In this document: one piece after another, positions 1 to 64,000 of the stretch
How positions within the stretch are numbered: the first letter of the stretch is position 1
Layout: every line of letters begins with the position of its first letter
From: Alphaproteobacteria bacterium
GTDB taxonomy: Bacteria > Pseudomonadota > Alphaproteobacteria > JAAXGF01
Reading direction: 5' to 3'
Assembly: GCA_963555825.3 (NCBI GenBank)
Contig: CAUVXB020000002.1
Location: forward strand, 960,001-1,024,000
DNA length: 64,000 nt
The notes under the pieces: model-generated
What the model saw: the letters and a program-made list of their open reading frames with translations, nothing else
What the model was told of the DNA's origin: nothing
Database searches by the model: none
Made by a program: the position numbers and the translations under genes

Positions 1-117
1 GTCGAGGAGGATGACGACACCGATAATCTGATCGAGGACGTATCGGAGCTTGGCGAGGACGATGACGTCGTGGCGGAAGCTGTCGCCGCGTCGCCCAAGG
101 ACGACGGCGAACGCTGA
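1..117 (+). CDS. 3' end of acidic protein, probably TIGR02300/FYDLN-acid family (partial)
   Basis: Frame 1 reads VEEDDDTDNLIEDVSELGEDDDVVAEAVAASPKDDGER*; the acidic tail and position just before tRNA-Ala fit the usual alphaproteobacterial arrangement. Confidence 0.6.
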   Translation, partial: VEEDDDTDNLIEDVSELGEDDDVVAEAVAASPKDDGER

Positions 118-228
118 TCGGTGGTATTTAGCTCGACCGTCGCGCTCGTTTTTCGCTTGCGTCGCCCGGGCGGCGTTCCTACGTTGTCGCCCGGCCACCC
201 AGCGGGGCGGCCGAAGCCGGGATATTTC

Positions 229-304
<76 letters not shown>

Positions 305-313
305 AGACGTCGA

Positions 314-343
314 GGGGCTAGCCCGTAATAGGCTAGCCCCTTC
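314..343 (+). terminator. GC-rich hairpin after tRNA-Ala, possible terminator
   Basis: GGGGCTAGCC (314-323) / GGCTAGCCCC (331-340) perfect 10-bp stem; only a weak T tail. Confidence 0.5.
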
Positions 344-393
344 GGCATTCGGGCGCCGGATCGGCGATCGCGCCGGTCCGCCAGGGCGCCCGT

Positions 394-745
394 TCATGGC
401 GCCAGGAGGTCGCGCAGGACGCGTGCGTCGTCCGAGGTGATCGCGCCGAGCGCTGACGGCGGCGTCCCGACGCCCGGCAGGACGAGCGGATCGGCCTTCT
501 GCACCTTGCGCACCACGACGGGGCGGATGCCGCCGTTGAAATGGGCGTTCATCGCGTGGATGAACTCGTTGGCGATCAGGGCATATCCGGTGTTGGTCGG
601 GTGGACGCCATCGAGCGAGAAGGCACCACCGAGGAAATCGGTGGTGATGCGCCGGCCGCCGACGACGACGCCGGCGAAGTCGACGAAATTGAGGAAGGTG
701 TGGATATCGACGAGCGCCGCGTCGACCGCCTCGGCCCGTCGGCTG
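394..745 (-). pseudogene. C-terminal fragment of SGNH/GDSL lipase-esterase
   Basis: FSLDGVHPTNTGYALIANEF contains the SGNH block V DxxH motif; no upstream GDSL block or credible start; 5' boundary approximate. Confidence 0.65.
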
Positions 746-922
746 GGAGCCGTCCACCGCATCATGACCGGCATTCCGAGGATTCGCTCCGCGCATAGAT
801 TCTTCCATCGAGGTTCGCTAAACTCGACGCCAGGGAGGCTTGTAATGGAGCGCCACCTCGCAGCCATACTCGTTGCCGATGTGACCGGCTACAGCCGCCG
901 CCGCGGATCGCGGAGTTCATTC

Positions 923-1786
923 ATGCGCCGACTGTTCACCATCTTGCTGCTTGCCTTGACGATTCTGCCGGCGTCGACGATGGCCGATGTCGGCGACGTC
1001 ACCAACGACACGGTCATCGCGCTGCTTCGCGCCGGCCTGAGCGACGAGGCGATCGTCGCGGTCGTCGATCGACCACACACCGATTTCGATGTCGAGCCAG
1101 AGGCGCTCATCCGCCTGCGCGAGGAGGGGCTGAGCAACGCCGTCATCGTGGCGATCATCGCCGCCGAGAGGCGCGCGCGGCCAGCCGAAACACCGTCAGT
1201 GGCCGTGCCGCCAGTGGCCGTCGAACTCCCCGTCGTCAGATTCGAGCTGATGTTCTGGGATTCGATCAAGCACAGCACCAGCGCCGCCGATTACGAGGCC
1301 TATCTGCTGCAATATCCTTACGGTCATGTCACCGTGCTCGCGGTGGCGCGGCTCGAGACGATGCGCGAGCGGGCGGCGGCCCCCGCGGCGGCGCCGTCGG
1401 GCGTGTCGTCGACCGCCTGGCCCGATGCACCGATGTCAAAGACGCGGCTTGAGGCGCCGGCGCAGGTGGTTCCCGCCGCGCCGCTGACCGAAGGTCAGCT
1501 CATGCGGGACGGCGGACTGATGGCGGCAGTCTCGGGATTCGCCGAGGCGAAGTACCGTTTCGAAATCGAGACGTTCACGCGCATGCGAATCGTCGTCCAA
1601 TCGAACACCCGGGTGGTGATCGAGACGAGCTATCTGTGGGGCAACGACGACACCAACGGCCGCACGGGACGCGGCATGGTGACCCTGCGCCGGAACGCGT
1701 CGTCGTACCAGGTCGTCGGCTTCGAAAGCCACTACCCGACGTCGATTCAGCTTTACAGGTTCGATCACGGCGCCTCGGGGATTTAG
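923..1786 (+). CDS. exported hypothetical protein
   Basis: Signal-peptide-like MRRLFTILLLALTILPASTMA; TNDTVIALLRAGLSDEAIV helical domain; FWDSIK..DYEAYLLQYPYG motif; start trimmed from ORF 437..1786. Confidence 0.7.
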   Translation: MRRLFTILLLALTILPASTMADVGDVTNDTVIALLRAGLSDEAIVAVVDRPHTDFDVEPEALIRLREEGLSNAVIVAIIAAERRARPAETPSVAVPPVAVELPVVRFELMFWDSIKHSTSAADYEAYLLQYPYGHVTVLAVARLETMRERAAAPAAAPSGVSSTAWPDAPMSKTRLEAPAQVVPAAPLTEGQLMRDGGLMAAVSGFAEAKYRFEIETFTRMRIVVQSNTRVVIETSYLWGNDDTNGRTGRGMVTLRRNASSYQVVGFESHYPTSIQLYRFDHGASGI

Positions 1787-1951
1787 CGACACCTCGAAAC
1801 TGGCGCCCAAATGGCAACCCGACGTCAATCGCTCGAATTTGGCGGGCCGGAATACATGCTGAACGGCAGCATCTTCTTCGAAGCGTTGTCGCCCAAGACG
1901 GCGCAGAAGTATCAGGAACTGCGTAACCAGGTTCAGGCCGGAGGTTACACG

Positions 1952-4066
1952 CTAGGCCTCGTCGGCGCGGGCCATTCTAAGCAGCACGTCGAGCGCCACG
2001 ACGCCGTCCGGCAACACCACGAGCGGATTGATGTCGAGCTCGGCGAGTTCCGCGCGGTGCGCCTCGGCGAACCGGGCAACCGCCAGCACGGCCTCGATCA
2101 GCGCGTCCCTGTCGCCCGGCGGCCGGCCCCGATAGCCGTCGAGCAGCGCGGCGACCCTGAGCGATGCGATCGCATCGGCCACCGCCGTGCGATCGGTCGG
2201 CAGCAATAGCGTGCGCGCATCGCCGACCAGCTCGACCAAAGTGCCGCCGCTGGCCAGCACCAGGACCTGGCCGAACTGGACATCGTGCTTGACGCCGACC
2301 AGCAGCTCGGCGATCGGCTCGGCGATCATGCGCTCGACGAGGAAGGCATCGGCGGCGATGCCGGGGGCATGCCTGGCGACCGACGCCGTGATGGCCTCGA
2401 CGGCCGCGACGACCGCACCGGAACCGTCGAGCCCGAGGCGGACGGCGCCGGCCTCGGTCTTGTGCGCCAGATCGGCGCTGACCAGCTTGACGGCGACCGG
2501 ATAACCGAGCGCGTCGGCCGCGGCGGGCGCGTCTCGCGCGCTGGTCAGGCGTCCGTCGGGCACCGGGACGCCGGCCGCCGCGATGCGTTGTTTGCCGTGC
2601 CATTCGTCGAGCAGCGCGAGGGCGCCATTCAGCGCGGGCACCGGCGGAAGACGCAAGCTTTCGGCGTCTTCAGGAGACCTTAGGCCGGCGCGGCGCATGC
2701 CGAAGCTGGTGGCGCCGGCGATAACGGCGAGTGCCTCGCCATGTCCCTGCAGGGGCGCGACGCCCGCGGCAATCATCGTATCGCGGGTTTCCTCGTCGAT
2801 GGTCTCCGGTAGCGCGGTACAGATCGCCGCCGGAATTCCCGCCGCGCGGGTCGCCGCGACGAACGCGCGGACATCCGCCAGATAGGGCACATAGCTCTCG
2901 CCGGCATGGCGGGTCGGGTAATCCTGGGCCATTAGCGCGGCGTCATAGGGGTCGCGGAACATGTCGGTGAACAGCGCTGTCAACGGCGCCTCGTGGACCC
3001 ACAGCGGCGTCGTGTAGTCGAGCGGGTTCGACACCGTGGCGATCGGCGGCAGTTGCGCCGCCAATCGCTCGGCGACGTCGGGCGAGGGTTGCGGGAACGC
3101 GACGCCGGCCCGCGCGCCGCCGTCGGCGAGCATCGTCGAATCGCCGCCCGAACAGGTCAGCGCCGCGACGCGGCGGCCCTTCGGCGCGCCGGCGACGGTC
3201 AGCATGGTGAGCGTGTCGAGCAGCGCGGCCGGCGAGCTCACCCGGACCACGCCCAGGCGGTCGAACAGCGCCTGGTACTGCGCGTCGGCGCCGGCCAGCG
3301 AACCCGTATGGGTGACCGTTAAGCGCGCGCCGATGTCCGAGGTTCCGGCCTTCTGGACGACGATCGGGATACCCGCGACCAGCGCCGCGATCGCCACGTC
3401 GGCGAAGCGCGGCACGTCGCGCAGCGCCTCGACATAGAGCCCGATCGCCGAAACCGCGGGGTCCTCGATCAGCACCTCGAGATAGTCCTCGATGCCGAGC
3501 ATCGCCTGGTTGCCGGCGCTGATGACATAGGCGAAGGGCAGCGCGCGCCGGTTGAGCGTCAGGGTGTTGCCCAGCATGCCGCTTTGGCTGACGAAGGCGA
3601 CGCCGCGCTCGACCCGTCCGCCGCCGTGATCGAAGGGCCAGAGCGCGGCGCCGGCGACGAAGTTAATGAGGCCCGAGCAGTTGGGCCCGACGAGCGCGAG
3701 ATCGCCCGCCGCGGCGACCAGCGCGCGCTCGTGCGCGGCGCCGTCCTCGCCGGTTTCGCCGAAGCCGGCGGTGTAGCCGACCACGCCGCCGGCGCCGATC
3801 CGGCGCAAGGCATCGACGGTCTCGGCCGCGGCCTCGCGCGGCACCGCCAGGAAGACCGCGTCGGGTGGCTCGGGCAGGTCCTCGATGCGGGCGAAACAGG
3901 GCTGGCCGGCGAGCTGGTTGCGGCGCGGGTTGACGCCCCAGATGGGCCCCTCGAAGCCGCCGGCGACGCATTGCTCGACGGCGAGCGCCGCGCCGGCGCC
4001 GCCGATGAACGCGACGTGGCGCGGCGCGAGCAGGCGCTTGAGGTTGGCGCGCTGGCCGGGCGTCAT
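1952..4066 (-). CDS. acetate--CoA ligase family (NDP-forming acyl-CoA synthetase, fused alpha/beta)
   Basis: CoA-binding N-terminus LLAPRHVAFIG, GPNCSG, SQSG, HTGSLAG phospho-His motif, ATP-grasp HKTEAGAV and ELDINPL; ATGA overlap with upstream gene. Confidence 0.9.
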   Translation of the reverse strand: MTPGQRANLKRLLAPRHVAFIGGAGAALAVEQCVAGGFEGPIWGVNPRRNQLAGQPCFARIEDLPEPPDAVFLAVPREAAAETVDALRRIGAGGVVGYTAGFGETGEDGAAHERALVAAAGDLALVGPNCSGLINFVAGAALWPFDHGGGRVERGVAFVSQSGMLGNTLTLNRRALPFAYVISAGNQAMLGIEDYLEVLIEDPAVSAIGLYVEALRDVPRFADVAIAALVAGIPIVVQKAGTSDIGARLTVTHTGSLAGADAQYQALFDRLGVVRVSSPAALLDTLTMLTVAGAPKGRRVAALTCSGGDSTMLADGGARAGVAFPQPSPDVAERLAAQLPPIATVSNPLDYTTPLWVHEAPLTALFTDMFRDPYDAALMAQDYPTRHAGESYVPYLADVRAFVAATRAAGIPAAICTALPETIDEETRDTMIAAGVAPLQGHGEALAVIAGATSFGMRRAGLRSPEDAESLRLPPVPALNGALALLDEWHGKQRIAAAGVPVPDGRLTSARDAPAAADALGYPVAVKLVSADLAHKTEAGAVRLGLDGSGAVVAAVEAITASVARHAPGIAADAFLVERMIAEPIAELLVGVKHDVQFGQVLVLASGGTLVELVGDARTLLLPTDRTAVADAIASLRVAALLDGYRGRPPGDRDALIEAVLAVARFAEAHRAELAELDINPLVVLPDGVVALDVLLRMARADEA

Positions 4067-5223
4067 CCGCCGAGCGGCCGCAACAGCGCGCGGGCGATGA
4101 TGTGGCGCTGGATTTCCGAGGTGCCGTCCCAGATGCGTTCGAGCCTCGGATCGCGCCACAGCCGCTCGATCGGCAGCTCCTCCATCAGACCCATGCCGCC
4201 GAAGATCTGCACCGTGTTGTCGGCCGCCCGGCCGAGCGCTTCCGAGGCGAACAGCTTGGCCATGGCCGCATCCTCGGGTGCCATGACGCCGCGGTCGGCC
4301 TTCTCGGCGGCGCTCATGACCAGAAGGTCGGCGGCGTTGAGCTCGGTCGCCATGTCAGCGAGTTTGAACGAGACGCCCTGGAAGCGCCCGATCGTCTGGC
4401 CGAACTGCTTGCGTGTCGCCGCCCAGTCGGTCGCGAGCCCCAAGAGGCGCTCCATCTTGCCGCAGCATCCCGCGCCGACCCAGACGCGGCCCATCCTGAG
4501 CCAGGTGTCGGCGAGCTCGAGTCCCTTGCCCTCCTCGCCGAGGATCTGGCCGGCGTTCACGCGGCAGTCGTCGAAGCCGAGCTGGTGGGTGTGGTAGGCG
4601 CGCTGACTGACGGCGCGCGGGCCGCGCCTGAGATCGAAGCCGGCCGTGCCGCGATCGACCAGGAAGGCGGTCACCCGCTTGCGCTCGCCGCGCGGCGTCT
4701 CGTCGACCCCGGTGACGGCGAAGACGATGGCGAAGTCGGGCAGCCGGTGCAGGCTGATGAAATGCTTGGCGCCGTTGATCACATAATCGCCGCCGTCGCG
4801 CACTGCGCGGGTCGCCATCGACATGATGTCGGAGCCGGCGCCGGGCTCGGTCAGGGCGAAGCACTCGGTCTTCTCGCCGCGCACGCAAGGCTCGAGATAG
4901 CGCGCGATCTGATCGCCCTGGCAGGCGAGCAGGATCTCCGAGGGTCGGTGAACGAATCCATTCAGGGCGTGGGTGACCTTGCCCAGCTCACGCTCCATCA
5001 GCGCGAGGCTCGTATAGTCCAGGCCGCCGCCGCCGACCGCCTCGGGCAGGTTGGCGGCGTAGAAGCCCATCTCGATGGCCTTCCGCGCGATGCGTTCGCC
5101 GAGTTCGTCGGGCACCTCGGCGGCGCGGTCGACCGCGTCTTCGTGGGGATAGATTTCCTCTTCGAGGAACGCGCGCACGGACTCGATCAGCATGCGTTGT
5201 TCGTCGCTCGGCTCGAAGTTCAT
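4063..5223 (-). CDS. acyl-CoA dehydrogenase
   Basis: FALTEPGAGSD, INGAKHFIS, RKQFGQTIGRFQGVSFKLADM, QIFGGMG, IWDGTSEIQR motifs; start MNFEPSDEQ. Confidence 0.93.
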   Translation of the reverse strand: MNFEPSDEQRMLIESVRAFLEEEIYPHEDAVDRAAEVPDELGERIARKAIEMGFYAANLPEAVGGGGLDYTSLALMERELGKVTHALNGFVHRPSEILLACQGDQIARYLEPCVRGEKTECFALTEPGAGSDIMSMATRAVRDGGDYVINGAKHFISLHRLPDFAIVFAVTGVDETPRGERKRVTAFLVDRGTAGFDLRRGPRAVSQRAYHTHQLGFDDCRVNAGQILGEEGKGLELADTWLRMGRVWVGAGCCGKMERLLGLATDWAATRKQFGQTIGRFQGVSFKLADMATELNAADLLVMSAAEKADRGVMAPEDAAMAKLFASEALGRAADNTVQIFGGMGLMEELPIERLWRDPRLERIWDGTSEIQRHIIARALLRPLGG

Positions 5224-5353
5224 CGGGCCTCCCCACCGCCCACTCGATTCCGCGTGTCCGACATGACACCAAAATTCCGCTTGCCGGTTACCGCAGATAT
5301 TGAACAAGTATGCAAGAGAAACGGTTGCCAACCAATCGAAGGAGGCCTTTCGG

Positions 5354-6166
5354 ATGCCACAGGCGAACGAGGACGTAAAGGTCGCGAGACGCGGCCGGGT
5401 CTTGGAGATCACGCTCGACCGGCCAAAGGTCAACGCCATCGACCTCGAGACCAGCCGGTTGCTCGGCGAGGCCTTCGTCATGCTGCGCGACGATCCCGAG
5501 CTGCGCGTCGGCATCATCACCGGCGGCGGCGAGAAGATATTTTCGGCCGGCTGGGACCTCAAGGCGGTCGACAGCGCCGGCACCCAGCTCGACGAATGGT
5601 GGGAGGGCGAGGACGCCAGCCTCGGCGGCTTCGCCGGGCTCACCGAGATGTGGAACCTACACAAGCCGGTGATCGCCGCGCTCAACGGGCTCGCCATCGG
5701 CGGCGGCCTCGAGCTGGCGCTCGCCTGCGACCTGATCGTCGCCGCCGATCACGTCGCGTTCGCGCTGCCCGAGCTGCCCATGGGCATCGTGCCCGACGCC
5801 GGCGCCATCCAGCGCCTGCCGCGCCGTCTGCCCTACAACATCGCGCTCGAGATGCTGTTGCTCGGCCGGCGCATGCCGGCGGCCGAGGCGGCGCATCACG
5901 GCCTGGTCAACCTCGTCGTGCCGGCGGCCGAGCTGATGGACAAGGCGCGCGAATGGGCCGACCAGCTCGCCGATGCCGCGCCGCTCGCCGTGCAGACGAT
6001 CAAGGAGGTGCTGCGCGCGATCGAGGCCGAATCGATCGAGGGCGCGTTCCACACCATGCGCACCGGCGAGTTACCGATCTACCGCAAGATGCTGCGCTCG
6101 GAAGACGCCAAGGAGGGTGTCCGCGCGTTCGTCGAGAAGCGCAAGGCCGTCTTCCACGGCCGCTGA
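5354..6166 (+). CDS. enoyl-CoA hydratase, carnitinyl/crotonobetainyl-CoA (CaiD-like)
   Basis: LEITLDRPKVNAID, FSAGWDLKA, GGFAGLTE, KPVIAALNGLAIGGG crotonase motifs; GGAGG RBS. Confidence 0.88.
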   Translation: MPQANEDVKVARRGRVLEITLDRPKVNAIDLETSRLLGEAFVMLRDDPELRVGIITGGGEKIFSAGWDLKAVDSAGTQLDEWWEGEDASLGGFAGLTEMWNLHKPVIAALNGLAIGGGLELALACDLIVAADHVAFALPELPMGIVPDAGAIQRLPRRLPYNIALEMLLLGRRMPAAEAAHHGLVNLVVPAAELMDKAREWADQLADAAPLAVQTIKEVLRAIEAESIEGAFHTMRTGELPIYRKMLRSEDAKEGVRAFVEKRKAVFHGR

Positions 6167-6206
6167 TCGCGTACCGCTCCCGCCTGAGGACAATCGAGGG
6201 AACGAC

Positions 6207-7148
6207 ATGGCAAGAAATGCACCGAACGACATCCGGCGGGTCGCCAGCATCGGGGCGGGCCCGATCGGCGGCGGCTGGGCGGCATTCTTCCTGGCGCGCG
6301 GCTACGACGTCGCCATCTACCTGCACGAGGCGGCCGAGGCGGCGCCGCTGCGCCGCCTGATCGACACCGCCTGGGCGAGCCTCGAGGCGATCGGCCTGGC
6401 CGACGGCGCGTCGCGCGACCGGCTGCGGCTCACCACCGATCTGGCCGATGCCGTCGCCGACGCCGAATTCGTCCAGGAAAGCACGCCCGAGAACCTCGTG
6501 CTCAAGCAGGAACTCTACGCGCGGCTGGGCGAGGTGGTGCCGGCCGACGTGGTCATCGCCTCGAGCACGTCGGGCTTCATGATGAGCGACATCCAGGCGC
6601 GCTGCCCGAGCCCTGAGCGCACCGTCGTCGGCCACCCCTTCAATCCGCCCTATCTGATGCCGCTGGTCGAGATCGCCGGCGGCGCGCGAACTGCGCCCGA
6701 CACGGTCGCCTGGGTCGCCGAGTTCTACCGCGCCTGCGGCAAGTCGCCGCTGGTCATGGCCAAGGAGGTGCCCGGCTTCGTCGCGACGCGGCTGCAGGAG
6801 GCGCTGTGGCGCGAGGCGCTGCACATGGTCGCCAACGGCGAGGCCACGGTCGAGCAGATCGACCAAGCGGTGGTCAACGGCCCGGGGCCGCGCTGGGCAT
6901 TCATGGGGCCGTGCCTGACCTTCCACGTCGGCGGCGGCGAGGGCGGCATGGCGTCGACCCTCGACCAGTTCGGCCCGGCGCTGAAGTTCCCCTGGACCCG
7001 GCTCGAGGCGCCCGAACTGACGGCGGAGCTGCGTGATCGTATGGTCGCGGGCTGCGAAGACATGGCCGCCGGGCGCGATTTCGCCACCCTTTCGCGGGAG
7101 ATGAACGCCGGCTTGGTCGCGATCGCCCGAGCCTTGAAGGAGCGTTAA
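6207..7148 (+). CDS. L-carnitine dehydrogenase-like 3-hydroxyacyl-CoA dehydrogenase family protein
   Basis: GAGPIGGGW Rossmann motif, VQESTPE, SSTSG, GHPFNPPYLMPLVE, RLQEALWREALH, QFGPALKFPWTRL. Confidence 0.88.
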   Translation: MARNAPNDIRRVASIGAGPIGGGWAAFFLARGYDVAIYLHEAAEAAPLRRLIDTAWASLEAIGLADGASRDRLRLTTDLADAVADAEFVQESTPENLVLKQELYARLGEVVPADVVIASSTSGFMMSDIQARCPSPERTVVGHPFNPPYLMPLVEIAGGARTAPDTVAWVAEFYRACGKSPLVMAKEVPGFVATRLQEALWREALHMVANGEATVEQIDQAVVNGPGPRWAFMGPCLTFHVGGGEGGMASTLDQFGPALKFPWTRLEAPELTAELRDRMVAGCEDMAAGRDFATLSREMNAGLVAIARALKER

Positions 7149-7187
7149 AAATAGCCGGATGGAACGACCGACCGGGTTCCGACGAAG

Positions 7188-7484
7188 GCTGACCTAGCGC
7201 CGGAAACCGGGCGCAACAGGTCGAAATTTCAAACTCTCCGCCGCCAAGGTCGGCTTACGGGCGTAAAGCGGACACCGCGCCCGATCACGCCGCATGTCCG
7301 GTCATAGCCGAGGCTGCTGAAAAAGTCCTGATAACTCCAATTTGAGCCCGAATTGGCCAAATTTGCGAATTTGAAATTTTCCTAAACCATTGATTTTATT
7401 GAAGTTTAATTTTCGTTGTTTCCGGGAAATCCACGAATTCGGACCCTCAAAAGAGTTCTTCAACACCCTCGGCCATAACCGGAC
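7188..7484. repeat. short array of GTC...GAC palindromic units (same family as 51336-60246)
   Basis: 25-nt unit GTCGGCTTACGGGCGTAAAGCGGAC (7249-7273), 22-nt spacer, 24-nt unit GTCCGGTCATAGC|CATAACCGGAC split by a MITE; degenerate unit ending 7212 lies 36 nt upstream. Confidence 0.75.
7309..7471. mobile_element. MITE with IS1182-type ends
   Basis: Ends CGAGGCTGCTGAAAAAGTC / GAGTTCTTCAACACCCTCG; right end matches the IR of the IS at 51457-53038; AT-rich interior; GC duplication. Confidence 0.75.
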
Positions 7485-7798
7485 ATCCGTACATTCGATT
7501 CAAGCTGCGATCTCCAGGGGGTCGATCCCCAGACCCTATCGCGCCCACAGCGCGGAAAGGCGCGGGCCGGCTGCCCACGACCAGCATATTTATGGTCTGC
7601 GACTTCGGATTATTGAGGCGGATGTCCCCGGCCGGAATTTTGTCCCGAGCTAGCGCCGCAGCTTCCGCAGGACGTGATTTGCAGCACCAAGCAAACCGGC
7701 TTAAGCTGTTTTCTCTTATCGAGTTGCATATGTGAGTCGGACCCGATTTCCTTGGACACAGAATTGGCTTAATCGAAGTGTCCAAGGAGGACCGGAAC

Positions 7799-8209
7799 AT
7801 GACCGACAATTTTGAGAACAAAGTTGCTGTTGATGGGCCTGTGGTAAACGAGGGCGAGCTTGGCTCGTCCACGTTTTCCCCGGGCCAGGTTTCGCCGGCA
7901 GGCCCGCTGGGACTTGGCCAGCGGTGGACGGTGACGCGCAAGCGTGAGGTTGCCCTGCGGCTTTTGCGTGGCGAGCCGGTGGAACTTTTGTCGCGGCAGT
8001 TGGGCGTGGAGATTTTCCGGCTCGAGCAGTGGCGTGAGAAGGCGATCGCCGGGATCGATGCCTCGCTCAAGGAACGCAAGGGCGATCCGGTGAAGGCGGA
8101 ACTGGACATCGCCATGAAGCGGATCGGGGAGTTGATCATGCAGGTGGAACTGCTGGAGGCCAAGACGGAGACGTCCGGCCCTTTGGGGCGGCGGAGGTCG
8201 CGGCGATGA
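7799..8209 (+). CDS. IS OrfA (HTH)
   Basis: RWTVTRKREVALRLLRGE HTH-like segment; ATGA overlap with OrfB. Confidence 0.8.
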   Translation: MTDNFENKVAVDGPVVNEGELGSSTFSPGQVSPAGPLGLGQRWTVTRKREVALRLLRGEPVELLSRQLGVEIFRLEQWREKAIAGIDASLKERKGDPVKAELDIAMKRIGELIMQVELLEAKTETSGPLGRRRSRR

Positions 8210-9117
8210 GTGCCGCCACCTCTCCCGGCACGGGTTTGGCCTACGGCCTCCAGCGGGTCTGTGCGGCCTGGGGTTTTGCCCGTTCCTCGTTCTACGCCAT
8301 GAAATCCCGGCAGCAGGCCACCGCTGAGCGCCCACCAGCAAAGCGCCGGGGACCGAAGCCCTCGATCTCGGACGAGGCTCTGCTGGTGGCCATCGAGGCC
8401 GACCTGGAGGCATCCCCCTGGGAGGGCGAGGGACACCGCAAGGTCTGGGCTCGGCTTCGGGTCTGTCGTGGCATCCGTGTTTCCCGCAAGCGGGGGCTCC
8501 GGGTGATGCGCGAGAACAACCTGCTCTCGCCCCATCGCTGCCGCCGCCGTGGCGGAAATCCCCATGTCGGTGAGATCATCACCCATGCCCCCAACCTCAT
8601 GTGGGGCACGGACGGCGTTCGGGTGTTCACGGTGGACGACGGCTGGGGCTGGATATTCACCGCCATCGAGCATTGGAACGCCGAGTGCGTCGGCTGGCAT
8701 GTGTGCAAGCGAGGCGACCGCTTCGCCGCCCTTCAGCCGATCTCCATGGGGCTTGCGAGGCTGTATGCCTCGACCTCCGCCGGTGCGGCGCGGGGGCTGG
8801 CCTTGCGGATGGATCACGGCTCCCAGTATCTGTCGGACCACTTCACCAACCAGATCAAGTTCTGGGGCATCCAGCCGTCCTACGCCTTCGTCGAACAGCC
8901 CCAGACCAACGGCGTCGCCGAGAGGTTCAATCGCACGCTCAAGGAACAGATCATCCATGGCCGCATCTACCGCAACATCGCGGAGCTGCGGAACGCCGTC
9001 CGCGGGTTCGTCGAACAGTACAATGCCCAGTGGATCGTGGAGAAGAACGGCTACCTGAGCCCCGCTCAAGCTCGTCAGGCGTGGCACACCGCGATGTCAC
9101 TCAGGCCCGCCGCATGA
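8206..9117 (+). CDS. IS OrfB, rve/DDE transposase
   Basis: PNLMWGTD, RMDHGSQY, PQTNGVAERFNRTLKE integrase-core motifs. Confidence 0.92.
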   Translation: MSAATSPGTGLAYGLQRVCAAWGFARSSFYAMKSRQQATAERPPAKRRGPKPSISDEALLVAIEADLEASPWEGEGHRKVWARLRVCRGIRVSRKRGLRVMRENNLLSPHRCRRRGGNPHVGEIITHAPNLMWGTDGVRVFTVDDGWGWIFTAIEHWNAECVGWHVCKRGDRFAALQPISMGLARLYASTSAGAARGLALRMDHGSQYLSDHFTNQIKFWGIQPSYAFVEQPQTNGVAERFNRTLKEQIIHGRIYRNIAELRNAVRGFVEQYNAQWIVEKNGYLSPAQARQAWHTAMSLRPAA

Positions 9118-9206
9118 GACAAACTTGTGTCCAAGGAACCGGGTGCGATACATCGAGTTGCATATGCGAGGTGCTGGGCGAGATTTGATCTGCCAAGGAG
9201 ACGCTG

Positions 9207-10313
9207 GTGATAAGCAATCCTAGAGCATTATTCATCGTCGCCGTTGGCATGACGGCGGCCAGCTTCACCTGCGCCCAGGCCGAGATCTTGATCGCAACGG
9301 CTGGTCCGATGACCGGGCAATACGCTTGGTTTGGCGAGCAATATGCGCGCGGCGCCGAGATGGCGGTGGACGACATCAACGCTGCGGGTGGCGTCCTCGG
9401 CGAGACGGTCAGGATCATTATTGGCGATGACGCCTGCGACCCGGAACAAGCGGTGGCGGTGGCCGACAGTCTGGCGAATGACGGTGTCGTCTTCGTAGCT
9501 GGGCACTATTGCTCTCATTCGTCTATCCCTGCCTCGAAGGTCTATGAGCAAGCCGGCATTCTGATGATCTCGCCGGCCTCCACCAACCCCAAGCTGACCG
9601 ACGAAGGTGGTCCCAACGTGTTTCGAGTCTGCGGCCGCGACGACCTGCAAGGCACGGTCGCCGGCGACTACCTGACGGATCACTGGGGCGACAAGAAGAT
9701 CGCCATCCTGCACGACCAAACGACTTACGGATTGGGCTTGGCCGAGGAGACCCGCAAGCGATTGAACGAGCGGGGCGTTGCGGAGGCAATGTTCGAGGCC
9801 TACGAACCGGGACAGCGCGACTATTCGGCGCTGATCTCCAAGATGCAGTCGGCAGGCATTGATGTCTTCTACGTGGGTGGATACAGCACAGAGGCCGCCC
9901 TTATGCTCCGCCAGGCGCGCCTCGGCGGCTACGAAGTCCAATTGATCTCGGGCGACGCGCTTGCCACTGACGAGTTTTGGATGATCACGGGTCCGGCCGG
10001 TGAAGGCGCCCGCATGACCTTCTTTCCCGATCCGCGCAACAATCCGGGTGCTGCCGAGGTTGTGGAACGATTCCGTACCCGCTACTTCGAGCCCGTAGGC
10101 TATACGCTCTTTGCCTATGGGGCCGTCCAGGTCTGGGCGCAGGCCATCGAGAAGGCCGGAACGCTTGAGCTCGATGCGGTCATCGAAGCCCTCCAAAGCC
10201 ACCAGTACGGTACGGTGTTGGGGCAGATCGGATTCGACGAGAAGGGCGATATCACCACGCCCGGTTTCGTCTGGTACGTCTGGAAGAACGGCGCATACGT
10301 GCTGGCAGAGTAA
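9207..10313 (+). CDS. branched-chain amino acid (LivJ/LivK-like) periplasmic binding protein
   Basis: AGPMTGQYAWFG, DDACDPEQA, GHYCS, ISPASTNPKLT, HDQTTYGLGLA; no ABC permease genes adjacent. Confidence 0.9.
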   Translation: MISNPRALFIVAVGMTAASFTCAQAEILIATAGPMTGQYAWFGEQYARGAEMAVDDINAAGGVLGETVRIIIGDDACDPEQAVAVADSLANDGVVFVAGHYCSHSSIPASKVYEQAGILMISPASTNPKLTDEGGPNVFRVCGRDDLQGTVAGDYLTDHWGDKKIAILHDQTTYGLGLAEETRKRLNERGVAEAMFEAYEPGQRDYSALISKMQSAGIDVFYVGGYSTEAALMLRQARLGGYEVQLISGDALATDEFWMITGPAGEGARMTFFPDPRNNPGAAEVVERFRTRYFEPVGYTLFAYGAVQVWAQAIEKAGTLELDAVIEALQSHQYGTVLGQIGFDEKGDITTPGFVWYVWKNGAYVLAE

Positions 10314-10371
10314 CAGCCAAAAGCAACAAAGACCGCCAGCTGCCGTTCGTTAAGTTGGGGGAGATGACAGC

Positions 10372-13300
10372 ATGCACGATCGCCTCGGAGTCCGAGGGCG
10401 CCTGCTTATGGCGTTCTTCGGGATCAGCGCTTTTGCGGTCCTGGCCGCTGCCGCCGCGATGTACTCCTTCCTCGAGGTCGGCAAGGCTTTGGACAGGATC
10501 ACGCAGCAACGCGTCCCCACGGCCCTGTCGTCCCTCGAGATCTCGCGCCAGGCCGAGCGAATCGTCGCCGTGGCCCCGGCGCTGTTGACAATCAGTACGC
10601 CGACCCAGCGGGAACAACTGTCCGCCAAGATCGCGGCGGAGATCGAACGGCTCGACGCATTGCTCTCGGATCTGCAAGGCAGCAGCAGCGATGCCGCAGT
10701 CCTTGCATTGATTGAGAGTGATGTGGCCCAGTTGGGGAAGAACCTCGAGGCTCTCGACGTCCTGGTCGCCAAGCGGCTCGAGGCCGGGAAGCATAAAAAG
10801 GAGTTGCTCCGCCGACTGTCGCATACCCACAACGCGGCACAGCGGCTCATCACGCCCGGGCTCATGGTCGTCGAAGGGGATCTCTCGCAGTTACGCAAGA
10901 TACTCGGCGATCCCGACCTGAGCGCCGAAGCGCGGGTCTCGGCCTTATCTGGGCTTGTCGATTCGATGGCCGCCTCGCCCCCTCTCCAGAGGGCTCAGAT
11001 CGAAACCTTGAGTATCAACAATACGCTGCTCCGGATCGCCTCGGCGCCGCGACCGGCAGAGGTCGAGATCCTGACCTTTCTCGTCCGGCGGGCGCTTGGC
11101 GTTTTGGAAAACCTGGACGCCGGCATAGGTCCTATGCTGCGTTCGCGCCTGCTGGCGCGGGTTCGCGAGTTTCGAGACCTCGTCGACGGACCCGACAGCA
11201 TCCTTAAAGCGCGCCAGCACGAACTCGCTATCCTGGCCGACAGCGAACGGCTCCTCGGCGAGAACGCCGCGCTGTCGGCCGAGCTGACCGAGGCGGTCGA
11301 CTTGCTGGTGACGGGCGCCAATCGCGATATCGTCCAAGCGAACCTCGAGGCGCTGTCCGTGCAGCGCATCAGCACCGCCGTGCTGATCGCGGTAGTCGCG
11401 CTCAGCCTGATCAGCTCGACCCTGATCGTCTGGCTCTACGTCGGGCGCAACCTGATCGCCCGCCTGACAGCGATGAGCGGCAGCATGCTGGCCATCGCTG
11501 GCGGCCAATTGAACACAAGCATCCCAGCGGCTGGTTCCGACGAGATCGGCGATATGGGCAAAGCGCTCGCCGTGTTCCGCGACACCGCGATCGAAGTCAA
11601 AGAGACCAACCTGCGCGAGATCCGCGAGGCCCGGCAACGCTTGATCGACGCGATCGAGTCGATCTCCGAGGGCTTCTCGTTTTACGATTCCGAGGACCGC
11701 CTCGTGGTCTCGAATACCCGCTATCGGGAACTCCTTTATCCGGATGCCGAGGACACGGTCGAGCAGGGCACCCCCTTCGAGACTGTCATCCGCAAGGCGG
11801 CCGAGAAGGGCTACATCGAGGGCGCAGAGGGTCGGATAGACGAATGGCTGTCCGAACGACTGGCGCAGCACCGCAACCCGGGCCAGCCGCAACTGCAGCG
11901 CCGCGCCGACGGCCGCTGGATCCAGATCAGCGAACGCAAAACCGAAGACGGCGGCACCGTCGCGGTCTACACGGACGTCACCGAACTGAGATGGGCCGAA
12001 GAGGCAATGCGCGAAAGCCAGCAGTTCTTAGGTACGTTGGTCGATAACATTCCCGCCATAATACATTTCAGGGACCTCGACGGCCGCTACATACGGGTCA
12101 ACCGCAAGTATGAGGAGGTGTACCAAGTCACCGACGAGTCGATTCGCGGAAAGACCCTCTACGACGTATTCCCAAGAGACCAGGCTGACGATTTCACGGC
12201 CTATGATCGTGAGGCCATCGAGCAGCGCCGGGTCCTCACGCGGGAAGAAACTTACGTGCAACAAGGCGTGAAGCATATTTTCGACGCCTTGAAGTTTCCG
12301 ATCCTGGATGCTTCCGGCAAGGTTATTGCCGTCGGCGGCGTCGATGTCGACATCACCGAGCGCAAGCGGGCCGAGGCGGAGCTGCAAGAGGCTTCCCGCA
12401 TCATCAAGGACCAGAAGGAGAGGATGGAGTCCGAGTTGAACGTTGGTCGCGAAATTCAGATGAGTATGATCCCGCTCAAAATTCCGCCCTTCCCCGATCA
12501 CAACGAATTCTCCATCTATGCGGCGCTGGAACCGGCCCGCGAGGTTGGCGGCGATTTCTACGATTACTATTTCCTCGATGAAGGGAGGCTCTGTTTTTGT
12601 GTCGGTGACGTATCCGGAAAGGGGGTGCCATCAGCATTGTTCATGGCCGTCACCAAGACCCTGATCAAATCGCGGGCCGTCGACGATTTCTCCACCGCCA
12701 GCATTTTGACACACGTGAACGCGGAGCTGAGTGCCGACATTAAGTCCAGCATGTTCGTGACGATTTTCCTGGGAATCTTGGATATCCGATCGGGCGAGTT
12801 CGTCTACACGAACGCCGGACACAATCCGCCCTATTTGAGACGAAAAGGCGGCTCCCTGCAGCGTCTCGACGTTCGCCACGGACCGGTGATCGGGGCAGTC
12901 ACCGGATTGATCTACCGGGAGGATACCGACACCATGACCCCCGGAGATATGTTGTTCATGTACACTGATGGCGTTACCGAAGAAAGGAATGCCGACAGAG
13001 AGCTGTTTTCGGAGAAGAGATTGGTGAGTGTACTGGCGTCCACGACTGTGGATTCGGTCGAAAACGCGGTTCGGGATACCATCGCCGCGATCAAGGACTT
13101 CCGGGGTGACGTCAATCAAGAAGACGACATTACCGTGTTGGCGGTGCAGTTCCACGGAAGTTCGGTGCATGACCCGATCGCGGTGTTCCACATCATGGTT
13201 CGCAACGATTCGTGCGAGATCGCCAGAGTCAATCAGGAGTTCCAGAAGTTTGCCGAAGAACACGGGATCCCGGTCGATGTCGGTCGGAGAATAAACATCC

Positions 13301-13590
13301 TATTCGACGATCTCCTGAGCAACGTGATTTCCTATGCGTTCCCCGATGATGCATCACACGAAATCGAGATCGGGGCAGAGCTCGCCACCAACCGGCTGAC
13401 GGTGACCATCTCAGACGACGGAATCCCGTTCAATCCCCTGGGTGCCGGTACGCCGGATACAAGCCTGTCCCTGGACAAACGCGCCATGGGCGATCTAGGA
13501 ATCCACTTGATTCGGCATTTGGTCGACGACATGTCGTACCAACGCCGAAACGAGAGGAACGTGTTGACCCTGGTCAAACACATTGAATGA
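10372..13590 (+). CDS. membrane sensor: TorS-like periplasmic domain, HAMP, two PAS, PP2C (SpoIIE/RsbU) phosphatase, RsbW-like HATPase
   Basis: Two TM segments; DEIGDMGKAL HAMP; PAS motifs; EVGGDFYD, GDVSGKG, NAGH, YTDGVTE, DDIT PP2C motifs; C-terminal ISDDGIPFNPL..LGIHLI. Confidence 0.9.
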   Translation: MHDRLGVRGRLLMAFFGISAFAVLAAAAAMYSFLEVGKALDRITQQRVPTALSSLEISRQAERIVAVAPALLTISTPTQREQLSAKIAAEIERLDALLSDLQGSSSDAAVLALIESDVAQLGKNLEALDVLVAKRLEAGKHKKELLRRLSHTHNAAQRLITPGLMVVEGDLSQLRKILGDPDLSAEARVSALSGLVDSMAASPPLQRAQIETLSINNTLLRIASAPRPAEVEILTFLVRRALGVLENLDAGIGPMLRSRLLARVREFRDLVDGPDSILKARQHELAILADSERLLGENAALSAELTEAVDLLVTGANRDIVQANLEALSVQRISTAVLIAVVALSLISSTLIVWLYVGRNLIARLTAMSGSMLAIAGGQLNTSIPAAGSDEIGDMGKALAVFRDTAIEVKETNLREIREARQRLIDAIESISEGFSFYDSEDRLVVSNTRYRELLYPDAEDTVEQGTPFETVIRKAAEKGYIEGAEGRIDEWLSERLAQHRNPGQPQLQRRADGRWIQISERKTEDGGTVAVYTDVTELRWAEEAMRESQQFLGTLVDNIPAIIHFRDLDGRYIRVNRKYEEVYQVTDESIRGKTLYDVFPRDQADDFTAYDREAIEQRRVLTREETYVQQGVKHIFDALKFPILDASGKVIAVGGVDVDITERKRAEAELQEASRIIKDQKERMESELNVGREIQMSMIPLKIPPFPDHNEFSIYAALEPAREVGGDFYDYYFLDEGRLCFCVGDVSGKGVPSALFMAVTKTLIKSRAVDDFSTASILTHVNAELSADIKSSMFVTIFLGILDIRSGEFVYTNAGHNPPYLRRKGGSLQRLDVRHGPVIGAVTGLIYREDTDTMTPGDMLFMYTDGVTEERNADRELFSEKRLVSVLASTTVDSVENAVRDTIAAIKDFRGDVNQEDDITVLAVQFHGSSVHDPIAVFHIMVRNDSCEIARVNQEFQKFAEEHGIPVDVGRRINILFDDLLSNVISYAFPDDASHEIEIGAELATNRLTVTISDDGIPFNPLGAGTPDTSLSLDKRAMGDLGIHLIRHLVDDMSYQRRNERNVLTLVKHIE

Positions 13591-13631
13591 CGGGACCTTG
13601 TAGCGCGGTATCAGTCTAGGGCTTCGGAAGG

Positions 13632-15081
13632 GGCGATGTCCCTATCTCTGTTGAAATTCGTGGGGCAGGCGTCGCTGGTTGATGATGCTATGCTGCCTTC
13701 ATGATGGTTTCAATGGCACTGTCGGCCTGAGCCTTTCTCAAGTGTTCCTGGAGAGCATTTCGGAGGATGGGCAGCTGACGATAGGCCTTGAGGCGACGGA
13801 AGGTTTTCTGGGCCTCCAGCAGGCCGGCGGCGGTCCATCTGAGCGCCATCTCGGCGTGTCTCCAGCGTTTGACGTTGCGGGTGACCTGGCGCACCGTGCC
13901 GAGCGCGTTCTCGACGATGTTGGTGCAGGCGAGCGAGCGCCGGAGTTCGTGCGGCAGGCCGAGGCGGATGACGGTGAGGATCTCGTCCAGCCCCTCCAGG
14001 ATGCTGCCCGAGACGCCCGGTTCCTCATGCTCCAGACGCCGGGCCAGGTTGCGCAGCAGCCGTTCGGCCTTGTCTGCGTCGTCCTGGTCCCAGGCCTGAC
14101 GGAGCGCCTTCTTGACGCTCGCATGCAAATGCAGGGGCAGGCGCTCGATGATGTTACGGCCCTTGTGGACCTGGCAGCGCTGGATGGCGGCGGCCACACC
14201 GAAGGTGTTGCGGATCGCTTTGCTGAGCGCCTTCGCGCCATCGACGATGAACAGCCGGGGCAGCGTCGGATCGAGCCCCCTGGCGAGGAGATTGTCGAGC
14301 AAGGCCTGGACGACGACAGTGTTCTCCGTCGCCCCCTCGACCACGGCCAGGACATGCTTGTCGCCGTTGCCATCGACGCCGATCGCCGCCACCAAGACAT
14401 GGTCGCCGACATGCAGACCGTCGATCTGGATGACCAGCAGGTCGAGCTCCGAGAGGTCCGAGGCGAGCCAGGCCTTCATCTTCTTGCGCGACAGCGCCAC
14501 AAAGCGCCGGGAAACGGCCGACTTCGAGGTGCCGTCGCCACGCGCTTTCGCCAGGTCGCCCTCGGGCAGACGGACCGCGCGGTGGTACTTGCGGGTCGAC
14601 ACGTTCAGGACCATCAGGTTGAGCGCCCACTCGAGCAACAGGTTGCCGTCGCGCAGCACCTGCCAGCTCTCCAAACCCACCTCCTTGCCAGCATGGTCGC
14701 GAACCCGTGGCCGCTGCACTTTCACGCGGCCGCCGTGGTAGCCGATCTCGCTCTGCGTATGGCCCCAGCGATAACCCCGACGGTTCCCATGGCGACGATG
14801 TCGGGCCCCGCACACGGTCGTGGCGTCCTCCTCCATCATCTCGGCCAAGGCCTCGACCCCGGCCAGGAGACAGAACCGATCCACGCTGAGACGGACTGCG
14901 TCCATCGCGTCTGCCAGCGGCGGCATAGGAAACGAGGTGGCAAGGGCTTTCGGGCTACTGGAACTACGGATATTCTTTCCCATGGTGTCGTTCTCCCTCT
15001 TGGGTTTGCAGCACCCGGAGCCTAACGGCTCCAGGAGAGCGACACCTACCTCAACTTTTCAACATCGACCGGGACATCTCC
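13632..15081 (-). mobile_element. IS256-family element
   Basis: Ends GGCGATGTCCC / GGGACATCTCC; 8-bp TSD TCGGAAGG (13624-13631, 15082-15089). Confidence 0.92.
13688..14983 (-). CDS. IS256-family transposase
   Basis: IQIDG, IVDGAKALSKAI, QRCQVHKGRN, TNIVEN mutator-type motifs. Confidence 0.92.
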   Translation of the reverse strand: MGKNIRSSSSPKALATSFPMPPLADAMDAVRLSVDRFCLLAGVEALAEMMEEDATTVCGARHRRHGNRRGYRWGHTQSEIGYHGGRVKVQRPRVRDHAGKEVGLESWQVLRDGNLLLEWALNLMVLNVSTRKYHRAVRLPEGDLAKARGDGTSKSAVSRRFVALSRKKMKAWLASDLSELDLLVIQIDGLHVGDHVLVAAIGVDGNGDKHVLAVVEGATENTVVVQALLDNLLARGLDPTLPRLFIVDGAKALSKAIRNTFGVAAAIQRCQVHKGRNIIERLPLHLHASVKKALRQAWDQDDADKAERLLRNLARRLEHEEPGVSGSILEGLDEILTVIRLGLPHELRRSLACTNIVENALGTVRQVTRNVKRWRHAEMALRWTAAGLLEAQKTFRRLKAYRQLPILRNALQEHLRKAQADSAIETIMKAA

Positions 15082-15097
15082 TCGGAAGGATGGCGCC

Positions 15098-15430
15098 ATG
15101 ATACTCACGGTTGGTGATACTGGCGAGGTGAAGATCGTTCGGATCGAAGGAGAACTGAACACCCTGACCTCTCCGGACGCCGAGGCCCAGCTGACTCAGC
15201 TCATTGACGCGGGGGCGAGGAAGATCGTCGTCAACTTCGAACGGCTCGACTACATTTCGAGTGCGGGCTTGTATATATTGCTGGCGACGGCCAAGCAGTT
15301 ACAGGTAAGTGGCGGAGAGCTGCGGGTATGTAACCTGAATGACCTCGTGCGGGAGGTCTTCGAAATGTCCGGGTTCGATTCGATCGTGTCGGTTTCAAAG
15401 AACGAGGCCAAGGCGCTAAAGGGATTCTGA
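15098..15430 (+). CDS. STAS-domain anti-sigma factor antagonist (RsbV-like)
   Basis: LDYISSAGL phosphorylatable Ser motif; VREVFEMSGF. Confidence 0.92.
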   Translation: MILTVGDTGEVKIVRIEGELNTLTSPDAEAQLTQLIDAGARKIVVNFERLDYISSAGLYILLATAKQLQVSGGELRVCNLNDLVREVFEMSGFDSIVSVSKNEAKALKGF

Positions 15431-15607
15431 AATTTCTGGGAAATTTCTGGTTAAAACCCACCGACTGGCAAGATGCCGTTGGATGATGTGGATCGCGGGC
15501 TCCGTTGACCGAGGGGCGAGTGTTTCGTGCACGGTCGTCACTGAACACCGCTGCACGTCAGTCGCCAAGGCCGGGGAACCGACGAACAACGCCGCAAGGG
15601 CTTCAAT

Positions 15608-15678
15608 CTCTCCCTCGGGTCGCCAACGGACACCACTGATTGTTGCATTTAGTGTCCGCTGGCGAGCGGACATCGGAC
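15608..15678. repeat. pair of GTC...GAC-family units
   Basis: Degenerate 24-nt unit with GGGTC core (15608-15631), 22-nt spacer, 25-nt unit GTCCGCTGGCGAGCGGACATCGGAC (15654-15678). Confidence 0.6.
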
Positions 15679-15731
15679 TTCCGGGGGCTCACGCCGGCGT
15701 TCATGCAGCGGAGGAAACGCGATCACGCCGC

Positions 15732-16400
15732 TCAGACGTGGGCGTCGCGCGCCTGTTGGATGCCGGCGGTCATCCAGTAGACCTGCGCGCCGGCCGCCGC
15801 GAAGGGCAGCAGCAGCCACAGGCCGTCGACGATGGCGAGCGCCAGCACGATGAAGCAGAAATCGGCCCGGCTGATTTCACGGATAGCGTACATCAGCTTG
15901 CCGGCGAGCGAATCGTCGGTCGTCGTTCGTGGCGCGGCGGTGGCGCTCTCGGGCACGCCGTCGCGCCGATCGAGATAGAGCACGACCAGATAGTTGATCG
16001 TCGCGCCGGCGCCCGCGGCGGCGCCCAGCCAGAGCCACATATCGTTGCCCGAGCGCGCCGCCTCGCCCCAGCCCAGCGCCGGGAAGAAGGTCGCGTGCAC
16101 CAGCCAATCGACGAAGGTGTCGAAATGCATGCCGAAGGTCGACTGCAGGCCCTTGAGGCGCGCGATCTCGCCGTCGATGTTGTCGAGCAGGTAACAAAGC
16201 ACCAAGAGCCCGCCGCCGGCCACCGCGAGACCGTATGCGCCCCGCATGACGCACCAGTTGCACGCCATGCCGACGGCGAGCGACGCCGTGGTGATCTGGT
16301 TCGGCGTAACCGGCAGGCGCGCGACCGGCGGTGTGATACGCCACGACAGGTGGCGGATCAGGGGGAACAGGCTGTCGGGCGGCGCCGTTCGCTCGCTCAT
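15732..16400 (-). CDS. CDP-alcohol phosphatidyltransferase family protein
   Basis: TPNQIT and DNIDGEIARLKGLQSTFGMHFDTFVD signature; start MSERTAPP. Confidence 0.9.
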   Translation of the reverse strand: MSERTAPPDSLFPLIRHLSWRITPPVARLPVTPNQITTASLAVGMACNWCVMRGAYGLAVAGGGLLVLCYLLDNIDGEIARLKGLQSTFGMHFDTFVDWLVHATFFPALGWGEAARSGNDMWLWLGAAAGAGATINYLVVLYLDRRDGVPESATAAPRTTTDDSLAGKLMYAIREISRADFCFIVLALAIVDGLWLLLPFAAAGAQVYWMTAGIQQARDAHV

Positions 16401-16435
16401 CGTCGTATCGTCATGCCCGGCCCCCGCATGCCGGG

Positions 16436-17872
16436 CTAGAGCGCCTTCGAGCGCACCACGATCATCTTCTCGATCTGCATGTCGTGCACGGTGTGGTGGA
16501 TGCCGCCGACGCCGTGGCCCGACTGACCGAGCCCGGCGAAGGGCATCCAGTCGACCCGGAAGGCGGTGTGGTCGTTGACCATCACGGCGCTCGCGTTGAG
16601 CTGGCTGTAGCAGTGCAGCGCGGTGTCGATGTCGCGCGTGCAGACCGCCGCCTGGAAGGCGAACGGCAGCGCGTTGGCGCGGCCGATCGCCTCGTCGATG
16701 TCGTCGAAGGGGTAGACGCAGATGACCGGGCCGAAGATCTCGTTGGTGCTGACGCGCGCATCGGCCGGCGGGTCGTAGAGCACGGTGCATTGATAGCAGC
16801 TGTCCGAGACCTTGGCGCCGCCCGAAATCAGCTCCCCGCCACCATCGACCGCCTCGCGCACCCATTCGTCGACCCGGTCGACCTCGGCCGGGCGGATCAG
16901 CGGGCCGACTTCCGTTCCGGCGTCGGTCGGATCGCCGATCGTCATGGCGTCGCCGTGCCCAGCCAGGCGTTGGGCGACGTCGCGCGCGATCGAGCGCTCG
17001 GCGAAGACGCGCTGCACCGACACGCAGACCTGGCCGGCGTGGTAGAAGCCGCCCTTGGCGAGCACCGGCATCATATCGTCCAAATCGGCGTCGGCGGCGA
17101 CGATGACCGGCGCCGCGCCGCCGTGCTCGAGCGCGCAGCGGGCGCCCGGCGCGAGCTGCGAACGCAGCATCCAGCCGACCCGCGCGCTGCCGATGAAGCT
17201 GAAGAAATTGACCCGTGGATCGGTGACAAGAGCGGTCGCGACGTCGCGTCCCTGGGTCACCGTTACCTGGCACCATTCCTCGGGCAGCCCCGCCTCGCGC
17301 AGGATCTCGACGAAGCGGATGCACGACAGCGGCGTCACCTCGGCCGGCTTGACGACGACCGGGCAGCCGGTGGCGACGGCCGGGCCGACCTGGTGGACGA
17401 TCAGGTTGAGCGGGTGGTTGAACGCTGAGACCGCGACGACGACGCCGATCGGCTCGAGCCGGGTCGCCGCCATGCGCCCGGCCGAGGCCGGGTTGAGGTT
17501 CATCGGGATCTCGGTGCCGTGCTGGGTGCGCAGCGTCTCGATGCACAGCTTGACGCCGTCGATGGCGCGCACCACCTCGACCCGCGAATCGATCAGCGGC
17601 TTGCCGCCTTCGCGCGCCGCCTCGATGGCCAGGTGCTCGGCGCGCTCGGCCATGATCGCGGCGGCGCGCTCGAGGATCTCGGTGCGGCGGTGCGGGCTCA
17701 GCCAGCCGGCGCGGTCGCGGAACAGGCGGTGCGCGGTAGCCAGCGCCGTGTCGACGGCGTCGGCGTCGGCGGTGTCGACCGTGGCGATGGGCGCGTCGTC
17801 GTAGGGCGCGGTGACCGCGACATTGCCTGTGGCGGTCGCGCCGGGAACCATCAATGCGTAGTGCTTAGTCAC
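16436..17872 (-). CDS. aldehyde dehydrogenase
   Basis: AFNHPLN, KPAEVTP, FIGS, LEHGG, GQVCVS catalytic Cys, EIFGPV. Confidence 0.93.
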   Translation of the reverse strand: MTKHYALMVPGATATGNVAVTAPYDDAPIATVDTADADAVDTALATAHRLFRDRAGWLSPHRRTEILERAAAIMAERAEHLAIEAAREGGKPLIDSRVEVVRAIDGVKLCIETLRTQHGTEIPMNLNPASAGRMAATRLEPIGVVVAVSAFNHPLNLIVHQVGPAVATGCPVVVKPAEVTPLSCIRFVEILREAGLPEEWCQVTVTQGRDVATALVTDPRVNFFSFIGSARVGWMLRSQLAPGARCALEHGGAAPVIVAADADLDDMMPVLAKGGFYHAGQVCVSVQRVFAERSIARDVAQRLAGHGDAMTIGDPTDAGTEVGPLIRPAEVDRVDEWVREAVDGGGELISGGAKVSDSCYQCTVLYDPPADARVSTNEIFGPVICVYPFDDIDEAIGRANALPFAFQAAVCTRDIDTALHCYSQLNASAVMVNDHTAFRVDWMPFAGLGQSGHGVGGIHHTVHDMQIEKMIVVRSKAL

Positions 17873-18170
17873 GGGAACCTCCCCCCAAACCGATCGTTAT
17901 TGTATTGCGGCACCGTCCGATGCCGCGCGATTGACGCAAGACTAACCCGACATCCACGCACGCCCAAGGCCCGAGTGCAAGGCGTTGACCCACGCCTGCG
18001 AATTTTGCGCTAGGCTCGGCGACGCGAGACCTAGAGCATTGTACGGTCACCTTTACCGCGTAAAACTGACCTGCGCTCAATCGCCGCGCATGCTTTCGCC
18101 GAACGGTCGGCGGCCCGCAGTCGCGGGCTGGTATAATCCGACCGAGATCAATCGATCGGATTATGCGCTA

Positions 18171-19349
18171 GTGTCCTGATCGATAAATTGATATGATTAT
18201 GTCTCTATTTGTTTTTAGGAGGCGCGATTGATGGCGAGAGTGGCGGTGACGATCTCTTTGAGCGATGACGAGCGCGCCGAATTGGAGGCGCTGTCTCGTC
18301 GTCGCAAGACGTCGCAGGGGCTTGCGCGGCGGGCTCGGATCGTCTTGGCGGCGGCGGAAGGGTTGGAGAACAAGGAGATCGCCGTTCGTCTCGAGGCGAG
18401 CGCGGACACCGTGGGCAAGTGGCGTCGCCGCTATGCGGCGGAGGGCCTCGACGGTCTGTACGACGAACCCCGCCCCGGCGCGCCGCGTCAAATCGGCGAT
18501 GACGCCATCGCGGAAGCGGTCCGGCTGACGCTGGAAGAGACGCCGCCGGACGCGACCCATTGGAGCCTTCGCTCGATGGCGCGGGCGAGCGGCCACGCGC
18601 CCTCGACCATTCATCGCATCTGGCGGGCCTTCGGCTTGCAGCCGCATCGCTCGGAGACCTTCAAGCTGTCGAGCGATCCCTTCTTCGTGGAGAAGGTCCG
18701 CGACATCGTCGGTCTGTATTTGGCGCCGCCGGATCGTGCCCTGGTTCTCTGTGTCGACGAAAAGAGCCAGATCCAGGCCCTGGACCGTTCCCAGCCCCTC
18801 TTGCCGATGCGCCCCGGGCAGGCGGAGCGGCGCAGCCACGACTACAAGCGCCACGGCACGACCTCTCTCTTCGCGGCCCTCGACATCGCCACGGGAGAGA
18901 TCATCGGCAAATGTTTCCCGCGCCATCGGGCCCGAGAGTTCCGCAAATTCCTCGACCTCGTCGAGGCGAACGTCCCTGCTGATCTCGACATCCACATCGT
19001 CATGGACAACTACGGGACCCACAAGACCAAGGCGATCCGCGACTGGTTCGCCAAACGGCCGCGCTGGCAGGCCCATTTCACACCCACCAGCGCCTCCTGG
19101 CTGAACCAGGTCGAGCGCTGGTTCGGGCTGCTGACCGACAAGCAGATCAGGCGCGGCGTCCATCGCTCCACCAAGGAGTTGGAGCGCACCATCCTCGACT
19201 ACATCGACACGACAAACCAGAACCCCAAACCCTTCAAATGGACCAAATCCGCCGATGACATCCTCGGCGCCATCCAGCGCTTCTGCCTCCGAACAATCGA
19301 AATCGCTGAACAGCAGGCGAAAATCATGCGAACTTCGGAATCGGGACAC
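18171..19349 (+). mobile_element. IS630-family element (copy 1)
   Basis: GTGTCC...GGACAC ends within duplicated TA (CTAG target); 1179 bp; matches 60638-61816. Confidence 0.93.
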
Positions 19350-19352
19350 TAG
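18228..19352 (+). CDS. IS630-family transposase
   Basis: [37 protein letters not shown]; the stop TAG is supplied by the target site. Confidence 0.95.
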
Positions 19353-19378
19353 CGTTCGATGGTCAGGAGACCGCGCCG

Positions 19379-20431
19379 ATGACGGCAGCCACTGACGTCG
19401 CACCGATCACGCCCGGCTGGCTGCGCGGCGGGGTGTTCGATCTCGGCTTCATCGTCGGCATCGCCGCGCTGGCGCTCGCCTCGGGCGCGCTCGCGGCCTA
19501 TGAGCCGCGCTGGTTCACGCCGATCCTGGTGACCGATCTCTGGCTCTTGGGCTACCACCACGTCGTCACCACCTTCACGCGGCTATGCTTCGACCGCGCG
19601 AGCCTGCGCGCCCACCGCATCCTGATCACCTGGCTGCCGCTAATCGTGCTCGCCGGCGTCGCCGCGCTCGCCGCCGGCGCCGGGCTCTGGGTATTGGCCA
19701 GCGTCTATCTCTACTGGCAGTGGTTCCACTACACGCGCCAGAGCTATGGCATCGCCCAGGTCTACCGGCGCAAGGCCGGATCGGGCTTCGTCGAAAACCC
19801 CTGGCTGACCAGGGCGGCGATCTATCTGCTGCCGCTGTGGGGCATCGCGCACCGCTCGCACCAGGACCCGGGCGCGTTCCTGTTCATGGAGCTGCGCGTC
19901 ATCCCGGTGCCCGAGGTCGCCGTGACCGTCGCCGGCCTCGCCGCCGGCGCGGCGCTCGCGTGGTGGCTGGTAAGCCGCGCCCGCATGGCGATGCGCGGCC
20001 ATCTGCCGGTCGCGCACACGCTCTACATGGCGTCGCATTTCGCCATCTTCTATGTCGGTTATCTGGTGATCGAGGACATCACCCATGGCTGGCTGGTGCT
20101 CAACGTGTGGCACAACGCGTAGTACATCGCCTTCGTCTGGATTTACAACAACAACCGGTTCAAGCGTGGCGTCGACCGACAAGCGCGCTTCCTGTCGACG
20201 ATCAGCCAGACGCGCAACTGGTGGCTCTACTTCCCGGTTTGCGTGGCGATCTCGACGCTGCTCTACAAACTGGTCGAACCGAGCCTCGTGGCGCTGATCG
20301 CACTGGCCGGCCTGCCGGCGATGCCGGTGATCGTCATCTACATGACGGTCAACTTCCACCACTACATCGTCGACGGCGTCATCTGGAAGCTGCGCCGGAA
20401 ACCGCTGCAACAGACCCTGGGCATCGCATGA
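19379..20431 (+). pseudogene. polytopic membrane protein with one in-frame TAG (20120-20122)
   Basis: LGYHHV, WQWFHYTRQSYGI, WHNA*YIAFVW, NFHHYIVDGVIWKLR; the same frame continues past the TAG to 20431. Confidence 0.8.
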
Positions 20432-21879
20432 CCGGCAGCAATCTCCTGTTCATCTGTTCGGACGAGCACGCGCGCAGCGCGATGGGCTGCTCGGGTCACA
20501 CCGTGGTCCAGACGCCGACGCTCGATCGGCTCGCCGCAAGCGGCACGCGTTTCACCAATGCCTACACCAATTCGCCGATCTGCGTGCCGGCGCGCGCCAG
20601 CCTGGCGACCGGACGCTACGTCCACCAAATCGGCAACTGGTCGAGCGCGGAGCCGTACAAGGGCGATGTGCCGGGCTGGGGCCACCGGCTGATCGACGAC
20701 GGCCACCGGGTCGTCTCGATCGGCAAGCTGCACTACCGCGACACCGACGACCCGAACGGCTTCGAGCCGGAGATCCTGCCGCTCCACGTGGTCGACGGGG
20801 TTGGCTGGATGACCGCGCTGCTGCGCCGCGACCCACCGCCCGCCGGCGACGTCAACGCCGGCTTCGCGCGCGACGTCGGCGCCGGCGAGACCGCCTACAC
20901 CCGATACGACCGCGACATCTGCGCCGCCGCCTGCGATTGGCTCAAGAACGATGGCGCACGCCGCGGCGACACGCCCTGGGTGCTCTTCGTCTCGTTTGTC
21001 TGCCCGCATTACCCACTCGTCGCGCCGGCCGAATTCCACGGCCTGTATACGCCGGAAGACGCCGGCTGGCCGCGCGCTTACGCGCCCGATCAGCGCCCGA
21101 CGCACCCGGTACTGACCGAGCTGGCGCGCTATTTCGACTACGACGCCTATTTCGACGATGCCCGCGTGCGCGAGGCGCGCGCGGCCTATTACGGGCTCTG
21201 CTCGTTCCTCGACGACAACGTCCGCAAACTGCTCGCCGCGCTCGAGGACGGCGGCCTCGCCGGCGAGACGCGGATCGTCTACACCGCCGACCACGGCGAG
21301 ATGCTCGGCGACCACGGTTTCTGGGCCAAGTCGGTGATGTACGACGGCGCCGTGGCCGTGCCGCTGATCGTCGCCGGGCCCGGCGTGCCGGCCGGCGCGG
21401 TGATCGAGACGCCGGTCAGCCACGTCGATTGCTACCCGACCATCGTCGAGAGCGTCGGCGCGCCGCTGAGCGTCGCCGAGCGCGCGCTGCCCGGCCACTC
21501 GCTGATCGACATCGCCGAGGGCGCCACGCCCGATCGCACGGTGCTCAGCGAGTATCACGACGGCGGCGCGATCACCGGCATCTTCATGGTCCGCGTCCGG
21601 CGCTGGAAATACGTCCACTACGTCGGCTACGCGCCGCAGCTGTTCGACCTGAATGCCGACCCAACGGAAGAGAACGACCTGGGCGAGAGCCCCGACCACG
21701 CCGAGGTGCGCGCCGAGTGCGAGGCGCGCCTGCGCGACATCCTCGACCCCGAAGCGGTCAACGACCAGGCCTTCGCCGACCAGGCGCGCCGCGCCGAGGC
21801 ACTCGGCGGCGCGGCGGCGATCCGCGCCCGCGGCGACTTCTCCTACACCCCGGCGCCGGGCGAGGCGGCGGCGGGCTAA
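20428..21879 (+). CDS. sulfatase (choline-sulfatase-like)
   Basis: SDEH, CVPARASLATG (CxPxR), GKLH, ADHGEMLG; ATGA overlap with upstream gene. Confidence 0.92.
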   Translation: MTGSNLLFICSDEHARSAMGCSGHTVVQTPTLDRLAASGTRFTNAYTNSPICVPARASLATGRYVHQIGNWSSAEPYKGDVPGWGHRLIDDGHRVVSIGKLHYRDTDDPNGFEPEILPLHVVDGVGWMTALLRRDPPPAGDVNAGFARDVGAGETAYTRYDRDICAAACDWLKNDGARRGDTPWVLFVSFVCPHYPLVAPAEFHGLYTPEDAGWPRAYAPDQRPTHPVLTELARYFDYDAYFDDARVREARAAYYGLCSFLDDNVRKLLAALEDGGLAGETRIVYTADHGEMLGDHGFWAKSVMYDGAVAVPLIVAGPGVPAGAVIETPVSHVDCYPTIVESVGAPLSVAERALPGHSLIDIAEGATPDRTVLSEYHDGGAITGIFMVRVRRWKYVHYVGYAPQLFDLNADPTEENDLGESPDHAEVRAECEARLRDILDPEAVNDQAFADQARRAEALGGAAAIRARGDFSYTPAPGEAAAG

Positions 21880-21951
21880 GATGATACCCAGCGCGCGCCT
21901 ATCGCCTCAACAACCCATTCGATCAGTTCAAATGGAGCTCTTGCTGAAGCT

Positions 21952-22281
21952 TTATACCGTCGCGTCGCCGAGGGCGTCCTCAAGTTCCGGCCCGATGAAT
22001 TTTTTGGCGACTTTGTCCGGTCTCGTGATCCACATTATCAACGTAAAGATTAAGATAAGCACACGCTTCGCAATGTCCATGTATCTGGACAGCAATCTCA
22101 AAGATTTACTGTTAGGATATTTTGCATATAATTTTTTTACTGCCAAATCGCTAAGAGGAAACCCAACGATATACTTACTATAACTCAGAATTTTCTTTAT
22201 GAACACCAACGTCAGTAGGCTATAGTATTGAGTGGCATCGAGGATTTCATGATGGCGCCGGCGACTTTTTGACTTCGCCAT
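21952..22281 (-). CDS. hypothetical protein (low-GC islet)
   Basis: 109-aa ORF with hydrophobic segments; no family recognised. Confidence 0.4.
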   Translation of the reverse strand: MAKSKSRRRHHEILDATQYYSLLTLVFIKKILSYSKYIVGFPLSDLAVKKLYAKYPNSKSLRLLSRYMDIAKRVLILIFTLIMWITRPDKVAKKFIGPELEDALGDATV

Positions 22282-22472
22282 TCTTCGAGTACTTCGTCAA
22301 GATCAGAGTGGCTGATGATTGTCTCAAAGGGCCCCAAGACTGCGCCAAGACCATCTTCATCATCCTCGTTTTCCGAAGCGCCATCGGCGCTGGCCCCGGT
22401 ATCTTGCCCCTGCGTATCATCGCTTTCGTCGCCTTCTGCAGCTTCACTACTGGGTTGTACAGACGCTCCCAT
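22212..22472 (-). CDS. small acidic hypothetical protein
   Basis: 86-aa D/E-rich ORF preceded by GAAGG. Confidence 0.4.
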   Translation of the reverse strand: MGASVQPSSEAAEGDESDDTQGQDTGASADGASENEDDEDGLGAVLGPFETIISHSDLDEVLEEWRSQKVAGAIMKSSMPLNTIAY

Positions 22473-22478
22473 GGCCCT

Positions 22479-22724
22479 TCAGACGCCAACTATCGTGCTT
22501 GCCTCAATTGAACTTTCAGCGCTCGCGTATTCGGATGTTAGGAAAACAGTAATCTTGGAGACGTGGTCGCTGTCTTCGAAAAACTTATCGAGTCCCTTGA
22601 TCGCGGCGACTTTCCTCGCCAACGCGTCTTGACCCGCAAGTGTGAACTCGATCGTATCACCTGAATCGAGGATGGAGATGAGCTGCTCGCCGACATTTCT
22701 GATGTGGGGCGGATAGTGTGGCAT
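22479..22724 (-). CDS. small hypothetical protein
   Basis: 81-aa ORF with GAGG RBS (gtgaggtaacgccATG). Confidence 0.55.
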   Translation of the reverse strand: MPHYPPHIRNVGEQLISILDSGDTIEFTLAGQDALARKVAAIKGLDKFFEDSDHVSKITVFLTSEYASAESSIEASTIVGV

Positions 22725-22877
22725 GGCGTTACCTCACGTGCCTTTCGAATTGGTGAAACACCATTATCCGTGGTCACGTAATGGCGCCTCAGACCGTTAC
22801 AAGCGTTGATTATGGTGGTTATTGGACGTGAGAGCCCCGGTGTTAAATGACATTTGCCGCGTCTGTTTCGTTGGAAA

Positions 22878-23366
22878 TTACCCTGTGAATCGTTCAATAA
22901 GCGCCTGCCGATTACTCAATCTACGAGCTGTTTTCCGCACAGGTCCTTGTTCGGTAATCCGTCGGGTGGCCAATATCATGATATCAATCAAAGCGGACAG
23001 GCATGTGGAAATCAATTCTTCCGATTTATTTGTTGTCTGGAAATACGTATGCCTTCTGTCTCCTTCTTTGTCGTCCAGTAGAGAATATGTTTCAAGATAA
23101 CCTTTGTCTATTAGGCGGTCAATATGTATTCTTGCGGATCTATCTTTCCGTGGCTTGTATACTTCTTTTGCTTTCTGGGGATTGAAAAGGACATCACTTT
23201 TATTGCTTAGCCAGACGAGATGTAGCAACAACCAGCTAGGGCGATCTATTAGTTGTTGGGTTCCATCGCTTTCAACGGTATATGTGGTATCCAATTCAGT
23301 TATATAGTCAAGATATGCGTTGAGAATCGTCTTGAGCTGTTCCACGTTATACTCATTCTCGCTCAT
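22878..23366 (-). CDS. winged-helix (MarR-like) DNA-binding protein
   Basis: RIHIDRLIDKGYLE...DRRHTYFQTT resembles a MarR helix plus DxR wing; G-rich RBS. Confidence 0.6.
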   Translation of the reverse strand: MSENEYNVEQLKTILNAYLDYITELDTTYTVESDGTQQLIDRPSWLLLHLVWLSNKSDVLFNPQKAKEVYKPRKDRSARIHIDRLIDKGYLETYSLLDDKEGDRRHTYFQTTNKSEELISTCLSALIDIMILATRRITEQGPVRKTARRLSNRQALIERFTG

Positions 23367-23430
23367 TTGTGCCCCCCCGATAGTTTCATAAATTATATTA
23401 CAATTTCTGCTTGAATGTAAACGCCCTTAG

Positions 23431-24900
23431 CAGCCCGTTGAAAAAGGCGTCATTGACCGGGTTTCACGCCACGGCGAAGCATATCGCGGCGAAGGCGGTT
23501 TCGCCATCCTCCGAGACGATGAGGACGATCTGAACGACCAGGACGGCTCCAGCGGGCGTAACAAGCACGAACAAGGCGCCAATTCCGCCCGCCACGGCCT
23601 CCTTCGGGGTGCCGGCGCCGATGAGTTGGCGCATCAGCAACGATAGGTTGTGGCCGGCGACGTGAAGCAGGTATCGCTTGTGCACGTTCTCGCGGCCCCG
23701 AAGCCAGGTCCGGCGCATACCGCCGCGATCGAGGTTGTGGGCAAAGGAGCGCTCGACGATCTCGGCGCGCAGCTTGAAGGCTTCCCTGGCCACCCCCGAT
23801 AACAGCCGGGTCCGGTTGTTGGTGACCGCCCGGCGAGCCGCATCATCTCCGTGCCAGCGCGCAAAACCCTTCTGCTTGGGCTCGGAGATCCGGCTCTTCC
23901 AGGGGCCGTCGTCGAGCGCCTTCAAGACCAACCGTGAGTGGTAGCCCTTATCGGTCACACATTCGGCCGGATCTTCGGCCGTCGGCGCCACATCCACCGC
24001 CTCGAGGTTTGCCTCGGCCGCCGCCAGGGTCTTGGGAAGCGTTGTCGTATCGCCCTCGTCGGCCGGGTGCAGCTCCGCCGCCACCACCGCGCCGGTGTCC
24101 AGATCCACCGCGTGCTCGGGCTTGTAGGCCAGGTGCGTGGTGCCGTCCTTCATCTTGGCGATCTTGGCCTCGGGGTCGCTCCTGGAAACCCAGTCCTGGT
24201 TCGAGAGCTTCTTGCCCTTGCGCTTGCGGTCCAGACGCGCCAGGTCCTCAGCCGTGGGTGTCTCGATACCGCTCTCCTGGGCCAAGCGCTCCAGCATCCC
24301 CCGGTAACCCTCGCCCGTGTCCCTCCGCACGATGTTGCGCAGCGCCGCGTTGGCCTCCATGGTCGAGGCATCCACCCCGATGCGCTCGCCCTTCACCAGA
24401 CCCGCCTCGGCGATCAGCGCCAGGACCCAGTCAAACACCGCCGTGTGGACTTCATGGGGCAGGCGCGCGCGGGTCCGTGACAGCCAGGAATGGTCCGGCA
24501 CCCGTCCCCGCCTCTCCAACAGCAGGAACTCCCGTAGCGACAGGGAATCCGAGCACCGCCACTCCAGCCCACGCTCAGAGTCGATACCCTCGAAGTAGCC
24601 CACCAGGTGCATACGGAAGTAGCGCCCGGGTGGCACCGAAGGCGCCCCCATCCTGGCCGCGTAATAGGGCTGGCAGACCGCCTCGGCGAAGCCGTCGAAG
24701 CCGCCCTCGATCAGTACCAACTGCAGGCGGTCGTAAAATACATGACCTGGCGAGCGCGGCATCTCCGACCAGCTCACCATCAAGTCCCCCTGACGATCCT
24801 TCTGCTGTCCCATCGCCATCAGCGAACCCCCCTTCAGGCCAGGACACCAGAGAATCAGACCATGCCGACTTCGTCCAGGGAAGACTTCGTCAACGGGCTG
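23431..24900 (-). mobile_element. IS1182/IS5-like element
   Basis: IRs CAGCCCGTTGA / TCAACGGGCTG; 4-bp TSD TTAG (23427-23430, 24901-24904). Confidence 0.9.
23464..24819 (-). CDS. IS1182-like DDE transposase
   Basis: SERGLEW..PDHSWLSR, VDASTMEANA, DPEAKI, TDKGY, VERSFAH. Confidence 0.9.
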   Translation of the reverse strand: MAMGQQKDRQGDLMVSWSEMPRSPGHVFYDRLQLVLIEGGFDGFAEAVCQPYYAARMGAPSVPPGRYFRMHLVGYFEGIDSERGLEWRCSDSLSLREFLLLERRGRVPDHSWLSRTRARLPHEVHTAVFDWVLALIAEAGLVKGERIGVDASTMEANAALRNIVRRDTGEGYRGMLERLAQESGIETPTAEDLARLDRKRKGKKLSNQDWVSRSDPEAKIAKMKDGTTHLAYKPEHAVDLDTGAVVAAELHPADEGDTTTLPKTLAAAEANLEAVDVAPTAEDPAECVTDKGYHSRLVLKALDDGPWKSRISEPKQKGFARWHGDDAARRAVTNNRTRLLSGVAREAFKLRAEIVERSFAHNLDRGGMRRTWLRGRENVHKRYLLHVAGHNLSLLMRQLIGAGTPKEAVAGGIGALFVLVTPAGAVLVVQIVLIVSEDGETAFAAICFAVA

Positions 24901-24999
24901 TTAGCTCTATTGAATTGCGGCTAATTTTTGCCAACGGCGTGCATACCTCACAAAATTTGGCACGAGAGTTTCAGCTCAAACTTCGTACAGTGAGGTCAT

Positions 25000-25229
25000 C
25001 GATTGGGGTTGACTGGATCGCGACGCACACCGACCTCGCCAGCTTCTACGCCTGCATGGAACCGAGGAATCGCGCTTCCGGGCGCATCCTCGAAATGGCC
25101 GGAATGGTGTATGTCCGCCACGCGGACCTGTGGAATTCGGTTAAGCTCGGGATCGGGCTGATTTCCGTGTACGTCCTCGATTGCGCGGCCCATCGTGAGG
25201 CGCTCGGATCTCGCGTGCCGCCAGCCTGA
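25000..25229 (+). pseudogene. C-terminal remnant of RimJ/RimL-type GNAT acetyltransferase
   Basis: PRNRASGRILEMAGM matches the GNAT N-x-AS-x-R-(I/V)LEK-x-G motif; no N-terminus. Confidence 0.55.
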
Positions 25230-25247
25230 CACGGCCCGCCGGCCGGC

Positions 25248-26240
25248 TCACGCGCTCATCAGCGCGTCGTGGACGAATTTCTGGAAGAAATGGACGTGGT
25301 GCTCCGAGAAATCGGTGCGCGCGCGGTCGACGATCAAGCGGCCCTGGCGGTAGCCGCGTGAGCGCAGGCCCTTCTGCACTTGCTCGCACAGGCGCACGTC
25401 CTCGCCGATCAAGACGTTCTTGATGTAGTCGACGAAGCGCCGCTCGCGCTCTAAGGGCTCGCGGCTGGTGAAGTAGAAGTCCCAGCGCTCGCGCGTCGTC
25501 TCGGGCCCGGTCGGCACGACCTGGAACAGGACCGCGCCTGGCGAGCCCGGCCAGAACAGCGGGATCAGCGTCGGCCAGATGTAGCCGAACAGTGAATCCC
25601 GCTGGGCGTCGGCCGCGTCGAGCGCGTAGGCGCCGCTGTCGAGCGCCTTGCGCTCGACAACATGCGAAAACGTGATGCCGTCGTCGGACCAATGCGCCTT
25701 GTCGCGGTAGTCGACCAGCGCCATCAGCGTCTTGTGGTTGGCGGCGCAGTGATAGCATTCGTGATTGTTGTCGATCACCGTCTTCCAGTTGGCGGCGACC
25801 GCGACCTCGTGGCGCTCGGCGCGCACCAGATCGTCGAGCCTGGGGCAGTAGGCGTACATGTCGCGCAAGAAGTTGGGCGCCTGCTCGACCAAGGGCGCGG
25901 CGTCGGCGTCCAGGTTGACGAACAGGAAACCGCCATAGGCCTCGATGCGCACCGGTGCGCGCTCGGCGTCGTCGAAGGCGCGGATTTCGCCGTCCTCACC
26001 GCGCATCGCGACGACGCCCCGGTCGGCGACCGCGCCGGCGATACGGTCGCCTGGCGCGGCGATGTCGCTGACGTGGCCGAGATAACTCCAGGTCCGGTAG
26101 AAGATCGCCGCGTGCTCGAGCCGGTAGATCTCGGGCGCGGTGTACCAGTGCGCCGGCAAGGTCCAGCTGTTCTCGGCGACCGGGTCGAAGCGCCCGGCGT
26201 CGAGCAGCGGCGGCGATCGCAGCTCGGCTTGGTCGTTCAT
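25248..26240 (-). CDS. Rieske-type oxygenase alpha subunit (CntA/choline monooxygenase-like) lacking the [2Fe-2S] motif
   Basis: TLPAHWYT N-terminus and NWKTVIDNNHECYHCAANH iron site present; no CxH/CxxH between EIRAF and VRIEAYGGFLFVNLD. Confidence 0.85.
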   Translation of the reverse strand: MNDQAELRSPPLLDAGRFDPVAENSWTLPAHWYTAPEIYRLEHAAIFYRTWSYLGHVSDIAAPGDRIAGAVADRGVVAMRGEDGEIRAFDDAERAPVRIEAYGGFLFVNLDADAAPLVEQAPNFLRDMYAYCPRLDDLVRAERHEVAVAANWKTVIDNNHECYHCAANHKTLMALVDYRDKAHWSDDGITFSHVVERKALDSGAYALDAADAQRDSLFGYIWPTLIPLFWPGSPGAVLFQVVPTGPETTRERWDFYFTSREPLERERRFVDYIKNVLIGEDVRLCEQVQKGLRSRGYRQGRLIVDRARTDFSEHHVHFFQKFVHDALMSA

Positions 26241-26301
26241 GGCGTGCTCCCGGCGCAACTCAGAGCCGCCAAAGGATACCGCAAATCGTCATCCGCCGCG
26301 G

Positions 26302-28059
26302 CTAGTTTTCGGCGCGGTAGCGATAGACGTCGAAGCCCTTGAGCGACTCGATCGGCGTGTAGCGCTCGCGGACGAAGTCGACGATCGGCGCGGTCATCGG
26401 CGTGTTGTACTTGTCGCGCGGGCGGTGGAACACCAGCGCCGGCGGGTCGCGCTCGAGGATCGCGAGCGCCTCGGCGACGTCGGCCGCGTCGGTCAGGCCG
26501 ATGCCGGCGTTGAAGAAGCGCAGCGGGTTGCGCCGGCGCGCCAGCACGTAGAGCTCGGGGTTCATCGGCAGCGCCAGGATCGGCGCGCCGGCCGGCGCCT
26601 CGCGCGCGATCAACGCGACGAAATGGGCGTAGAGCCGGGCCTCGCCGGGTTCGATCGCCAGGCCGACGCGGTCGAGCCCGTGGTCGGCCGAAAGTGCGAT
26701 GCGCTCGCCGCGCAGCGCGCCGTCGATGCCGCGCGTCAGCGGCTGCGCGGCATGGTAGTGGAGCGCGACCGCGGCCATCGCAGAGGCGATACCGACCGGC
26801 GCCCAGCGTCCCGGGCGCGTGCCGCCCGTGGTCAGCCAAAGCACCGCGGCGATCGTCGGGCCGGTCGCGAAGAACAGATAAACGGGGATCTGATAGTGCA
26901 CCGCGACGAGCACATAGAAGACGCCGAGGAAGGCCAGCGGATGGAACGCCGGCGATGCCGTGCCGGCACGCATCAGGCCGCGCAGCACCAGGAAGCCTTG
27001 CGCCGTGGCGAGCAGCACGAGCGCGACCCAGAACAGCCCGTTGGCGACTTCCACCGCGCTGACCAGCACGGCGACCTGGCGCAGCGCGGTGACCAGGAAG
27101 AGGCCGTGGCCGAAGGGGTTGGCGCGCAGGAAGTCGAGGTTGGAGAGCGCCAGCGCGCCGATCACGATGGCGTCGAGCCAGTCCGCGAGCGAGCCGTTGG
27201 CCAGGTGATAGGCGACCAGCGGCGCCGCCGCCACCGCCGCGCCCACCGTGAGCCAGAGCGCCATGCGGGCGACCGCGCGATTGCCGGCCGCCGGGTTGAA
27301 CCACGCCCAGATCAAGACGGCGATCGGCCAAACGCCGAACAGGCCGATCGCCTGGCCGTCGGTCTTGCCCAACAGGTAGCCGGCCAGTCCGGCGAGCATG
27401 ATCAGCAGCAGCGCCCGCACCAGGCCGCGACCGGTGTCGGCGTTGCGCGCGTCGAGCCGAGGCTCGCCCGACCGTGGCTCGACCAGCAGCCAGGCGACGA
27501 CGCCGATGGCGACGATGACACCGGTCAACTGGTGGAACATGATCAGCGTGCCGATCAGGAAACCAATGACGGCGAGCCGCCAGCGCCATTCGCGCGGCAG
27601 CCAGGCCACCGCGGCGACGATCAGCAGGTAGACGAACAGCGCGTGCCAGTTGGCCGTCGGGTTGAGAAACTGGACGAACGACAGCGCCGTCCCGGCCAGC
27701 GCGCCGACGACGCCGACGACCGCGCCGCGCGGGCCGAGCAGCAGGAAGATCAGCCCCGCCTGGACGATGCCCATGGCGACCAGCGGATAGCGCAGCGACA
27801 CGAAGTCGTCGCCGAACAGCCGGAGCGCCGCGGCGTTGAGGAAATTGTGGTAGCCCGGGTGGACGTCGTCGATGTCGCGGTGCATCACCTCGCCGGCCAG
27901 GATGCGCTCGGCCATGTGGAAGTCGGCGCCGTCGTCGGGCGCCCACCAGAAGCGGTCGTGGTAGTGGCCGAGCACCAGCGCCGCGAGCGCCAGCGCGACG
28001 ATCAGGCCGATGATCAGGCGAACATCGAGCGCCCTCGTCGTCGCCGGCGCCTGGTTCAC
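26302..28059 (-). CDS. multi-TM GT-C-like glycosyltransferase (ArnT/PMT-like)
   Basis: PDDGA acidic loop after TM1, ILAGEVMHRD..HPG, many TM helices, soluble C-terminal domain. Confidence 0.65.
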   Translation of the reverse strand: MNQAPATTRALDVRLIIGLIVALALAALVLGHYHDRFWWAPDDGADFHMAERILAGEVMHRDIDDVHPGYHNFLNAAALRLFGDDFVSLRYPLVAMGIVQAGLIFLLLGPRGAVVGVVGALAGTALSFVQFLNPTANWHALFVYLLIVAAVAWLPREWRWRLAVIGFLIGTLIMFHQLTGVIVAIGVVAWLLVEPRSGEPRLDARNADTGRGLVRALLLIMLAGLAGYLLGKTDGQAIGLFGVWPIAVLIWAWFNPAAGNRAVARMALWLTVGAAVAAAPLVAYHLANGSLADWLDAIVIGALALSNLDFLRANPFGHGLFLVTALRQVAVLVSAVEVANGLFWVALVLLATAQGFLVLRGLMRAGTASPAFHPLAFLGVFYVLVAVHYQIPVYLFFATGPTIAAVLWLTTGGTRPGRWAPVGIASAMAAVALHYHAAQPLTRGIDGALRGERIALSADHGLDRVGLAIEPGEARLYAHFVALIAREAPAGAPILALPMNPELYVLARRRNPLRFFNAGIGLTDAADVAEALAILERDPPALVFHRPRDKYNTPMTAPIVDFVRERYTPIESLKGFDVYRYRAEN

Positions 28060-28685
28060 GGCGTCGCGGGCTCGCGCCGCTGTCTCAGGCCGAAGCTGAC
28101 GCGCCCGACGCCGATCTCGGTGATGGTGTGGAACGGCCGCTCGTCCGAACCCAGAAAGCCCGGCGCGCGCAGGAAGACCACGCTGCCCGGCGCATGGTCG
28201 ATCTCGCGCTTGCCCGACCCCGCCCGGTCGGCGCAGAGATAGAGCCGTGCGTCGCCGGCCAGCGTGAACAGGCAGGCGACGTTGATATAGCCGGCCGAAT
28301 CGCGGTGCGGCGTGATGCCGATCGAGCCGGCGTCGTAGCGCTGCAGCATCAAATCGTCGAATTTCAGCGGCGTCGCGAACGGGTCGTCTTCGAGCCCGGC
28401 AAGCGCGCGCTCGACCAGCGTCTGGAAGGCTGCCGTGAAAACGTGGAACGGGCTGTCGTCGGGGAAGACGGCGCAGCAGTCCATGCCCTGGCGCACGATG
28501 TTCTCGCCGCTGCCGACGACGTCCCGAGAGGTGCGGTAGACGCCACGCAGCGCCGCCTCGAGCAGCAGCTCGCGGCCGTCGTCGCGCAGCAGCGGCACCG
28601 ACGCGGCGCCGACCTCGCGCATGCCGTCGACCACCGCGCCCATGTCGAGCGCGGCCTCATCGAAATAGGTCGATGCGTCGCTCAT
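28056..28685 (-). CDS. 2OG-Fe(II) dioxygenase, AlkB-like
   Basis: QRY..GITPHRD (HxD), distal H in RPFHTI, RVSFGLR. Confidence 0.8.
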   Translation of the reverse strand: MSDASTYFDEAALDMGAVVDGMREVGAASVPLLRDDGRELLLEAALRGVYRTSRDVVGSGENIVRQGMDCCAVFPDDSPFHVFTAAFQTLVERALAGLEDDPFATPLKFDDLMLQRYDAGSIGITPHRDSAGYINVACLFTLAGDARLYLCADRAGSGKREIDHAPGSVVFLRAPGFLGSDERPFHTITEIGVGRVSFGLRQRREPATP

Positions 28686-28759
28686 CGCACCCGCTGCCTA
28701 GCCTAGCCTGTCCGACAGGATACACGCGCGGCGACGCGGCGGCGATGGTGTTCGGTCGG

Positions 28760-29260
28760 TCAGCCGAACGAGAACGCGCCCTGGCCGGTGGCGACGCTGC
28801 GCTCGAGTTCCAGGAGCGCGGCCTTGGTCTCGAGGCCGCCGCCGAAGCCGGTAAGCTTGCCGGTCGAGCCGATGACGCGGTGGCAGGGCACGACGATCGG
28901 CAGGGGGTTTCTGCCGTTCGCCGCGCCGACCGCGCGCGACGCCGTTGGCCTGCCGATGGCCCCGGCGATCTCGCCGTAGGACCGCGTCTCGCCGTAGGGA
29001 ATAGTGCGGAGCGCGTCCCAGACGGCGTGTTGGAACGGCGTGCCCCGGGGCGCCAGCGCCAGATCGAAATCGGTGCGCGCGCCCGCGAAATAGGCGTCGA
29101 GCTGGTCGAGCGCGGCGTCGAACGGGCCCGCGTCGGCACGCCAATCTGGCGCCGGCTCGCGCGCGTAGGAATCGCCGGGCAGGCTGATCAGCGTGAGCCC
29201 CTGGTCGTCGCCGGTGAGCACCAAGCGGCCGATCGGGCTAGCCATATGCGTGTAGTACAT
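28760..29260 (-). CDS. ogt: methylated-DNA--protein-cysteine methyltransferase
   Basis: GTPFQ..VW, IPYGETRSY, RAVGAANGRNP, VPCHRVIG active site. Confidence 0.95.
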   Translation of the reverse strand: MYYTHMASPIGRLVLTGDDQGLTLISLPGDSYAREPAPDWRADAGPFDAALDQLDAYFAGARTDFDLALAPRGTPFQHAVWDALRTIPYGETRSYGEIAGAIGRPTASRAVGAANGRNPLPIVVPCHRVIGSTGKLTGFGGGLETKAALLELERSVATGQGAFSFG

Positions 29261-30752
29261 CGACTTTCTCTCCTCTGTACCGAGCCTCGCCGCGCGCATC
29301 GGCGGGCGCGTCCGCTTCGCTGCGCCACAGGTGCATCGCGGCATAGGCGCGCCACGGCCGCCAGGCCTCGGCGCTGGTCGACAATCCCTTGACACCGCCG
29401 GCGATACCGAGCCGGGCGGCGGCGCGCAGCAGCCCGAGATCGGTCGCCGGGAAGGCGTCGGGCTCGCCGCCCGCGCGCATGGCGATGTACTGCGCGGTCC
29501 AGGCGCCGATGCCGTCGAGCGCCGTCAGTTCACCGACCAGCCGATCGAGCCCAAGCGCGGCGTCGAAGCCGACGCGGCCGTCGCGGACCGCCCGCGCCAG
29601 GCCCTCGATCGCGCGCGCCCGCGCCTTGGGTATGCCGATCGCCGCCACGTCGGCCGCGGCGAGCGCCTCGGGCGTCGGGAACAGATGGCTCAGGCCATCG
29701 CCCGCGCCCGCGATCGCCTCACCGAACGCGGCGGCCAGGCGGCCGGCCAGTGTCGAGGCGCCCTTGACCGTGACCTGCTGGCCGAGGATCGCGCGCACGG
29801 CGAGCTCGAAACCGTCCCACGCGCCCGGCAGGCGCAGCCCCGGCCGGGCCGCGATGAGCGGCGCCAACGCGGCGTCGCGGCCCAGATGGCCGGCGATCTC
29901 GGCCGGGTCGGCGCCGAGGTCGAAGATGCGGCGCACGCGCTCGACGACGCGGATCAGGGCGCCCGGCTTGGAACAGGCGACGCGCAGCTCGAGCTGCGCC
30001 GTGCCGGGCACCGGGCGGACCTCGATGGCGCCCCGGGCGCCGTCGAGCGAGATCGTCCGGGCATAACAATCTGGCGTCACCCGTTCGACCCCCGGGATCG
30101 CACGCAGCGCCAGGAACGCGATGAGCGACGGCCAGTCATAGGGCGGCCGGAAGGCGAGCCGGAGCCGCATGCCGTCCGCCGTGTCACGACGCCGCGCGGT
30201 GCGCCGCAGAACTCCCGGCGCCCGGCCGTAGCAGGCGCGGAACACCGCATTGAAGCGCCGCACACTGCCGAAGCCCGCCGAGCCGGCCACCGCGGCCATC
30301 GCCATGTCGGTTTCGTCGATCAGCTTCTTGGCGAACAGCAGGCGCCGCGTCCCCGCGACCGCGCGTGGTGGCGCGCCGAGGTGGCGGTTGAACAGCCGCG
30401 CCAGGTGGCGCGCGCCGATGCCGAGGCGTTCCGCGAGCGCGTCGACGTCGCCGTCGTCGAGCGCTCCCGCCGCGATCAGGCGCAGCGCGCGCGACACCGT
30501 CGTCTGGGTACCGAGCCAGGCGGGCGTGCCGGGCGAGGCCTCGGGCCGGCAGCGCAGGCAGGGCCGAAAGCCGGCCTCCGCCGCCGCCGCGGCGCTCGGG
30601 AAATAGCGCACGTTCTTGGCGTGCGGCTGTCGCACCGGGCAGATCGGCCGGCAATAGACGCCGGTCGTCACGACGCCAGTATAGAAGCGGCCGTCGAAGC
30701 GCGCATCGCGCGCCAAGCGCGCCCGTTCGCAGATCGCATCGTTCAGTTCCAT
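29238..30752 (-). CDS. alkA: Ada/AlkA fusion (Ada Zn domain, AraC HTH, 3-methyladenine glycosylase II)
   Basis: TTGVYCRPIC, FRPCLRCRP, AILGQQVT, GIGAWTAQY HhH, WRPWRAYA. Confidence 0.92.
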   Translation of the reverse strand: MELNDAICERARLARDARFDGRFYTGVVTTGVYCRPICPVRQPHAKNVRYFPSAAAAAEAGFRPCLRCRPEASPGTPAWLGTQTTVSRALRLIAAGALDDGDVDALAERLGIGARHLARLFNRHLGAPPRAVAGTRRLLFAKKLIDETDMAMAAVAGSAGFGSVRRFNAVFRACYGRAPGVLRRTARRRDTADGMRLRLAFRPPYDWPSLIAFLALRAIPGVERVTPDCYARTISLDGARGAIEVRPVPGTAQLELRVACSKPGALIRVVERVRRIFDLGADPAEIAGHLGRDAALAPLIAARPGLRLPGAWDGFELAVRAILGQQVTVKGASTLAGRLAAAFGEAIAGAGDGLSHLFPTPEALAAADVAAIGIPKARARAIEGLARAVRDGRVGFDAALGLDRLVGELTALDGIGAWTAQYIAMRAGGEPDAFPATDLGLLRAAARLGIAGGVKGLSTSAEAWRPWRAYAAMHLWRSEADAPADARGEARYRGEKVDVLHAYG

Positions 30753-30908
30753 GGCCCGAGGATAGCCCGTTCGGGCGCCGCCGTCTGGCCGTTTTCGGAC
30801 TCGGTTACGCGCGTTGTTCGTGGATCATCTTTACGCCGCAAAGATGATCTCCGCTCAATCGTCGCTCAGGCTCTCGCCGAACGGTCGGCGGCGCGCAGTC
30901 GCGCGCTG

Positions 30909-30934
30909 GCACAATCCGATCGATCGGATTGTGC
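30909..30934. repeat. 26-bp perfect palindrome, related to 18133-18164
   Basis: GCACAATCCGATCGATCGGATTGTGC. Confidence 0.7.
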
Positions 30935-30980
30935 GCGAGGCGCTATGCTGGCGCCGGTGAACGGCTTGGAAATCGACGCC

Positions 30981-31484
30981 ATGACCACCTCGAACCGGCT
31001 CGAGCGGATGATCGACCGGCTGACCGCGCAACGCGACCTGCTGGCGCGGGCCATCGCGCTGGTCGGCGATCTGCCCGGTCCGGTGCTCGAGTTCGGCCTC
31101 GGCAAGGGACGGACCTACGACTTCCTGCGCGAGCGCCTGCCGGGGCGTGAGATCTTCGCCTTCGACTGCGACGTCCACTGCCCGCCCGACTGTGTGCCCG
31201 ACGGCGCGCATCTCCTGCTTGGCGAGTTCCGCGACACGGTGCCGGGCGCGCTGGCGCGCATCGGCGCGGCCGCCGCGCTCGCCCATTTCGACATCGGCAC
31301 CGAGGACCGCGCCGCCGACGCCCGGCTGGTCGCCTGGCTCGGCCCGGCCGCGGCGCCGCTGCTGCGGCCCGGCGGCGCGGTCGTCGCCGACCGCGAAATG
31401 CGCGTCGCGGGCTGGACGCCGGCGCCGCTTGACGCCACATTGGGCGACGGCCGACATTATCTTTACCGGGTCGACACGCCATGA
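30981..31484 (+). CDS. class I SAM-dependent methyltransferase-like protein
   Basis: RLTAQRD..GPVLEFGLGKGRTYDFLRE..IFAFD. Confidence 0.8.
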   Translation: MTTSNRLERMIDRLTAQRDLLARAIALVGDLPGPVLEFGLGKGRTYDFLRERLPGREIFAFDCDVHCPPDCVPDGAHLLLGEFRDTVPGALARIGAAAALAHFDIGTEDRAADARLVAWLGPAAAPLLRPGGAVVADREMRVAGWTPAPLDATLGDGRHYLYRVDTP

Positions 31485-31494
31485 GGCCTCACGC

Positions 31495-32298
31495 ATGACC
31501 ACCGACGCGCACGACCGCCACGACCGCGCCGCCGCAGCGATCGCCGCGGCACGCCTGGCGCACCGGCCAATTGAGCCCTTGCCCGATGCCATCCGGCCGG
31601 TCGACCTCGCCGCCGCGCATGCCGTCCAGGACGCGTTGCACGCCCGGCTCGCGGCGGCCGGCATGGGCGCGCGGGTCGGCTACAAGATCGGCTGCACGAC
31701 GGCGGTCATGCAGGAGCGTCTCGGCATCACGCACCCTTGCGATGGCGGCATCCTGGCGGCCAACGTCCACCGCGGGCCGGCCGAGCTGCGCCACGGCGAT
31801 CACATCCGGGTCGGCGTCGAATGCGAGATCGCGGTGCTGCTCGGCGCCGATCTCGCGCCCGAGGACGCGCCGTTCGGCCAAGCCAGCGTCGCCGACGCGG
31901 TCGAGGCCTGCATGGCGGCGATCGAGATCGTCGACAGCCGCTACGCGGACTTCCACACCCTCGGCGTCGAAACGCTGATCGCCGACGATTTCTTCGGCGC
32001 CGGCTGCGTGCTCGACGACCCGGTGACCGACTGGCGCGATCTCGACCTCGCGGCGGTCGAGGCCTGGACGCTGATCGACGGCGTCGAGACCGGCCGCGGC
32101 CGGGGCGCCGACGTCATGGGCCATCCCTTGGCCGCGCTCGCCTGGTTGGCCAACGATCTGGCCGGGCGTGGCCGAGGCCTCAAACGCGGCGAGTTCGTGC
32201 TGACCGGCAGCATGGTCGCCGCCGAGTATCCCGAGCCGGGCCAGACCGCCGAGGTCGTCGTCGACGGCCTGGGCACCGCCCGCGCGCGTTTCGTCTGA
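31495..32298 (+). CDS. 2-keto-4-pentenoate hydratase / FAH family protein
   Basis: [39 protein letters not shown]. Confidence 0.88.
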
Positions 32299-32314
32299 GG
32301 CGGCCCGCCGCGCC

Positions 32315-33040
<726 letters not shown>

Positions 33041-33043
33041 CGC

Positions 33044-34219
33044 GTGTTCGATCGCATCTGGGTCGTCTTCGCCAAGGAGACCATCGACAACCTGCGCGAC
33101 TGGCGCAGCGTGTCGGGCGCGATGATCTATCCGTTCATCGGTCCGATACTGGTCGGCATCCTGATCGGCGTCGTCGGCAAGGCGATCGTCGAGCTGCCGA
33201 AGTCGACCTTCCAGCTGCCGATCGTCGGCGCCGAGCGCGCCCCCGGGCTGATCGACTATCTGCATGAACGCGGCGTCGAGGTGGTCGCGGCACCTGCCGA
33301 CCCGAAGGCCGCGGTGCGCAGCGCCGAACACGACACCGTGGTTGTCGTGCCCGAAGCCTACGCCGCCGACTTCGCCGCCGAACGCCCGGCCGAGATCGTC
33401 ATCGTATCCGACGGCTCGAGGCTCTCGGCGGTGCTCGCCATGAGCCGCGCGCTCGTGCTGTTGCGTGCCTACGGCGCCGAGGCCGGCGCGGCGCGGCTGC
33501 GCGCGCGCGGCGTCGATCCCGTGATCGTCGACGCCATCGAGGTGCGCAACGTCAACGTCGCGGTCGGTCGCAGTCTGTCCGGCTTCTTCCTCAACATGAT
33601 GCCGCCGCTGATTATTTTCACGGTCTTCGTCGGCGGCATGTATCTGGCGATCGACGCGACCTCGGGCGAGCGCGAGCGCGGCTCGCTCGAGCCGCTCTTG
33701 ACCAACCCGATCGCGCGCTGGGAATTGATGGCCGGCAAGGTTGGCGCGGCGCTCCTGTTCACCGGCGCCGCGGTCGCCGTGCAGCTCTCCGCCTTCATGG
33801 TGATGTTCGAATTCCTGATCGGCGAGACGATCGAGATCCAGGAGACGCCGGGCGTCCTGGTCTATCTGGGCATCTTCGTGCTCGCCCTGCCGCTGATGCT
33901 GTTCGCCGTCGCGCTGCAGTCGGTGATCGCGGCGGTGACGCGCAGCTTCAAGGAGATGCAGACCTATCTCGCGCTGCTTCCCCTGGTGCCGTCGGTGCCT
34001 GGCCTGGTGTTCGTCTTCGTCGCGGTCAAGGCGCACGCCTGGATGATGACCATCCCGACGCTGAGCCAGACCGTGTTGATCGGCCAGGTCATGCGCGGCG
34101 AGCCGCTGAGCGCGCTGAACGTGGCGATCGCCAGCGTCGTCACCACGGCCTGCGCGCTTGGCCTGCTGGCCATCGCCGTCCGCCTCTACCGCCGCGAGGC
34201 GCTGCTGTTGGGGGGGTAG
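33044..34219 (+). CDS. ABC exporter permease (NatB-like)
   Basis: [31 protein letters not shown]. Confidence 0.9.
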
Positions 34220-34279
34220 GGTCGAGCGTCGAAGGGGTTTGCCTCGGCGCGGGCGATGCAGTAGCGTCGCGCCGACGCC

Positions 34280-34356
<77 letters not shown>

Positions 34357-34475
34357 TATTTTCAACGAGTTGGCAGAGAGAAACCAGTTCAAAATTGTGC
34401 CTCGAAAGCATGGCGGAAGCATATCGTGGAAATGTTGTTTATGATTAGGTGGAGAAAGGAATAGAAAGACGTCCC

Positions 34476-36970
34476 ATGGCCAAGGAAATCAAGACGTTGC
34501 ATATCGACCACTTGCGGATAAACCCGCACAATTACCGCCATGACAATGTTGCCGACGAGGCCACCGCGATTGCGACCTTGTTATACCAACGGCGCAAAAT
34601 TCTGACTCGCAAGGGATTCCCTTTTTGGGCTGGATGTGATTCAAGGCTGGCGAAGGAGATTCGCCATGTCAGTATGCATTGCTCTTCGGGACGACTACGA
34701 CAGCATTGAGCTCCGGTGTTTGGCCAAGCACAGTCGCGATCCCCGCCAAGTTCGCCGGCTTTTGGCCTTGGCGGCGGTTTACGACGGCATGAGCCGAGCG
34801 GAAGCCGCTAAGGTCGGCGGCATGGATCGCCAGACGCTGAGAGACTGGGCGCACCGCTTCAACGATGAAGGGGCAGACGGCTTGAAGAACCGTCCCGGTG
34901 CGGGCCGCCCCCGGCTCTTGACCGACGAGCAGATGGGCGAACTGTCGGTGATCGTCGAAACGGGCCCCGATCCAGAGATTGACGGTGTGGTTCGCTGGCG
35001 GCGGGTTGACCTGAAACGGGTGATCGAAGAACGCTTTGGCGTGATCTATAGCGAGCGGGCGATCTCCGACCTTCTCGTCGCGCTGTCCTTCTCCCACATC
35101 AGCGCCCGGCCGCAGCACCCCAAGCAGGACCAGCGGGTGATCGAGGCGTTCAAAAAAACTTCCCCCGCACGCTCGCTGCCCACCTAGCCGGTCTGCCCAA
35201 GACCAAGCGGGTCGAGATCTGGTTCCAAGACGAGGCCAGGCTGGGACAGAAGAACGGGCGTGTGCGCATTTGGGCGAAGAAGGGAACAAGGCCACGCCTG
35301 CCCGCCGATCAGCGCTACACGAACGCCTACCTCTTTGGCGCAATCTGTCCCATGGGAGCCAAGGGTGCCGCTCTCATGCTCCCCTTCGCCAACACAGCCG
35401 CCATGCAGATGCATCTCGACGAGATCAGCTGCAACGTCGCCGCCAAGGCCCATGGCGTCGTCCTGATGGACCGCGCCGGGTGGCACAGCACCGACCAGCT
35501 CAAGGTCCCCAAGAACCTCACCATCATCCTGCTGCCATCGCGCTCGCCCGAGCTGAACCCGGTCGAGAACATCTGGCAATACCTCCGCCAGAATTGGCTC
35601 TCTAACCGCGTCTTCGAAGATTACGACGCCATCATCGAGGCCGGTTGCCAAGCCTGGAACAAACTAATCGACCAGCCCGAGACGATCATGTCCATCGGAA
35701 TGAGAGATTGGGCGATTTCAGGTCAATAATTAGTGCCGTTGGTATTAGACACCCTTCCCTTTAGAATGAAGAATCTCGCCAAGGATATCGCTAAAACCGG
35801 TGAACTGTTCGTGTTACCTATGGTGGGATCGAAAGAGAACGGCACCCACATCGTTTTTGACGGCAACCGCCGAGTGACATGTCTCAAGTTGCTAAATAAA
35901 CCTCATCATGCCCCGACAGAGGAATGGCAAGAGTTCTTCTCGAAAACGGCCAAGGGCTCGGAAGTTCCCCTTCCCCTGAAAATTGACTGTCAAATCGCAA
36001 CGGACCAGGACTGGATCGATAACTACCTCTATCGAATTCATACTGGCAGCCAAGACGGTGTTGGACAAATTAACTGGGGTAACCCGTCGAAAGCGCGTTT
36101 CGTGGAAAGAACGGGGAAATCAACCAAACTCAACCTGCCGGGCATAATCGAAGAAAAACTTCGATCCGGGGAACTTATCGATGAAAATCTGAAATTCAAG
36201 CACACCAACCTGGAGCGACTTCTATCCTCGGAGGAATTTCGTTCCCGTGTCGGTATCTCATTGAGAACCAGGGAGATCGTGTTTATCCGAGATGTGGAAA
36301 AATCGTTGGCCGCCTTGGTTCGCGTCGTCGAGGACCTTGCGGCCGGCACGCTCAACTTGAACCACTTGTTGGTCAACAAAAAGAAACGGAAATACCTGAA
36401 CGACCTTGAGAAGGAGGGTGTTCTGCCAACGGCTCACGATGAACTTGAGAACACCATAGTTTCAAGACGGGGGAGATAATACCTGCCCCAGAATACAAGC
36501 CGCCTCCAACTCCGAGGCCGAAACCGAAAGAACGAAAATCCCTAATTCGCGTGGAGGATGGTGTCAACCTCACATCACAGGCTCATACCAAAAGAGCCAT
36601 GGATATTTGGGGAGAACTTCAGCACTACCTCGAATTCGGAAAACACGACAATGCCATCGCCGTGCTGTTTCGGGTGTGTCTAGAATTCGCGGCGGAGAAC
36701 TACATCACCCGCCAATCGGTCTCTGGCGTTCACAACAACGACAAATTGGCAATGAAGTTTCGCAAAGCCTTGGATCATATGCTGGCGGCAAGGATGATTG
36801 AGAAGAAGTATCACGAGGGGTTGAAGAAATTTGAGAACACAGAGCCGATTCTGTCCGCCAACACGATGAACACGTATGTTCATCACAAAGATTTTTTCCC
36901 TTCAGACCATCATCTCAAGTCAATGTGGGATACCCTTTCAAATTTCATCGTGATCTGTTTGAAGGCATAA
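34476..36970 (+). pseudogene. ParB/Srx-like N-terminal domain protein with HEPN-like C-terminus, split by IS630 and frameshifted
   Basis: INPHNYRH...ATLL|DTLP rejoins across the IS; VFDGNRRVTCLKLL; frameshift between 36449 and 36476; LFRVCLE..NTMNTYVH. Confidence 0.75.
34584..35744 (+). mobile_element. IS630-family element with split transposase (34666..35729)
   Basis: TACCAACGGC/GCCGTTGGTA IRs flanked by TTA; A7 slippery run 35152-35158; FQDEAR, MDRAGWH, SPELNPVENIW. Confidence 0.92.
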
Positions 36971-36972
36971 AC

Positions 36973-37771
36973 ATGGTAATGAACCAACATTTTGAGGCTC
37001 GGTACTTTGTTGAATCTGACAACCACGAGTTCATTGGGCGGGTCTATGATCTTGGAGGCATGAAGGGCTTTCATTCAACAGTTATGACGAAATAGCGATA
37101 TTACCAGACTGCCTCTACGCTTTCGAAGTTGATGGATGGCTTTCTTCGTTAACCCGCCGTTTTGAATCATTGAATCTTGTCGGTGACATGCTATGGCCAG
37201 AGTGTTCCCTGGAGGTTTTCAAAGATTTTCCAGTATCAAAGTACGAATGGTGTAATGTCATTACCGACGTTTTTTGGTGAGGTTCGTTTCTGTAACTGAC
37301 TGCTGCCTACTGCTTTCAAATGCAGTGCTTGAATGTGGGCTTGACGTAAAAAATTCGACCCTCGGTAACCTACGAAAATTGACCGACAATCTGGCTATTG
37401 TGGGTTCTCTCGGACGAATTCAGCCCATACAGAGAGACCATCGGGTTGAACGAAATAAGAGATTTCACGGGGGTGTAGAAAGGGAATTCACCGATGATGA
37501 TCATACGTTCAAATCAGTCTCCATTTTTGAATTCCGTGGAACTGATCTAACGGGGACTGATAAGCACGGGCGAGAAATCGATTTTGCGAAATTCTTCCGG
37601 AACGCTATTGATGTGATGCGATCAGACTTCAATAAGAGTTGTCGGTTACTAAGCGAAGGGCTTTGCATACTTTATGATGAACTTGGAGATGAGTTCAAAC
37701 AACGATTCAGCCACAAAATGGCAAGCCACGGCAGGGATCATCCGATCTATGGATCGCAAAGAGAGTCCTGA
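36973..37771 (+). pseudogene. frameshifted HEPN-like protein
   Basis: RNKRFH (RxxxxH) in ORF 37274..37771; upstream frame (DEIAILPDCLYAF...ITDVF) joins at a T-run near 37270; a second break near 37065. Confidence 0.5.
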
Positions 37772-37927
37772 ACATCGCTAAACGCCCACTGTTCTTCTTG
37801 CAAGGTTATTTCTTCGGCATGGAATTCTGTCTGCTCCGAAACATGAGCAAGGGGCGGGGCATTAGTGAGGTGGTCCCACTTTGTTGGACAGTTTGGCAGC
37901 GCGGTTAAGGTGTATTCCGTTGTTTGA

Positions 37928-38857
37928 TCATGCTGCCAAAATCCTTTTTATCACATCCTGTTGCTGTTGTTGAGCCTGTGGGGATGTGGGCAAGGCGCGA
38001 GCCTTGTCCATCATATCCACAGGTTGACCGGCCCCGTAGGCCTCGGCCGGCGTTTGACCGTCGAGGGACGAATGGGGCCGCTCGGTGTTGTAGAAGCCGA
38101 TCCACTCGCCGATGACCCGTTCGGCGTGGAAGCCGTCGGTGAGCTCGTGTAGGTAGACCGCCTCATACTTGAGAGACCGCCACAGGCGCTCGATGAAGAT
38201 GTTGTCCATGCAGCGGCCCCGACCGTCCATGGAGATGCGGATGCTCGCGTTCTTGAGCACGCCGGTGAAGTCGAGGCTGGTGAACTGGCTGCCCTGATCC
38301 GTATTGAATATCTCCGGCTGGCCGTAGCGGGCCAGCGCGTCGCCCAAGGCCTCGGCGCAGAATCCAGCGTCCATGGTGTTCGACAGCCGCCAGGATAAAA
38401 CGTGGCGCGTCGCCCAGTCCATGATCGCTACCAGGTACAGAAAGCCACGCTGGACGGGGATATAGGTGATGTCGGCGCACCAGACCCGATTGGGCTGGTC
38501 GATAGCCATCCCTTTGAGAAGATAAGGATAAATCCGGTGCATGGGATGCGGCACGCTGGTTCTCGGCGCCTGATAGATCGCCTCCAGGCCTATCAATCGC
38601 ATCAACCTGCGAACCCGGTGACGGCCGACGCAAACGCCGTCCCGCCGCAACTGGCGGACCATCTGGCGGCTGCCGTAGAACGGGTACTTCATGAACAACT
38701 CGTCGATCCGACGCATCAGCGCCAGACTCGAAGGGCTCTCCCCCCTGGGCGCATAATAGAACGAGGACCGGCCGATCGAAAGCAGGCGGCATTGACGGCT
38801 CAAGCTCAGCTCGGGGGCGTCGCGTGTGATCATCGCCTTGCGCTCCCCCCGGCTCAT
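37928..38857 (-). CDS. IS3 OrfB transposase
   Basis: WCADITY, NTDQGSQF, DNIFIERLWRSLKYE. Confidence 0.93.
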   Translation of the reverse strand: MSRGERKAMITRDAPELSLSRQCRLLSIGRSSFYYAPRGESPSSLALMRRIDELFMKYPFYGSRQMVRQLRRDGVCVGRHRVRRLMRLIGLEAIYQAPRTSVPHPMHRIYPYLLKGMAIDQPNRVWCADITYIPVQRGFLYLVAIMDWATRHVLSWRLSNTMDAGFCAEALGDALARYGQPEIFNTDQGSQFTSLDFTGVLKNASIRISMDGRGRCMDNIFIERLWRSLKYEAVYLHELTDGFHAERVIGEWIGFYNTERPHSSLDGQTPAEAYGAGQPVDMMDKARALPTSPQAQQQQQDVIKRILAA

Positions 38858-39135
38858 CGCTTGAGCCCTCTGGCTAAAAAATCCCGTTCCACCGTCAGCT
38901 CGCCGATCTTGGCGTGAAGGTCGCGGACCTCGGATTCATGATCCCGGCAAGCGCGGTTGGCGCCGTTCGAAAACACTTCGCCCAGACCGTCCACCGCCTG
39001 GCGCTTCCAGGCGCTCACCTGGTTCGGATGCACCTTGTGCTTGGCCGCGATCTGCTGGATCGTCTTGTCGCCCCGCAGCGCTTCCAGCGCCACCCGGGCC
39101 TTGAATTCCGCCGTAAACCGGCGTCGATTCGTCAT
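38854..39135 (-). CDS. IS3 OrfA
   Basis: FTAEFKARVALEAL..VHPNQVSAWK HTH. Confidence 0.92.
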   Translation of the reverse strand: MTNRRRFTAEFKARVALEALRGDKTIQQIAAKHKVHPNQVSAWKRQAVDGLGEVFSNGANRACRDHESEVRDLHAKIGELTVERDFLARGLKR

Positions 39136-39370
39136 CTCGTATTCCTCCGTTATCCGGTGGAATACACCTTAGCTCCCTGTCCGATTTTCTGGGACCACCT
39201 CATTAGTGTCTTCGAGGCCGAGAACTTCCACCCCGAATCTATCCTGTGGACCGTTGAGGGTGAACTCCAGTCCATCAGCTTCATCGATCCCCAAGGGCAT
39301 CCGGTACGGAAAGGGTCTGAGCGACCCCAAGATTGAGTTTCGCAATACCATTAAGGAAATATAACGCCGC

Positions 39371-39763
39371 ATGCGGGAGCAAGGATCGGACCTCATCGAC
39401 TTCAACCCACCGGGCCGCAAGCGCACGAGCAAGGGGCGGCCCATCATCCCTATCCCGGTCGGCTTGCGTTGGTTCCTTGAACGCGCCAGCCTTCGCGGTG
39501 GCGAATTGGGCTATGTGATCAATCGCGATGGCGAACGGATCGCCGACATCAAACGGGCGTTCGCTTCGGCTTGCAAGACAGCCGGGCTAGGCGATGTAAG
39601 GCCGCACACCCTGCGCCATACGGCGGGTACCTGGATTGCCCAACGCGGCGTTCCCATGTGGGAGACCGCCGGCTATCTCGGGCACAGCCACGAGCGCACG
39701 GCCGAGCTTTACAACCACCATCATCCGGACCACTTGAGCCGTACGCGGGATGCGCTTGATTGA
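39371..39763 (+). pseudogene. C-terminal remnant of tyrosine recombinase/integrase
   Basis: HTLRHTAGTW, YLGHS, catalytic Y in AELYNHH; N-terminal domains and first catalytic Arg absent. Confidence 0.85.
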
Positions 39764-39866
39764 TGTCCGCGTTATGTCCGTTCTACGTGCCGATACCGGT
39801 GCAAACGCCGTCATTTACGTAGGAAACACGCCGGGAACAGCGGCGGTCATCTCGGACGGGCGTCAT

Positions 39867-39912
39867 CCTCCGAAGGCAGAGGTCACAGGTTCTAATCCTG
39901 TCGGGTGCGCCA
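39867..39912 (+). repeat. attR-like duplicate of tRNA-Arg 3' half
   Basis: CCTCCGAAGGCAGAGGTCACAGGTTCTAATCCTGTCGGGTGCGCCA, 45/46 identical to 34311-34356. Confidence 0.92.
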
Positions 39913-40202
39913 GTTCTGTTGCGCCGCGGCCGTCCGAGGAGGCCGGCTCGTCGGGCGGCGATGCCACCTTCCCGCCCGGGGGCAATTAGGGGCAGCCTTT
40001 TCGGCCCCAGACAAACACGCAGCCACCGCACCGGGATTGGCGCCAAGCGGGATCGCGTCGACGTTCGGCTGGGGGGTGTCAGGCGTCGTTGTCCTATGGC
40101 GTCCGCCGTCGCTTTGAGGCGGCGATACGGCGAAGCGCTCTGCGGTCGCCGCTGTCATCTCATAGGTGCGCCCGTCGCATTGCTCGCGGGCGCGCCAGGT
40201 CG

Positions 40203-40349
40203 TTACTCGCCTCCCGGCTCCTGGTCAGCCTTTTCTTGTTTCTTCTTGTCCGCTTTCTCCTTCTTCGCCTCGAGGCGCGCCGCCTTCTTCGCCGCTTTCG
40301 CCCGTTCACGCTCCAGGCGTTCGAACTTGTAGTTGTGCGTGCGCGCCAT
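40203..40349 (-). CDS. small basic protein downstream of cold-shock gene
   Basis: MARTHNYKFERLERERAKAAKK, 48 aa; similar small ORFs commonly follow csp genes in Proteobacteria. Confidence 0.7.
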   Translation of the reverse strand: MARTHNYKFERLERERAKAAKKAARLEAKKEKADKKKQEKADQEPGGE

Positions 40350-40377
40350 GATCGTCAGTCCACCCGGTATTAACGCG

Positions 40378-40587
40378 TCAGTCGAGGGCGACGAGGTTCT
40401 CGGCCGATGACTTGCCGTCGCGGCCCGGCACCAGCTCGTACTGAACCTTCTGGCCCTCACGCAGGCCGTTCAGGCCGGCGCGTTCAACCGCCGAGATATG
40501 CACGAAAGCGTCCCGGCCGCCGTCGTCCGGCTGCACGAAGCCATAGCCCTTGACGGTGTTGAACCATTTCACAGTTCCAGTCGTCAT
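40378..40587 (-). CDS. cold-shock protein (CspA family)
   Basis: GTVKWFN..KGYGFV RNP1 and AFVHISA RNP2. Confidence 0.96.
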   Translation of the reverse strand: MTTGTVKWFNTVKGYGFVQPDDGGRDAFVHISAVERAGLNGLREGQKVQYELVPGRDGKSSAENLVALD

Positions 40588-40826
40588 TTCTTCCAGTCCT
40601 TTCAAAACGATCGTTACGACACGGACCATCCGGCACCGCGTCGCGGAGTCACGAGGTTGCACAATGTCTCAGGGTAACTCGATTGGCGCGGCTGCGCCGG
40701 GGAGTGTCCGCCGTGGTCGTGTGTAACCCGCGCCCCCTAACTGGCGCGTAGAGCGCCGATGTGCAAGTAAAATAAACAGATAGGGGGATTCAATTTTGCG
40801 TGCGCAGAGGCCGATCGCGGCCCGTT

Positions 40827-41585
40827 TCAGTGCCCCGCCGTCGAGCCGCCGTCGATCTGGAAGGCCGCCCCGGTAACGAAGCGCGCGTCGTCCGAGGCCA
40901 GATAGACGATCGCCGTGGCGATCTCGCCGGCCGTCGCGATGCGCTTCAACGGCGCATAATCGATGACGGCTTGCTCGGCGGCCGCCACGTCTTCGGCCCG
41001 CTCGATGCCGTCGCGCCGCACCATGTCGGTGTCGACGTAGCCCGGGCAGACGCAGTTGACGCGCACCTCGGGCGCCAGCTCGAGCGCCAGCGCGCGGGTC
41101 ATGTTGACGACGCCGCCCTTCGACGCGCAATAGACGGTCAGGCCCAATTCGCCGATCAGGCCGGCATCTGACGCCAGATTGACGATGTTGCCCTTGGCCT
41201 CGCGCAGCGCCGCCAACGCGGCACGGATACAGAAGAACGTGCCCTTCAGGTTGACGTCGAGCGTCTCGTCCCAGGCCGCCTCGTCGAAGTCCTCGATCGG
41301 CCCGGTCCTGCCGACCCCGGCGCTATTGACCAGCACGTCGAGCCCGCGCAAGCCCGCGAGCGCTGCGCCGACGATGGCCTCGCAGCCGGCCGCCGTGGCG
41401 ACGTCGCCGGGCGCCGCGACCAGCCGGTCGCCACCGCCCAGGGCGGCGATCGTCGCCGCGGCCGACGGACCCGTGCGGCCGTTGATCGCGACCCGCGCGC
41501 CGCGCTCGTGAAACGCCACGGCCGCCGCCCGGCCGATGCCGCGACTGCCGCCCGTCACCAAGACCCGTTTGTCCGTCCAGTCCAT
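40827..41585 (-). CDS. short-chain dehydrogenase/reductase
   Basis: TGGSRGIG, NSAG, YCASK, VCPG. Confidence 0.93.
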   Translation of the reverse strand: MDWTDKRVLVTGGSRGIGRAAAVAFHERGARVAINGRTGPSAAATIAALGGGDRLVAAPGDVATAAGCEAIVGAALAGLRGLDVLVNSAGVGRTGPIEDFDEAAWDETLDVNLKGTFFCIRAALAALREAKGNIVNLASDAGLIGELGLTVYCASKGGVVNMTRALALELAPEVRVNCVCPGYVDTDMVRRDGIERAEDVAAAEQAVIDYAPLKRIATAGEIATAIVYLASDDARFVTGAAFQIDGGSTAGH

Positions 41586-41622
41586 GGGCGCCTCGCGCCG
41601 CTTCTCGTTGCCGGCCGATCTT

Positions 41623-41884
41623 ATACCAAGGATCAGTGGTAAAGGCCCATAGAGACGGCTTGCCGTGGTTTTCGGCTAGGCGCGCCCGTTGCGGCGATGC
41701 CTTGGCATCGCAAGACGGGCGCAACGACGTCCGAAAGCCTCGGCAAGCCGCCTGCGGTCGTGTCCGCTTACCCCCGGAGTGCGTCAGGAAGCCTAACCGA
41801 TGCGCTGCATCGCTCACGGCTCCCTTCCTACCCGGGAATAAGCGGACACGATCTCTATGGGTCTTTACCACTGATCCTTGGTAT
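41623..41884. mobile_element. MITE with 33-bp terminal IRs, IS630-like ends
   Basis: ATACCAAGGATCAGTGGTAAAGGCCCATAGAGA (41623-41655) and its inverse (41852-41884), one mismatch. Confidence 0.8.
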
Positions 41885-41982
41885 TGGGCCGTCGCGCGGC
41901 CAATCGAAAGCTTGGAAGCGGGCGCGCGCCGGGCCTATGATCACGCCGACAACCCGAACGTATCAGCCAGCCGAGGGCCGCC

Positions 41983-44358
41983 ATGGCCGAGCAGCGAGCC
42001 GCCGAAAACATCAAGTTCCTGGACTCGGACGTGCCCGAATTCTCGGCCGAGGCGGCGGCCGAAGTGGCGCGCGAGCTCTACGGCGTCGAAGGCGAATTCA
42101 AGCGGCTCTACAGCGAGCGCGACCAGAACTACCGCATCCGCCAGGCCGACGGCGCGACTTGCGTGCTCAAGTTCGCCAACAGCGAGGAGGATCCGGGCGT
42201 CCTCGACCTGCAGCACCAGGCGCTGATCCATATCGAAGGGCGCGACCCCGACCTGCCTGTGCCGCGCGTCATCCGCTCCCTGGCCGGCGATCTCTCGGGC
42301 ACGGTCGACGGCCCCGACGGGCGCAGTCACATCGTTCGCCTGTTGAGCTATATGCCGGGGATCGATTTGGCCGAGGTCGCCCAGACGGCCGAGCTTTACC
42401 GCAATCTGGGCGCCACCGTGGCGCGGCTCGACCTGGCATTGCGCGGCTTCTTCCACCCGGCCGCCGATCACGTGCTGCTGTGGGACCTGAAGCGCGCGCC
42501 CGAGCTGCGCCGCAACACCGACGCGATCGCCGACGCCGGACTGCGCGCGCGCATCGAGGCCGTGCTCGATCATTTTACCGACGACGTGCTGCCCCGCCTC
42601 GGCGGCCTGCGCGGCCAGATCATCCACAACGACGCCAACGCGGGCAACGTGCTGGTCGCCGAGGACGACCACGAGCGCATCGCCGGCATCATCGACTACG
42701 GCGACATGGTGCACGGCGCGTTGATCCTCGATCTCGCCATGGCGGCGGCCGGTGTCACGCATCACACCGACGACCCGGTCGCGGCGATCTGCGACGTCGC
42801 AGCCGGCTACGACGCCGTGCTGCCGCTCGAGGCCGAGGAGATCGACCTGTTGTACGATCTGGTGGTCACGCGGGTGGCGGTCGAATACGTCATCTGCAAT
42901 TGGCGCATCGTCAACCCGACCAGCAGCGACATCCGGCACCTGATCGACTTCGTCGGGCCGTTCGAGAAAGCGTTCGAGCACCTGCTCGGGGTGGGCCGGG
43001 CGGCGGCGCGCGATCGGCTGCGCCGGACTTGCCAGTTTCCGCCCTATTGCCCGCCGACCGAAGAGCCAGACGAGAACGCCGACGCGGTGCTCGACGAATT
43101 GCTCGAGCGACGCCACCGGCTGCTCGGGCCGAAGCAGTTCCTGTTCTACGAGCGGCCCATCCACGTCGTCCGCGGCGAAGGCGTCTGGCTCTATTCGGCG
43201 ACCGGGCGGCGCTATCTCGACGCCTACAACAACGTGACCCACGTTGGCCACTCGCACCCCCACGTCCTGCGCGCGATTTCGCGCCAGTACGCGGCGCTGT
43301 GCACCAACACGCGCTACGTCTACCGCAACATCCTGGACTACGCCGAGCGCCTGGCGGCGACGCTGCCCGGCGGCCCGCGTGTCTGCGTCTTCGTCAATTC
43401 GGGCAGCGAGGCGAACGACATCGCCTGGCGCATGGCCAAGATGCACACCGGCAAGACCGGCGCGATCGTGCTGGAGGGCGCCTATCACGGCGGCACCGAT
43501 GCGATCGACGCATTCTCGCCGGGCGATCTGCCGGCCGACAAGATCGCTGCGCACATCCGGACCATCGCCACGCCCGACACCTACCGGGGCGAATTCCACG
43601 GCGCCGACGCGGCCGGGCGCTATGCCGCCGACGCCGACCGCGCGATCGCCGCGCTCGACCAGGCCGGCCTGGGCGTCGGCGCGGTGATGTTCGACACCTC
43701 GTTCGTCAACCACGGCGTCATCGACGTGCCCGAAGGCTATCTCAAGGCCGTCGTCGACAAGGTGCGGGCGGCCGGCGGCGTCTTCATCGCCGACGAGGTG
43801 CAGGCCGGCTTCGGCCGCATGGGCAGCCACATGTGGGGCTGCCAATCGCACGGCGTCGAGGCCGAAATCCTGACCCTCGGCAAACCGATCGGCAATGGTT
43901 TCGCGCTCGGCGCGATCATCACGACGCCCGAGATCCTGGCGTCGTTCACCGCGGACACGGGCTACTTCTCGACCTTCGGCGGCAACCCGGTGGCCTGCGC
44001 CGCCGGCTCGGCCGTGCTCGACGTCATCGAGCGCGAGGACCTGCTCGCCAACGCGCGCGACGTCGGCGCCTATCTGCGCGAGGGCATCCGCCAGATCGGC
44101 CAGAAGCACGCCATCGTCGGCGACGTGCGCGGCGCCGGCATGCTGGCGGGCGTCGAACTGGTGCGCGACCCAGCGACGCTGGAACCGGCGCGCGCCGAGA
44201 CCAAGCGTCTGCTGGACCTGATGAAGGACAACGGCGTGCTGGTCGGCCGCGAGGGGACGCACAGGAACGTGCTCAAGATTCGCCCGTCGATGGTCTTCAA
44301 ACGCGACAACGCCGATCAGCTGGTCGACGCGCTCGACCGGTCGCTCGCCGAACTCTGA
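41983..44358 (+). CDS. aminoglycoside/hydroxylysine-kinase-like domain fused to class III PLP enzyme (phospho-lyase-like)
   Basis: SERDQNY, IHNDAN..N, IIDYGD kinase motifs; [31 protein letters not shown]. Confidence 0.9.
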
Positions 44359-44367
44359 CGCCGGCCG

Positions 44368-45165
44368 GTGGTTCGCGCGCTCGTCCTCGTCGGCTTTGTT
44401 ATCTGCTTGCCGTCGACCGCAGCCCGCGCGCTCGATCTGGTCGAGGTGCCGGCCGGCGCCGTCGTCATGGGCGACCCGGCGGGCGAGGCGGATGAGACGG
44501 CGCGCGAAGTGGCGCTCGGTGCGTTCCGCCTGATGCGCCACGAGGCGACCAACGCCGAGTTCGCCGCCTTCGTCGCCGCCACCGGCCATGTCAGCTCGGC
44601 CGAGCGCTCGGGCAAGGCCTGGGTCTGGGACGGCCGCTGGAACCTGGTCGCCGGCGCCGAGTGGCGCCACCCCTTCGGCCCGGCGACGACGATCGCGGGC
44701 AAGGCCGACCACCCGGTGGTCCAGGTCAGCGTGCACGATGCGCGCGCCTTCTGCGCCTTCCACGGCCTGCGCCTGCCGACCGAGGCGGAATGGGAGCGCG
44801 CCGCGCGCGGCGAGCGCTGGCGCCGCTATCCGTGGGGCGACGGCGCGCCCGACATGGGCGGGATTAGGCGCGCCAACTTCGGCACGGTGCGCTGCTGCGC
44901 CGCCGACGCCGCCGACGGCTTCGCCAAGACCGCGCCGGTCGGCCGATTCCGGGCGGGCGACTCGCCCTTCGGCCTCGCCGACATGGCGGGCAACGTCTGG
45001 GAATGGACCGCGACGCTGCTGGCGGGCGACCCCAAAAGGGTCATCCTCAAGGGCGGCGGTTGGGGCAACGACCCCTATTGCCTGCGCATCGGCTATCACC
45101 ACACCAACCCGCCCGGCATCGGCCTCGACATGGTCGGCTTGCGCTGCGCGGGCGACGTAAACTAG
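44368..45165 (+). CDS. formylglycine-generating enzyme (SUMF1) family protein
   Basis: HPVVQVS, RLPTEAEWE, GLADMAGNVWEW, GLRC. Confidence 0.9.
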   Translation: MVRALVLVGFVICLPSTAARALDLVEVPAGAVVMGDPAGEADETAREVALGAFRLMRHEATNAEFAAFVAATGHVSSAERSGKAWVWDGRWNLVAGAEWRHPFGPATTIAGKADHPVVQVSVHDARAFCAFHGLRLPTEAEWERAARGERWRRYPWGDGAPDMGGIRRANFGTVRCCAADAADGFAKTAPVGRFRAGDSPFGLADMAGNVWEWTATLLAGDPKRVILKGGGWGNDPYCLRIGYHHTNPPGIGLDMVGLRCAGDVN

Positions 45166-45180
45166 GCCCGATCGACGATC

Positions 45181-45286
45181 TGTAATTAATGGGTGTAATT
45201 AACGGGTGTAATTAATGGGGTCAGATACCATTTATAGATTTGATTTATCGTCATAAAATAGAAATTAATGGTGTCTGACCCCATTA
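45181..45286. repeat. REPIN-like AT-rich element: three 13-bp tandem repeats plus 20-bp inverted repeat
   Basis: TGTAATTAA(T/C)GGG x3 (45181-45219); TAATGGGGTCAGATACCATT / AATGGTGTCTGACCCCATTA (19/20). Confidence 0.85.
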
Positions 45287-45347
45287 TTGAATACGCTGGC
45301 ATGGCTGGCTTACCCGCGCGGCGTGGGCGGGGCGGCTTCGGCGGCGG

Positions 45348-46571
45348 TTATGCCTTGACGCCGGCGCCCGTCGCCGGCGGCGCGTCGGGGTCGAGTGGCC
45401 AGCGGCCGCGCGGCGGCGCGTCGAGCGCATCGGTCAGGCCGAGCGCGAGCCGCTCGATGCCGGCCCAGGCGATCATCGCGGCGTTGTCGGTGCACAGCTC
45501 GGGCGGCGGCGCGACCAGCGTGAAGCCGTGTGCGTCGGCCACCGTGGCGAGCCGTGCGCGGAGCGCCTGGTTGGCGGCGACGCCACCGGCGACGACCAGC
45601 ACGTCGCCGGCCGGCAAGCGTTCGCCGAACAGCGCGATGGCGTTGGCCGTGCGGTCGGCGAGCACGTCGGCGACCGCCGCCTGGAAGCCGGCGCAGAGAT
45701 CGGCGACGTCTTGAGCGGCGAGCCGGCCCGCGCCCACCGTCTCGACCGCGTGGCGCACGGCGGTCTTGAGGCCCGAGAACGAGAAGTCGCAGCCCGGCCG
45801 GCCCTTGAGCGGGCGCGGCAGCTTGAATCGCGTGGCGTCGCCCGCGAGCGCCGCGCGTTCGACCGCCGGGCCGCCCGGAAAGCCGAGGCCGAGCAGTTTG
45901 GCGGTCTTGTCGTAGGCCTCGCCGACGGCGTCGTCGTAGGTCGTGCCGAGGCGCGCGTAGCGGCCGACGCCCTCGACCGCGAGCAGTTGGCAATGGCCGC
46001 CCGAGACGAGCAGCAGCAGATAGGGGAAGGCGACGTCGTCGGTCAGCCGCGCGGTCAGCGCGTGGCCCTCGAGATGGTTGACCGCGATCAGCGGCACGCC
46101 GGCGACCGCGGCGATCGCCTTGCCGGTCATCAGGCCGACCAAGACGCCGCCGATCAGGCCGGGCCCCGCCGTGGCGGCGACCGCGTCGAGCGCGTCGAAA
46201 CGTAAGCCGGCCTCGTCGAGCGCCTCGGCGACCAACCGGTCGACGTGCTCGACATGGGCGCGGGCGGCGATCTCGGGCACGACGCCGCCGTAACGGGCGT
46301 GCGCGTCGGCCTGGCCGCGCACGCGGCTCGCCAGCACGCGGCGGTCGGCGCGCACGATCGCGGCGCAGGTCTCGTCGCAGCTCGTCTCGATGCCGAGCAC
46401 GATCGGCGCCCCGGCGTCGTCGTCAGCGAGTTCGCCGCGAGCCGCCCGCTCGGTCGCTCGGCTGTCGGCCCGGCTGTAGGCATCGGCGCTCTGGTGGCGC
46501 TTGTGGCCCAATGCATAGCGCGCGCGCCAGCTCGGGTCGCGCGGTGTGGCCGGCGTGCGTTTGCGCGCCAT
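45348..46571 (-). CDS. tsaD: tRNA threonylcarbamoyladenosine biosynthesis protein TsaD
   Basis: [51 protein letters not shown]; start uncertain. Confidence 0.93.
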
Positions 46572-46664
46572 GTCGACGGTCCTCGTTGGCTGATCCTTCG
46601 GTACGACCCGTTGAGGCGCGATGAACCACTTTCCTTGTCGCGGCGCAAGGGGTAGAGCTTGGCC

Positions 46665-47609
46665 ATGTCCAATTCGCAGACAGTGCGCATCGGCACGCGC
46701 GGCAGTCCGCTGGCGCTGATCCAGGCGGGCGAAGTGCGTGATCGGCTGATCGCGGCGCACCCCGCGCTCGCCGCGCCCGACGCCGTCGTCATCGAGATCA
46801 TCCGCACGACCGGCGATCGGGTGCGCGACCGCGCGCTCGCCGAGATCGGCGGCAAGGGGCTGTTCACCAAGGAGATCGAGCAGGCGCTCGACGACGACCG
46901 CATCGACATGGCGGTCCATTCGATGAAGGACGTGCCGACCTGGCTGCCCGACGGCCTGGTCATCGATTGCCTGCTGCCGCGCGCCGACCCGCGCGACGCG
47001 CTGATCGCCAATGGCGCGGTGTCGATCGCCGGTCTGGCCGAGCGCGCCGTCGTCGGCTCGGCTTCGGTGCGCCGCGCCGCCCAGCTCAAGCGTCACCGGC
47101 CCGACCTCGAGATCGTGCTCATGCGCGGCAATGTCGACACGCGCCTGCGAAAACTCGCCGACGGCGAGGTCGACGCCACCCTGCTCGCGCTCGCCGGCCT
47201 CGACCGGCTCGGCGTCACCGCTGAGACCGGCGCCGTCGCGCTCGAGCCGGACGAGATGCTGCCGGCGGTCGCCCAGGGCGCGATCGGCGTCGAGTGCCGC
47301 GAGGGCGACGCGCGGGCCCGTGAAATGCTCGCCGCGATCAACGATCAGGCCTGCGCCACCCAGGTGGCCTGCGAGCGTGCGCTGCTCGCCGCGCTCGACG
47401 GCTCCTGCCGCACGCCGATCGCCGGTCTAGCCGCGCTCGACGGCGGCGGCGGCCTCACGCTGCGCGCCCTGGTCGCCAAACTCGACGGCAGCGCGGTCCA
47501 CGAGACGTCGCGGACCGGCGCGGCCGCCGACGCGCTGGCGATCGGCACCGATGCGGGACGCGAGCTGCTCGCCATCGCCGGCCCCGGCTTCCTCGACCAT
47601 CTGGGTTAG
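46665..47609 (+). CDS. hemC: hydroxymethylbilane synthase
   Basis: [41 protein letters not shown]. Confidence 0.97.
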
Positions 47610-47624
47610 CGCGGCCGTTCCGCC

Positions 47625-48323
47625 ATGCGCGTGATGATCACCCGACCCCGCGAGGACGCCCGGCCGCTCGCCGAGGCGCTCGCGGCGCGCGGCGTCGAGG
47701 CGCTGATCGAACCGCTGCTCGAGATCGTGCCCGTGCCCGGCGCGCAGCTCGACCTCGCCGGCGTCCAGGCGGTGTTGCTGACCAGCGCCAACGGTGCGCG
47801 CGCGCTGACCGCCGCGACCGGGGCGCGCGACGTCACGGTGCTCGCGGTCGGCGCGGCGACGGCGACGGCGGCGGTGGGCTTCGCGCGCGTCGAGGCGGCC
47901 GGCGGCGACGTCGCCGCCTTGGCCGATCTCGCCGCGAGCGTATGCGACCCGGCCGCCGGCCCGTTGGTCCACGTCGCGGGCAGCCATGTCGCCGGCGACC
48001 TGGCCGGCCGGCTGACCGAGCGCGGCTTCACGCTGCGTCGCGAAACGCTTTACACGGCCGAGCGTGCCGCGGCGTTGAGCGATGCCGCGGTGGCGGCGCT
48101 GCGCCAGGGCGCCCTCGACGCGGTGCTCTTATTTTCTCCCCGCACCGCGGGCAGCTTTGTTACGCTGGTGGCGCGGGCCGGCGTGACGGCGGACCTCGCG
48201 CGCGTCCGGGCGCTGTGCCTGAGCGTGGCGGTCGCCGAGGCGGCGGGAACGGTGGCGTGGCGCGCGCTCGACGTCGCGGTGCGACCCGACCAGGAGGCGC
48301 TGCTCGCGCTCGTCGCCGGCTAG
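47625..48323 (+). CDS. hemD: uroporphyrinogen-III synthase
   Basis: ITRP, TSANG, AVG..TA, FSPRTA; follows hemC. Confidence 0.93.
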   Translation: MRVMITRPREDARPLAEALAARGVEALIEPLLEIVPVPGAQLDLAGVQAVLLTSANGARALTAATGARDVTVLAVGAATATAAVGFARVEAAGGDVAALADLAASVCDPAAGPLVHVAGSHVAGDLAGRLTERGFTLRRETLYTAERAAALSDAAVAALRQGALDAVLLFSPRTAGSFVTLVARAGVTADLARVRALCLSVAVAEAAGTVAWRALDVAVRPDQEALLALVAG

Positions 48324-48355
48324 CCGGCGCTCGACAGGCTGTGGGATGGAGCGGA

Positions 48356-49480
48356 ATGGCGCGGCGGCAGACCAGCAAGGCCGAATCGGCCGACGACACG
48401 ACGGCATCGCCGGCCGAACCGGCCGGCGCGGATGACGGCGCCAAGGCCGCAGCCACGCCGTCGAGACCGTTCAAGATCAAGTTCGGCGCCGCCGGCGTGG
48501 TCTGGCTCATCGCCGTCGCGCTTCTGATCGGTGGCGGCAGTTATCTCACTTGGCCCTACCTGACGGGCGTCACCGCACCGCCCCCCGAGACCGCGGGCCC
48601 AAGCGAGGCCGAGCAGCGCCTCGCGGCGCTCGAGACGGCGCTCGCGGGGCTCGGCGACGATCTCGCGGCCCGTGATCCGGCGGTGCGTCTCGCGGCGCTC
48701 GCGGATACGCTCGCCACGCTCGACGCGAGGGTCGCGGCGCTCGGCGCCCGGCTCGCCGCGATCGAGACCACGCCGCCGGCCGATGACGGCCTCGCCGACC
48801 GCTTGGCCGCGGTCGAGGATACCCTGGCCGCGACGCCCGTGGCCAGCGAACAGGCGGTCGCCGACGCCGCCCGGCGTCTGACGGCGATGGCCAACGGCTT
48901 GGCCGACCGGCTCGATGCGATCGAGGCGCGGCTCGAAGGCTCGGGCGGCGCGGCGACGATGCTCACCGACATCGGCGAGCTGCGCGAGGCGTTGCTTACA
49001 GCCGCCCCTTACGCCGCCGTGCTCGCCGCTGTCGAGGCCCGCGCGGGTGACGATCCGGCCATCGCCGAAGCGCTTGCAAACCTCGCCAGCCACGCTGCAA
49101 CAGGCGTGCCGACTGTCGCCAAGCTGCGCGCCGAGTTCGTCGGCCTCGCGCCGGCCATCGTGCGCGCCGCGAAGGCGCCCGAGGAAGGCTCGTGGGTCGA
49201 CCAGACCGTGGCGAACCTCCAGGCACTGTGGACCGTGCGCTGCGTCGGCGAGGCCGCCCAGTGCGACACCGCGACCGAGGCGATCGTCGCGCACGCCGAG
49301 GCGAAGCTCGACGACGACGAACTGGCCGATGCGATCGAGGCGATCGAGGCCCTCGAAGGCGGCTCCGCCGCGACCGCGGCCGACTGGCTCGCTCGGGCGC
49401 GGGCGCGTCTCGACGCCGAGGCCGCGCTTGTGACGCTCGACACCCGCGCCATCGCCGCGCTCCACGGCACCGACGGCTGA
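48356..49480 (+). CDS. mitofilin/Mic60-like inner membrane protein (COG4223)
   Basis: Single TM, coiled coil, C-terminal GVPT..L..F and WL..ARARL mitofilin-like helix; lies between hemD and hemY-like gene. Confidence 0.8.
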   Translation: MARRQTSKAESADDTTASPAEPAGADDGAKAAATPSRPFKIKFGAAGVVWLIAVALLIGGGSYLTWPYLTGVTAPPPETAGPSEAEQRLAALETALAGLGDDLAARDPAVRLAALADTLATLDARVAALGARLAAIETTPPADDGLADRLAAVEDTLAATPVASEQAVADAARRLTAMANGLADRLDAIEARLEGSGGAATMLTDIGELREALLTAAPYAAVLAAVEARAGDDPAIAEALANLASHAATGVPTVAKLRAEFVGLAPAIVRAAKAPEEGSWVDQTVANLQALWTVRCVGEAAQCDTATEAIVAHAEAKLDDDELADAIEAIEALEGGSAATAADWLARARARLDAEAALVTLDTRAIAALHGTDG

Positions 49481-49488
49481 CGCCAGCC

Positions 49489-50892
49489 ATGCTGCGCGTC
49501 CTCTATTTCGTTTTCGTCGTCGCGCTCGCCACCCTGGCGGCGCTTTGGCTCGTTGACCTGCCCGACGCAGTCACCATCGACGGACCCGACTATCAGCTGA
49601 CCACGTCGCTGTCGGTGCTGATCGTCGCGGTCGCCGCGATCGCCGTCGTCTGGGCGCTGGTCTATCACGTTTGGCGCTGGCTGCGCGGCGGGCCACGACG
49701 CATCGCCGCTGGTTGGTCGGCGCGCCGCCACGACCGCGGCTACCAGGCGCTGACCAAGGGCCTGGTCGCGATCGCCGCGGGCGACGCCAAGGCGGCGCAG
49801 CGCTTCGGCCGCGATTCGGGCCGCCTGCTCGACAACCCGCTGAACCTGCTGGTGCTGGCGCAATCGGCGCGGCTCACCGGCGACGAGACCGGCGCGCGGC
49901 GCCATTTCCAGGCCATGCTCGTGCATCCCGAGACCGAGTTCCTCGGCCTGCGCGGCCTGTTGGTGCAGGCGACCAACGCGGGTGACTGGGAAGCCGCGCT
50001 GGGCTATGCGCGGCGCGCCTACGCGCTCAGGCCCGAGACCGAATGGGTCGGCAACGCGCTGTTCGACCTCCAAGCCCGCGCCGGCGACTGGCGCGCGGCG
50101 CAGAAGACGCTCGAGGCGGCGGTCCGGCGCAAGCATGTCGCCGCTGGCCACGCGCCGCGCCGCCGCGCGGTATTGCTCGCCGAGCGCGCCCGCGCGGCCT
50201 ATGGCGACGGCGAGGAGGCCGCGGCGCTCGGCCTGGCGCGTGAGGCGCACAAGCTGGCGCCGTCGCTGACCGCCGCCGCGGCACTCGCCGCCGGGTTGCT
50301 GGCGAAAACGGGCAAGAAGCGCGCGGCGGCCAAGGTGATCGAGGCGGCGTGGCGCCTCGCGCCGCACGGCGAGTTGGCAGCCGCTTACGCCGCGCTCGGC
50401 GCCGGCGAGAGCGCGCTGGAGCGCGTCAAGCGCCTCGAGCGCCTGCACGCCCTCAACGCGGACCATCCCGAGAGCCACCTGGCGCTCGCCCAAGCCGCGC
50501 TCGACGCCGAGCTCTGGGGCGCCGCGCGCAACCACCTGCTGGCGGCCGCCGACCGGCAACCGTCACAGTGCGTCTACCGCCTGCTGGCCACCGCCGAGGA
50601 GCGCGATTCGGGCAGCGCCGAGGCGGTGCGCAACTGGCTGATGAGCGCCGCCTCGGCGCCGCCCGATCCGGCCTGGCTGTGCGACAAATGCGGCGACGCG
50701 GCGGCCGAATGGAGCGCGCGCTGCGAGGCCTGCGGCGCCTTCGACAGCTTAGGTTGGAAACTGCCGCCGACGCCCGCGCATCTCTCGGCGGCGCCGGTTA
50801 CCACGCCGCTGCCGCGCGCCGACGACGCACCGCTTCCGTCGGCCTCGATCGCGCCGCCGGGTGCCGTTGACGACATCGCGACGCGGGAGTAG
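49489..50892 (+). CDS. HemY-N/TPR membrane protein
   Basis: Two TM, ALTKGLVAIAAGD, TEFLGLRGL, TPRs, C-terminal CxxC..CxxC. Confidence 0.88.
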   Translation: MLRVLYFVFVVALATLAALWLVDLPDAVTIDGPDYQLTTSLSVLIVAVAAIAVVWALVYHVWRWLRGGPRRIAAGWSARRHDRGYQALTKGLVAIAAGDAKAAQRFGRDSGRLLDNPLNLLVLAQSARLTGDETGARRHFQAMLVHPETEFLGLRGLLVQATNAGDWEAALGYARRAYALRPETEWVGNALFDLQARAGDWRAAQKTLEAAVRRKHVAAGHAPRRRAVLLAERARAAYGDGEEAAALGLAREAHKLAPSLTAAAALAAGLLAKTGKKRAAAKVIEAAWRLAPHGELAAAYAALGAGESALERVKRLERLHALNADHPESHLALAQAALDAELWGAARNHLLAAADRQPSQCVYRLLATAEERDSGSAEAVRNWLMSAASAPPDPAWLCDKCGDAAAEWSARCEACGAFDSLGWKLPPTPAHLSAAPVTTPLPRADDAPLPSASIAPPGAVDDIATRE

Positions 50893-50904
50893 CTTGGCGC
50901 CCGT

Positions 50905-50979
<75 letters not shown>

Positions 50980-51456
50980 TATTTTTCAATAGGTTACGTG
51001 AATCTCTTCTTCACCATCTTTTGACCGAGTGACCTTAAAGTGAGCTGACTATTTCACTTCACAGGTCGCTCACATACTCATTTTGTCGACCGGCTCGGGC
51101 GGCTCCTTCCGAACGAAATTGTGATTTGGCAGGCTGTGTTGCGCCTGATCACCAAGACCAAACGCGTGCCTTACTCAGTTATCCAAGGGGGTAGCGTATG
51201 GGCCACCCGGGGGTCTATGGATACGTTTGTATGAACCGCGCTACGAGATCAATTATTTGGTTGGTACCATTGATCGGTCAAATTCGACGAATTCTCGGAC
51301 ATTGACGTTTAGTTTTCCGGCTGCCTCATTCCGAGGTCCGCTTTCGAGCGGTATGCCGACATGGAATGCCTTGTCCCGCGATCCAGTGTCTCTGAGGTCT
51401 GCTTACGAGTGGAAACCGGACATTGCAGCGTGGTTCGTCTAACGTCAGCTTCTAGC

Positions 51457-53038
51457 CGAGGGTGTTGAAGAAGTTGTTCGATCGGTCGGGGTTGCTGTGA
51501 TTCCCTGCTTGTGATGATTTGAGCAGGGGATCGAAGCGATGATGGGCGAACCTGTTGGTCGACAAGACCGTCTATTCTATGCGTTCGATCTCGAGGCTAT
51601 GGTACCGGCCGATCATTTGTTGCGCCGGATCGATGCGGCTTTGGACCTGAGCTGGCTGCGCGGCGAGCTGAAGACCCATTACAGTCACCTGGGCTGCCCG
51701 TCGGTCTGTCCCGAGCTGATGGTCCGGATGCTGATTGTTGGCTACTGCCATTCGATCCGTTCGGAGCGGCGGCTGTGCCAGGAGGTGAAGGTGAACCTGG
51801 CGTACCGCTGGTTCTGCGGCTTAGGCTTGGAGGACAAGGTTCCCAACCATTCGACGTTTTCGGTGAACCGGCACGGCCGGTTCCGCGCGAGCGATCTGCT
51901 GCGCAAGGTCTTCGAGGATGTCGTGCGGCGCTGCATGACGGCGGGTCTGGTCGGTGGCGAGGGCTTTGCCGGGGACGCCTCGGTGATCGAGGCCAATGCC
52001 AGCCGTTATCAGCGCATCGAGGGCTCGGAGGTCGATTGGACGGCCGAGCAGCGAGCCAGTCGCCCGGTGAGTGAGTACCTGGCCGCGCTGGAGAGCGAGA
52101 ACCCGCCGACCGACCCCGTGCGCGAGCCCAAGGCGATGTCGCCGAGCGACCCCGCGGCGGCCTGGACGACGCGTGGGCGCGCCAAGGTGATGTTCGGCTA
52201 CAGCCTCAACTATCTGATCGACACCGGCCACGCCGTCATCGTCGATGTCGAGGCGACGCCGACGCGCATCTCGAAAGAAGTCGTGGCCACCGAGACGATG
52301 ATCGAGCGCACGCAAGAGCGCTTCGCGCTCAAGCCCGAGCGCCTGGCCGGCGATGTCGCCTATGGCACGGGCGAGATGCTCGGCTGGCTTCTCGACCATG
52401 ACATCGCGCCGCACATCCCGGTCTGGGACAAGAGCGAACGCGACGATGGCATCTTCTCACGGGCCGACTTCATCTACGACGAGGCGCGCGACCGCTACAT
52501 CTGTCCCGGCGGCAAGGCCTTGACGACCACCGGCAATCTCCACTCCGACAACACCTATCGCTATCGCGCCAGCAAGCGTGATTGCGACGCCTGCGCGCTG
52601 AAGCCGAGATGCTGTCCCGACACAGCGGCGCGCCGGGTCCCGCGCGAGGTGAACGAGGCGGCTCGTGACCACACCCGCGCCTTGATGGAGACCGAGGCTT
52701 ACGCGGCGTCGCGCACGGAACGTAAGAAGATCGAAAGGCTCTTCGGCGAGGCCAAGCACATTCTCTCGATGGTTCGCCTGCGATTGCGGGGCCTGACCGG
52801 CGCCCGCGACGAGTTCCTGCTGACCGCCACCGTCCAGAACCTGAGACGCCTCGTCAATCACACCACGAGACCGCCACCACGGCCCATGATGGCTTGATCC
52901 ATGCCGCAAAGCCTCATCCAACCAAGCCATAGGCGCAAAACCGCCTCGGCAGCGCGCCAAGGCGGAAACGAAAACATTTGCTGCTTCTATAAGCCGACAC
53001 CGGAACGCCGTTCCGATACGACTTCTTCAACACCCTCG
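51457..53038 (+). mobile_element. IS1182-family element
   Basis: Perfect IR CGAGGGTGTTGAAGAAGT / ACTTCTTCAACACCCTCG; inserted in a 24-nt array unit. Confidence 0.92.
51539..52897 (+). CDS. IS1182-family transposase
   Basis: VPADHLLR, SERRLC..NLAYRWFCG, PNHSTFS, GDVAYG, KIERLFG. Confidence 0.93.
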   Translation: MMGEPVGRQDRLFYAFDLEAMVPADHLLRRIDAALDLSWLRGELKTHYSHLGCPSVCPELMVRMLIVGYCHSIRSERRLCQEVKVNLAYRWFCGLGLEDKVPNHSTFSVNRHGRFRASDLLRKVFEDVVRRCMTAGLVGGEGFAGDASVIEANASRYQRIEGSEVDWTAEQRASRPVSEYLAALESENPPTDPVREPKAMSPSDPAAAWTTRGRAKVMFGYSLNYLIDTGHAVIVDVEATPTRISKEVVATETMIERTQERFALKPERLAGDVAYGTGEMLGWLLDHDIAPHIPVWDKSERDDGIFSRADFIYDEARDRYICPGGKALTTTGNLHSDNTYRYRASKRDCDACALKPRCCPDTAARRVPREVNEAARDHTRALMETEAYAASRTERKKIERLFGEAKHILSMVRLRLRGLTGARDEFLLTATVQNLRRLVNHTTRPPPRPMMA

Positions 53039-53042
53039 GCTA

Positions 53043-53290
53043 TGTGTGGACGGCCCCGGTTTGGCAAGGGTTGTTTTGACGGTGATGCAAGTTGGTCGGG
53101 TGCGGCTATGTGTTCGGCCTGTTTGCGCGATACGACGATCGCTGGCCCTAATGCGATCCGCGGATCGGGTCCCAACTAAACCCACGAGCTCAGTGGCTCC
53201 GTAGCCAAGACGGGTTTCTCCGATCCCCGGTGTTCGACCGGTCTTGCATTACCTCACGATCACCCTGCCAAAGGGTTTAAGGCGTCTGTC
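53043..53290 (-). ncRNA. putative bridge/seek RNA region of IS1111-type element (second copy 57033-57282)
   Basis: Long non-coding end containing short matches to the element termini (TATGTGT, TAATG) and to the insertion flank (TAGC); inferred from IS110/IS1111 biology. Confidence 0.6.
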
Positions 53291-54322
53291 TCAAGCGGCG
53301 GTGACTGCTGGCTGACGGTAGGTTCCACCGTTGGCGAGCAGCGCCCAGGCGGTTCGTGCGTTCTTGTTGGCCAGCGCCACGGCGGCGAGCTTGGTCGGTT
53401 TGCGCGCCATGAGATCGCCCAGCCAAGGGTTCTTCTCGAAGTTTGATCTTCGCCCGTGGCGTATCACCGTCATGGCGCCGGCGACGAGCAGCCACCGGAG
53501 GTAGTGGTCACCCGCCTTGGAGATGCGGCCGAGCCGCTGCTTGCCGCCGGTCGAGGTCTGTCTGGGCACCAGACCGATCCAAGCCGCCAGTTCACGCCCC
53601 GATCTGAACACCGAAGGGTCGGCGATCGAGGCCGCCAGCGCGCTCGCAGTGATTGGCCCGATGCCGGGTATGGTCGCCAGACGCTGGCTGACCTCGGTCG
53701 CTCGATGCCAGGCATGAATGCGCTGCTCGGTGGTGGTGATCTCACGCTCCAGCGATAACAACTGCCGCGCCAGTCCTTCCAGGCATGTTCGTGCCAATGG
53801 CGGGATGCGCTCATCGCCCTCATCAGCGATGACCGCGAGGAGTTCCTTCACCTGCGGCAGCCCGACCCGGGCGACGACCCCGAACTCCGCCATGTGCGCG
53901 CGGATCGCGTTGACCAGCATGGTCCGCTGCCGAACCAGGAGTTCGCGCGTCCGGTGGTCCATCAACACGCTCTGCTGCGCGGCCGTCTTGACCGCCACGA
54001 AACGCATCGATGGCCGCGTTACCGCTTCGCAGATCGCTTCGGCATCCGCCGCGTCGTTCTTGTTGCGCTTGACGTAGGGCTTCACGTAAGCCGCCGGCAT
54101 GATGCGCACCTCATGGCCAAGCGCCCCGAGTTCCCGCGCCCAATGGTGCGACGTCGCGCAGGCCTCGATACCGACCAGACAAGCCGGCTGCTTGCTGAAG
54201 AACGGCACAACCTGGCGGCGCCTCAGTTGCCGGCGGATCACGGTCTCGCCTGAGACATCGACCCCGTGAACCTGGAAAACGTTCTTCGCAAGATCAAGTC
54301 CGATCGTGTTAACCTCGGTCAT
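53291..54322 (-). CDS. IS110-family recombinase
   Basis: IGLDLAK, IEAC, KNDAADAEAI DEDD motifs; IPGIG, GLVPRQTSTGG. Confidence 0.95.
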   Translation of the reverse strand: MTEVNTIGLDLAKNVFQVHGVDVSGETVIRRQLRRRQVVPFFSKQPACLVGIEACATSHHWARELGALGHEVRIMPAAYVKPYVKRNKNDAADAEAICEAVTRPSMRFVAVKTAAQQSVLMDHRTRELLVRQRTMLVNAIRAHMAEFGVVARVGLPQVKELLAVIADEGDERIPPLARTCLEGLARQLLSLEREITTTEQRIHAWHRATEVSQRLATIPGIGPITASALAASIADPSVFRSGRELAAWIGLVPRQTSTGGKQRLGRISKAGDHYLRWLLVAGAMTVIRHGRRSNFEKNPWLGDLMARKPTKLAAVALANKNARTAWALLANGGTYRQPAVTAA

Positions 54323-54556
54323 AGGACGGCTCCTTTGTACGTGATCAGCCAACAGCTACCACTTCTGGCACCTAGATGCCGCGTGGGGCCGTCCACCCCA
54401 TTATGAGCAGACATTAGGCTCGCTGCGCTGCGACGTCTGCTTTCCGCTCGGAAGCGGACGTGCATGTCATGAAAATTGGAAGCCGCACGTATTAGGTCCG
54501 GTTACCGCCCGAAAGCGGACGTCGCGCACCTACGTCGCTAATGTCTGCTGCTGACC

Positions 54557-56238
54557 CAGCCTGTGTGAAAACGTCGATGGTGTTATGATTCTCTTGTGCT
54601 TTGGCGGGAGGGTCTGATGAAGCGTTTTGTGGAGGGTGTCGATCGCAGCCAGGGCACGTTGTTTCCCGAGCGCCTGGAAGACTGGATCGGCGAGGACACC
54701 CCGGTTCGGGCGATCGACGTCTTCGTCGATGAGCTCGATCTTGGGGGTCTCGGGTTCGACCGGGTCGCGCCGCTGGCGACCGGCAGGCCGGCCTATCATC
54801 CTTGCGATTTGTTGAAGCTCTACATCTACGGCTATCTCAACCGGGTTCAGTCGAGCCGTCGGCTCGAGAGGGAGGCCGGGCGCAATGTGGAAGTGATGTG
54901 GCTGGTCGGCCGGCTGGCGCCGGATCACAAGACGATCGCCGACTTCCGCAAGGACAACGGCTGCGATCCGCAAGGTCTGCGCCCGGTTCGTCGCCCTGTG
55001 CCGGCAACTGGGGCTGTTCGCCGAGGCGAGCGTGGCGATCGATGGCGCCAAGTTCAAGGCGGTCAACAGCCGGGACAGGAACTTCACGCGGGCCAAGATG
55101 GCGCGGCGGGTGGCGCAGATCGAGGAGAGCGTTGCACGCTATCTGCAGCAACTCGACAGCGCCGACCGGCAAGAGCCGTCGCTGGCGCGCACGACCAAGA
55201 CGACTCGTCTGGCCGACAAGATTGCGATCCTCAAGGAGGAGATGCGGCGCCTGAAGGCGCTTGAAGTCGAGAGGCGTGCGAGCCCGGACCAGCAGAGCTC
55301 TCTGAGCGATCCCGATGCCCGCTCGATGGCGACGAGCGGCCGGGGTTCCGGCGTGGTGGGCTACAACGTTCAGGCCGCCGTCGACACCAAGCATCACCTG
55401 ATCGTTGCCCACGAGGTGACCAATCAGGGCACCGACCGCGCCCAGCTCTCAGCCATGGCGAAGCGGACCAAGGCGGCTCTGGAGACCGACGAGTTGGATG
55501 TCGTTGCCGATCGCGGCTACTACAACGGCAAGGAGATTCTGGCCTGCGATGAGGCCGGCATCACCGTCACGTTGCCTAAGCCGCTGACCTCGGGAGCCAA
55601 GGCCAAGGGCCGCTTCGGCAAACAGGACTTCGTCTATCTGGCCGCCGACGATGTCTATCGCTGCCCGGCCGGCGAGCGTTTGGTCTACCGCTTCACCAGC
55701 CAGGAGAGTGGGCTGAGCATGCGGCGCTACTGGACCAACGCCTGTCAGGGATGCGCCATCAAGCATCGCTGCACCACGGCCAAGCAGCGCCGCATCACCC
55801 GTTGGCAGCACGAACACATTCTCGAGGCCGTCGAGAGGCGGCTCGACGAGCACCCGGAGGCGATGCGTCGGCGGCGCGAGACGGCCGAGCAACCCTTCGG
55901 CACCCTCAAGGCCTGGATGGGCGCGACGCACTTCCAGATGAAGACGCTGAAGCGGGTGAGGACCGAGATGGCCTTGCACGTGCTGGCCTACAATCTCAAG
56001 CGCGTCATGAACATCATGGGCATCGACCCGCTGATCGCGGCGATCAGGACGGCATAGCGCCCCTGCGCCGACAATTACGCCCATACCCGGCCACATCGCG
56101 GCTCACAACGGCGCCAGCCGGCCGAAAAGCCCGCACGAGCGGCGAAAATCCATAATCCCGGAAAACACGTCCCGACTGATCATCCAAACCCAAAGACGCG
56201 CCACACAGAAATAGCAGCAAACGTTCTCACACAAACTG
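54557..56238 (+). mobile_element. IS1182-family element (frameshifted copy)
   Basis: IR CAGCCTGTGTGAAAAC / GTTCTCACACAAACTG; TSD GACC. Confidence 0.9.
54617..56057 (+). pseudogene. IS1182 transposase, frameshifted near 54960
   Basis: AACGGCTGCG versus AACGGCCGTGCG in the intact copy at 58609 (2-bp deletion). Confidence 0.9.
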
Positions 56239-56374
56239 GACCCAAAGCGGACCTCTTCTTTCTCCAATTGGAGTGACTGCTTTTGACCCCGACGAGATGT
56301 ATCTGGTCCTGGCGGCTTTTCACGGGATCTAGACATTTATACAAGAGAAACTGGTCCGGTGCTATGATGGGCCC

Positions 56375-56995
56375 ATGTCACAGATCGAATCTCTTTTCGT
56401 CACCCGTCTCTACCGCTCTGCCCTGTCCGAGTTCTGCAAGGCGCCGGATGCGGCCGAGCTTGAAACCTCCTGCCTGTCGATTGCCGATGATGATAAGGCC
56501 GGGCAGGTATGGTGCGAGGAACATGATTATCCGGGTTATACCAGCTATGCCTCGCTGGACGATCTGGCTTGGCGGTTTCCGATCTTCAAGGATCTGGTCC
56601 CGGTGCTCGATAAACATGTCGCGACCTTTGTCAAGGACTTGCAATTCGATCTGGACGGCAAGAAGGTCAGGCTGAATAGTCTGTGGATCAACATCTTGCC
56701 CGAAGGCGGCGTGCATACGTCGCATTTGCATCCCCATAGCGTGATCAGCGGCACCGCCTATGTCACGGTGCCGAACGGCGCAAGTGCCATCAAGTTCGAA
56801 GACCCGCGGTCGGCAATGATGATGGCGGCACCGGAGCGCGAGGTCGAAGCACGGAACGAACTGCGCAAGTTCATCTATGTCGTGCCCCAGGCAGGCGAGG
56901 TTTTGCTTTGGGAAAGCTGGCTACGCCACGAAGTTCCTCAGAACAAGGCCGATGAGGAACGCATCAGCATCAGTTTCAATTATGGCTGGGAGTGA
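56375..56995 (+). CDS. TIGR02466-like putative 2OG-Fe(II) oxygenase
   Basis: YPGYTSYASL, WINIL, HLHPHSVISGTAY, FEDPR, WESWLRHEV, RISISFNY. Confidence 0.88.
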   Translation: MSQIESLFVTRLYRSALSEFCKAPDAAELETSCLSIADDDKAGQVWCEEHDYPGYTSYASLDDLAWRFPIFKDLVPVLDKHVATFVKDLQFDLDGKKVRLNSLWINILPEGGVHTSHLHPHSVISGTAYVTVPNGASAIKFEDPRSAMMMAAPEREVEARNELRKFIYVVPQAGEVLLWESWLRHEVPQNKADEERISISFNYGWE

Positions 56996-57032
56996 CGTGC
57001 CCGTGGAGGGTTGTCCCGTCCACACATGGCTA

Positions 57033-58395
57033 TGTGTGGACGGCCCCGATTTGGCAAGGGTTGTTTTGACGGTCATGCAAGTTGGTCGGGTGCGGCTATG
57101 TGTCCGGCCTGTTGATGCGGTGCTCTTGACCGCTGGCCCTAATGCGATCCGCGGGATCGGGTCCCAACTAAACCCACGAGCTCAGTGGCTCCGTAGCCAA
57201 GACGGGTTTCTCCGATCCCCGGTGTTCGACCGGTCTTGCATTACCTCACGATCACCCTGCCAAAGGGTTTAAGGCGTCTGTCTCAAGCGGCGGTGACTGC
57301 TGGCTGACGGTAGGTTCCACCGTTGGCGAGCAGCGCCCAGGCGGTTCGTGCGTTCTTGTTGGCCAGCGCCACGGCGGCGAGCTTGGTCGGTTTGCGCGCC
57401 ATGAGATCGCCCAGCCAAGGGTTCTTCTCGAAGTTTGATCTTCGCCCGTGGCGTATCACCGTCATGGCGCCGGCGACGAGCAGCCACCGGAGGTAGTGGT
57501 CACCCGCCTTGGAGATGCGGCCGAGCCGCTGCTTGCCGCCGGTCGAGGTCTGTCTGGGCACCAGACCGATCCAAGCCGCCAGTTCACGCCCCGATCTGAA
57601 CACCGAAGGGTCGGCGATCGAGGCCGCCAGCGCGCTCGCAGTGATTGGCCCGATGCCGGGTATGGTCGCCAGACGCTGGCTGACCTCGGTCGCTCGATGC
57701 CAGGCATGAATGCGCTGCTCGGTGGTGGTGATCTCACGCTCCAGCGACAGCAACTGCCGCGCCAGTCCTTCCAGGCATGTTCGTGCCAATGGCGGGATGC
57801 GCTCATCGCCCTCATCAGCGATGACCGCGAGGAGTTCCTTCACCTGCGGCAGCCCGACCCGGGCGACGACCCCGAACTCCGCCATGTGCGCGCGGATCGC
57901 GTTGACCAGCATGGTCCGCTGCCGAACCAGGAGTTCGCGCGTCCGGTGGTCCATCAACACGCTCTGCTGCGCGGCCGTCTTGACCGCCACGAAACGCATC
58001 GATGGCCGCGTTACCGCTTCGCAGATCGCTTCGGCATCCGCCGCGTCGTTCTTGTTGCGCTTGACGTAGGGCTTCACGTAAGCCGCCGGCATGATGCGCA
58101 CCTCATGGCCAAGCGCCCCGAGTTCCCGCGCCCAATGGTGCGACGTCGCGCAGGCCTCGATACCGACCAGACAAGCCGGCTGCTTGCTGAAGAACGGCAC
58201 AACCTGGCGGCGCCTCAGTTGCCGGCGGATCACGGTCTCGCCTGAGACATCGACCCCGTGAACCTGGAAAACGTTCTTCGCAAGATCAAGTCCGATCGTG
58301 TTAACCTCGGTCATAGGACGGCTCCTTTGTACGTGATCAGCCAACAGCTACCACTTCTGGCACCTAGATGCCGCGTGGGGCCGTCCACCCCATTA
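57033..58395 (-). mobile_element. IS110-family (IS1111-type) element, copy 2
   Basis: Same ends and identical protein as copy 1; non-coding end locally diverged. Confidence 0.9.
57283..58314 (-). CDS. IS110-family recombinase
   Basis: Translation identical to 53291..54322. Confidence 0.95.
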   Translation of the reverse strand: MTEVNTIGLDLAKNVFQVHGVDVSGETVIRRQLRRRQVVPFFSKQPACLVGIEACATSHHWARELGALGHEVRIMPAAYVKPYVKRNKNDAADAEAICEAVTRPSMRFVAVKTAAQQSVLMDHRTRELLVRQRTMLVNAIRAHMAEFGVVARVGLPQVKELLAVIADEGDERIPPLARTCLEGLARQLLSLEREITTTEQRIHAWHRATEVSQRLATIPGIGPITASALAASIADPSVFRSGRELAAWIGLVPRQTSTGGKQRLGRISKAGDHYLRWLLVAGAMTVIRHGRRSNFEKNPWLGDLMARKPTKLAAVALANKNARTAWALLANGGTYRQPAVTAA

Positions 58396-58548
58396 ATCCC
58401 GGAAATTAGAAAGGGCGGGCCGCAACGTCCGCTTTCCGCTCGTTAGCAGACCCTCGCGCCGAGGAATTCAGAAATCCGGCAGTCAATGTCTGGTTCGCGC
58501 GACAAAGCAGACGTTGGAGGCGACACCGTCTAACGTCTGCTGGTGACC

Positions 58549-60232
58549 CAGACTGTGTAAAAACGTCGATGGTGTTATGATTCTCTCGTGCTTTGGCGGG
58601 AGGGTCTGATGAAGCGTTTTGTCGAGGGTGTCGATCGCAGCCAGGGCACGTTGTTTCCGGAGCGCCTGGAAGACTGGATCGGCGACGACAACCCGGTTCG
58701 GGCGATCGACGTCTTCGTCGATGAGCTCGATCTTGGCGGCCTCGGGTTCGACCGGGTCGAGCCGCTGGCGACCGGCAGGCCGGCCTATCATCCTTGCGAT
58801 TTGTTGAAGCTCTACATCTACGGCTATCTCAACCGGGTTCAGTCGAGCCGTCGGCTCGAGAGGGAGGCCGGGCGCAATGTGGAAGTGATGTGGCTGGTCG
58901 GCCGGCTGGCGCCGGATCACAAGACGATCGCCGACTTCCGCAAGGACAACGGCCGTGCGATCCGCAAGGTCTGCGCCCGGTTCGTCGCGCTGTGCCGGCA
59001 ACTCGGGCTGTTCGCCGAGGCGAGCGTGGCGATCGATGGCTCGAAGTTCAAGGCGGTCAACAGCCGGGACAGGAACTTCACGCGGGCCAAGATGGCGCGG
59101 CGGGTGGCGCAGATCGAGGAGAGCGTTGCGCGCTATCTGGACCAGTTGGACAGCGCCGACCGGCAAGAGCCGTCGCTGGCGCGCACGACCAAGACGACTC
59201 GTCTGGCCGACAAGATCGCGATCCTCAAGGAGGAGATGCGGCGCCTGAAGGCGCTTGAAGTCGAGCGGCGTGCGAGCCCGGACCAGCAGATCTCTCTGAG
59301 CGATCCCGATGCCCGCTCGATGGCGACGAGCGGCCGGGGTTCCGGCGTGGTCGGCTACAACGTTCAGGCCGCCGTCGACACCAAGCACCACCTGATCGTC
59401 GCCCACGAGGTGACCAATCAGGGCACCGACCGCGCCCAGCTCTCAGCCATGGCGAAGCGGACCAAGGCGGCTCTGGAGACCGACGAGTTGGATGTCGTTG
59501 CCGATCGCGGCTACTACAACGGTAAGGAGATTCTGGCCTGCGATGAGGCCGGCATCACCGTCACATTGCCTAAGCCGCTGACCTCTGGAGCCAAGGCCAA
59601 GGGCCGCTTCGGCAAACAGGACTTCGTCTATCTGGCCGCCGACGATGTCTATCGCTGCCCGGCCGGCGAGCGTTTGGTCTACCGCTTCACCAGCCAGGAG
59701 AGGGGGCTGAGCATGCGGCGCTACTGGACCAACGCCTGTCAGGGATGCGCCATCAAGCATCGCTGCACCACGGCCAAGCAGCGCCGCATCACCCGCTGGC
59801 AGCACGAGCATGTTCTCGAGGCCGTCGAGAGGCGGCTCGACGAGCACCCGGAGGCGATGCGTCGGCGGCGCGAGACGGCCGAGCATCCCTTCGGCACCAT
59901 CAAGTCCTGGATGGGCGCGACGCATTTCCAGACGAAGACGCTGAAACGGGTGAGGACCGAGATGGCCCTGCACGTGCTGGCCTACAATCTCAAGCGCGTC
60001 ATGAACATCACGGGCATCGACCCGCTGATCGCGGCGATGAGGACCGCATAGGCCTCTCTGCGCCGCAAATTGCGCCCATATCCGGCCAAATCGCAGCTCA
60101 CACCGGCGCCAGCCGGCCGACAGGTCCGCACGAGTGGCGAAAATCCTTAATCCCGGAATACCCGCCGCGACGGATCATCGAAGCCAAAGACGCGCCGTAC
60201 AGATCACGCAGCAAACGTTCTTACACAGTCTG
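58549..60232 (+). mobile_element. IS1182-family element (intact copy)
   Basis: IR CAGACTGTGTAAAAAC / GTTCTTACACAGTCTG; TSD GACC. Confidence 0.92.
58609..60051 (+). CDS. IS1182-family transposase
   Basis: GRPAYHP, SSRRLERE, PDHKTIADFR, IDGSK, ADRGY, EHPFGTIK. Confidence 0.94.
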   Translation: MKRFVEGVDRSQGTLFPERLEDWIGDDNPVRAIDVFVDELDLGGLGFDRVEPLATGRPAYHPCDLLKLYIYGYLNRVQSSRRLEREAGRNVEVMWLVGRLAPDHKTIADFRKDNGRAIRKVCARFVALCRQLGLFAEASVAIDGSKFKAVNSRDRNFTRAKMARRVAQIEESVARYLDQLDSADRQEPSLARTTKTTRLADKIAILKEEMRRLKALEVERRASPDQQISLSDPDARSMATSGRGSGVVGYNVQAAVDTKHHLIVAHEVTNQGTDRAQLSAMAKRTKAALETDELDVVADRGYYNGKEILACDEAGITVTLPKPLTSGAKAKGRFGKQDFVYLAADDVYRCPAGERLVYRFTSQERGLSMRRYWTNACQGCAIKHRCTTAKQRRITRWQHEHVLEAVERRLDEHPEAMRRRRETAEHPFGTIKSWMGATHFQTKTLKRVRTEMALHVLAYNLKRVMNITGIDPLIAAMRTA

Positions 60233-60261
60233 GACCCGAAGTCGACCTTGAGCAGGTCAAT

Positions 60262-60585
60262 TCAAACGCTTTGCATGGCGTTCACAATCGCCCTTGTCAG
60301 TGTCAGAAAGCGGCAGCAGACGTCGCCCTCAGGGTCCAGCCGCAAGACATCGGCCTTGAAAGCTTCTTGTTTGAGGCCGCCCCAAGCAACGACAGTGCCC
60401 TCGAGTGTTTCACCCGGGCGCACAGGGCGATGGAAGCCGCTGATCTGAAATCCGCCAATCGACCAGTCGGTGGTCTTGTAATTGTGATCCTCGAAGCGAA
60501 GTGTCAGCCGCGGCATCACGTGACGTGAATGTTGACGCTGCTCGCGCCCGCCGGGGAACTTTGGATTGCTCTTCTCCCGCCCCAT
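60262..60585 (-). CDS. stand-alone PilZ-domain protein
   Basis: EQRQHSR (RxxxR) and DWSIGG (DxSxxG) c-di-GMP motifs; AGAGG RBS. Confidence 0.8.
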   Translation of the reverse strand: MGREKSNPKFPGGREQRQHSRHVMPRLTLRFEDHNYKTTDWSIGGFQISGFHRPVRPGETLEGTVVAWGGLKQEAFKADVLRLDPEGDVCCRFLTLTRAIVNAMQSV

Positions 60586-60634
60586 CCCCAACTGCCTCTT
60601 TGCGGCTCATGTTGACCGAGAATCCTCAGATGAC

Positions 60635-61759
60635 CTAGTGTCCCGATTCCGAAGTTCGCATGATTTTCGCCTGCTGTTCAGCGATTTCGATTGTTCGGAG
60701 GCAGAAGCGCTGGATGGCGCCGAGGATGTCATCGGCGGATTTGGTCCATTTGAAGGGTTTGGGGTTCTGGTTTGTCGTGTCGATGTAGTCGAGGATGGTG
60801 CGCTCCAACTCCTTGGTGGAGCGATGGACGCCGCGCCTGATCTGCTTGTCGGTCAGCAGCCCGAACCAGCGCTCGACCTGGTTCAGCCAGGAGGCGCTGG
60901 TGGGTGTGAAATGGGCCTGCCAGCGCGGCCGTTTGGCGAACCAGTCGCGGATCGCCTTGGTCTTGTGGGTCCCGTAGTTGTCCATGACGATGTGGATGTC
61001 GAGATCAGCAGGGACGTTCGCCTCGACGAGGTCGAGGAATTTGCGGAACTCTCGGGCCCGATGGCGCGGGAAACATTTGCCGATGATCTCTCCCGTGGCG
61101 ATGTCGAGGGCCGCGAAGAGAGAGGTCGTGCCGTGGCGCTTGTAGTCGTGGCTGCGCCGCTCCGCCTGCCCGGGGCGCATCGGCAAGAGGGGCTGGGAAC
61201 GGTCCAGGGCCTGGATCTGGCTCTTTTCGTCGACACAGAGAACCAGGGCACGATCCGGCGGCGCCAAATACAGACCGACGATGTCGCGGACCTTCTCCAC
61301 GAAGAAGGGATCGCTCGACAGCTTGAAGGTCTCCGAGCGATGCGGCTGCAAGCCGAAGGCCCGCCAGATGCGATGAATGGTCGAGGGCGCGTGGCCGCTC
61401 GCCCGCGCCATCGAGCGAAGGCTCCAATGGGTCGCGTCCGGCGGCGTCTCTTCCAGCGTCAGCCGGACCGCTTCCGCGATGGCGTCATCGCCGATTTGAC
61501 GCGGCGCGCCGGGGCGGGGTTCGTCGTACAGACCGTCGAGGCCCTCCGCCGCATAGCGGCGACGCCACTTGCCCACGGTGTCCGCGCTCGCCTCGAGACG
61601 AACGGCGATCTCCTTGTTCTCCAACCCTTCCGCCGCCGCCAAGACGATCCGAGCCCGCCGCGCAAGCCCCTGCGACGTCTTGCGACGACGAGACAGCGCC
61701 TCCAATTCGGCGCGCTCGTCATCGCTCAAAGAGATCGTCACCGCCACTCTCGCCATCAA
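60635..61759 (-). CDS. IS630-family transposase
   Basis: Translation identical to 18228..19352. Confidence 0.95.
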
Positions 61760-61816
61760 TCGCGCCTCCTAAAAACAAATAGAGACATAATCATATCAAT
61801 TTATCGATCAGGACAC
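60638..61816 (-). mobile_element. IS630-family element (copy 2)
   Basis: 1179 bp, CTAG target, inverted relative to copy 1. Confidence 0.93.
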
Positions 61817-61857
61817 TAGCCCGTGCGCGCGTGGGTGTTCGACTCTGTTTCGCTTTC

Positions 61858-61932
61858 TTAGCCATTCGCCGCCGCGGCCTTACGCATCTCGAGGATACGC
61901 TCGTAGGCGTCATTAATCCGCATCATACGTGA
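61858..61932 (-). pseudogene. C-terminal stub of J-domain (DjlA-like) protein cut by IS21
   Basis: RMMRINDAYERIL resembles the J-domain INxAYExL helix; begins at the IS21 end. Confidence 0.55.
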
Positions 61933-62123
61933 TGTCAATGGCGGAGCAAAAAGGGACCACCTCGGCGGTGTAAGAAGGGACCGCTTGGCGGCTGCGGGCT
62001 TGTCCCCGTAGTCCACGGGAGGGCCCCGCGCGCGACGCGGCGTGCCCTCAACAGGCTGACGCGGCGGCGCGCGCGGGAGGGACCTGTGGGCCCACGGGGT
62101 CAAGCGTGGGCTGGGTGGTCGGT

Positions 62124-62888
62124 TCAGTTAGCAGTCGGGGTTTGACGCCTGCGGCTCTGGTTGAGCCTGTAGCTGTCACCGTTCATCTCGAGGATGTTGA
62201 CGTGGTGGGTGAGGCGATCGAGGAGCGCGCCGGTGAGGCGCTCGGAGCCGAACACCTCGGTCCATTCGTCGAAGGGCAGATTGGTAGTGACCAGGGTCGA
62301 GCCCCGCTCGTAGCGTTGGCTGAACACCTCGAACAACAGCTCGGCGCCGGTCTTCGACAGCGGCACGAAGCCGAGTTCGTCGACGATCAGAAGCTTGTAG
62401 GTGGCGAGCTTCTTCTGGAACCTCAGCAGCTGCTTGTCATCGCGGGCCTCGATGAGTTCGTGGACCAGCGCGGCGGCGGTGATGAAGCCGACCGAGAGGC
62501 CCTTCTGGCAGGCCGCCAGGCCGAGACCGAGGGCGATGTGGGTCTTGCCGGTCCCACTGTTGCCGAGCGCGATGAGGTTCTCGCGGCGCTCGATGTACTC
62601 GCAGCGGGCCAGCTCCAGGACCAGCGCCTTGTTGAGCGAGGGGATGACCTTGAAGTCGAAGCTGTCGAGGCTCTTGACCACGGGGAAGCGCGCCGCCTTG
62701 ATGCGCCGCTCGACCATGCGGCGCTCGCGGTCGATCAGCTCGAGCTCGGCGAGTCTCAACAGGTAGCGGACGTGATCGACGCCTTCCGAGGCGCACTGCC
62801 GGGCGATCTTGTCGTACTCGCGCAGGAAGGTCGGCAGCTTCAGCGTCTTGAGGTGGTGGGCGAGCAGCACTTGCGGTGTGTCGGTCAT
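62124..62888 (-). CDS. istB: IS21 helper ATPase
   Basis: GNSGTGKTH Walker A, LLIVDELG, TTNLPF, LLDRLTHH. Confidence 0.95.
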   Translation of the reverse strand: MTDTPQVLLAHHLKTLKLPTFLREYDKIARQCASEGVDHVRYLLRLAELELIDRERRMVERRIKAARFPVVKSLDSFDFKVIPSLNKALVLELARCEYIERRENLIALGNSGTGKTHIALGLGLAACQKGLSVGFITAAALVHELIEARDDKQLLRFQKKLATYKLLIVDELGFVPLSKTGAELLFEVFSQRYERGSTLVTTNLPFDEWTEVFGSERLTGALLDRLTHHVNILEMNGDSYRLNQSRRRQTPTAN

Positions 62889-64000
62889 GCGCCGAGCCCC
62901 GACAGCAGGCTCATGTACGACTTGGCGGACGTCATCGCGACCCGGGCGCGCGGCAGATACGGATAGACGTCGAGGTTGAGCCTGGGCGGCCGCCGCTCGA
63001 TGCGGCACAGTACCAGGTGCTTCACCGCATCAAAGCCGATTGCGCCGAGCCGCAGGGCGTCGCCGACCGCACCCTCGACCTCCTCGAGCCGGAAGGTCTC
63101 CAGTAGACGGAGCACCTGGACGTACTCGCGCTTGCCTGCCTTGCCCATACGAGCTTCGAGGAGCCGCCGCAGAGTGATGAAGGCCTCGGGCAGGTCCCAG
63201 CCCGCCAATGGCGCGGCCTGGTCGAGGGCGCCGATCTTCTGCTCGATCAAGGGCAGGTAATGCAGCGGGTCGAAGATCAGGTCCTCGCTGTCGTAGGACC
63301 GGCGGTGCCGGGCGATCACCTCGGCCCCGCAGCTGATCACCACCTCATCGACGTAGCCCCGGATGAGCACCTCACGGTGGCCGTAGGCCACGGGCACGGA
63401 ATAGTCGTTGCTGCGGTAACGCACCAGCGACAGCGAACTCGCCCGTCCAGGGCGCTTATCGCAGGCATCATAGGGAGCAGGCGGCAATGGCAAGAGAACT
63501 TGACGATCCCGCTCGAGACGCTCGCCGATGGTCTCCTTGTGGCCCCGCAGCCGCGCCGCCTGGCGCCGGCGGCACTGTTCGGCGAGAGCATCGTTGAGGG
63601 CCGCGAAGCTCTCGGCACGCGGGACGGGGACCAGGAAGTTCCGCCGGATGAAGCCGACCAGTCCCTCGACCTTGCCCTTGTCGTTGCCCTTGCCCGGCCG
63701 GCCGAACCTGTCCTCGAACAGATAGTGGGACTGAAGCTCCGTGAAGACGCGCGTTCGCTGCCGCTTCCCATCGCCCAGGATCCGGGCAACCGCCAGCTTG
63801 GTGTTGTCGTACAGGATGGATCGGGGGACGCCGCCGAAGAAGGCAAACGCCGCGTTGTGGCCATCGCAGAATGCTTCGGTCGTCTCCGCCGGATAGGCCG
63901 CAACAAAGCAACCATCACTGTGGGGAAGGTCGAAGGCAAGGAAGTGGATCTTCCGTAACGCGCCGCCGATCACCGCCATCGCTTCGCCGAAGTCCGCCTG
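62885..64000 (-). CDS. istA: IS21 transposase (5' part outside window)
   Basis: QADFGEA, YDNTK, KGKVEGLVG, YSVP. Confidence 0.93.
   Translation of the reverse strand, partial: QADFGEAMAVIGGALRKIHFLAFDLPHSDGCFVAAYPAETTEAFCDGHNAAFAFFGGVPRSILYDNTKLAVARILGDGKRQRTRVFTELQSHYLFEDRFGRPGKGNDKGKVEGLVGFIRRNFLVPVPRAESFAALNDALAEQCRRRQAARLRGHKETIGERLERDRQVLLPLPPAPYDACDKRPGRASSLSLVRYRSNDYSVPVAYGHREVLIRGYVDEVVISCGAEVIARHRRSYDSEDLIFDPLHYLPLIEQKIGALDQAAPLAGWDLPEAFITLRRLLEARMGKAGKREYVQVLRLLETFRLEEVEGAVGDALRLGAIGFDAVKHLVLCRIERRPPRLNLDVYPYLPRARVAMTSAKSYMSLLSGLGA

Follow-up and report, generated by a model that had tools for sequence, protein, structure and literature searches.

A cluster of spaced palindromes in an alphaproteobacterial genome, probably three adjacent copies of a dispersed REP/BIME-like repeat targeted by several insertion sequences

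The REP (or PU) sequences and BIMEs of Escherichia coli are short imperfect extragenic palindromes present in tens to hundreds of copies, the BIMEs being mosaic modules with linkers that are fixed in length and family-specific in sequence and serving as insertion sites for IS elements. In BIMEs, as in REPINs, neighbouring units alternate in orientation. REP/BIME elements of E. coli affect mRNA stability, and BIMEs have been reported to be bound by nucleoid-associated or topoisomerase-like proteins. IS1397, ISKpn1 and IS621 are REP-recognising IS elements and, because such elements insert specifically into palindromic repeats, REP clusters are transposition hot spots. ISPpu9, ISPpu10, ISPa11, ISPsy8, ISRm19 and ISRm22 likewise recognise REPs, according to the available part of Tobes and Pareja 2006 (PMC1525189). 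In Brucella, the palindromic repeats Bru-RS1 and Bru-RS2, of ~100 bp, are hot spots for IS711, a small member of the IS5 superfamily that inserts at a small TA-containing centre (PMC2266754, available part). Orphan alphaproteobacterial REP families, which are not flanked by a RAYT gene, have also been described, and the CGTC-tagged REPs are characterized by 8–9-bp stems that begin with A-T pairs, 4–5-nt loops, CCA tails and a terminal unpaired CGTC (Di Nocera et al. 2013, PMC3733652, available part).

A cluster comparable to these systems lies in the window analysed here, a stretch of 64,000 nt from an alphaproteobacterial genome (GCA_963555825.3, contig CAUVXB020000002.1, positions 960,001 to 1,024,000). 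Most probably, the cluster represents three adjacent copies of a composite palindromic repeat that is REP/BIME-like, extragenic and dispersed, an as yet undescribed family of the REP/BIME kind serving as a hot spot for IS. An earlier sequence-only reading, which had seen an array of periodic palindromes with unique spacers and embedded cargo genes, had proposed that a match to a REP/BIME family of known geometry would speak against a new system; the cluster does match in kind, although no printed description of this particular family was found. As in the E. coli elements, there are imperfect palindromic units within the 20–40 bp range, many extragenic copies, modules with characteristic linkers and IS insertion sites.

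Without its five IS elements, the cluster is composed of 25- and 24-nt palindromic units and nine spacers, each measuring exactly 22 or 36 nt, in the order 36, 22, 22, 36, 22, 22, 22, 36 and 22 nt. The unit positions, spacer lengths and IS elements given by the sequence-only reading were correct to the base, and so was its 154-bp period (25+36+25+22+24+22). The array was said to begin about 350 nt past a tRNA-Thr gene, and the first unit was measured 357 nt downstream of tRNA-Thr(cgt) (50905–50979, forward strand; ARAGORN, Rfam RF00005), which is noted for context only. The first copy of the repeat, E1 (51336–51443, forward strand, A orientation, linker type t2; 81.5 bits with model R1), comprises a 25-nt unit (51336–51360), a 36-nt linker (51361–51396), a second 25-nt unit (51397–51421) and a 22-nt linker (51422–51443). 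E2 (54413–54542, reverse strand, B orientation, linker type t1; 100.3 bits with R1) is made of a 22-nt linker (54413–54434), a unit (54435–54459), a 36-nt linker (54460–54495), a unit (54496–54520) and a 22-nt linker (54521–54542). The same order is found in E3 (58405–58534, reverse strand, B orientation, linker type t3; 93.5 bits with R1), with its 22-nt linkers at 58405–58426 and 58513–58534, its units at 58427–58451 and 58488–58512 and its 36-nt linker at 58452–58487.

The apparent 154-nt period arises because E1 and E2 stand head to head with one common 24-nt unit (51444–54412, split into 51444–51456, 53041–53042 and 54404–54412), whose central hexamer TAGCTA is occupied by IS-A and IS-B1. 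Next to E2, a 24-nt unit with a TGACCC centre (54543–56252) is split by IS-C1 into 54543–54556 and 56243–56252, and beyond it (56253–56298) lie a 22-nt linker (56253–56274) and a 24-nt unit with a TGACCC-type centre (56275–56298), which is degenerate, as had been noted. The 24-nt unit beside E3 (58535–60246) is split by IS-C2 into 58535–58548 and 60237–60246. Removal of the IS and of one copy of the target duplication, GC for IS-A and GACC for both IS-C copies, restores all three split units to a length of 24 nt. A second supposed degenerate unit, at 57018, proved to be something else: its left 15 nt (57018–57032) are an inverted IS-B left-end remnant (CCGTCCACACA) plus the hexamer TGGCTA, with no unit half, and the same palindromic junction is found at another IS-B copy (C2:525397). 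The only gene between repeat copies encodes a putative 2OG-Fe(II) oxygenase of 206 aa (56375–56995, forward strand; Pfam PF13759, E = 2e-35) and is a neighbour rather than demonstrated cargo, so that the embedded cargo genes of the earlier reading reduce to this single gene.

Across the genome, units were searched with a weight matrix derived from 53 units that had been picked by a regex, in which the 11 regex-fixed positions are inherited and softened with pseudocounts. On both strands, it gave 117 hits at ≥18 bits and 138 at 16 bits, for which an order-2 Markov simulation yielded 0 and ~8 hits, respectively. On the two contigs, 142 units were found at ≥14 bits and 108 at ≥18 bits, with none expected for the latter. 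The distances between units, which the sequence-only reading had put forward as a test, show sharp peaks at 22 and 36 nt, as it predicted. Upstream of the 108 strong units, a GAC end lies at exactly 22 nt in 46 and at 36 nt in 24, while downstream a GTC start lies at 22 nt in 34 and at 36 nt in 20; other offsets have counts of 0–11, except for 19 at 52 nt, inside the IS-C end. Modules of the form 24-22-25-36-25-22-24 are dispersed across both contigs, most loci having a single module and no array. The full module, of ~178 nt, has a rough dyad symmetry, with a 24-nt palindrome at each end and two 25-nt palindromes inside. As regards the terminal inverted repeats, target duplication and related autonomous IS that define a MITE, the outer 24-nt units are of one type and mutually inverted, and in an unsystematic look neither a target duplication nor an IS with such ends was seen. 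Only two of the 108 units overlap coding sequence, compared with 59% of random 25-mers, as judged with a coding mask that is our own crude heuristic rather than gene calls; the repeat is thus extragenic.

The inner pair sets the repeat apart from BIMEs and REPINs. Among 30 pairs of adjacent units less than 400 nt apart, the start-to-start distance was 61 nt in 23 and 60 nt in 3, and all 23 pairs at 61 nt have the same orientation (12 AA and 11 BB), so that the inner units are direct rather than alternating. Other differences from E. coli BIMEs are the sequence itself, the occurrence of three palindrome types (24, 25 and 25 nt), the lack of an IHF-like site and the absence of a RAYT (Y1 transposase) gene with units on its flanks. 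As in REPINs, REP units form doublets of constant spacing, the whole has dyad symmetry and some copies of the present repeat fold into a single long hairpin, but the paired units of REPINs are inverted and they have a cognate RAYT, which is absent here. Three RAYT-like genes (PF01797) are present in the genome, each bordered by a different REP family of its own, with no units of the present repeat within 1.5 kb.

The CGTC-tagged REPs, as described in the available part of PMC3733652, are similar in being alphaproteobacterial, extragenic, orphan and often dimers with spacers of conserved length. Their stems, loops and tails differ from the units found here, in which the stem begins G-C, T-A, C-G and the centre is of 9 nt (column composition of 102 units); tails most often read CTC, ATG or GTC, and CCA is not one of the eight most frequent. 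In this text-based comparison, CGTC-tagged families 1–4 were rejected on stem, centre and tail and on the C before GTC, found in just 49 of 108 units. Among the 13 genomes of the order, mostly short-read MAGs in which relatives are few and fragmentary, strong matches to the repeat occur only in G004 and G029, the contig of the latter being possibly misbinned. Intact 24-nt units of both centre types are present in this genome, G004 and G029, and a distance of exactly 22 nt separates those centred on TAGCCA from 25-nt units both elsewhere in this genome and in G029.

Aligned over 150 columns, 23 modules required two 1-nt gaps and had a mean column identity of 68%. Linkers sort into homologous families, with a pairwise identity of 0.42–0.45 compared with 0.25–0.28 when shuffled. 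The window spacers, which the sequence-only reading had called unrelated, are so among themselves within the window, but eight of the nine tested are matched at another locus, with 59–89% identity (99.9th percentile of shuffled sequences, 47–59%); examples are the 36-nt linkers of E1 and E3, with 89% identity to the linker of locus L005 and 75% to that of L011, respectively. The proposal that a trans-acting recombinase or nuclease adds palindromic sites together with measured unique spacers and, occasionally, genes, in a CRISPR- or integron-like manner, could explain the exact 22- and 36-nt spacing despite variable sequence, the gene between units and the start of the cluster near a tRNA gene. 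Nevertheless, 20 other loci contain linkers homologous to the spacers, which are thus diverged linkers of one dispersed repeat, with three copies side by side in the cluster, and this homology already largely refutes such an array-building system. Moreover, most loci contain a single module, the units are only ~77% identical to each other on average, the unit behind the single intervening ORF is partly an IS remnant and no tRNA repeat of at least 13 nt that could bound an island is found elsewhere within the window. A CRISPR array was discarded given this unit identity, the spacer homology between loci and the lack of Cas1 in the genome, which is 99.3% complete, and no integrase family matched the window ORFs scanned from 49192 on. 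Capture or array building is, therefore, exceedingly improbable, and a cassette-, CRISPR- or integron-like spacer array is not supported as what the window cluster is.

Another possibility is that the modules are structured RNA genes or act at the RNA level, as terminators, mRNA stabilisers or small RNAs, with the fold imposing the lengths. Their extragenic placement and the effect of E. coli REP/BIME elements on mRNA stability would agree with this, as would the long fold-back hairpin into which two of the three modules folded collapse (z of -4.3 and -6.0 on the forward strand and -2.4 and -5.5 on the reverse strand). The third module, on the other hand, folded no better than shuffles (z of -0.6 and -1.4), and both strands fold similarly, as expected from the dyad symmetry of the DNA. 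The 25-nt units have 8-bp arms, 82% of whose cells pair across the 23 modules, but covariation was detected neither in the unit stems (pairing in 82.1% of cells, compared with 84.1% when shuffled) nor in the whole fold-back (56.2% versus 55.9%). In the first unit, two positions of the stem lack a pairing partner in 13 and 16 of the 23 copies, RNAalifold gave -1.78 kcal/mol and an Rfam search with E values up to 1 returned no match to the repeat. A role as structured RNA, also suggested by the sequence-only reading, is consequently very unlikely.

Returning to the three copies of a dispersed repeat, E1, E2 and E3 would be diverged copies, the spacing being fixed because whole modules were copied from common ancestors, with module length kept while linker sequence drifted to ~45% identity. 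The near-absence of indels at that identity exceeds what descent alone would give. Modules might spread, or have spread formerly, as non-autonomous elements via an enzyme supplied in trans, and the exact lengths may be enforced by that copying or by a bound protein. Comparison of contigs from four sequencing runs of four studies, in which the IS junctions were identical and no empty sites appeared, revealed no modular turnover, for which the sequence-only reading had proposed a strain comparison, and no mobilising enzyme was found. The modules themselves yielded neither target duplications nor pairs of empty and filled sites; their mobility is only an inference.

Alternatively, the modules could be phased sites for a host DNA-binding protein of the nucleoid-associated or topoisomerase-like sort, kept by host-level selection, with IS targeting incidental. 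In agreement, linker length is kept without conservation of linker sequence, the invariant half-sites GTC..G and C..GAC lack covariation and an A/T-rich tract is found near the module centre, where columns 78–80 are 90–100% A or T. But no protein partner is known, the IHF-type consensus was found in 0 of 23 modules under a strict and 1 of 23 under a loose definition, and the centres lie 46.5 and 61 nt apart, which corresponds to non-integer numbers of helical turns. We consider this reading unlikely; it concerns what maintains the geometry, is compatible with a dispersed repeat and does not exclude it.

Several mobile elements insert specifically into the 24-nt units, namely IS-C, IS-A with its related MITE and IS-B, for each of which most copies occupy one position in the palindrome, as in REP-targeting IS. 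The earlier suggestion of sites for enzymes acting in trans thus holds for transposases, those of three or more IS types, and is not supported for cassette capture or array building. IS-A, a single-copy IS1182-family element (51457–53038, forward strand; transposase 51539–52897, 452 aa), has inverted ends reading CGAGGGTGTTGAAGAAG and a probable GC duplication (51455–51456 and 53039–53040), its boundaries being uncertain by ~2 nt. MITEs of ~170 bp with IS-A-like ends occupy the same place in 24-nt units, and GTC lies exactly 9 nt outside the end in 9 of 13 MITE and IS-A-type ends, counted by eye. IS-B1, an IS110-family element of the RNA-guided type (53043–54403, reverse strand; transposase 54352–53291, 353 aa), has subterminal inverted repeats ATGTGTGGACGGCCCC and an insertion point directly after the central hexamer. 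IS-B2 (57033–58395, reverse strand) is a second copy with 98.8% identity to IS-B1, and behind it remain the right-hand 9 nt of one 24-nt unit (58396–58404). The four IS-B copies with both flanks read are preceded by GGCTA, in three cases by TGGCTA, and the flank behind them ends in GGAC, AGAC or GGAA. IS-C1 (54557–56238, forward strand), of the IS1182 family, has a broken transposase frame (ORFs 54596–55264 and 55032–56057) and a GACC duplication at 54553–54556 and 56239–56242, while IS-C2 (58549–60232, forward strand), of the same family, is intact (transposase 58588–60051, 487 aa), with GACC at 58545–58548 and 60233–60236.

The genome contains 30 IS-C copies. Among the 28 intact left ends, 23 lie within a half-unit, with GTC exactly 14 nt upstream, and 21 have a 25-nt unit exactly 61 nt upstream; an identical 4-bp duplication is found in 19 of the 22 copies with both ends. 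IS-C copies are mostly 99.5–100% identical, whereas the adjoining modules differ widely; the modules thus predate the IS. Integration takes place preferentially at the centres (TGACCC or TRGCYA) of the 24-nt units at the module ends, where IS-C inserts in one orientation with a 4-bp GACC duplication, IS-A and its MITE, of the IS1182 family, target the TAGCCA hexamer and IS-B, of the IS110 family, enters directly after the hexamer, perhaps locating its site by a guide RNA, as its family does. Five such insertions have fragmented the cluster.

The IS types found here share with the REP-recognising elements named above specific insertion into palindromic repeats, and an IS110-family member is among the latter. 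Unlike those elements, two of the three types belong to the IS1182 family, which is not named as a recogniser in the available part of PMC1525189, all three aim at the centre of one class of 24-nt units and the target preference is common to IS-C relatives in many alphaproteobacterial genomes. The Bru-RS repeats, likened by description rather than by sequence, are also alphaproteobacterial palindromes that attract IS, but IS711 duplicates TA in YTAR, according to the available part of PMC2266754, and IS-C duplicates GACC. IS-C relatives with 71–82% amino-acid identity in other alphaproteobacterial genomes are inserted in a similar 24-nt palindrome, often with a 25-nt unit 21–22 nt from it. A unit of at least 10 bits was detected in 15 of 61 such loci with a recognisable left end, and in 11 of these 15 its start is 60 or 61 nt away from the IS. 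As for IS-C1, high-depth contigs from all four sequencing runs have two extra bases behind position 54961.

Units and spacers were tabulated by coordinate across 50500–61000 of the window, a region examined for sequence, repeats, ORFs, tRNAs and protein families, and the table reproduced exactly the scheme proposed in the sequence-only reading. The 25-nt units start at 51336, 51397, 54435, 54496, 58427 and 58488, and the 24-nt units at 51444, 54543, 57018 and 58535 (all split) and at 56275 (degenerate); the nine spacers measure, in order, 36, 22, 22, 36, 22, 22, 22, 36 and 22 nt. Five insertion sequences interrupt the units: IS-A (51457–53038, IS1182 family), two copies of IS-B (53043–54403 and 57033–58395, IS110 family, 'RNA-guided transposase' in NCBIfam), IS-C1 (54557–56238, IS1182 family, with a broken transposase frame) and IS-C2 (58549–60232, IS1182 family). 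Both IS-C copies carry a GACC duplication on each side, and the 24-nt units are restored once the IS and one duplicate are taken out. At 57018, where a degenerate unit had been proposed, the left part of the sequence read as a unit derives from an IS-B end, of which it is a remnant in inverted orientation. The sole gene within the cluster encodes a 206-aa 2OG-Fe(II) oxygenase (PF13759, 56375–56995).

The surroundings are IS-dense throughout, from 51.4 to 61.8 kb. Directly beyond the cluster lies an IS630-family transposase gene (60635–61759, minus strand), and between the two an ORF of 109 aa (60262–60591, minus strand) has no Pfam match. tRNA-Thr is separated from the first unit by 356 nt (50980–51335) that appear by eye to be richer in A/T than the genome. 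The tRNA-Thr was considered as an island attachment site and rejected, as neither it nor its end is repeated elsewhere in the window.

The repeat cluster is part of a genome-wide family and not a local array. The genome comprises 6.04 Mb in two contigs (C1 and C2; the window is C2:960001–1024000) with 65% G+C. For the 25-nt unit we made a weight matrix from 53 examples selected by a regular expression; because that expression fixes 11 positions, the matrix is biased there, but it is blind to the flanks. It gave 117 matches of at least 18 bits on both strands of the whole genome, against none in an order-2 Markov simulation; with the strands merged, 142 units reach at least 14 bits. Neighbouring units less than 400 nt apart are exactly 61 nt apart in 23 of 30 pairs, corresponding to a 36-nt spacer, and 60 nt apart in another 3, with all 23 pairs at 61 nt in the same orientation. 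Around the 108 units of at least 18 bits, the upstream flank has a GAC whose end lies at exactly 22 nt in 46 units and at 36 nt in 24, and the downstream flank has a GTC whose start lies at exactly 22 nt in 34 and at 36 nt in 20. Every other offset yields 0–11, with the one exception of a peak of 19 at 52 nt, which is due to the IS-C end. The peaks at 22 and 36 nt that the sequence-only reading had predicted for genome-wide inter-unit distances are thus present. The units are extragenic, since only 2 of the 108 overlap a crude coding mask, compared with 59% of random sites. A generic, matrix-independent palindrome search (GTC...GAC, at least 7 of 8 arm pairs) returned 275 matches against 162 in simulation, a background too high for that search to be informative. 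Further sub-families share a 24-22-25-22 geometry with other unit and linker sequences, for example at C2:2449315, 2618140 and 3069998 and C1:381997, and also at C2:2723006/2723114 and 3616580/3616688; two of them are joined in a larger palindromic module in which the 25-nt units lie 108 nt apart in opposite orientation.

At 22 nt beyond each 25-nt pair lie 24-nt palindromes, centred in the A orientation on TGACCC upstream and TAGCCA downstream, so that the full module reads 24-22-25-36-25-22-24. E1–E3, the window's three modules, were aligned with 20 of the 23 other pairs at 60 or 61 nt, 23 modules in all, after one mixed-orientation, one overlapping and one low-scoring pair had been left out. 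The alignment spans 150 columns with two 1-nt gaps in all and a mean column identity of 68%. Pairwise identity of the linkers is 0.42–0.45, against 0.25–0.28 for shuffled letters, and the 36-nt linkers form groups. The spacers had been described as unique and unrelated in sequence, a description that holds only inside the window, given that 8 of the 9 window linkers tested have a partner at another locus with 59–89% identity. The module is a composite of palindromes that occurs as a dispersed repeat. Within the window, E1 (A orientation, linker type t2) stands head to head with E2 (B orientation, t1), and the two have one 24-nt unit in common, an overlap that accounts for the 154-nt period, and E3 (B orientation, t3) is located beyond the oxygenase gene.

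Three IS types insert specifically into the end units of the module. IS-C is present in 30 copies of at least 1.4 kb. Among the 28 with an intact left end, GTC occurs exactly 14 nt upstream in 23, which places these copies in a half-unit, and a 25-nt unit lies exactly 61 nt upstream in 21; an identical 4-bp duplication, mostly GACC, flanks 19 of the 22 copies with both ends. Where IS-C lies within a module, it has the module on one and the same side, the left. The IS-C copies are mostly 99.5–100% identical to one another and the modules adjoining them differ widely; the modules must therefore be older than the insertions and are not carried along by the IS. By analogy with REP-recognising transposases, as presented in PMC1525189, IS-C may recognise the hexamer in its palindrome context. 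IS-A itself and a MITE of about 170 bp with IS-A-like ends are located in the TAGCCA hexamer, with GTC exactly 9 nt outside in 9 of 13 ends of this type (counted by eye); MITE examples in the central hexamer of 24-nt units are at C2:272834–273004, 2180354–2180524, 2645269–2645438 and 3447639–3447808.

For IS-B, both flanks were read in four copies: all of them are preceded by GGCTA (three by TGGCTA), and the 9 nt that follow the element have GGAC, AGAC or GGAA as their last bases. Guide RNA use has been shown for IS110 and IS1111 elements (PMC11208160 and PMC11187229), and IS-B would by analogy use one as well; a comparison of its non-coding end with the target flanks for guide complementarity gave only 6–8-mers, which may be at chance level in 260 nt. 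Three IS-B copies of about 2540 bp (C2:525397–527857, 1067012–1069551 and 2450450–2452989) contain an extra stretch of about 1.17 kb, which interrupts the 1361-bp form found in the window near its position 235.

A structured RNA had been offered as one explanation of the array, and two of the modules do fold as single sequences into a long hairpin (z −4 to −6); the third yields none, and both strands behave alike. Across the 23 modules the palindrome arms lack covariation, with 82.1% of cells paired against 84.1% after shuffling, and in the first unit 13 copies lack pairing at stem positions 4/22 and 16 copies at 6/20. Folding the entire module back on itself (column i with 151−i) likewise reveals no covariation, with 56.2% paired against 55.9% shuffled. 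As covariation is absent from both, we rejected the idea that the unit hairpins or the fold-back of the full module are conserved RNA structures, and a search of Rfam returned no family match other than tRNA. Pairing of 56% in register against 32–43% in slid registers shows a rough dyad symmetry of the module DNA. An IHF-type site in the 36-nt linker was found in none of the 23 modules under a strict definition and in one under a loose definition.

No Cas1 was found in the genome. Three Y1 transposase genes are RAYT-like, scoring 67–79 bits against a cut-off of 80 (C2:1867017–1867343, C1:1325246–1325575 and C2:2727747–2728007; 229, 223 and 251 aa). No unit lies within 1.5 kb of any of them, and all three have on their flanks inverted copies of a separate, dispersed REP family specific to the gene, whose exact core copies number 17, 28 and 19, respectively; we therefore rejected a link between RAYT and the module. 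Three classical REP/RAYT systems are thus present in the genome alongside an orphan module family. A mobilising enzyme was also sought between inverted units, and the best case (C1:27800–31100) was rejected because it holds an adenylate-cyclase/TPR gene and not a transposase. This locus, a 607-aa adenylate/guanylate-cyclase and TPR gene between 288-nt inverted repeats that are 93% complementary and include a module fragment, looks like an inverted duplication.

In kind, the module belongs with the REP/BIME-like mosaic repeats and acts as an IS hot spot, and literature searches found no published description of the family itself; searching by sequence string returned a single chance match, in a primer table. 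Classical REP/BIME families show alternating unit orientation and a cognate RAYT, and in both respects the module differs from them. Precedents for REPs as IS hot spots are given for Pseudomonas, Sinorhizobium and Neisseria in PMC1525189, and an IS hot spot in Brucella in PMC2266754. The module falls outside the definition of CGTC families 1–4 as worded in PMC3733652, a comparison by text that leaves room for a similar unit in the figures or files of that paper. What appeared to be a new array system is thus a testable and mostly familiar REP/BIME-like family in a poorly sampled alphaproteobacterial order, and it serves as a warning for annotation that regular repeat modules hidden in IS-dense regions can mimic arrays.

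The modules were probably multiplied as non-autonomous elements by a trans-acting enzyme; in PMC3733652 the orphan CGTC families among alphaproteobacterial REPs are likewise presented without an identified mobilising enzyme. With linker identity at about 45%, we would informally expect free drift to have left far more than two 1-nt gaps among the 23 copies, which suggests that module length is under constraint. A more far-reaching proposal seems to us improbable: that the module represents either an orphan element of the non-autonomous type or a protein-binding module kept by the host, its lengths enforced by novel machinery with no linked RAYT, Cas or integrase, and that a simpler doublet form of it (25-nt unit, 21–22 nt, 24-nt unit) is of ancient origin and occurs widely among Alphaproteobacteria, a shared 'landing pad' steering several IS families, RNA-guided IS110 included, away from genes. 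As a dispersed repeat whose length is kept far better than its sequence with no cognate transposase, the module bears on how orphan REP families spread and persist, a question raised in PMC3733652. One unit class serving three unrelated transposition chemistries also provides a natural system for studying what draws IS elements to REPs.

Only 13 genomes of the order are available, mostly fragmented MAGs. A sequence-only model of the whole module (R1) matched at E ≤0.001 in 8 of 31 genomes, the window's own included. The strong matches are in G004 (88 bits, same family) and G029 (95 bits, another family), both with the 22/36/22 geometry and intact 24-nt units in alignment. In G029, whose contig may be misbinned or transferred, an IS-C end adjoins the same half-unit. 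Relatives of the IS-C transposase with 71–82% identity occur in many alphaproteobacterial MAGs, Bradyrhizobium and Methylocystis, and their flanks hold 24-nt palindromes of this kind, built around a duplicated GACC or GGTC. Where the left end was recognizable, a 25-nt unit of at least 10 bits lies upstream in 15 of 61 loci, and in 11 of these 15 the distance from the unit's start to the IS is 60 or 61 nt. R1 gave just three weak matches (16–20 bits) at 80 loci around IS-C relatives. On these comparisons the full module is lineage-restricted, although the doublet geometry recurs around IS-C relatives. These IS1182-family elements are a clear case of strict palindrome targeting in fixed orientation, which relatives in many genomes, Bradyrhizobium among them, share; they may find use as site-specific insertion tools.

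The segment 56253–57032 is present in 20 of the 24 public runs listed, from 10 studies, and is nearly complete (86–99% of sampled words) in runs from several studies labelled with differing organisms or habitats. In the contigs of four runs from four studies (X2, X3, X4 and X7), no empty sites or alternative alleles were found and no IS is skipped, a result that says little about turnover because contigs drop rare variants. Run contigs bridge the same unit/IS junctions at 54380–54581 and at 56204–57033 or 57056, and these junctions, shared by the four runs examined, indicate the same or a very close strain in unrelated data sets. High-depth contigs of all four runs have two additional bases behind 54961, and the IS-C1 copy in the window therefore probably carries a 2-bp deletion.

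Follow-up and report, generated by a model that had tools for sequence, protein, structure and literature searches.

Why insertion sequences (IS) of several kinds have settled in one short repeat, the 24-nt unit of a series of palindromic arrays, and have spared the 25-nt units beside it, is the question raised by a 64,000-nt stretch of the genome of an alphaproteobacterium (JAAXGF01 lineage; hereafter the window). An earlier note had proposed that unrelated IS types enter only the 24-nt unit, and that this unit is a distinct, multi-copy and accessible site, perhaps the crossover site of the array system. The preference of IS for the centre of the 24-nt repeat hairpin is here confirmed as real and strong, both in the window and throughout the 6.04-Mb genome. 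The explanation that I consider probable is that the 24-nt unit is recognised by its sequence, and that this takes place by two different mechanisms.

The host repeat is made of short imperfect palindromes, predicted to form hairpins, which occur in many dispersed copies and in composite arrays with the recurrent layout 24-25-25-24 (unit lengths in nt). It is a REP/BIME-like composite repeat, of which the 24-nt units are the outer hairpins, lying in inverted orientation at the array ends, and the 25-nt units the inner ones. The consensus of the 24-nt unit is GTCYGC-N3-T-[4 nt]-M-N3-GCRGAC, the central four nucleotides being RRCY in the form that brackets the inner hairpins. There are 48 good copies of the 25-nt unit in the genome, in 44 clusters; of the 24-nt unit, 28 copies are intact and at least 32 are occupied. 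The 28 empty targets score at least 16 bits and were counted after removal of four IS-junction artefacts (the 24-nt unit scan gave 37 matches in the real genome and 3 in the reversed one); their centres are AGCC (11), GACC (7), AACC (4), GGCC (2), and AGAC, GAGC, AGCA and GATC (1 each).

The ends of the elements in the window were read directly and then fixed by genome-wide comparison (Table 1). A MITE splits the unit at 7309, as the earlier note had it, and a further unit is split by IS1182A and IS110a copy 1 together (halves 51444-51457 and 54404-54412); the second element starts 1 nt past the duplication of the first, in keeping with the few nucleotides originally remarked, and the GGCTA at 53038-53042 is also the left flank matched by the putative guide segments of IS110a. 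GACC is found on both sides of the two IS1182B copies in the units at 54543 and 58535, again as first described. The unit at 57018, said to hold IS110 copy 2, is recognisable in its right half (58396-58404); its left half is absent, and the 11-13-nt IS110 remnant found there with TGGCTA (57018-57032) has the head-to-head layout of a full pair at C2:525382-525397. None of the 25-nt units is interrupted: all six, starting at 51336, 51397, 54435, 54496, 58427 and 58488, are intact, which upholds the original observation.

Table 1. Repeat units and mobile elements of the window (window coordinates)
Feature	Position	Strand	Remarks
24-nt unit split by MITE	7296-7484		halves 7296-7309 and 7471-7484
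MITE, 161 bp	7310-7470		IS1182A-type ends; AGCC 7306-7309, GGCC 7471-7474
First array	51336-51360, 51397-51421		two intact 25-nt units
Left half of 24-nt unit	51444-51457	+	includes left duplication copy AGCC, 51454-51457
IS1182A, 1580 bp	51458-53037	+	terminal inverted repeats; single copy in genome
IS1182A transposase	51539-52897		452 aa
GGCT + A	53038-53042	+	GGCT is right duplication copy, 53038-53041
IS110a copy 1	53043-54403	-	IS1111-like; starts 1 nt after IS1182A duplication
IS110a copy 1 transposase	54352-53291	-
IS110a copy 1 non-coding region	53043-53290		248 nt, downstream of transposase
IS110a subterminal inverted repeats			GTGGACGGCCCC / GGGGCCGTCCAC; 3-7 nt inside ends
IS110a variable segments	53104-53208	-	three, matching junctions
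IS110a segment 1	53104-53113		GGCTA+TGTGT
IS110a segment 2	53176-53185		CTA+AACCCAC
IS110a segment 3	53202-53208		complement of UUGGCUA
Right half of unit begun at 51444	54404-54412	+	TGAGCAGAC, then ATTAG and second array
Second array	54435-54459, 54496-54520		two intact 25-nt units
Left half of 24-nt unit	54543-54556	+	with GACC, 54553-54556
IS1182B copy 1, 1682 bp	54557-56238	+	transposase frame split into two ORFs; GACC both sides
GACC + right unit half	56239-56252	+	CAAAGCGGAC
Inverted remnant of IS110 left end + TGGCTA	57018-57032		no unit half
IS110a copy 2	57033-58395	-	98.8% identical to copy 1
Degenerate right half of 24-nt unit + ATTAG	58396-58409	+	half ATCCCGGAA, 58396-58404; then third array
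Third array	58427-58451, 58488-58512		two intact 25-nt units
Left half of 24-nt unit	58535-58548	+	with GACC, 58545-58548
IS1182B copy 2, 1684 bp	58549-60232	+	GACC both sides
IS1182B copy 2 transposase	58588-60051		intact, 487 aa
GACC + right unit half	60233-60246	+	CGAAGTCGAC

Genome-wide, both ends were found for 35 IS1182-type element pairs, and 32 of these agree with the unit at 8 or more of its 12 stem positions, a score reached by 1.65% of 300,000 24-mers drawn at random (binomial P = 6e-54); the other 3 sit outside recognisable units. Resemblance to the 25-nt unit is found at 0 of the 35 sites, the best reaching 2.8 bits against the 25-nt profile, on which real 25-nt units (n = 48) score at least 8.3 bits, with a median of 28.9. 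Because the insertion sites served to train the 24-nt profile, scoring them against it is circular; independent evidence comes only from the stem-score test, the random controls and the 25-nt profile. The counts are of past insertions, and copies that arose from one another by duplication or recombination do not represent separate events (one right flank is common to two IS1182B copies, and the flanks of two IS110c copies are identical). Mapped over the genome, the insertions of IS1182A and MITEs, of IS1182B and of IS110a/b agree in favouring 24-nt over 25-nt units, and so bear out the 24-nt unit as a distinct, multi-copy and specifically chosen site.

A preference of this kind might also arise from random insertion followed by selection, the survivors being copies in harmless intergenic repeats; the window arrays appear to sit between genes, and no unit was noticed inside a family-matched coding gene when the window was read against a list of overlapping mechanical ORFs, a list that carries no weight of its own. 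Such an origin is scarcely credible, for selection cannot account for insertion exact to the nucleotide, for a constant 4-bp duplication or for a constant orientation, and it would equally spare insertions in the adjoining 25-nt units and spacers, of which there are none among the 35 sites.

The transposases of IS1182A and IS1182B score 401.3 and 452.9 bits against NF033551 (cut-off 270), both contain the Pfam domains DUF772, DDE_Tnp_1_6 and DDE_Tnp_1, and the terminal inverted repeats and target-site duplication of the elements conform to the IS1182 family. Judged from their profile scores and from an identity of 26% (E 5e-26), the two are distant members of one family; the description of the IS types as unrelated thus stands for the IS110 type and not for this pair. 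Both lineages, and the MITEs, are inserted at the dyad centre of the unit, the central 4 bp of which are duplicated. For IS1182B (30 BLAST copies of at least 1400 nt and 64 end matches in the genome), 38 of the 64 ends have a strict half-unit motif starting 14 nt ahead of them, as against 3.2% of 200,000 random positions. Both ends are available for 24 IS1182B-type pairs, 22 of which have at least 8 of the 12 stem positions; 20 have the same 4-mer on either side, and the duplication is real because the rare variants GAAC, GTCC and AGCC agree on both sides. Of 19 full-length copies that could be oriented, read along the element, 15 have GACC as their left 4-mer and none has GGTC (GGCT, GGCC, GAAC and GTCC occur once each). 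IS1182B hence prefers GACC in one fixed orientation, and IS1182A and the MITEs prefer RGCY; 10 of the 11 pairs of the latter type lie inside units, the lone exception duplicates CTAG, and their 4-bp repeats are often imperfect. Units centred on GACC are mostly occupied (at least 17 pairs filled versus 7 empty), for which saturation is the assumed reason.

Relatives of IS1182B were found at 80 loci in other genomes, with transposases 71-82% identical. Among the 73 with a usable left flank, the 4-mer is GACC at 60, GGTC at 9, GATC at 3 and another at 1; the orientation specificity of the GACC lineage is not absolute, since 9 of these 73 show the opposite orientation. Both ends could be called at 60 loci: the 4-mers are identical in 43, at least 8 of the 12 stem positions are present in 45, and inverted instead of direct 4-mers (GGTC...GACC or the reverse) flank 4. 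These inverted cases, the inverted-repeat-like appearance of flanks derived from a palindrome, and the last 5 nt of IS1182B (CAGAC / GTCTG), which are the same as the unit stems, would suit the view that the half-units are extended terminal repeats of the element, moved along at transposition with no choice of target. That view is highly improbable. The element copies are 95-98% identical, while their flanks vary at the N3 positions and further out; in 20 of the 24 pairs the 4-mers stand in direct repeat, with rare variants co-varying; uninterrupted units exist, and the outer flanks come from different array copies. Moreover, the foreign relatives have other termini (CTGG...CCAA) and the same flanks, and recombination between oppositely oriented copies would yield the inverted cases.

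Is it then the hairpin, and not its sequence, that attracts the elements? The earlier note had called the unit accessible, and in a structure-only account any accessible hairpin or cruciform would draw them in, the 24-nt unit being the most exposed. The account has precedent in IS1272/TnSha1 of staphylococci, which belong to the same transposase family and whose target, in the available portions of the two reports (PMC5678879, PMC4923244), is a short inverted repeat (e.g. 22-30 bp); there the hairpins targeted by the IS1182 family are reported to have little primary sequence in common, IS1272 recognising structure, making no duplication and deleting or replacing the hairpin. The insertion point at the dyad centre of a potential hairpin would fit. 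Yet the 25-nt units, with the more stable predicted hairpins (median -4.95 versus -1.75 kcal/mol for 24-nt units, DNA parameters), are left untouched by IS1182A and MITEs, IS1182B and IS110a/b and are resembled by none of the 35 insertions; there is one fixed insertion position; each of the two IS1182 lineages has its own specific centre tetranucleotide; in this genome only one orientation occurs (15 versus 0); and GACC recurs in 60 of the 73 foreign flanks. In addition, the most numerous IS of the genome, which duplicates TA and gave 139 end matches, was not noticed at unit centres when 24-nt flanks were inspected by eye. Replacement of the hairpin as by IS1272 does not describe the present insertions, in which centre and stems are conserved, 4 bp are duplicated and both halves retained. 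Structure as the sole cause is therefore unlikely, and accessibility does not hold up as the reason for the choice. Recognition by sequence, in which the IS1182 transposase itself would read the site and the DDE elements and MITEs would integrate at the dyad centre on the strength of its tetranucleotide, accounts better for these features.

The IS110-type elements would find the same unit in another way. Their DEDD transposase matches NF033542 ('RNA-guided transposase', 340.3 bits versus a cut-off of 140), PF02371 (97.7 bits) and PF01548 (48.1 bits), and in IS110a the non-coding DNA is 248 nt long downstream and 51 nt long upstream of the ORF 54352-53291, both traits of the IS1111 group. When the sisters IS110a, b and c are aligned, the scaffold of this region is conserved and three segments vary along with the junctions of each element, as in the guide segments of that group. 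In the order a, b, c, segment 1 is GGCTA+TGTGT, TGCCA+TGTGT and AGTCT+TGTGT; segment 2 is CTA+AACCCAC, TCA+TAAGCAC and TAT+CTGCTTAGC; segment 3 is UUGGCUA, AUAGCCA and AAUGUCC. The corresponding left flanks are GGCTA in 5/5 copies of IS110a, AGCCA, GCCA, GTCA and others for IS110b, and AATGTC(C/T) in 5/5 full copies of IS110c; the right junctions are ATTA|TACCCGGAC and similar, ATCA|TAAGCGGAC, and CAT|CTGCTTA. A unit-like right half is present at 5/5 IS110a copies. Segment 2 of IS110a matches the observed right flanks only in part, at best in 5-6 of 8 positions. Contigs from RNA libraries cover 53038-53591, such contigs being unable to show transcription or transcript ends.

The co-variation is as expected for guidance by a seekRNA or bridge RNA, here a predicted one, encoded in the 3' non-coding region. 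For IS1111-type elements, downstream non-coding segments matching both target strands were shown experimentally to act in a seekRNA (PMC11187229), the RNA expected of the group being about 80-100 nt long and required for transposition; the IS110 type resembles ISEc11, ISKpn4 and ISPa11, as presented in the available part of that paper, in its DEDD transposase, long downstream non-coding region, subterminal inverted repeats, two-strand target-matching segments and REP-type targets. The bridge RNA of IS621 (PMC11208160, available in part) is a further comparison, and from neither system is there a difference in kind. What is particular here is that three sisters, all housed in a single genome, differ in their guide segments and correspondingly in where they enter the shared host repeat: the unit centre on either strand (IS110a/b) or the 5' stem (IS110c). 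In IS110a/b these segments correspond to the centre and the right half of the unit, and insertion falls one base past the tetranucleotide (GGCTA^T.AGCRGAC).

Since the IS1182 duplication leaves the IS110 target, tetranucleotide and right half, intact, one unit can hold both types, as at 51444-54412; outside the window, an IS1182-type and an IS110-type end share a unit at C1:2233731, C2:1506302 and C2:2409232. Recognition by guide segments for the IS110 type, and of the centre tetranucleotide for the IS1182 types, would thus explain the choice, and the 25-nt unit, though the better hairpin, would escape because it is without the target sequences of either. Insertion at other sites, which the earlier note had taken as telling against its claim, was encountered in part, for one element, IS110c, which is absent from the window and targets the 5' stem common to 24-nt and 25-nt units; one truncated copy adjoins a 25-nt unit (C1:941207).

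The suggestion of a crossover site would make the 24-nt unit part of a dedicated recombination system that builds or moves the arrays and keeps the site open, for IS to exploit; it draws on the inverted 24-nt units at the outer array ends. It is very unlikely and found no support: the window arrays have no recombinase gene linked to them, Rfam gave no family match for the repeat, and the centre tetranucleotides differ between the two ends of an array (three arrays, by eye). Nor was a cognate RAYT (Y1 transposase) flanked by the array repeats found among the three PF01797 matches of the genome. These three Y1 genes are flanked by unrelated, AT-rich palindromes, and a scan for the 25-nt unit and the AAGCRGAC/GTCYGCTT unit core found neither within 1.5 kb of them.

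The closest known set is that of Tobes and Pareja (2006; PMC1525189), whose available text lists ISRm22 and ISRm19 of Sinorhizobium meliloti, ISPpu9/ISPpu10, ISPa11 and ISPsy8 as REP-targeting IS, and cites IS1397/ISKpn1 and IS621 as others. Their 'type 1 association' is seen here in 22/24 IS1182B-type pairs, 10/11 IS1182A/MITE-type pairs and 5/5 IS110a right halves. As in that set, several unrelated families share one repeat in one genome; the insertion point of the DDE element ISRm22 is 'just at the palindromy axis' and bears a short direct repeat, like the dyad-centre insertions described here, and ISPpu9 and ISPpu10 have a common insertion point. The families named in that text are IS3, IS110, IS4, IS256 and IS5, with IS1182 unnamed, and ISRm22 and IS1182 were not found named together in the literature searched. 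Differences lie in the duplication (4 bp here, not 6), in the division of unit subtypes between two IS1182 lineages by centre tetranucleotide, and in the use of one of the two hairpin types of a composite repeat. To sum up, the choice of repeated palindromes by IS is already known, and the targeting of the 24-nt hairpin is a rich new example of it.

Genome-wide, nearly all IS1182-type elements lie in the 24-nt outer hairpin of the composite repeat, as the earlier note had expected from one stretch, and none of the 35 insertion sites with both element ends found resembles the 25-nt inner hairpin when scored with a 25-nt profile (best site 2.8 bits, against at least 8.3 bits for 48 real 25-nt units). 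In the window, three copies of the repeat occur between 51.3 and 60.3 kb, each with two 25-nt hairpin units of the GTCCGCTTTCCGCTCGGAAGCGGAC type; 24-nt units (GTCYGC-N3-T-[4 nt]-M-N3-GCRGAC) bracket this pair about 17-22 nt away, usually with ATTRG next. No 24-nt unit is left uninterrupted there, and all six 25-nt units are intact, as first noticed. The GACC duplications around both IS1182B copies and the splitting of a separate unit by the MITE, a short non-autonomous derivative, likewise hold. The protein families are those originally named, yet the insertion sequences are not all unrelated, IS1182A and IS1182B being distant members of one family (26% identity). Nor does a unit half lie at 57018-57032, where an inverted IS110 left-end remnant adjoins TGGCTA, laid out head-to-head like the complete IS110b/IS110a pair at C2:525382-525397.

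Features of the window and of the two contigs (C1, C2); positions without a contig name are those of the window
Feature	Position	Observation
Window	G000:C2:960001-1024000	part of a 6.04-Mb genome, 65% G+C, two contigs
MITE	7310-7470	IS1182A-type ends; splits a separate 24-nt unit
tRNA gene	50905-50976	Rfam, 74 bits
IS1182A	51458-53037	shares one 24-nt unit with IS110a-1
IS110a-1	53043-54403	in the 24-nt unit also split by IS1182A
IS1182B-1	54557-56238	GACC duplicated
Transposase frame of IS1182B-1	54596-56057	broken into two ORFs
Oxygenase gene	56375-56995	TIGR02466 family, putative 2OG-Fe(II)
IS110a-2	57033-58395	followed by a degenerate right half of a 24-nt unit
IS1182B-2	58549-60232	GACC duplicated
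IS1182-type end, then IS110-type end one base later	C1:2233731, C2:1506302, C2:2409232	
IS110c at AATGT-CT-GCTT	C2:1573111, 2178966, 2558329, 2721582, 3618136; C1:941235	
IS110b fragment arrays	C2:2097960-2099652; C1:169598-170053; C2:1402805-1403874; C1:2233731-2234568	
1172-bp TA element, examples	C2:1095929, C2:2450689	outside the window
Y1 transposase (RAYT-like) genes (L001-L003)	C2:1867017, C1:1325246, C2:2727747	

Immediately upstream of the IS-rich arrays stands the tRNA gene, where an island may have its boundary. The oxygenase gene is the sole non-IS gene found between arrays two and three, being the one of seven listed ORFs that was searched against family libraries. The frame of the first IS1182B copy is split in a similar way near residues 116-123 in four other copies of the genome and near residue 150 in a fifth; an intact transposase, 99-100% identical, is encoded by at least 19 copies.

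By BLAST, IS1182B has 30 copies of 1400 nt or longer, and its ends match at 64 places, MITE derivatives of about 160 bp included. A strict half-unit motif begins exactly 14 nt ahead of 38 of these 64 ends (3.2% at 200,000 random positions). At least 8 of the 12 unit stem positions are found at 22/24 IS1182B-type and 10/11 IS1182A/MITE-type pairs, a score reached by 1.65% of random 24-mers (P = 6e-54). In 20 of the 24 IS1182B-type pairs the two flanking 4-mers agree exactly and, because the rare variants GAAC, GTCC and AGCC also match on both sides, the repeat is a true target duplication. Read in the element's own orientation, the 19 oriented full-length copies have GACC as the duplicated centre in 15 cases and GGTC in none, while IS1182A and the MITEs have taken AGCC, GGCT or GGCC. 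Unoccupied 24-nt units exist at 28 loci of at least 16 bits, counted after dropping four IS-junction artefacts, with centres that include AGCC (11) and GACC (7); the unit search returned 37 real matches versus 3 in the reversed genome. Since IS1182B copies are 95-98% identical to one another, their flanks vary and empty units exist, the flanks are targets, not parts of the element.

The preference extends beyond this genome. No close homologue of the IS1182B transposase was found in the genomes of 40 relatives (12 of the same family, mostly fragmented assemblies; E up to 1e-50), and no empty orthologous sites were obtained from them. A species-wide collection yielded 80 loci with transposases 71-82% identical to IS1182B, most of them in metagenome-assembled genomes of Alphaproteobacteria and a few in Bradyrhizobium and Methylocystis records. 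The left 4-mer at the 73 foreign loci with a usable flank is GACC in 60, GGTC in 9 and GATC in 3; the target is therefore a property of the IS1182B transposase clade, whose orientation preference is strong, if not absolute. Both ends were called at 60 foreign loci, giving identical 4-mers at 43 and at least 8/12 stem positions at 45, counts lowered by some clearly wrong right-end calls. The exact pattern GACCCRAAGCRGACAT, a very strict one, matched once, in one of three foreign genomes with relatives. One might suppose that the IS1182B termini (CAGAC/GTCTG) cause the targeting by mimicking the unit stems; this is rejected, as foreign relatives have other termini and the same flanks. At four foreign loci (L035, L052, L064, L111) the tetranucleotides on the two sides form inverted rather than direct repeats (GGTC...GACC or the reverse), as would be expected from recombination of oppositely oriented copies.

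The IS110 elements of this genome carry the transposase on the minus strand, with 248 nt of non-coding DNA downstream, and have subterminal inverted repeats, the latter two being described as IS1111-group features (PMC11187229). When the non-coding regions of the three sister elements are aligned, a scaffold is kept and three short segments vary, each matching the element's own junctions.

Variable segments of the three IS110 sisters and their junctions (slash, insertion point)
Element	Copies and identity	Segment 3	Left flank	Segment 2	Right junction
IS110a	5 copies with left end	UUGGCUA	GGCTA (5/5)	CTA+AACCCAC	ATTA/TACCCGGAC and similar
IS110b	~77% identical to a	AUAGCCA	AGCCA, GCCA, GTCA and others	TCA+TAAGCAC	ATCA/TAAGCGGAC
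IS110c	~73% identical to a; 5 full copies, two with identical flanks	AAUGUCC	AATGTC(C/T)	TAT+CTGCTTAGC	CAT/CTGCTTA

These matches indicate that IS110a and IS110b each read the centre and right half of a 24-nt unit, one on either strand of the near-palindrome. IS110c reads the 5' stem common to the 24- and 25-nt units; at C1:941207 a truncated copy stands right against a 25-nt unit, and one more c flank resembles a 25-nt variant. Co-varying segments are the pattern expected under guidance by a seekRNA or bridge RNA, for which they are candidate parts, judging from the alignment. Contigs from four runs, two of RNA libraries and two of unrecorded type, span the elements and with them the non-coding region of IS110, a coverage that shows neither transcription, ends nor strand; their loose ends match flanks of other copies within the same genome, and no empty-site joint occurs among the contigs of the four runs. 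Left-end fragments of IS110b (71, 96, 134, 139 and 296 nt) stand in tandem arrays upstream of full copies, each ending at an internal site like the element's own target junction (..CCA/TGTGTGG), which suggests repeated self-targeting.

How both types come to share one unit may follow from the duplication itself. An IS1182-type insertion duplicates the tetranucleotide, and the copy beside the right half still completes an IS110a/b target, made up of the tetranucleotide, a further base and that half. With the RNA-guided target preserved by the 4-bp duplication, there is room for both mechanisms in a single 24-nt site. At three further places, too, an IS110-type end stands one base after an IS1182-type end.

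The earlier note had explained the choice of the 24-nt unit by its accessibility, possibly as the crossover site of the array system. Accessibility does not account for the choice, the 25-nt units folding better (median -4.95 vs -1.75 kcal/mol), and against the crossover site, no array-specific recombination system was found; an Rfam search of 50800-60400 (E up to 1) matched the tRNA alone, and assigned no family to the arrays or to the non-coding DNA of IS110. The 25-nt unit lacks both a T-RRCY-M centre and the sequence matched by the a/b guide segments, which would be why it escapes. The three Y1 transposase genes are flanked by other palindromes, in at least two cases by AT-rich palindromic repeats of their own that are unrelated to the arrays.

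Also against accessibility, the commonest IS of the genome was not seen at a unit centre on by-eye inspection of printed flanks; this is a 1172-bp TA-duplicating element (ends TACCAGTGAGC, with 139 matches), putatively IS630-like by size and duplication. In six copies it occupies one and the same site within the right inverted repeat of IS1182B, and in three copies one and the same site within the non-coding region of IS110a. An element with ends TGAGGCGTTTGCTGTCAAGG was considered as a fifth unit-targeting IS and rejected: its end is always preceded by GTCTCCTTATA, a look-alike of a 24-nt unit half (C2:1503423, C2:3498612 and ten further ends), all 12 ends agree over the 11 nt before them, and 8 of the 12 have 30 upstream bases in common. 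This stretch probably belongs to the element, the alternative being that a larger segment is repeated.

Several IS families are established to target repeated palindromes, and since 2024 IS110/IS1111 elements have been known to be RNA-guided. Tobes and Pareja report REP elements as targets of IS3, IS110, IS4, IS256 and IS5 family elements, with cases that include a Sinorhizobium genome where two families do so and a DDE element inserted at the palindrome axis (PMC1525189). Within the IS1182 family, IS1272/TnSha1 is described as choosing hairpins without sequence specificity or duplication (PMC5678879, PMC4923244), whereas the IS1182 elements here are sequence- and orientation-specific and duplicate 4 bp. 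A limited literature search found no paper on REP-targeting by an IS1182-family element in Alphaproteobacteria. The case opens no new category; it is an unusually rich example of known targeting, distinguished by the partition of unit subtypes between two IS1182 lineages, high occupancy and a natural series of retargeted IS1111-type guides.

Each IS1182B junction forms a 19-nt GTCTG...CAGAC hairpin, so that hairpin rebuilding is visible. A far bolder reading, which I regard as very improbable, is that the arrays are old non-autonomous products of IS1182-type transposition with unit halves as their ends, each insertion into a 24-nt unit rebuilding the hairpin at both junctions and multiplying its own target, such that the repeat family would propagate, and be propagated by, a DDE transposase clade specific for site and orientation that occurs in dozens of alphaproteobacterial genomes.

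As a result of unit-targeting, the IS-rich islands of this genome nest inside arrays, which is of value for annotation. The IS1182B clade is a protein-only DDE clade with an orientation preference and a strict target of about 20 bp, the target being kept in 60/73 foreign relatives, and as such a candidate for the study or borrowing of site-specific DDE integration. The three IS1111-type sisters, whose segments and insertion points have changed together within one genome, make up a natural series of seekRNA/bridge-RNA reprogramming.
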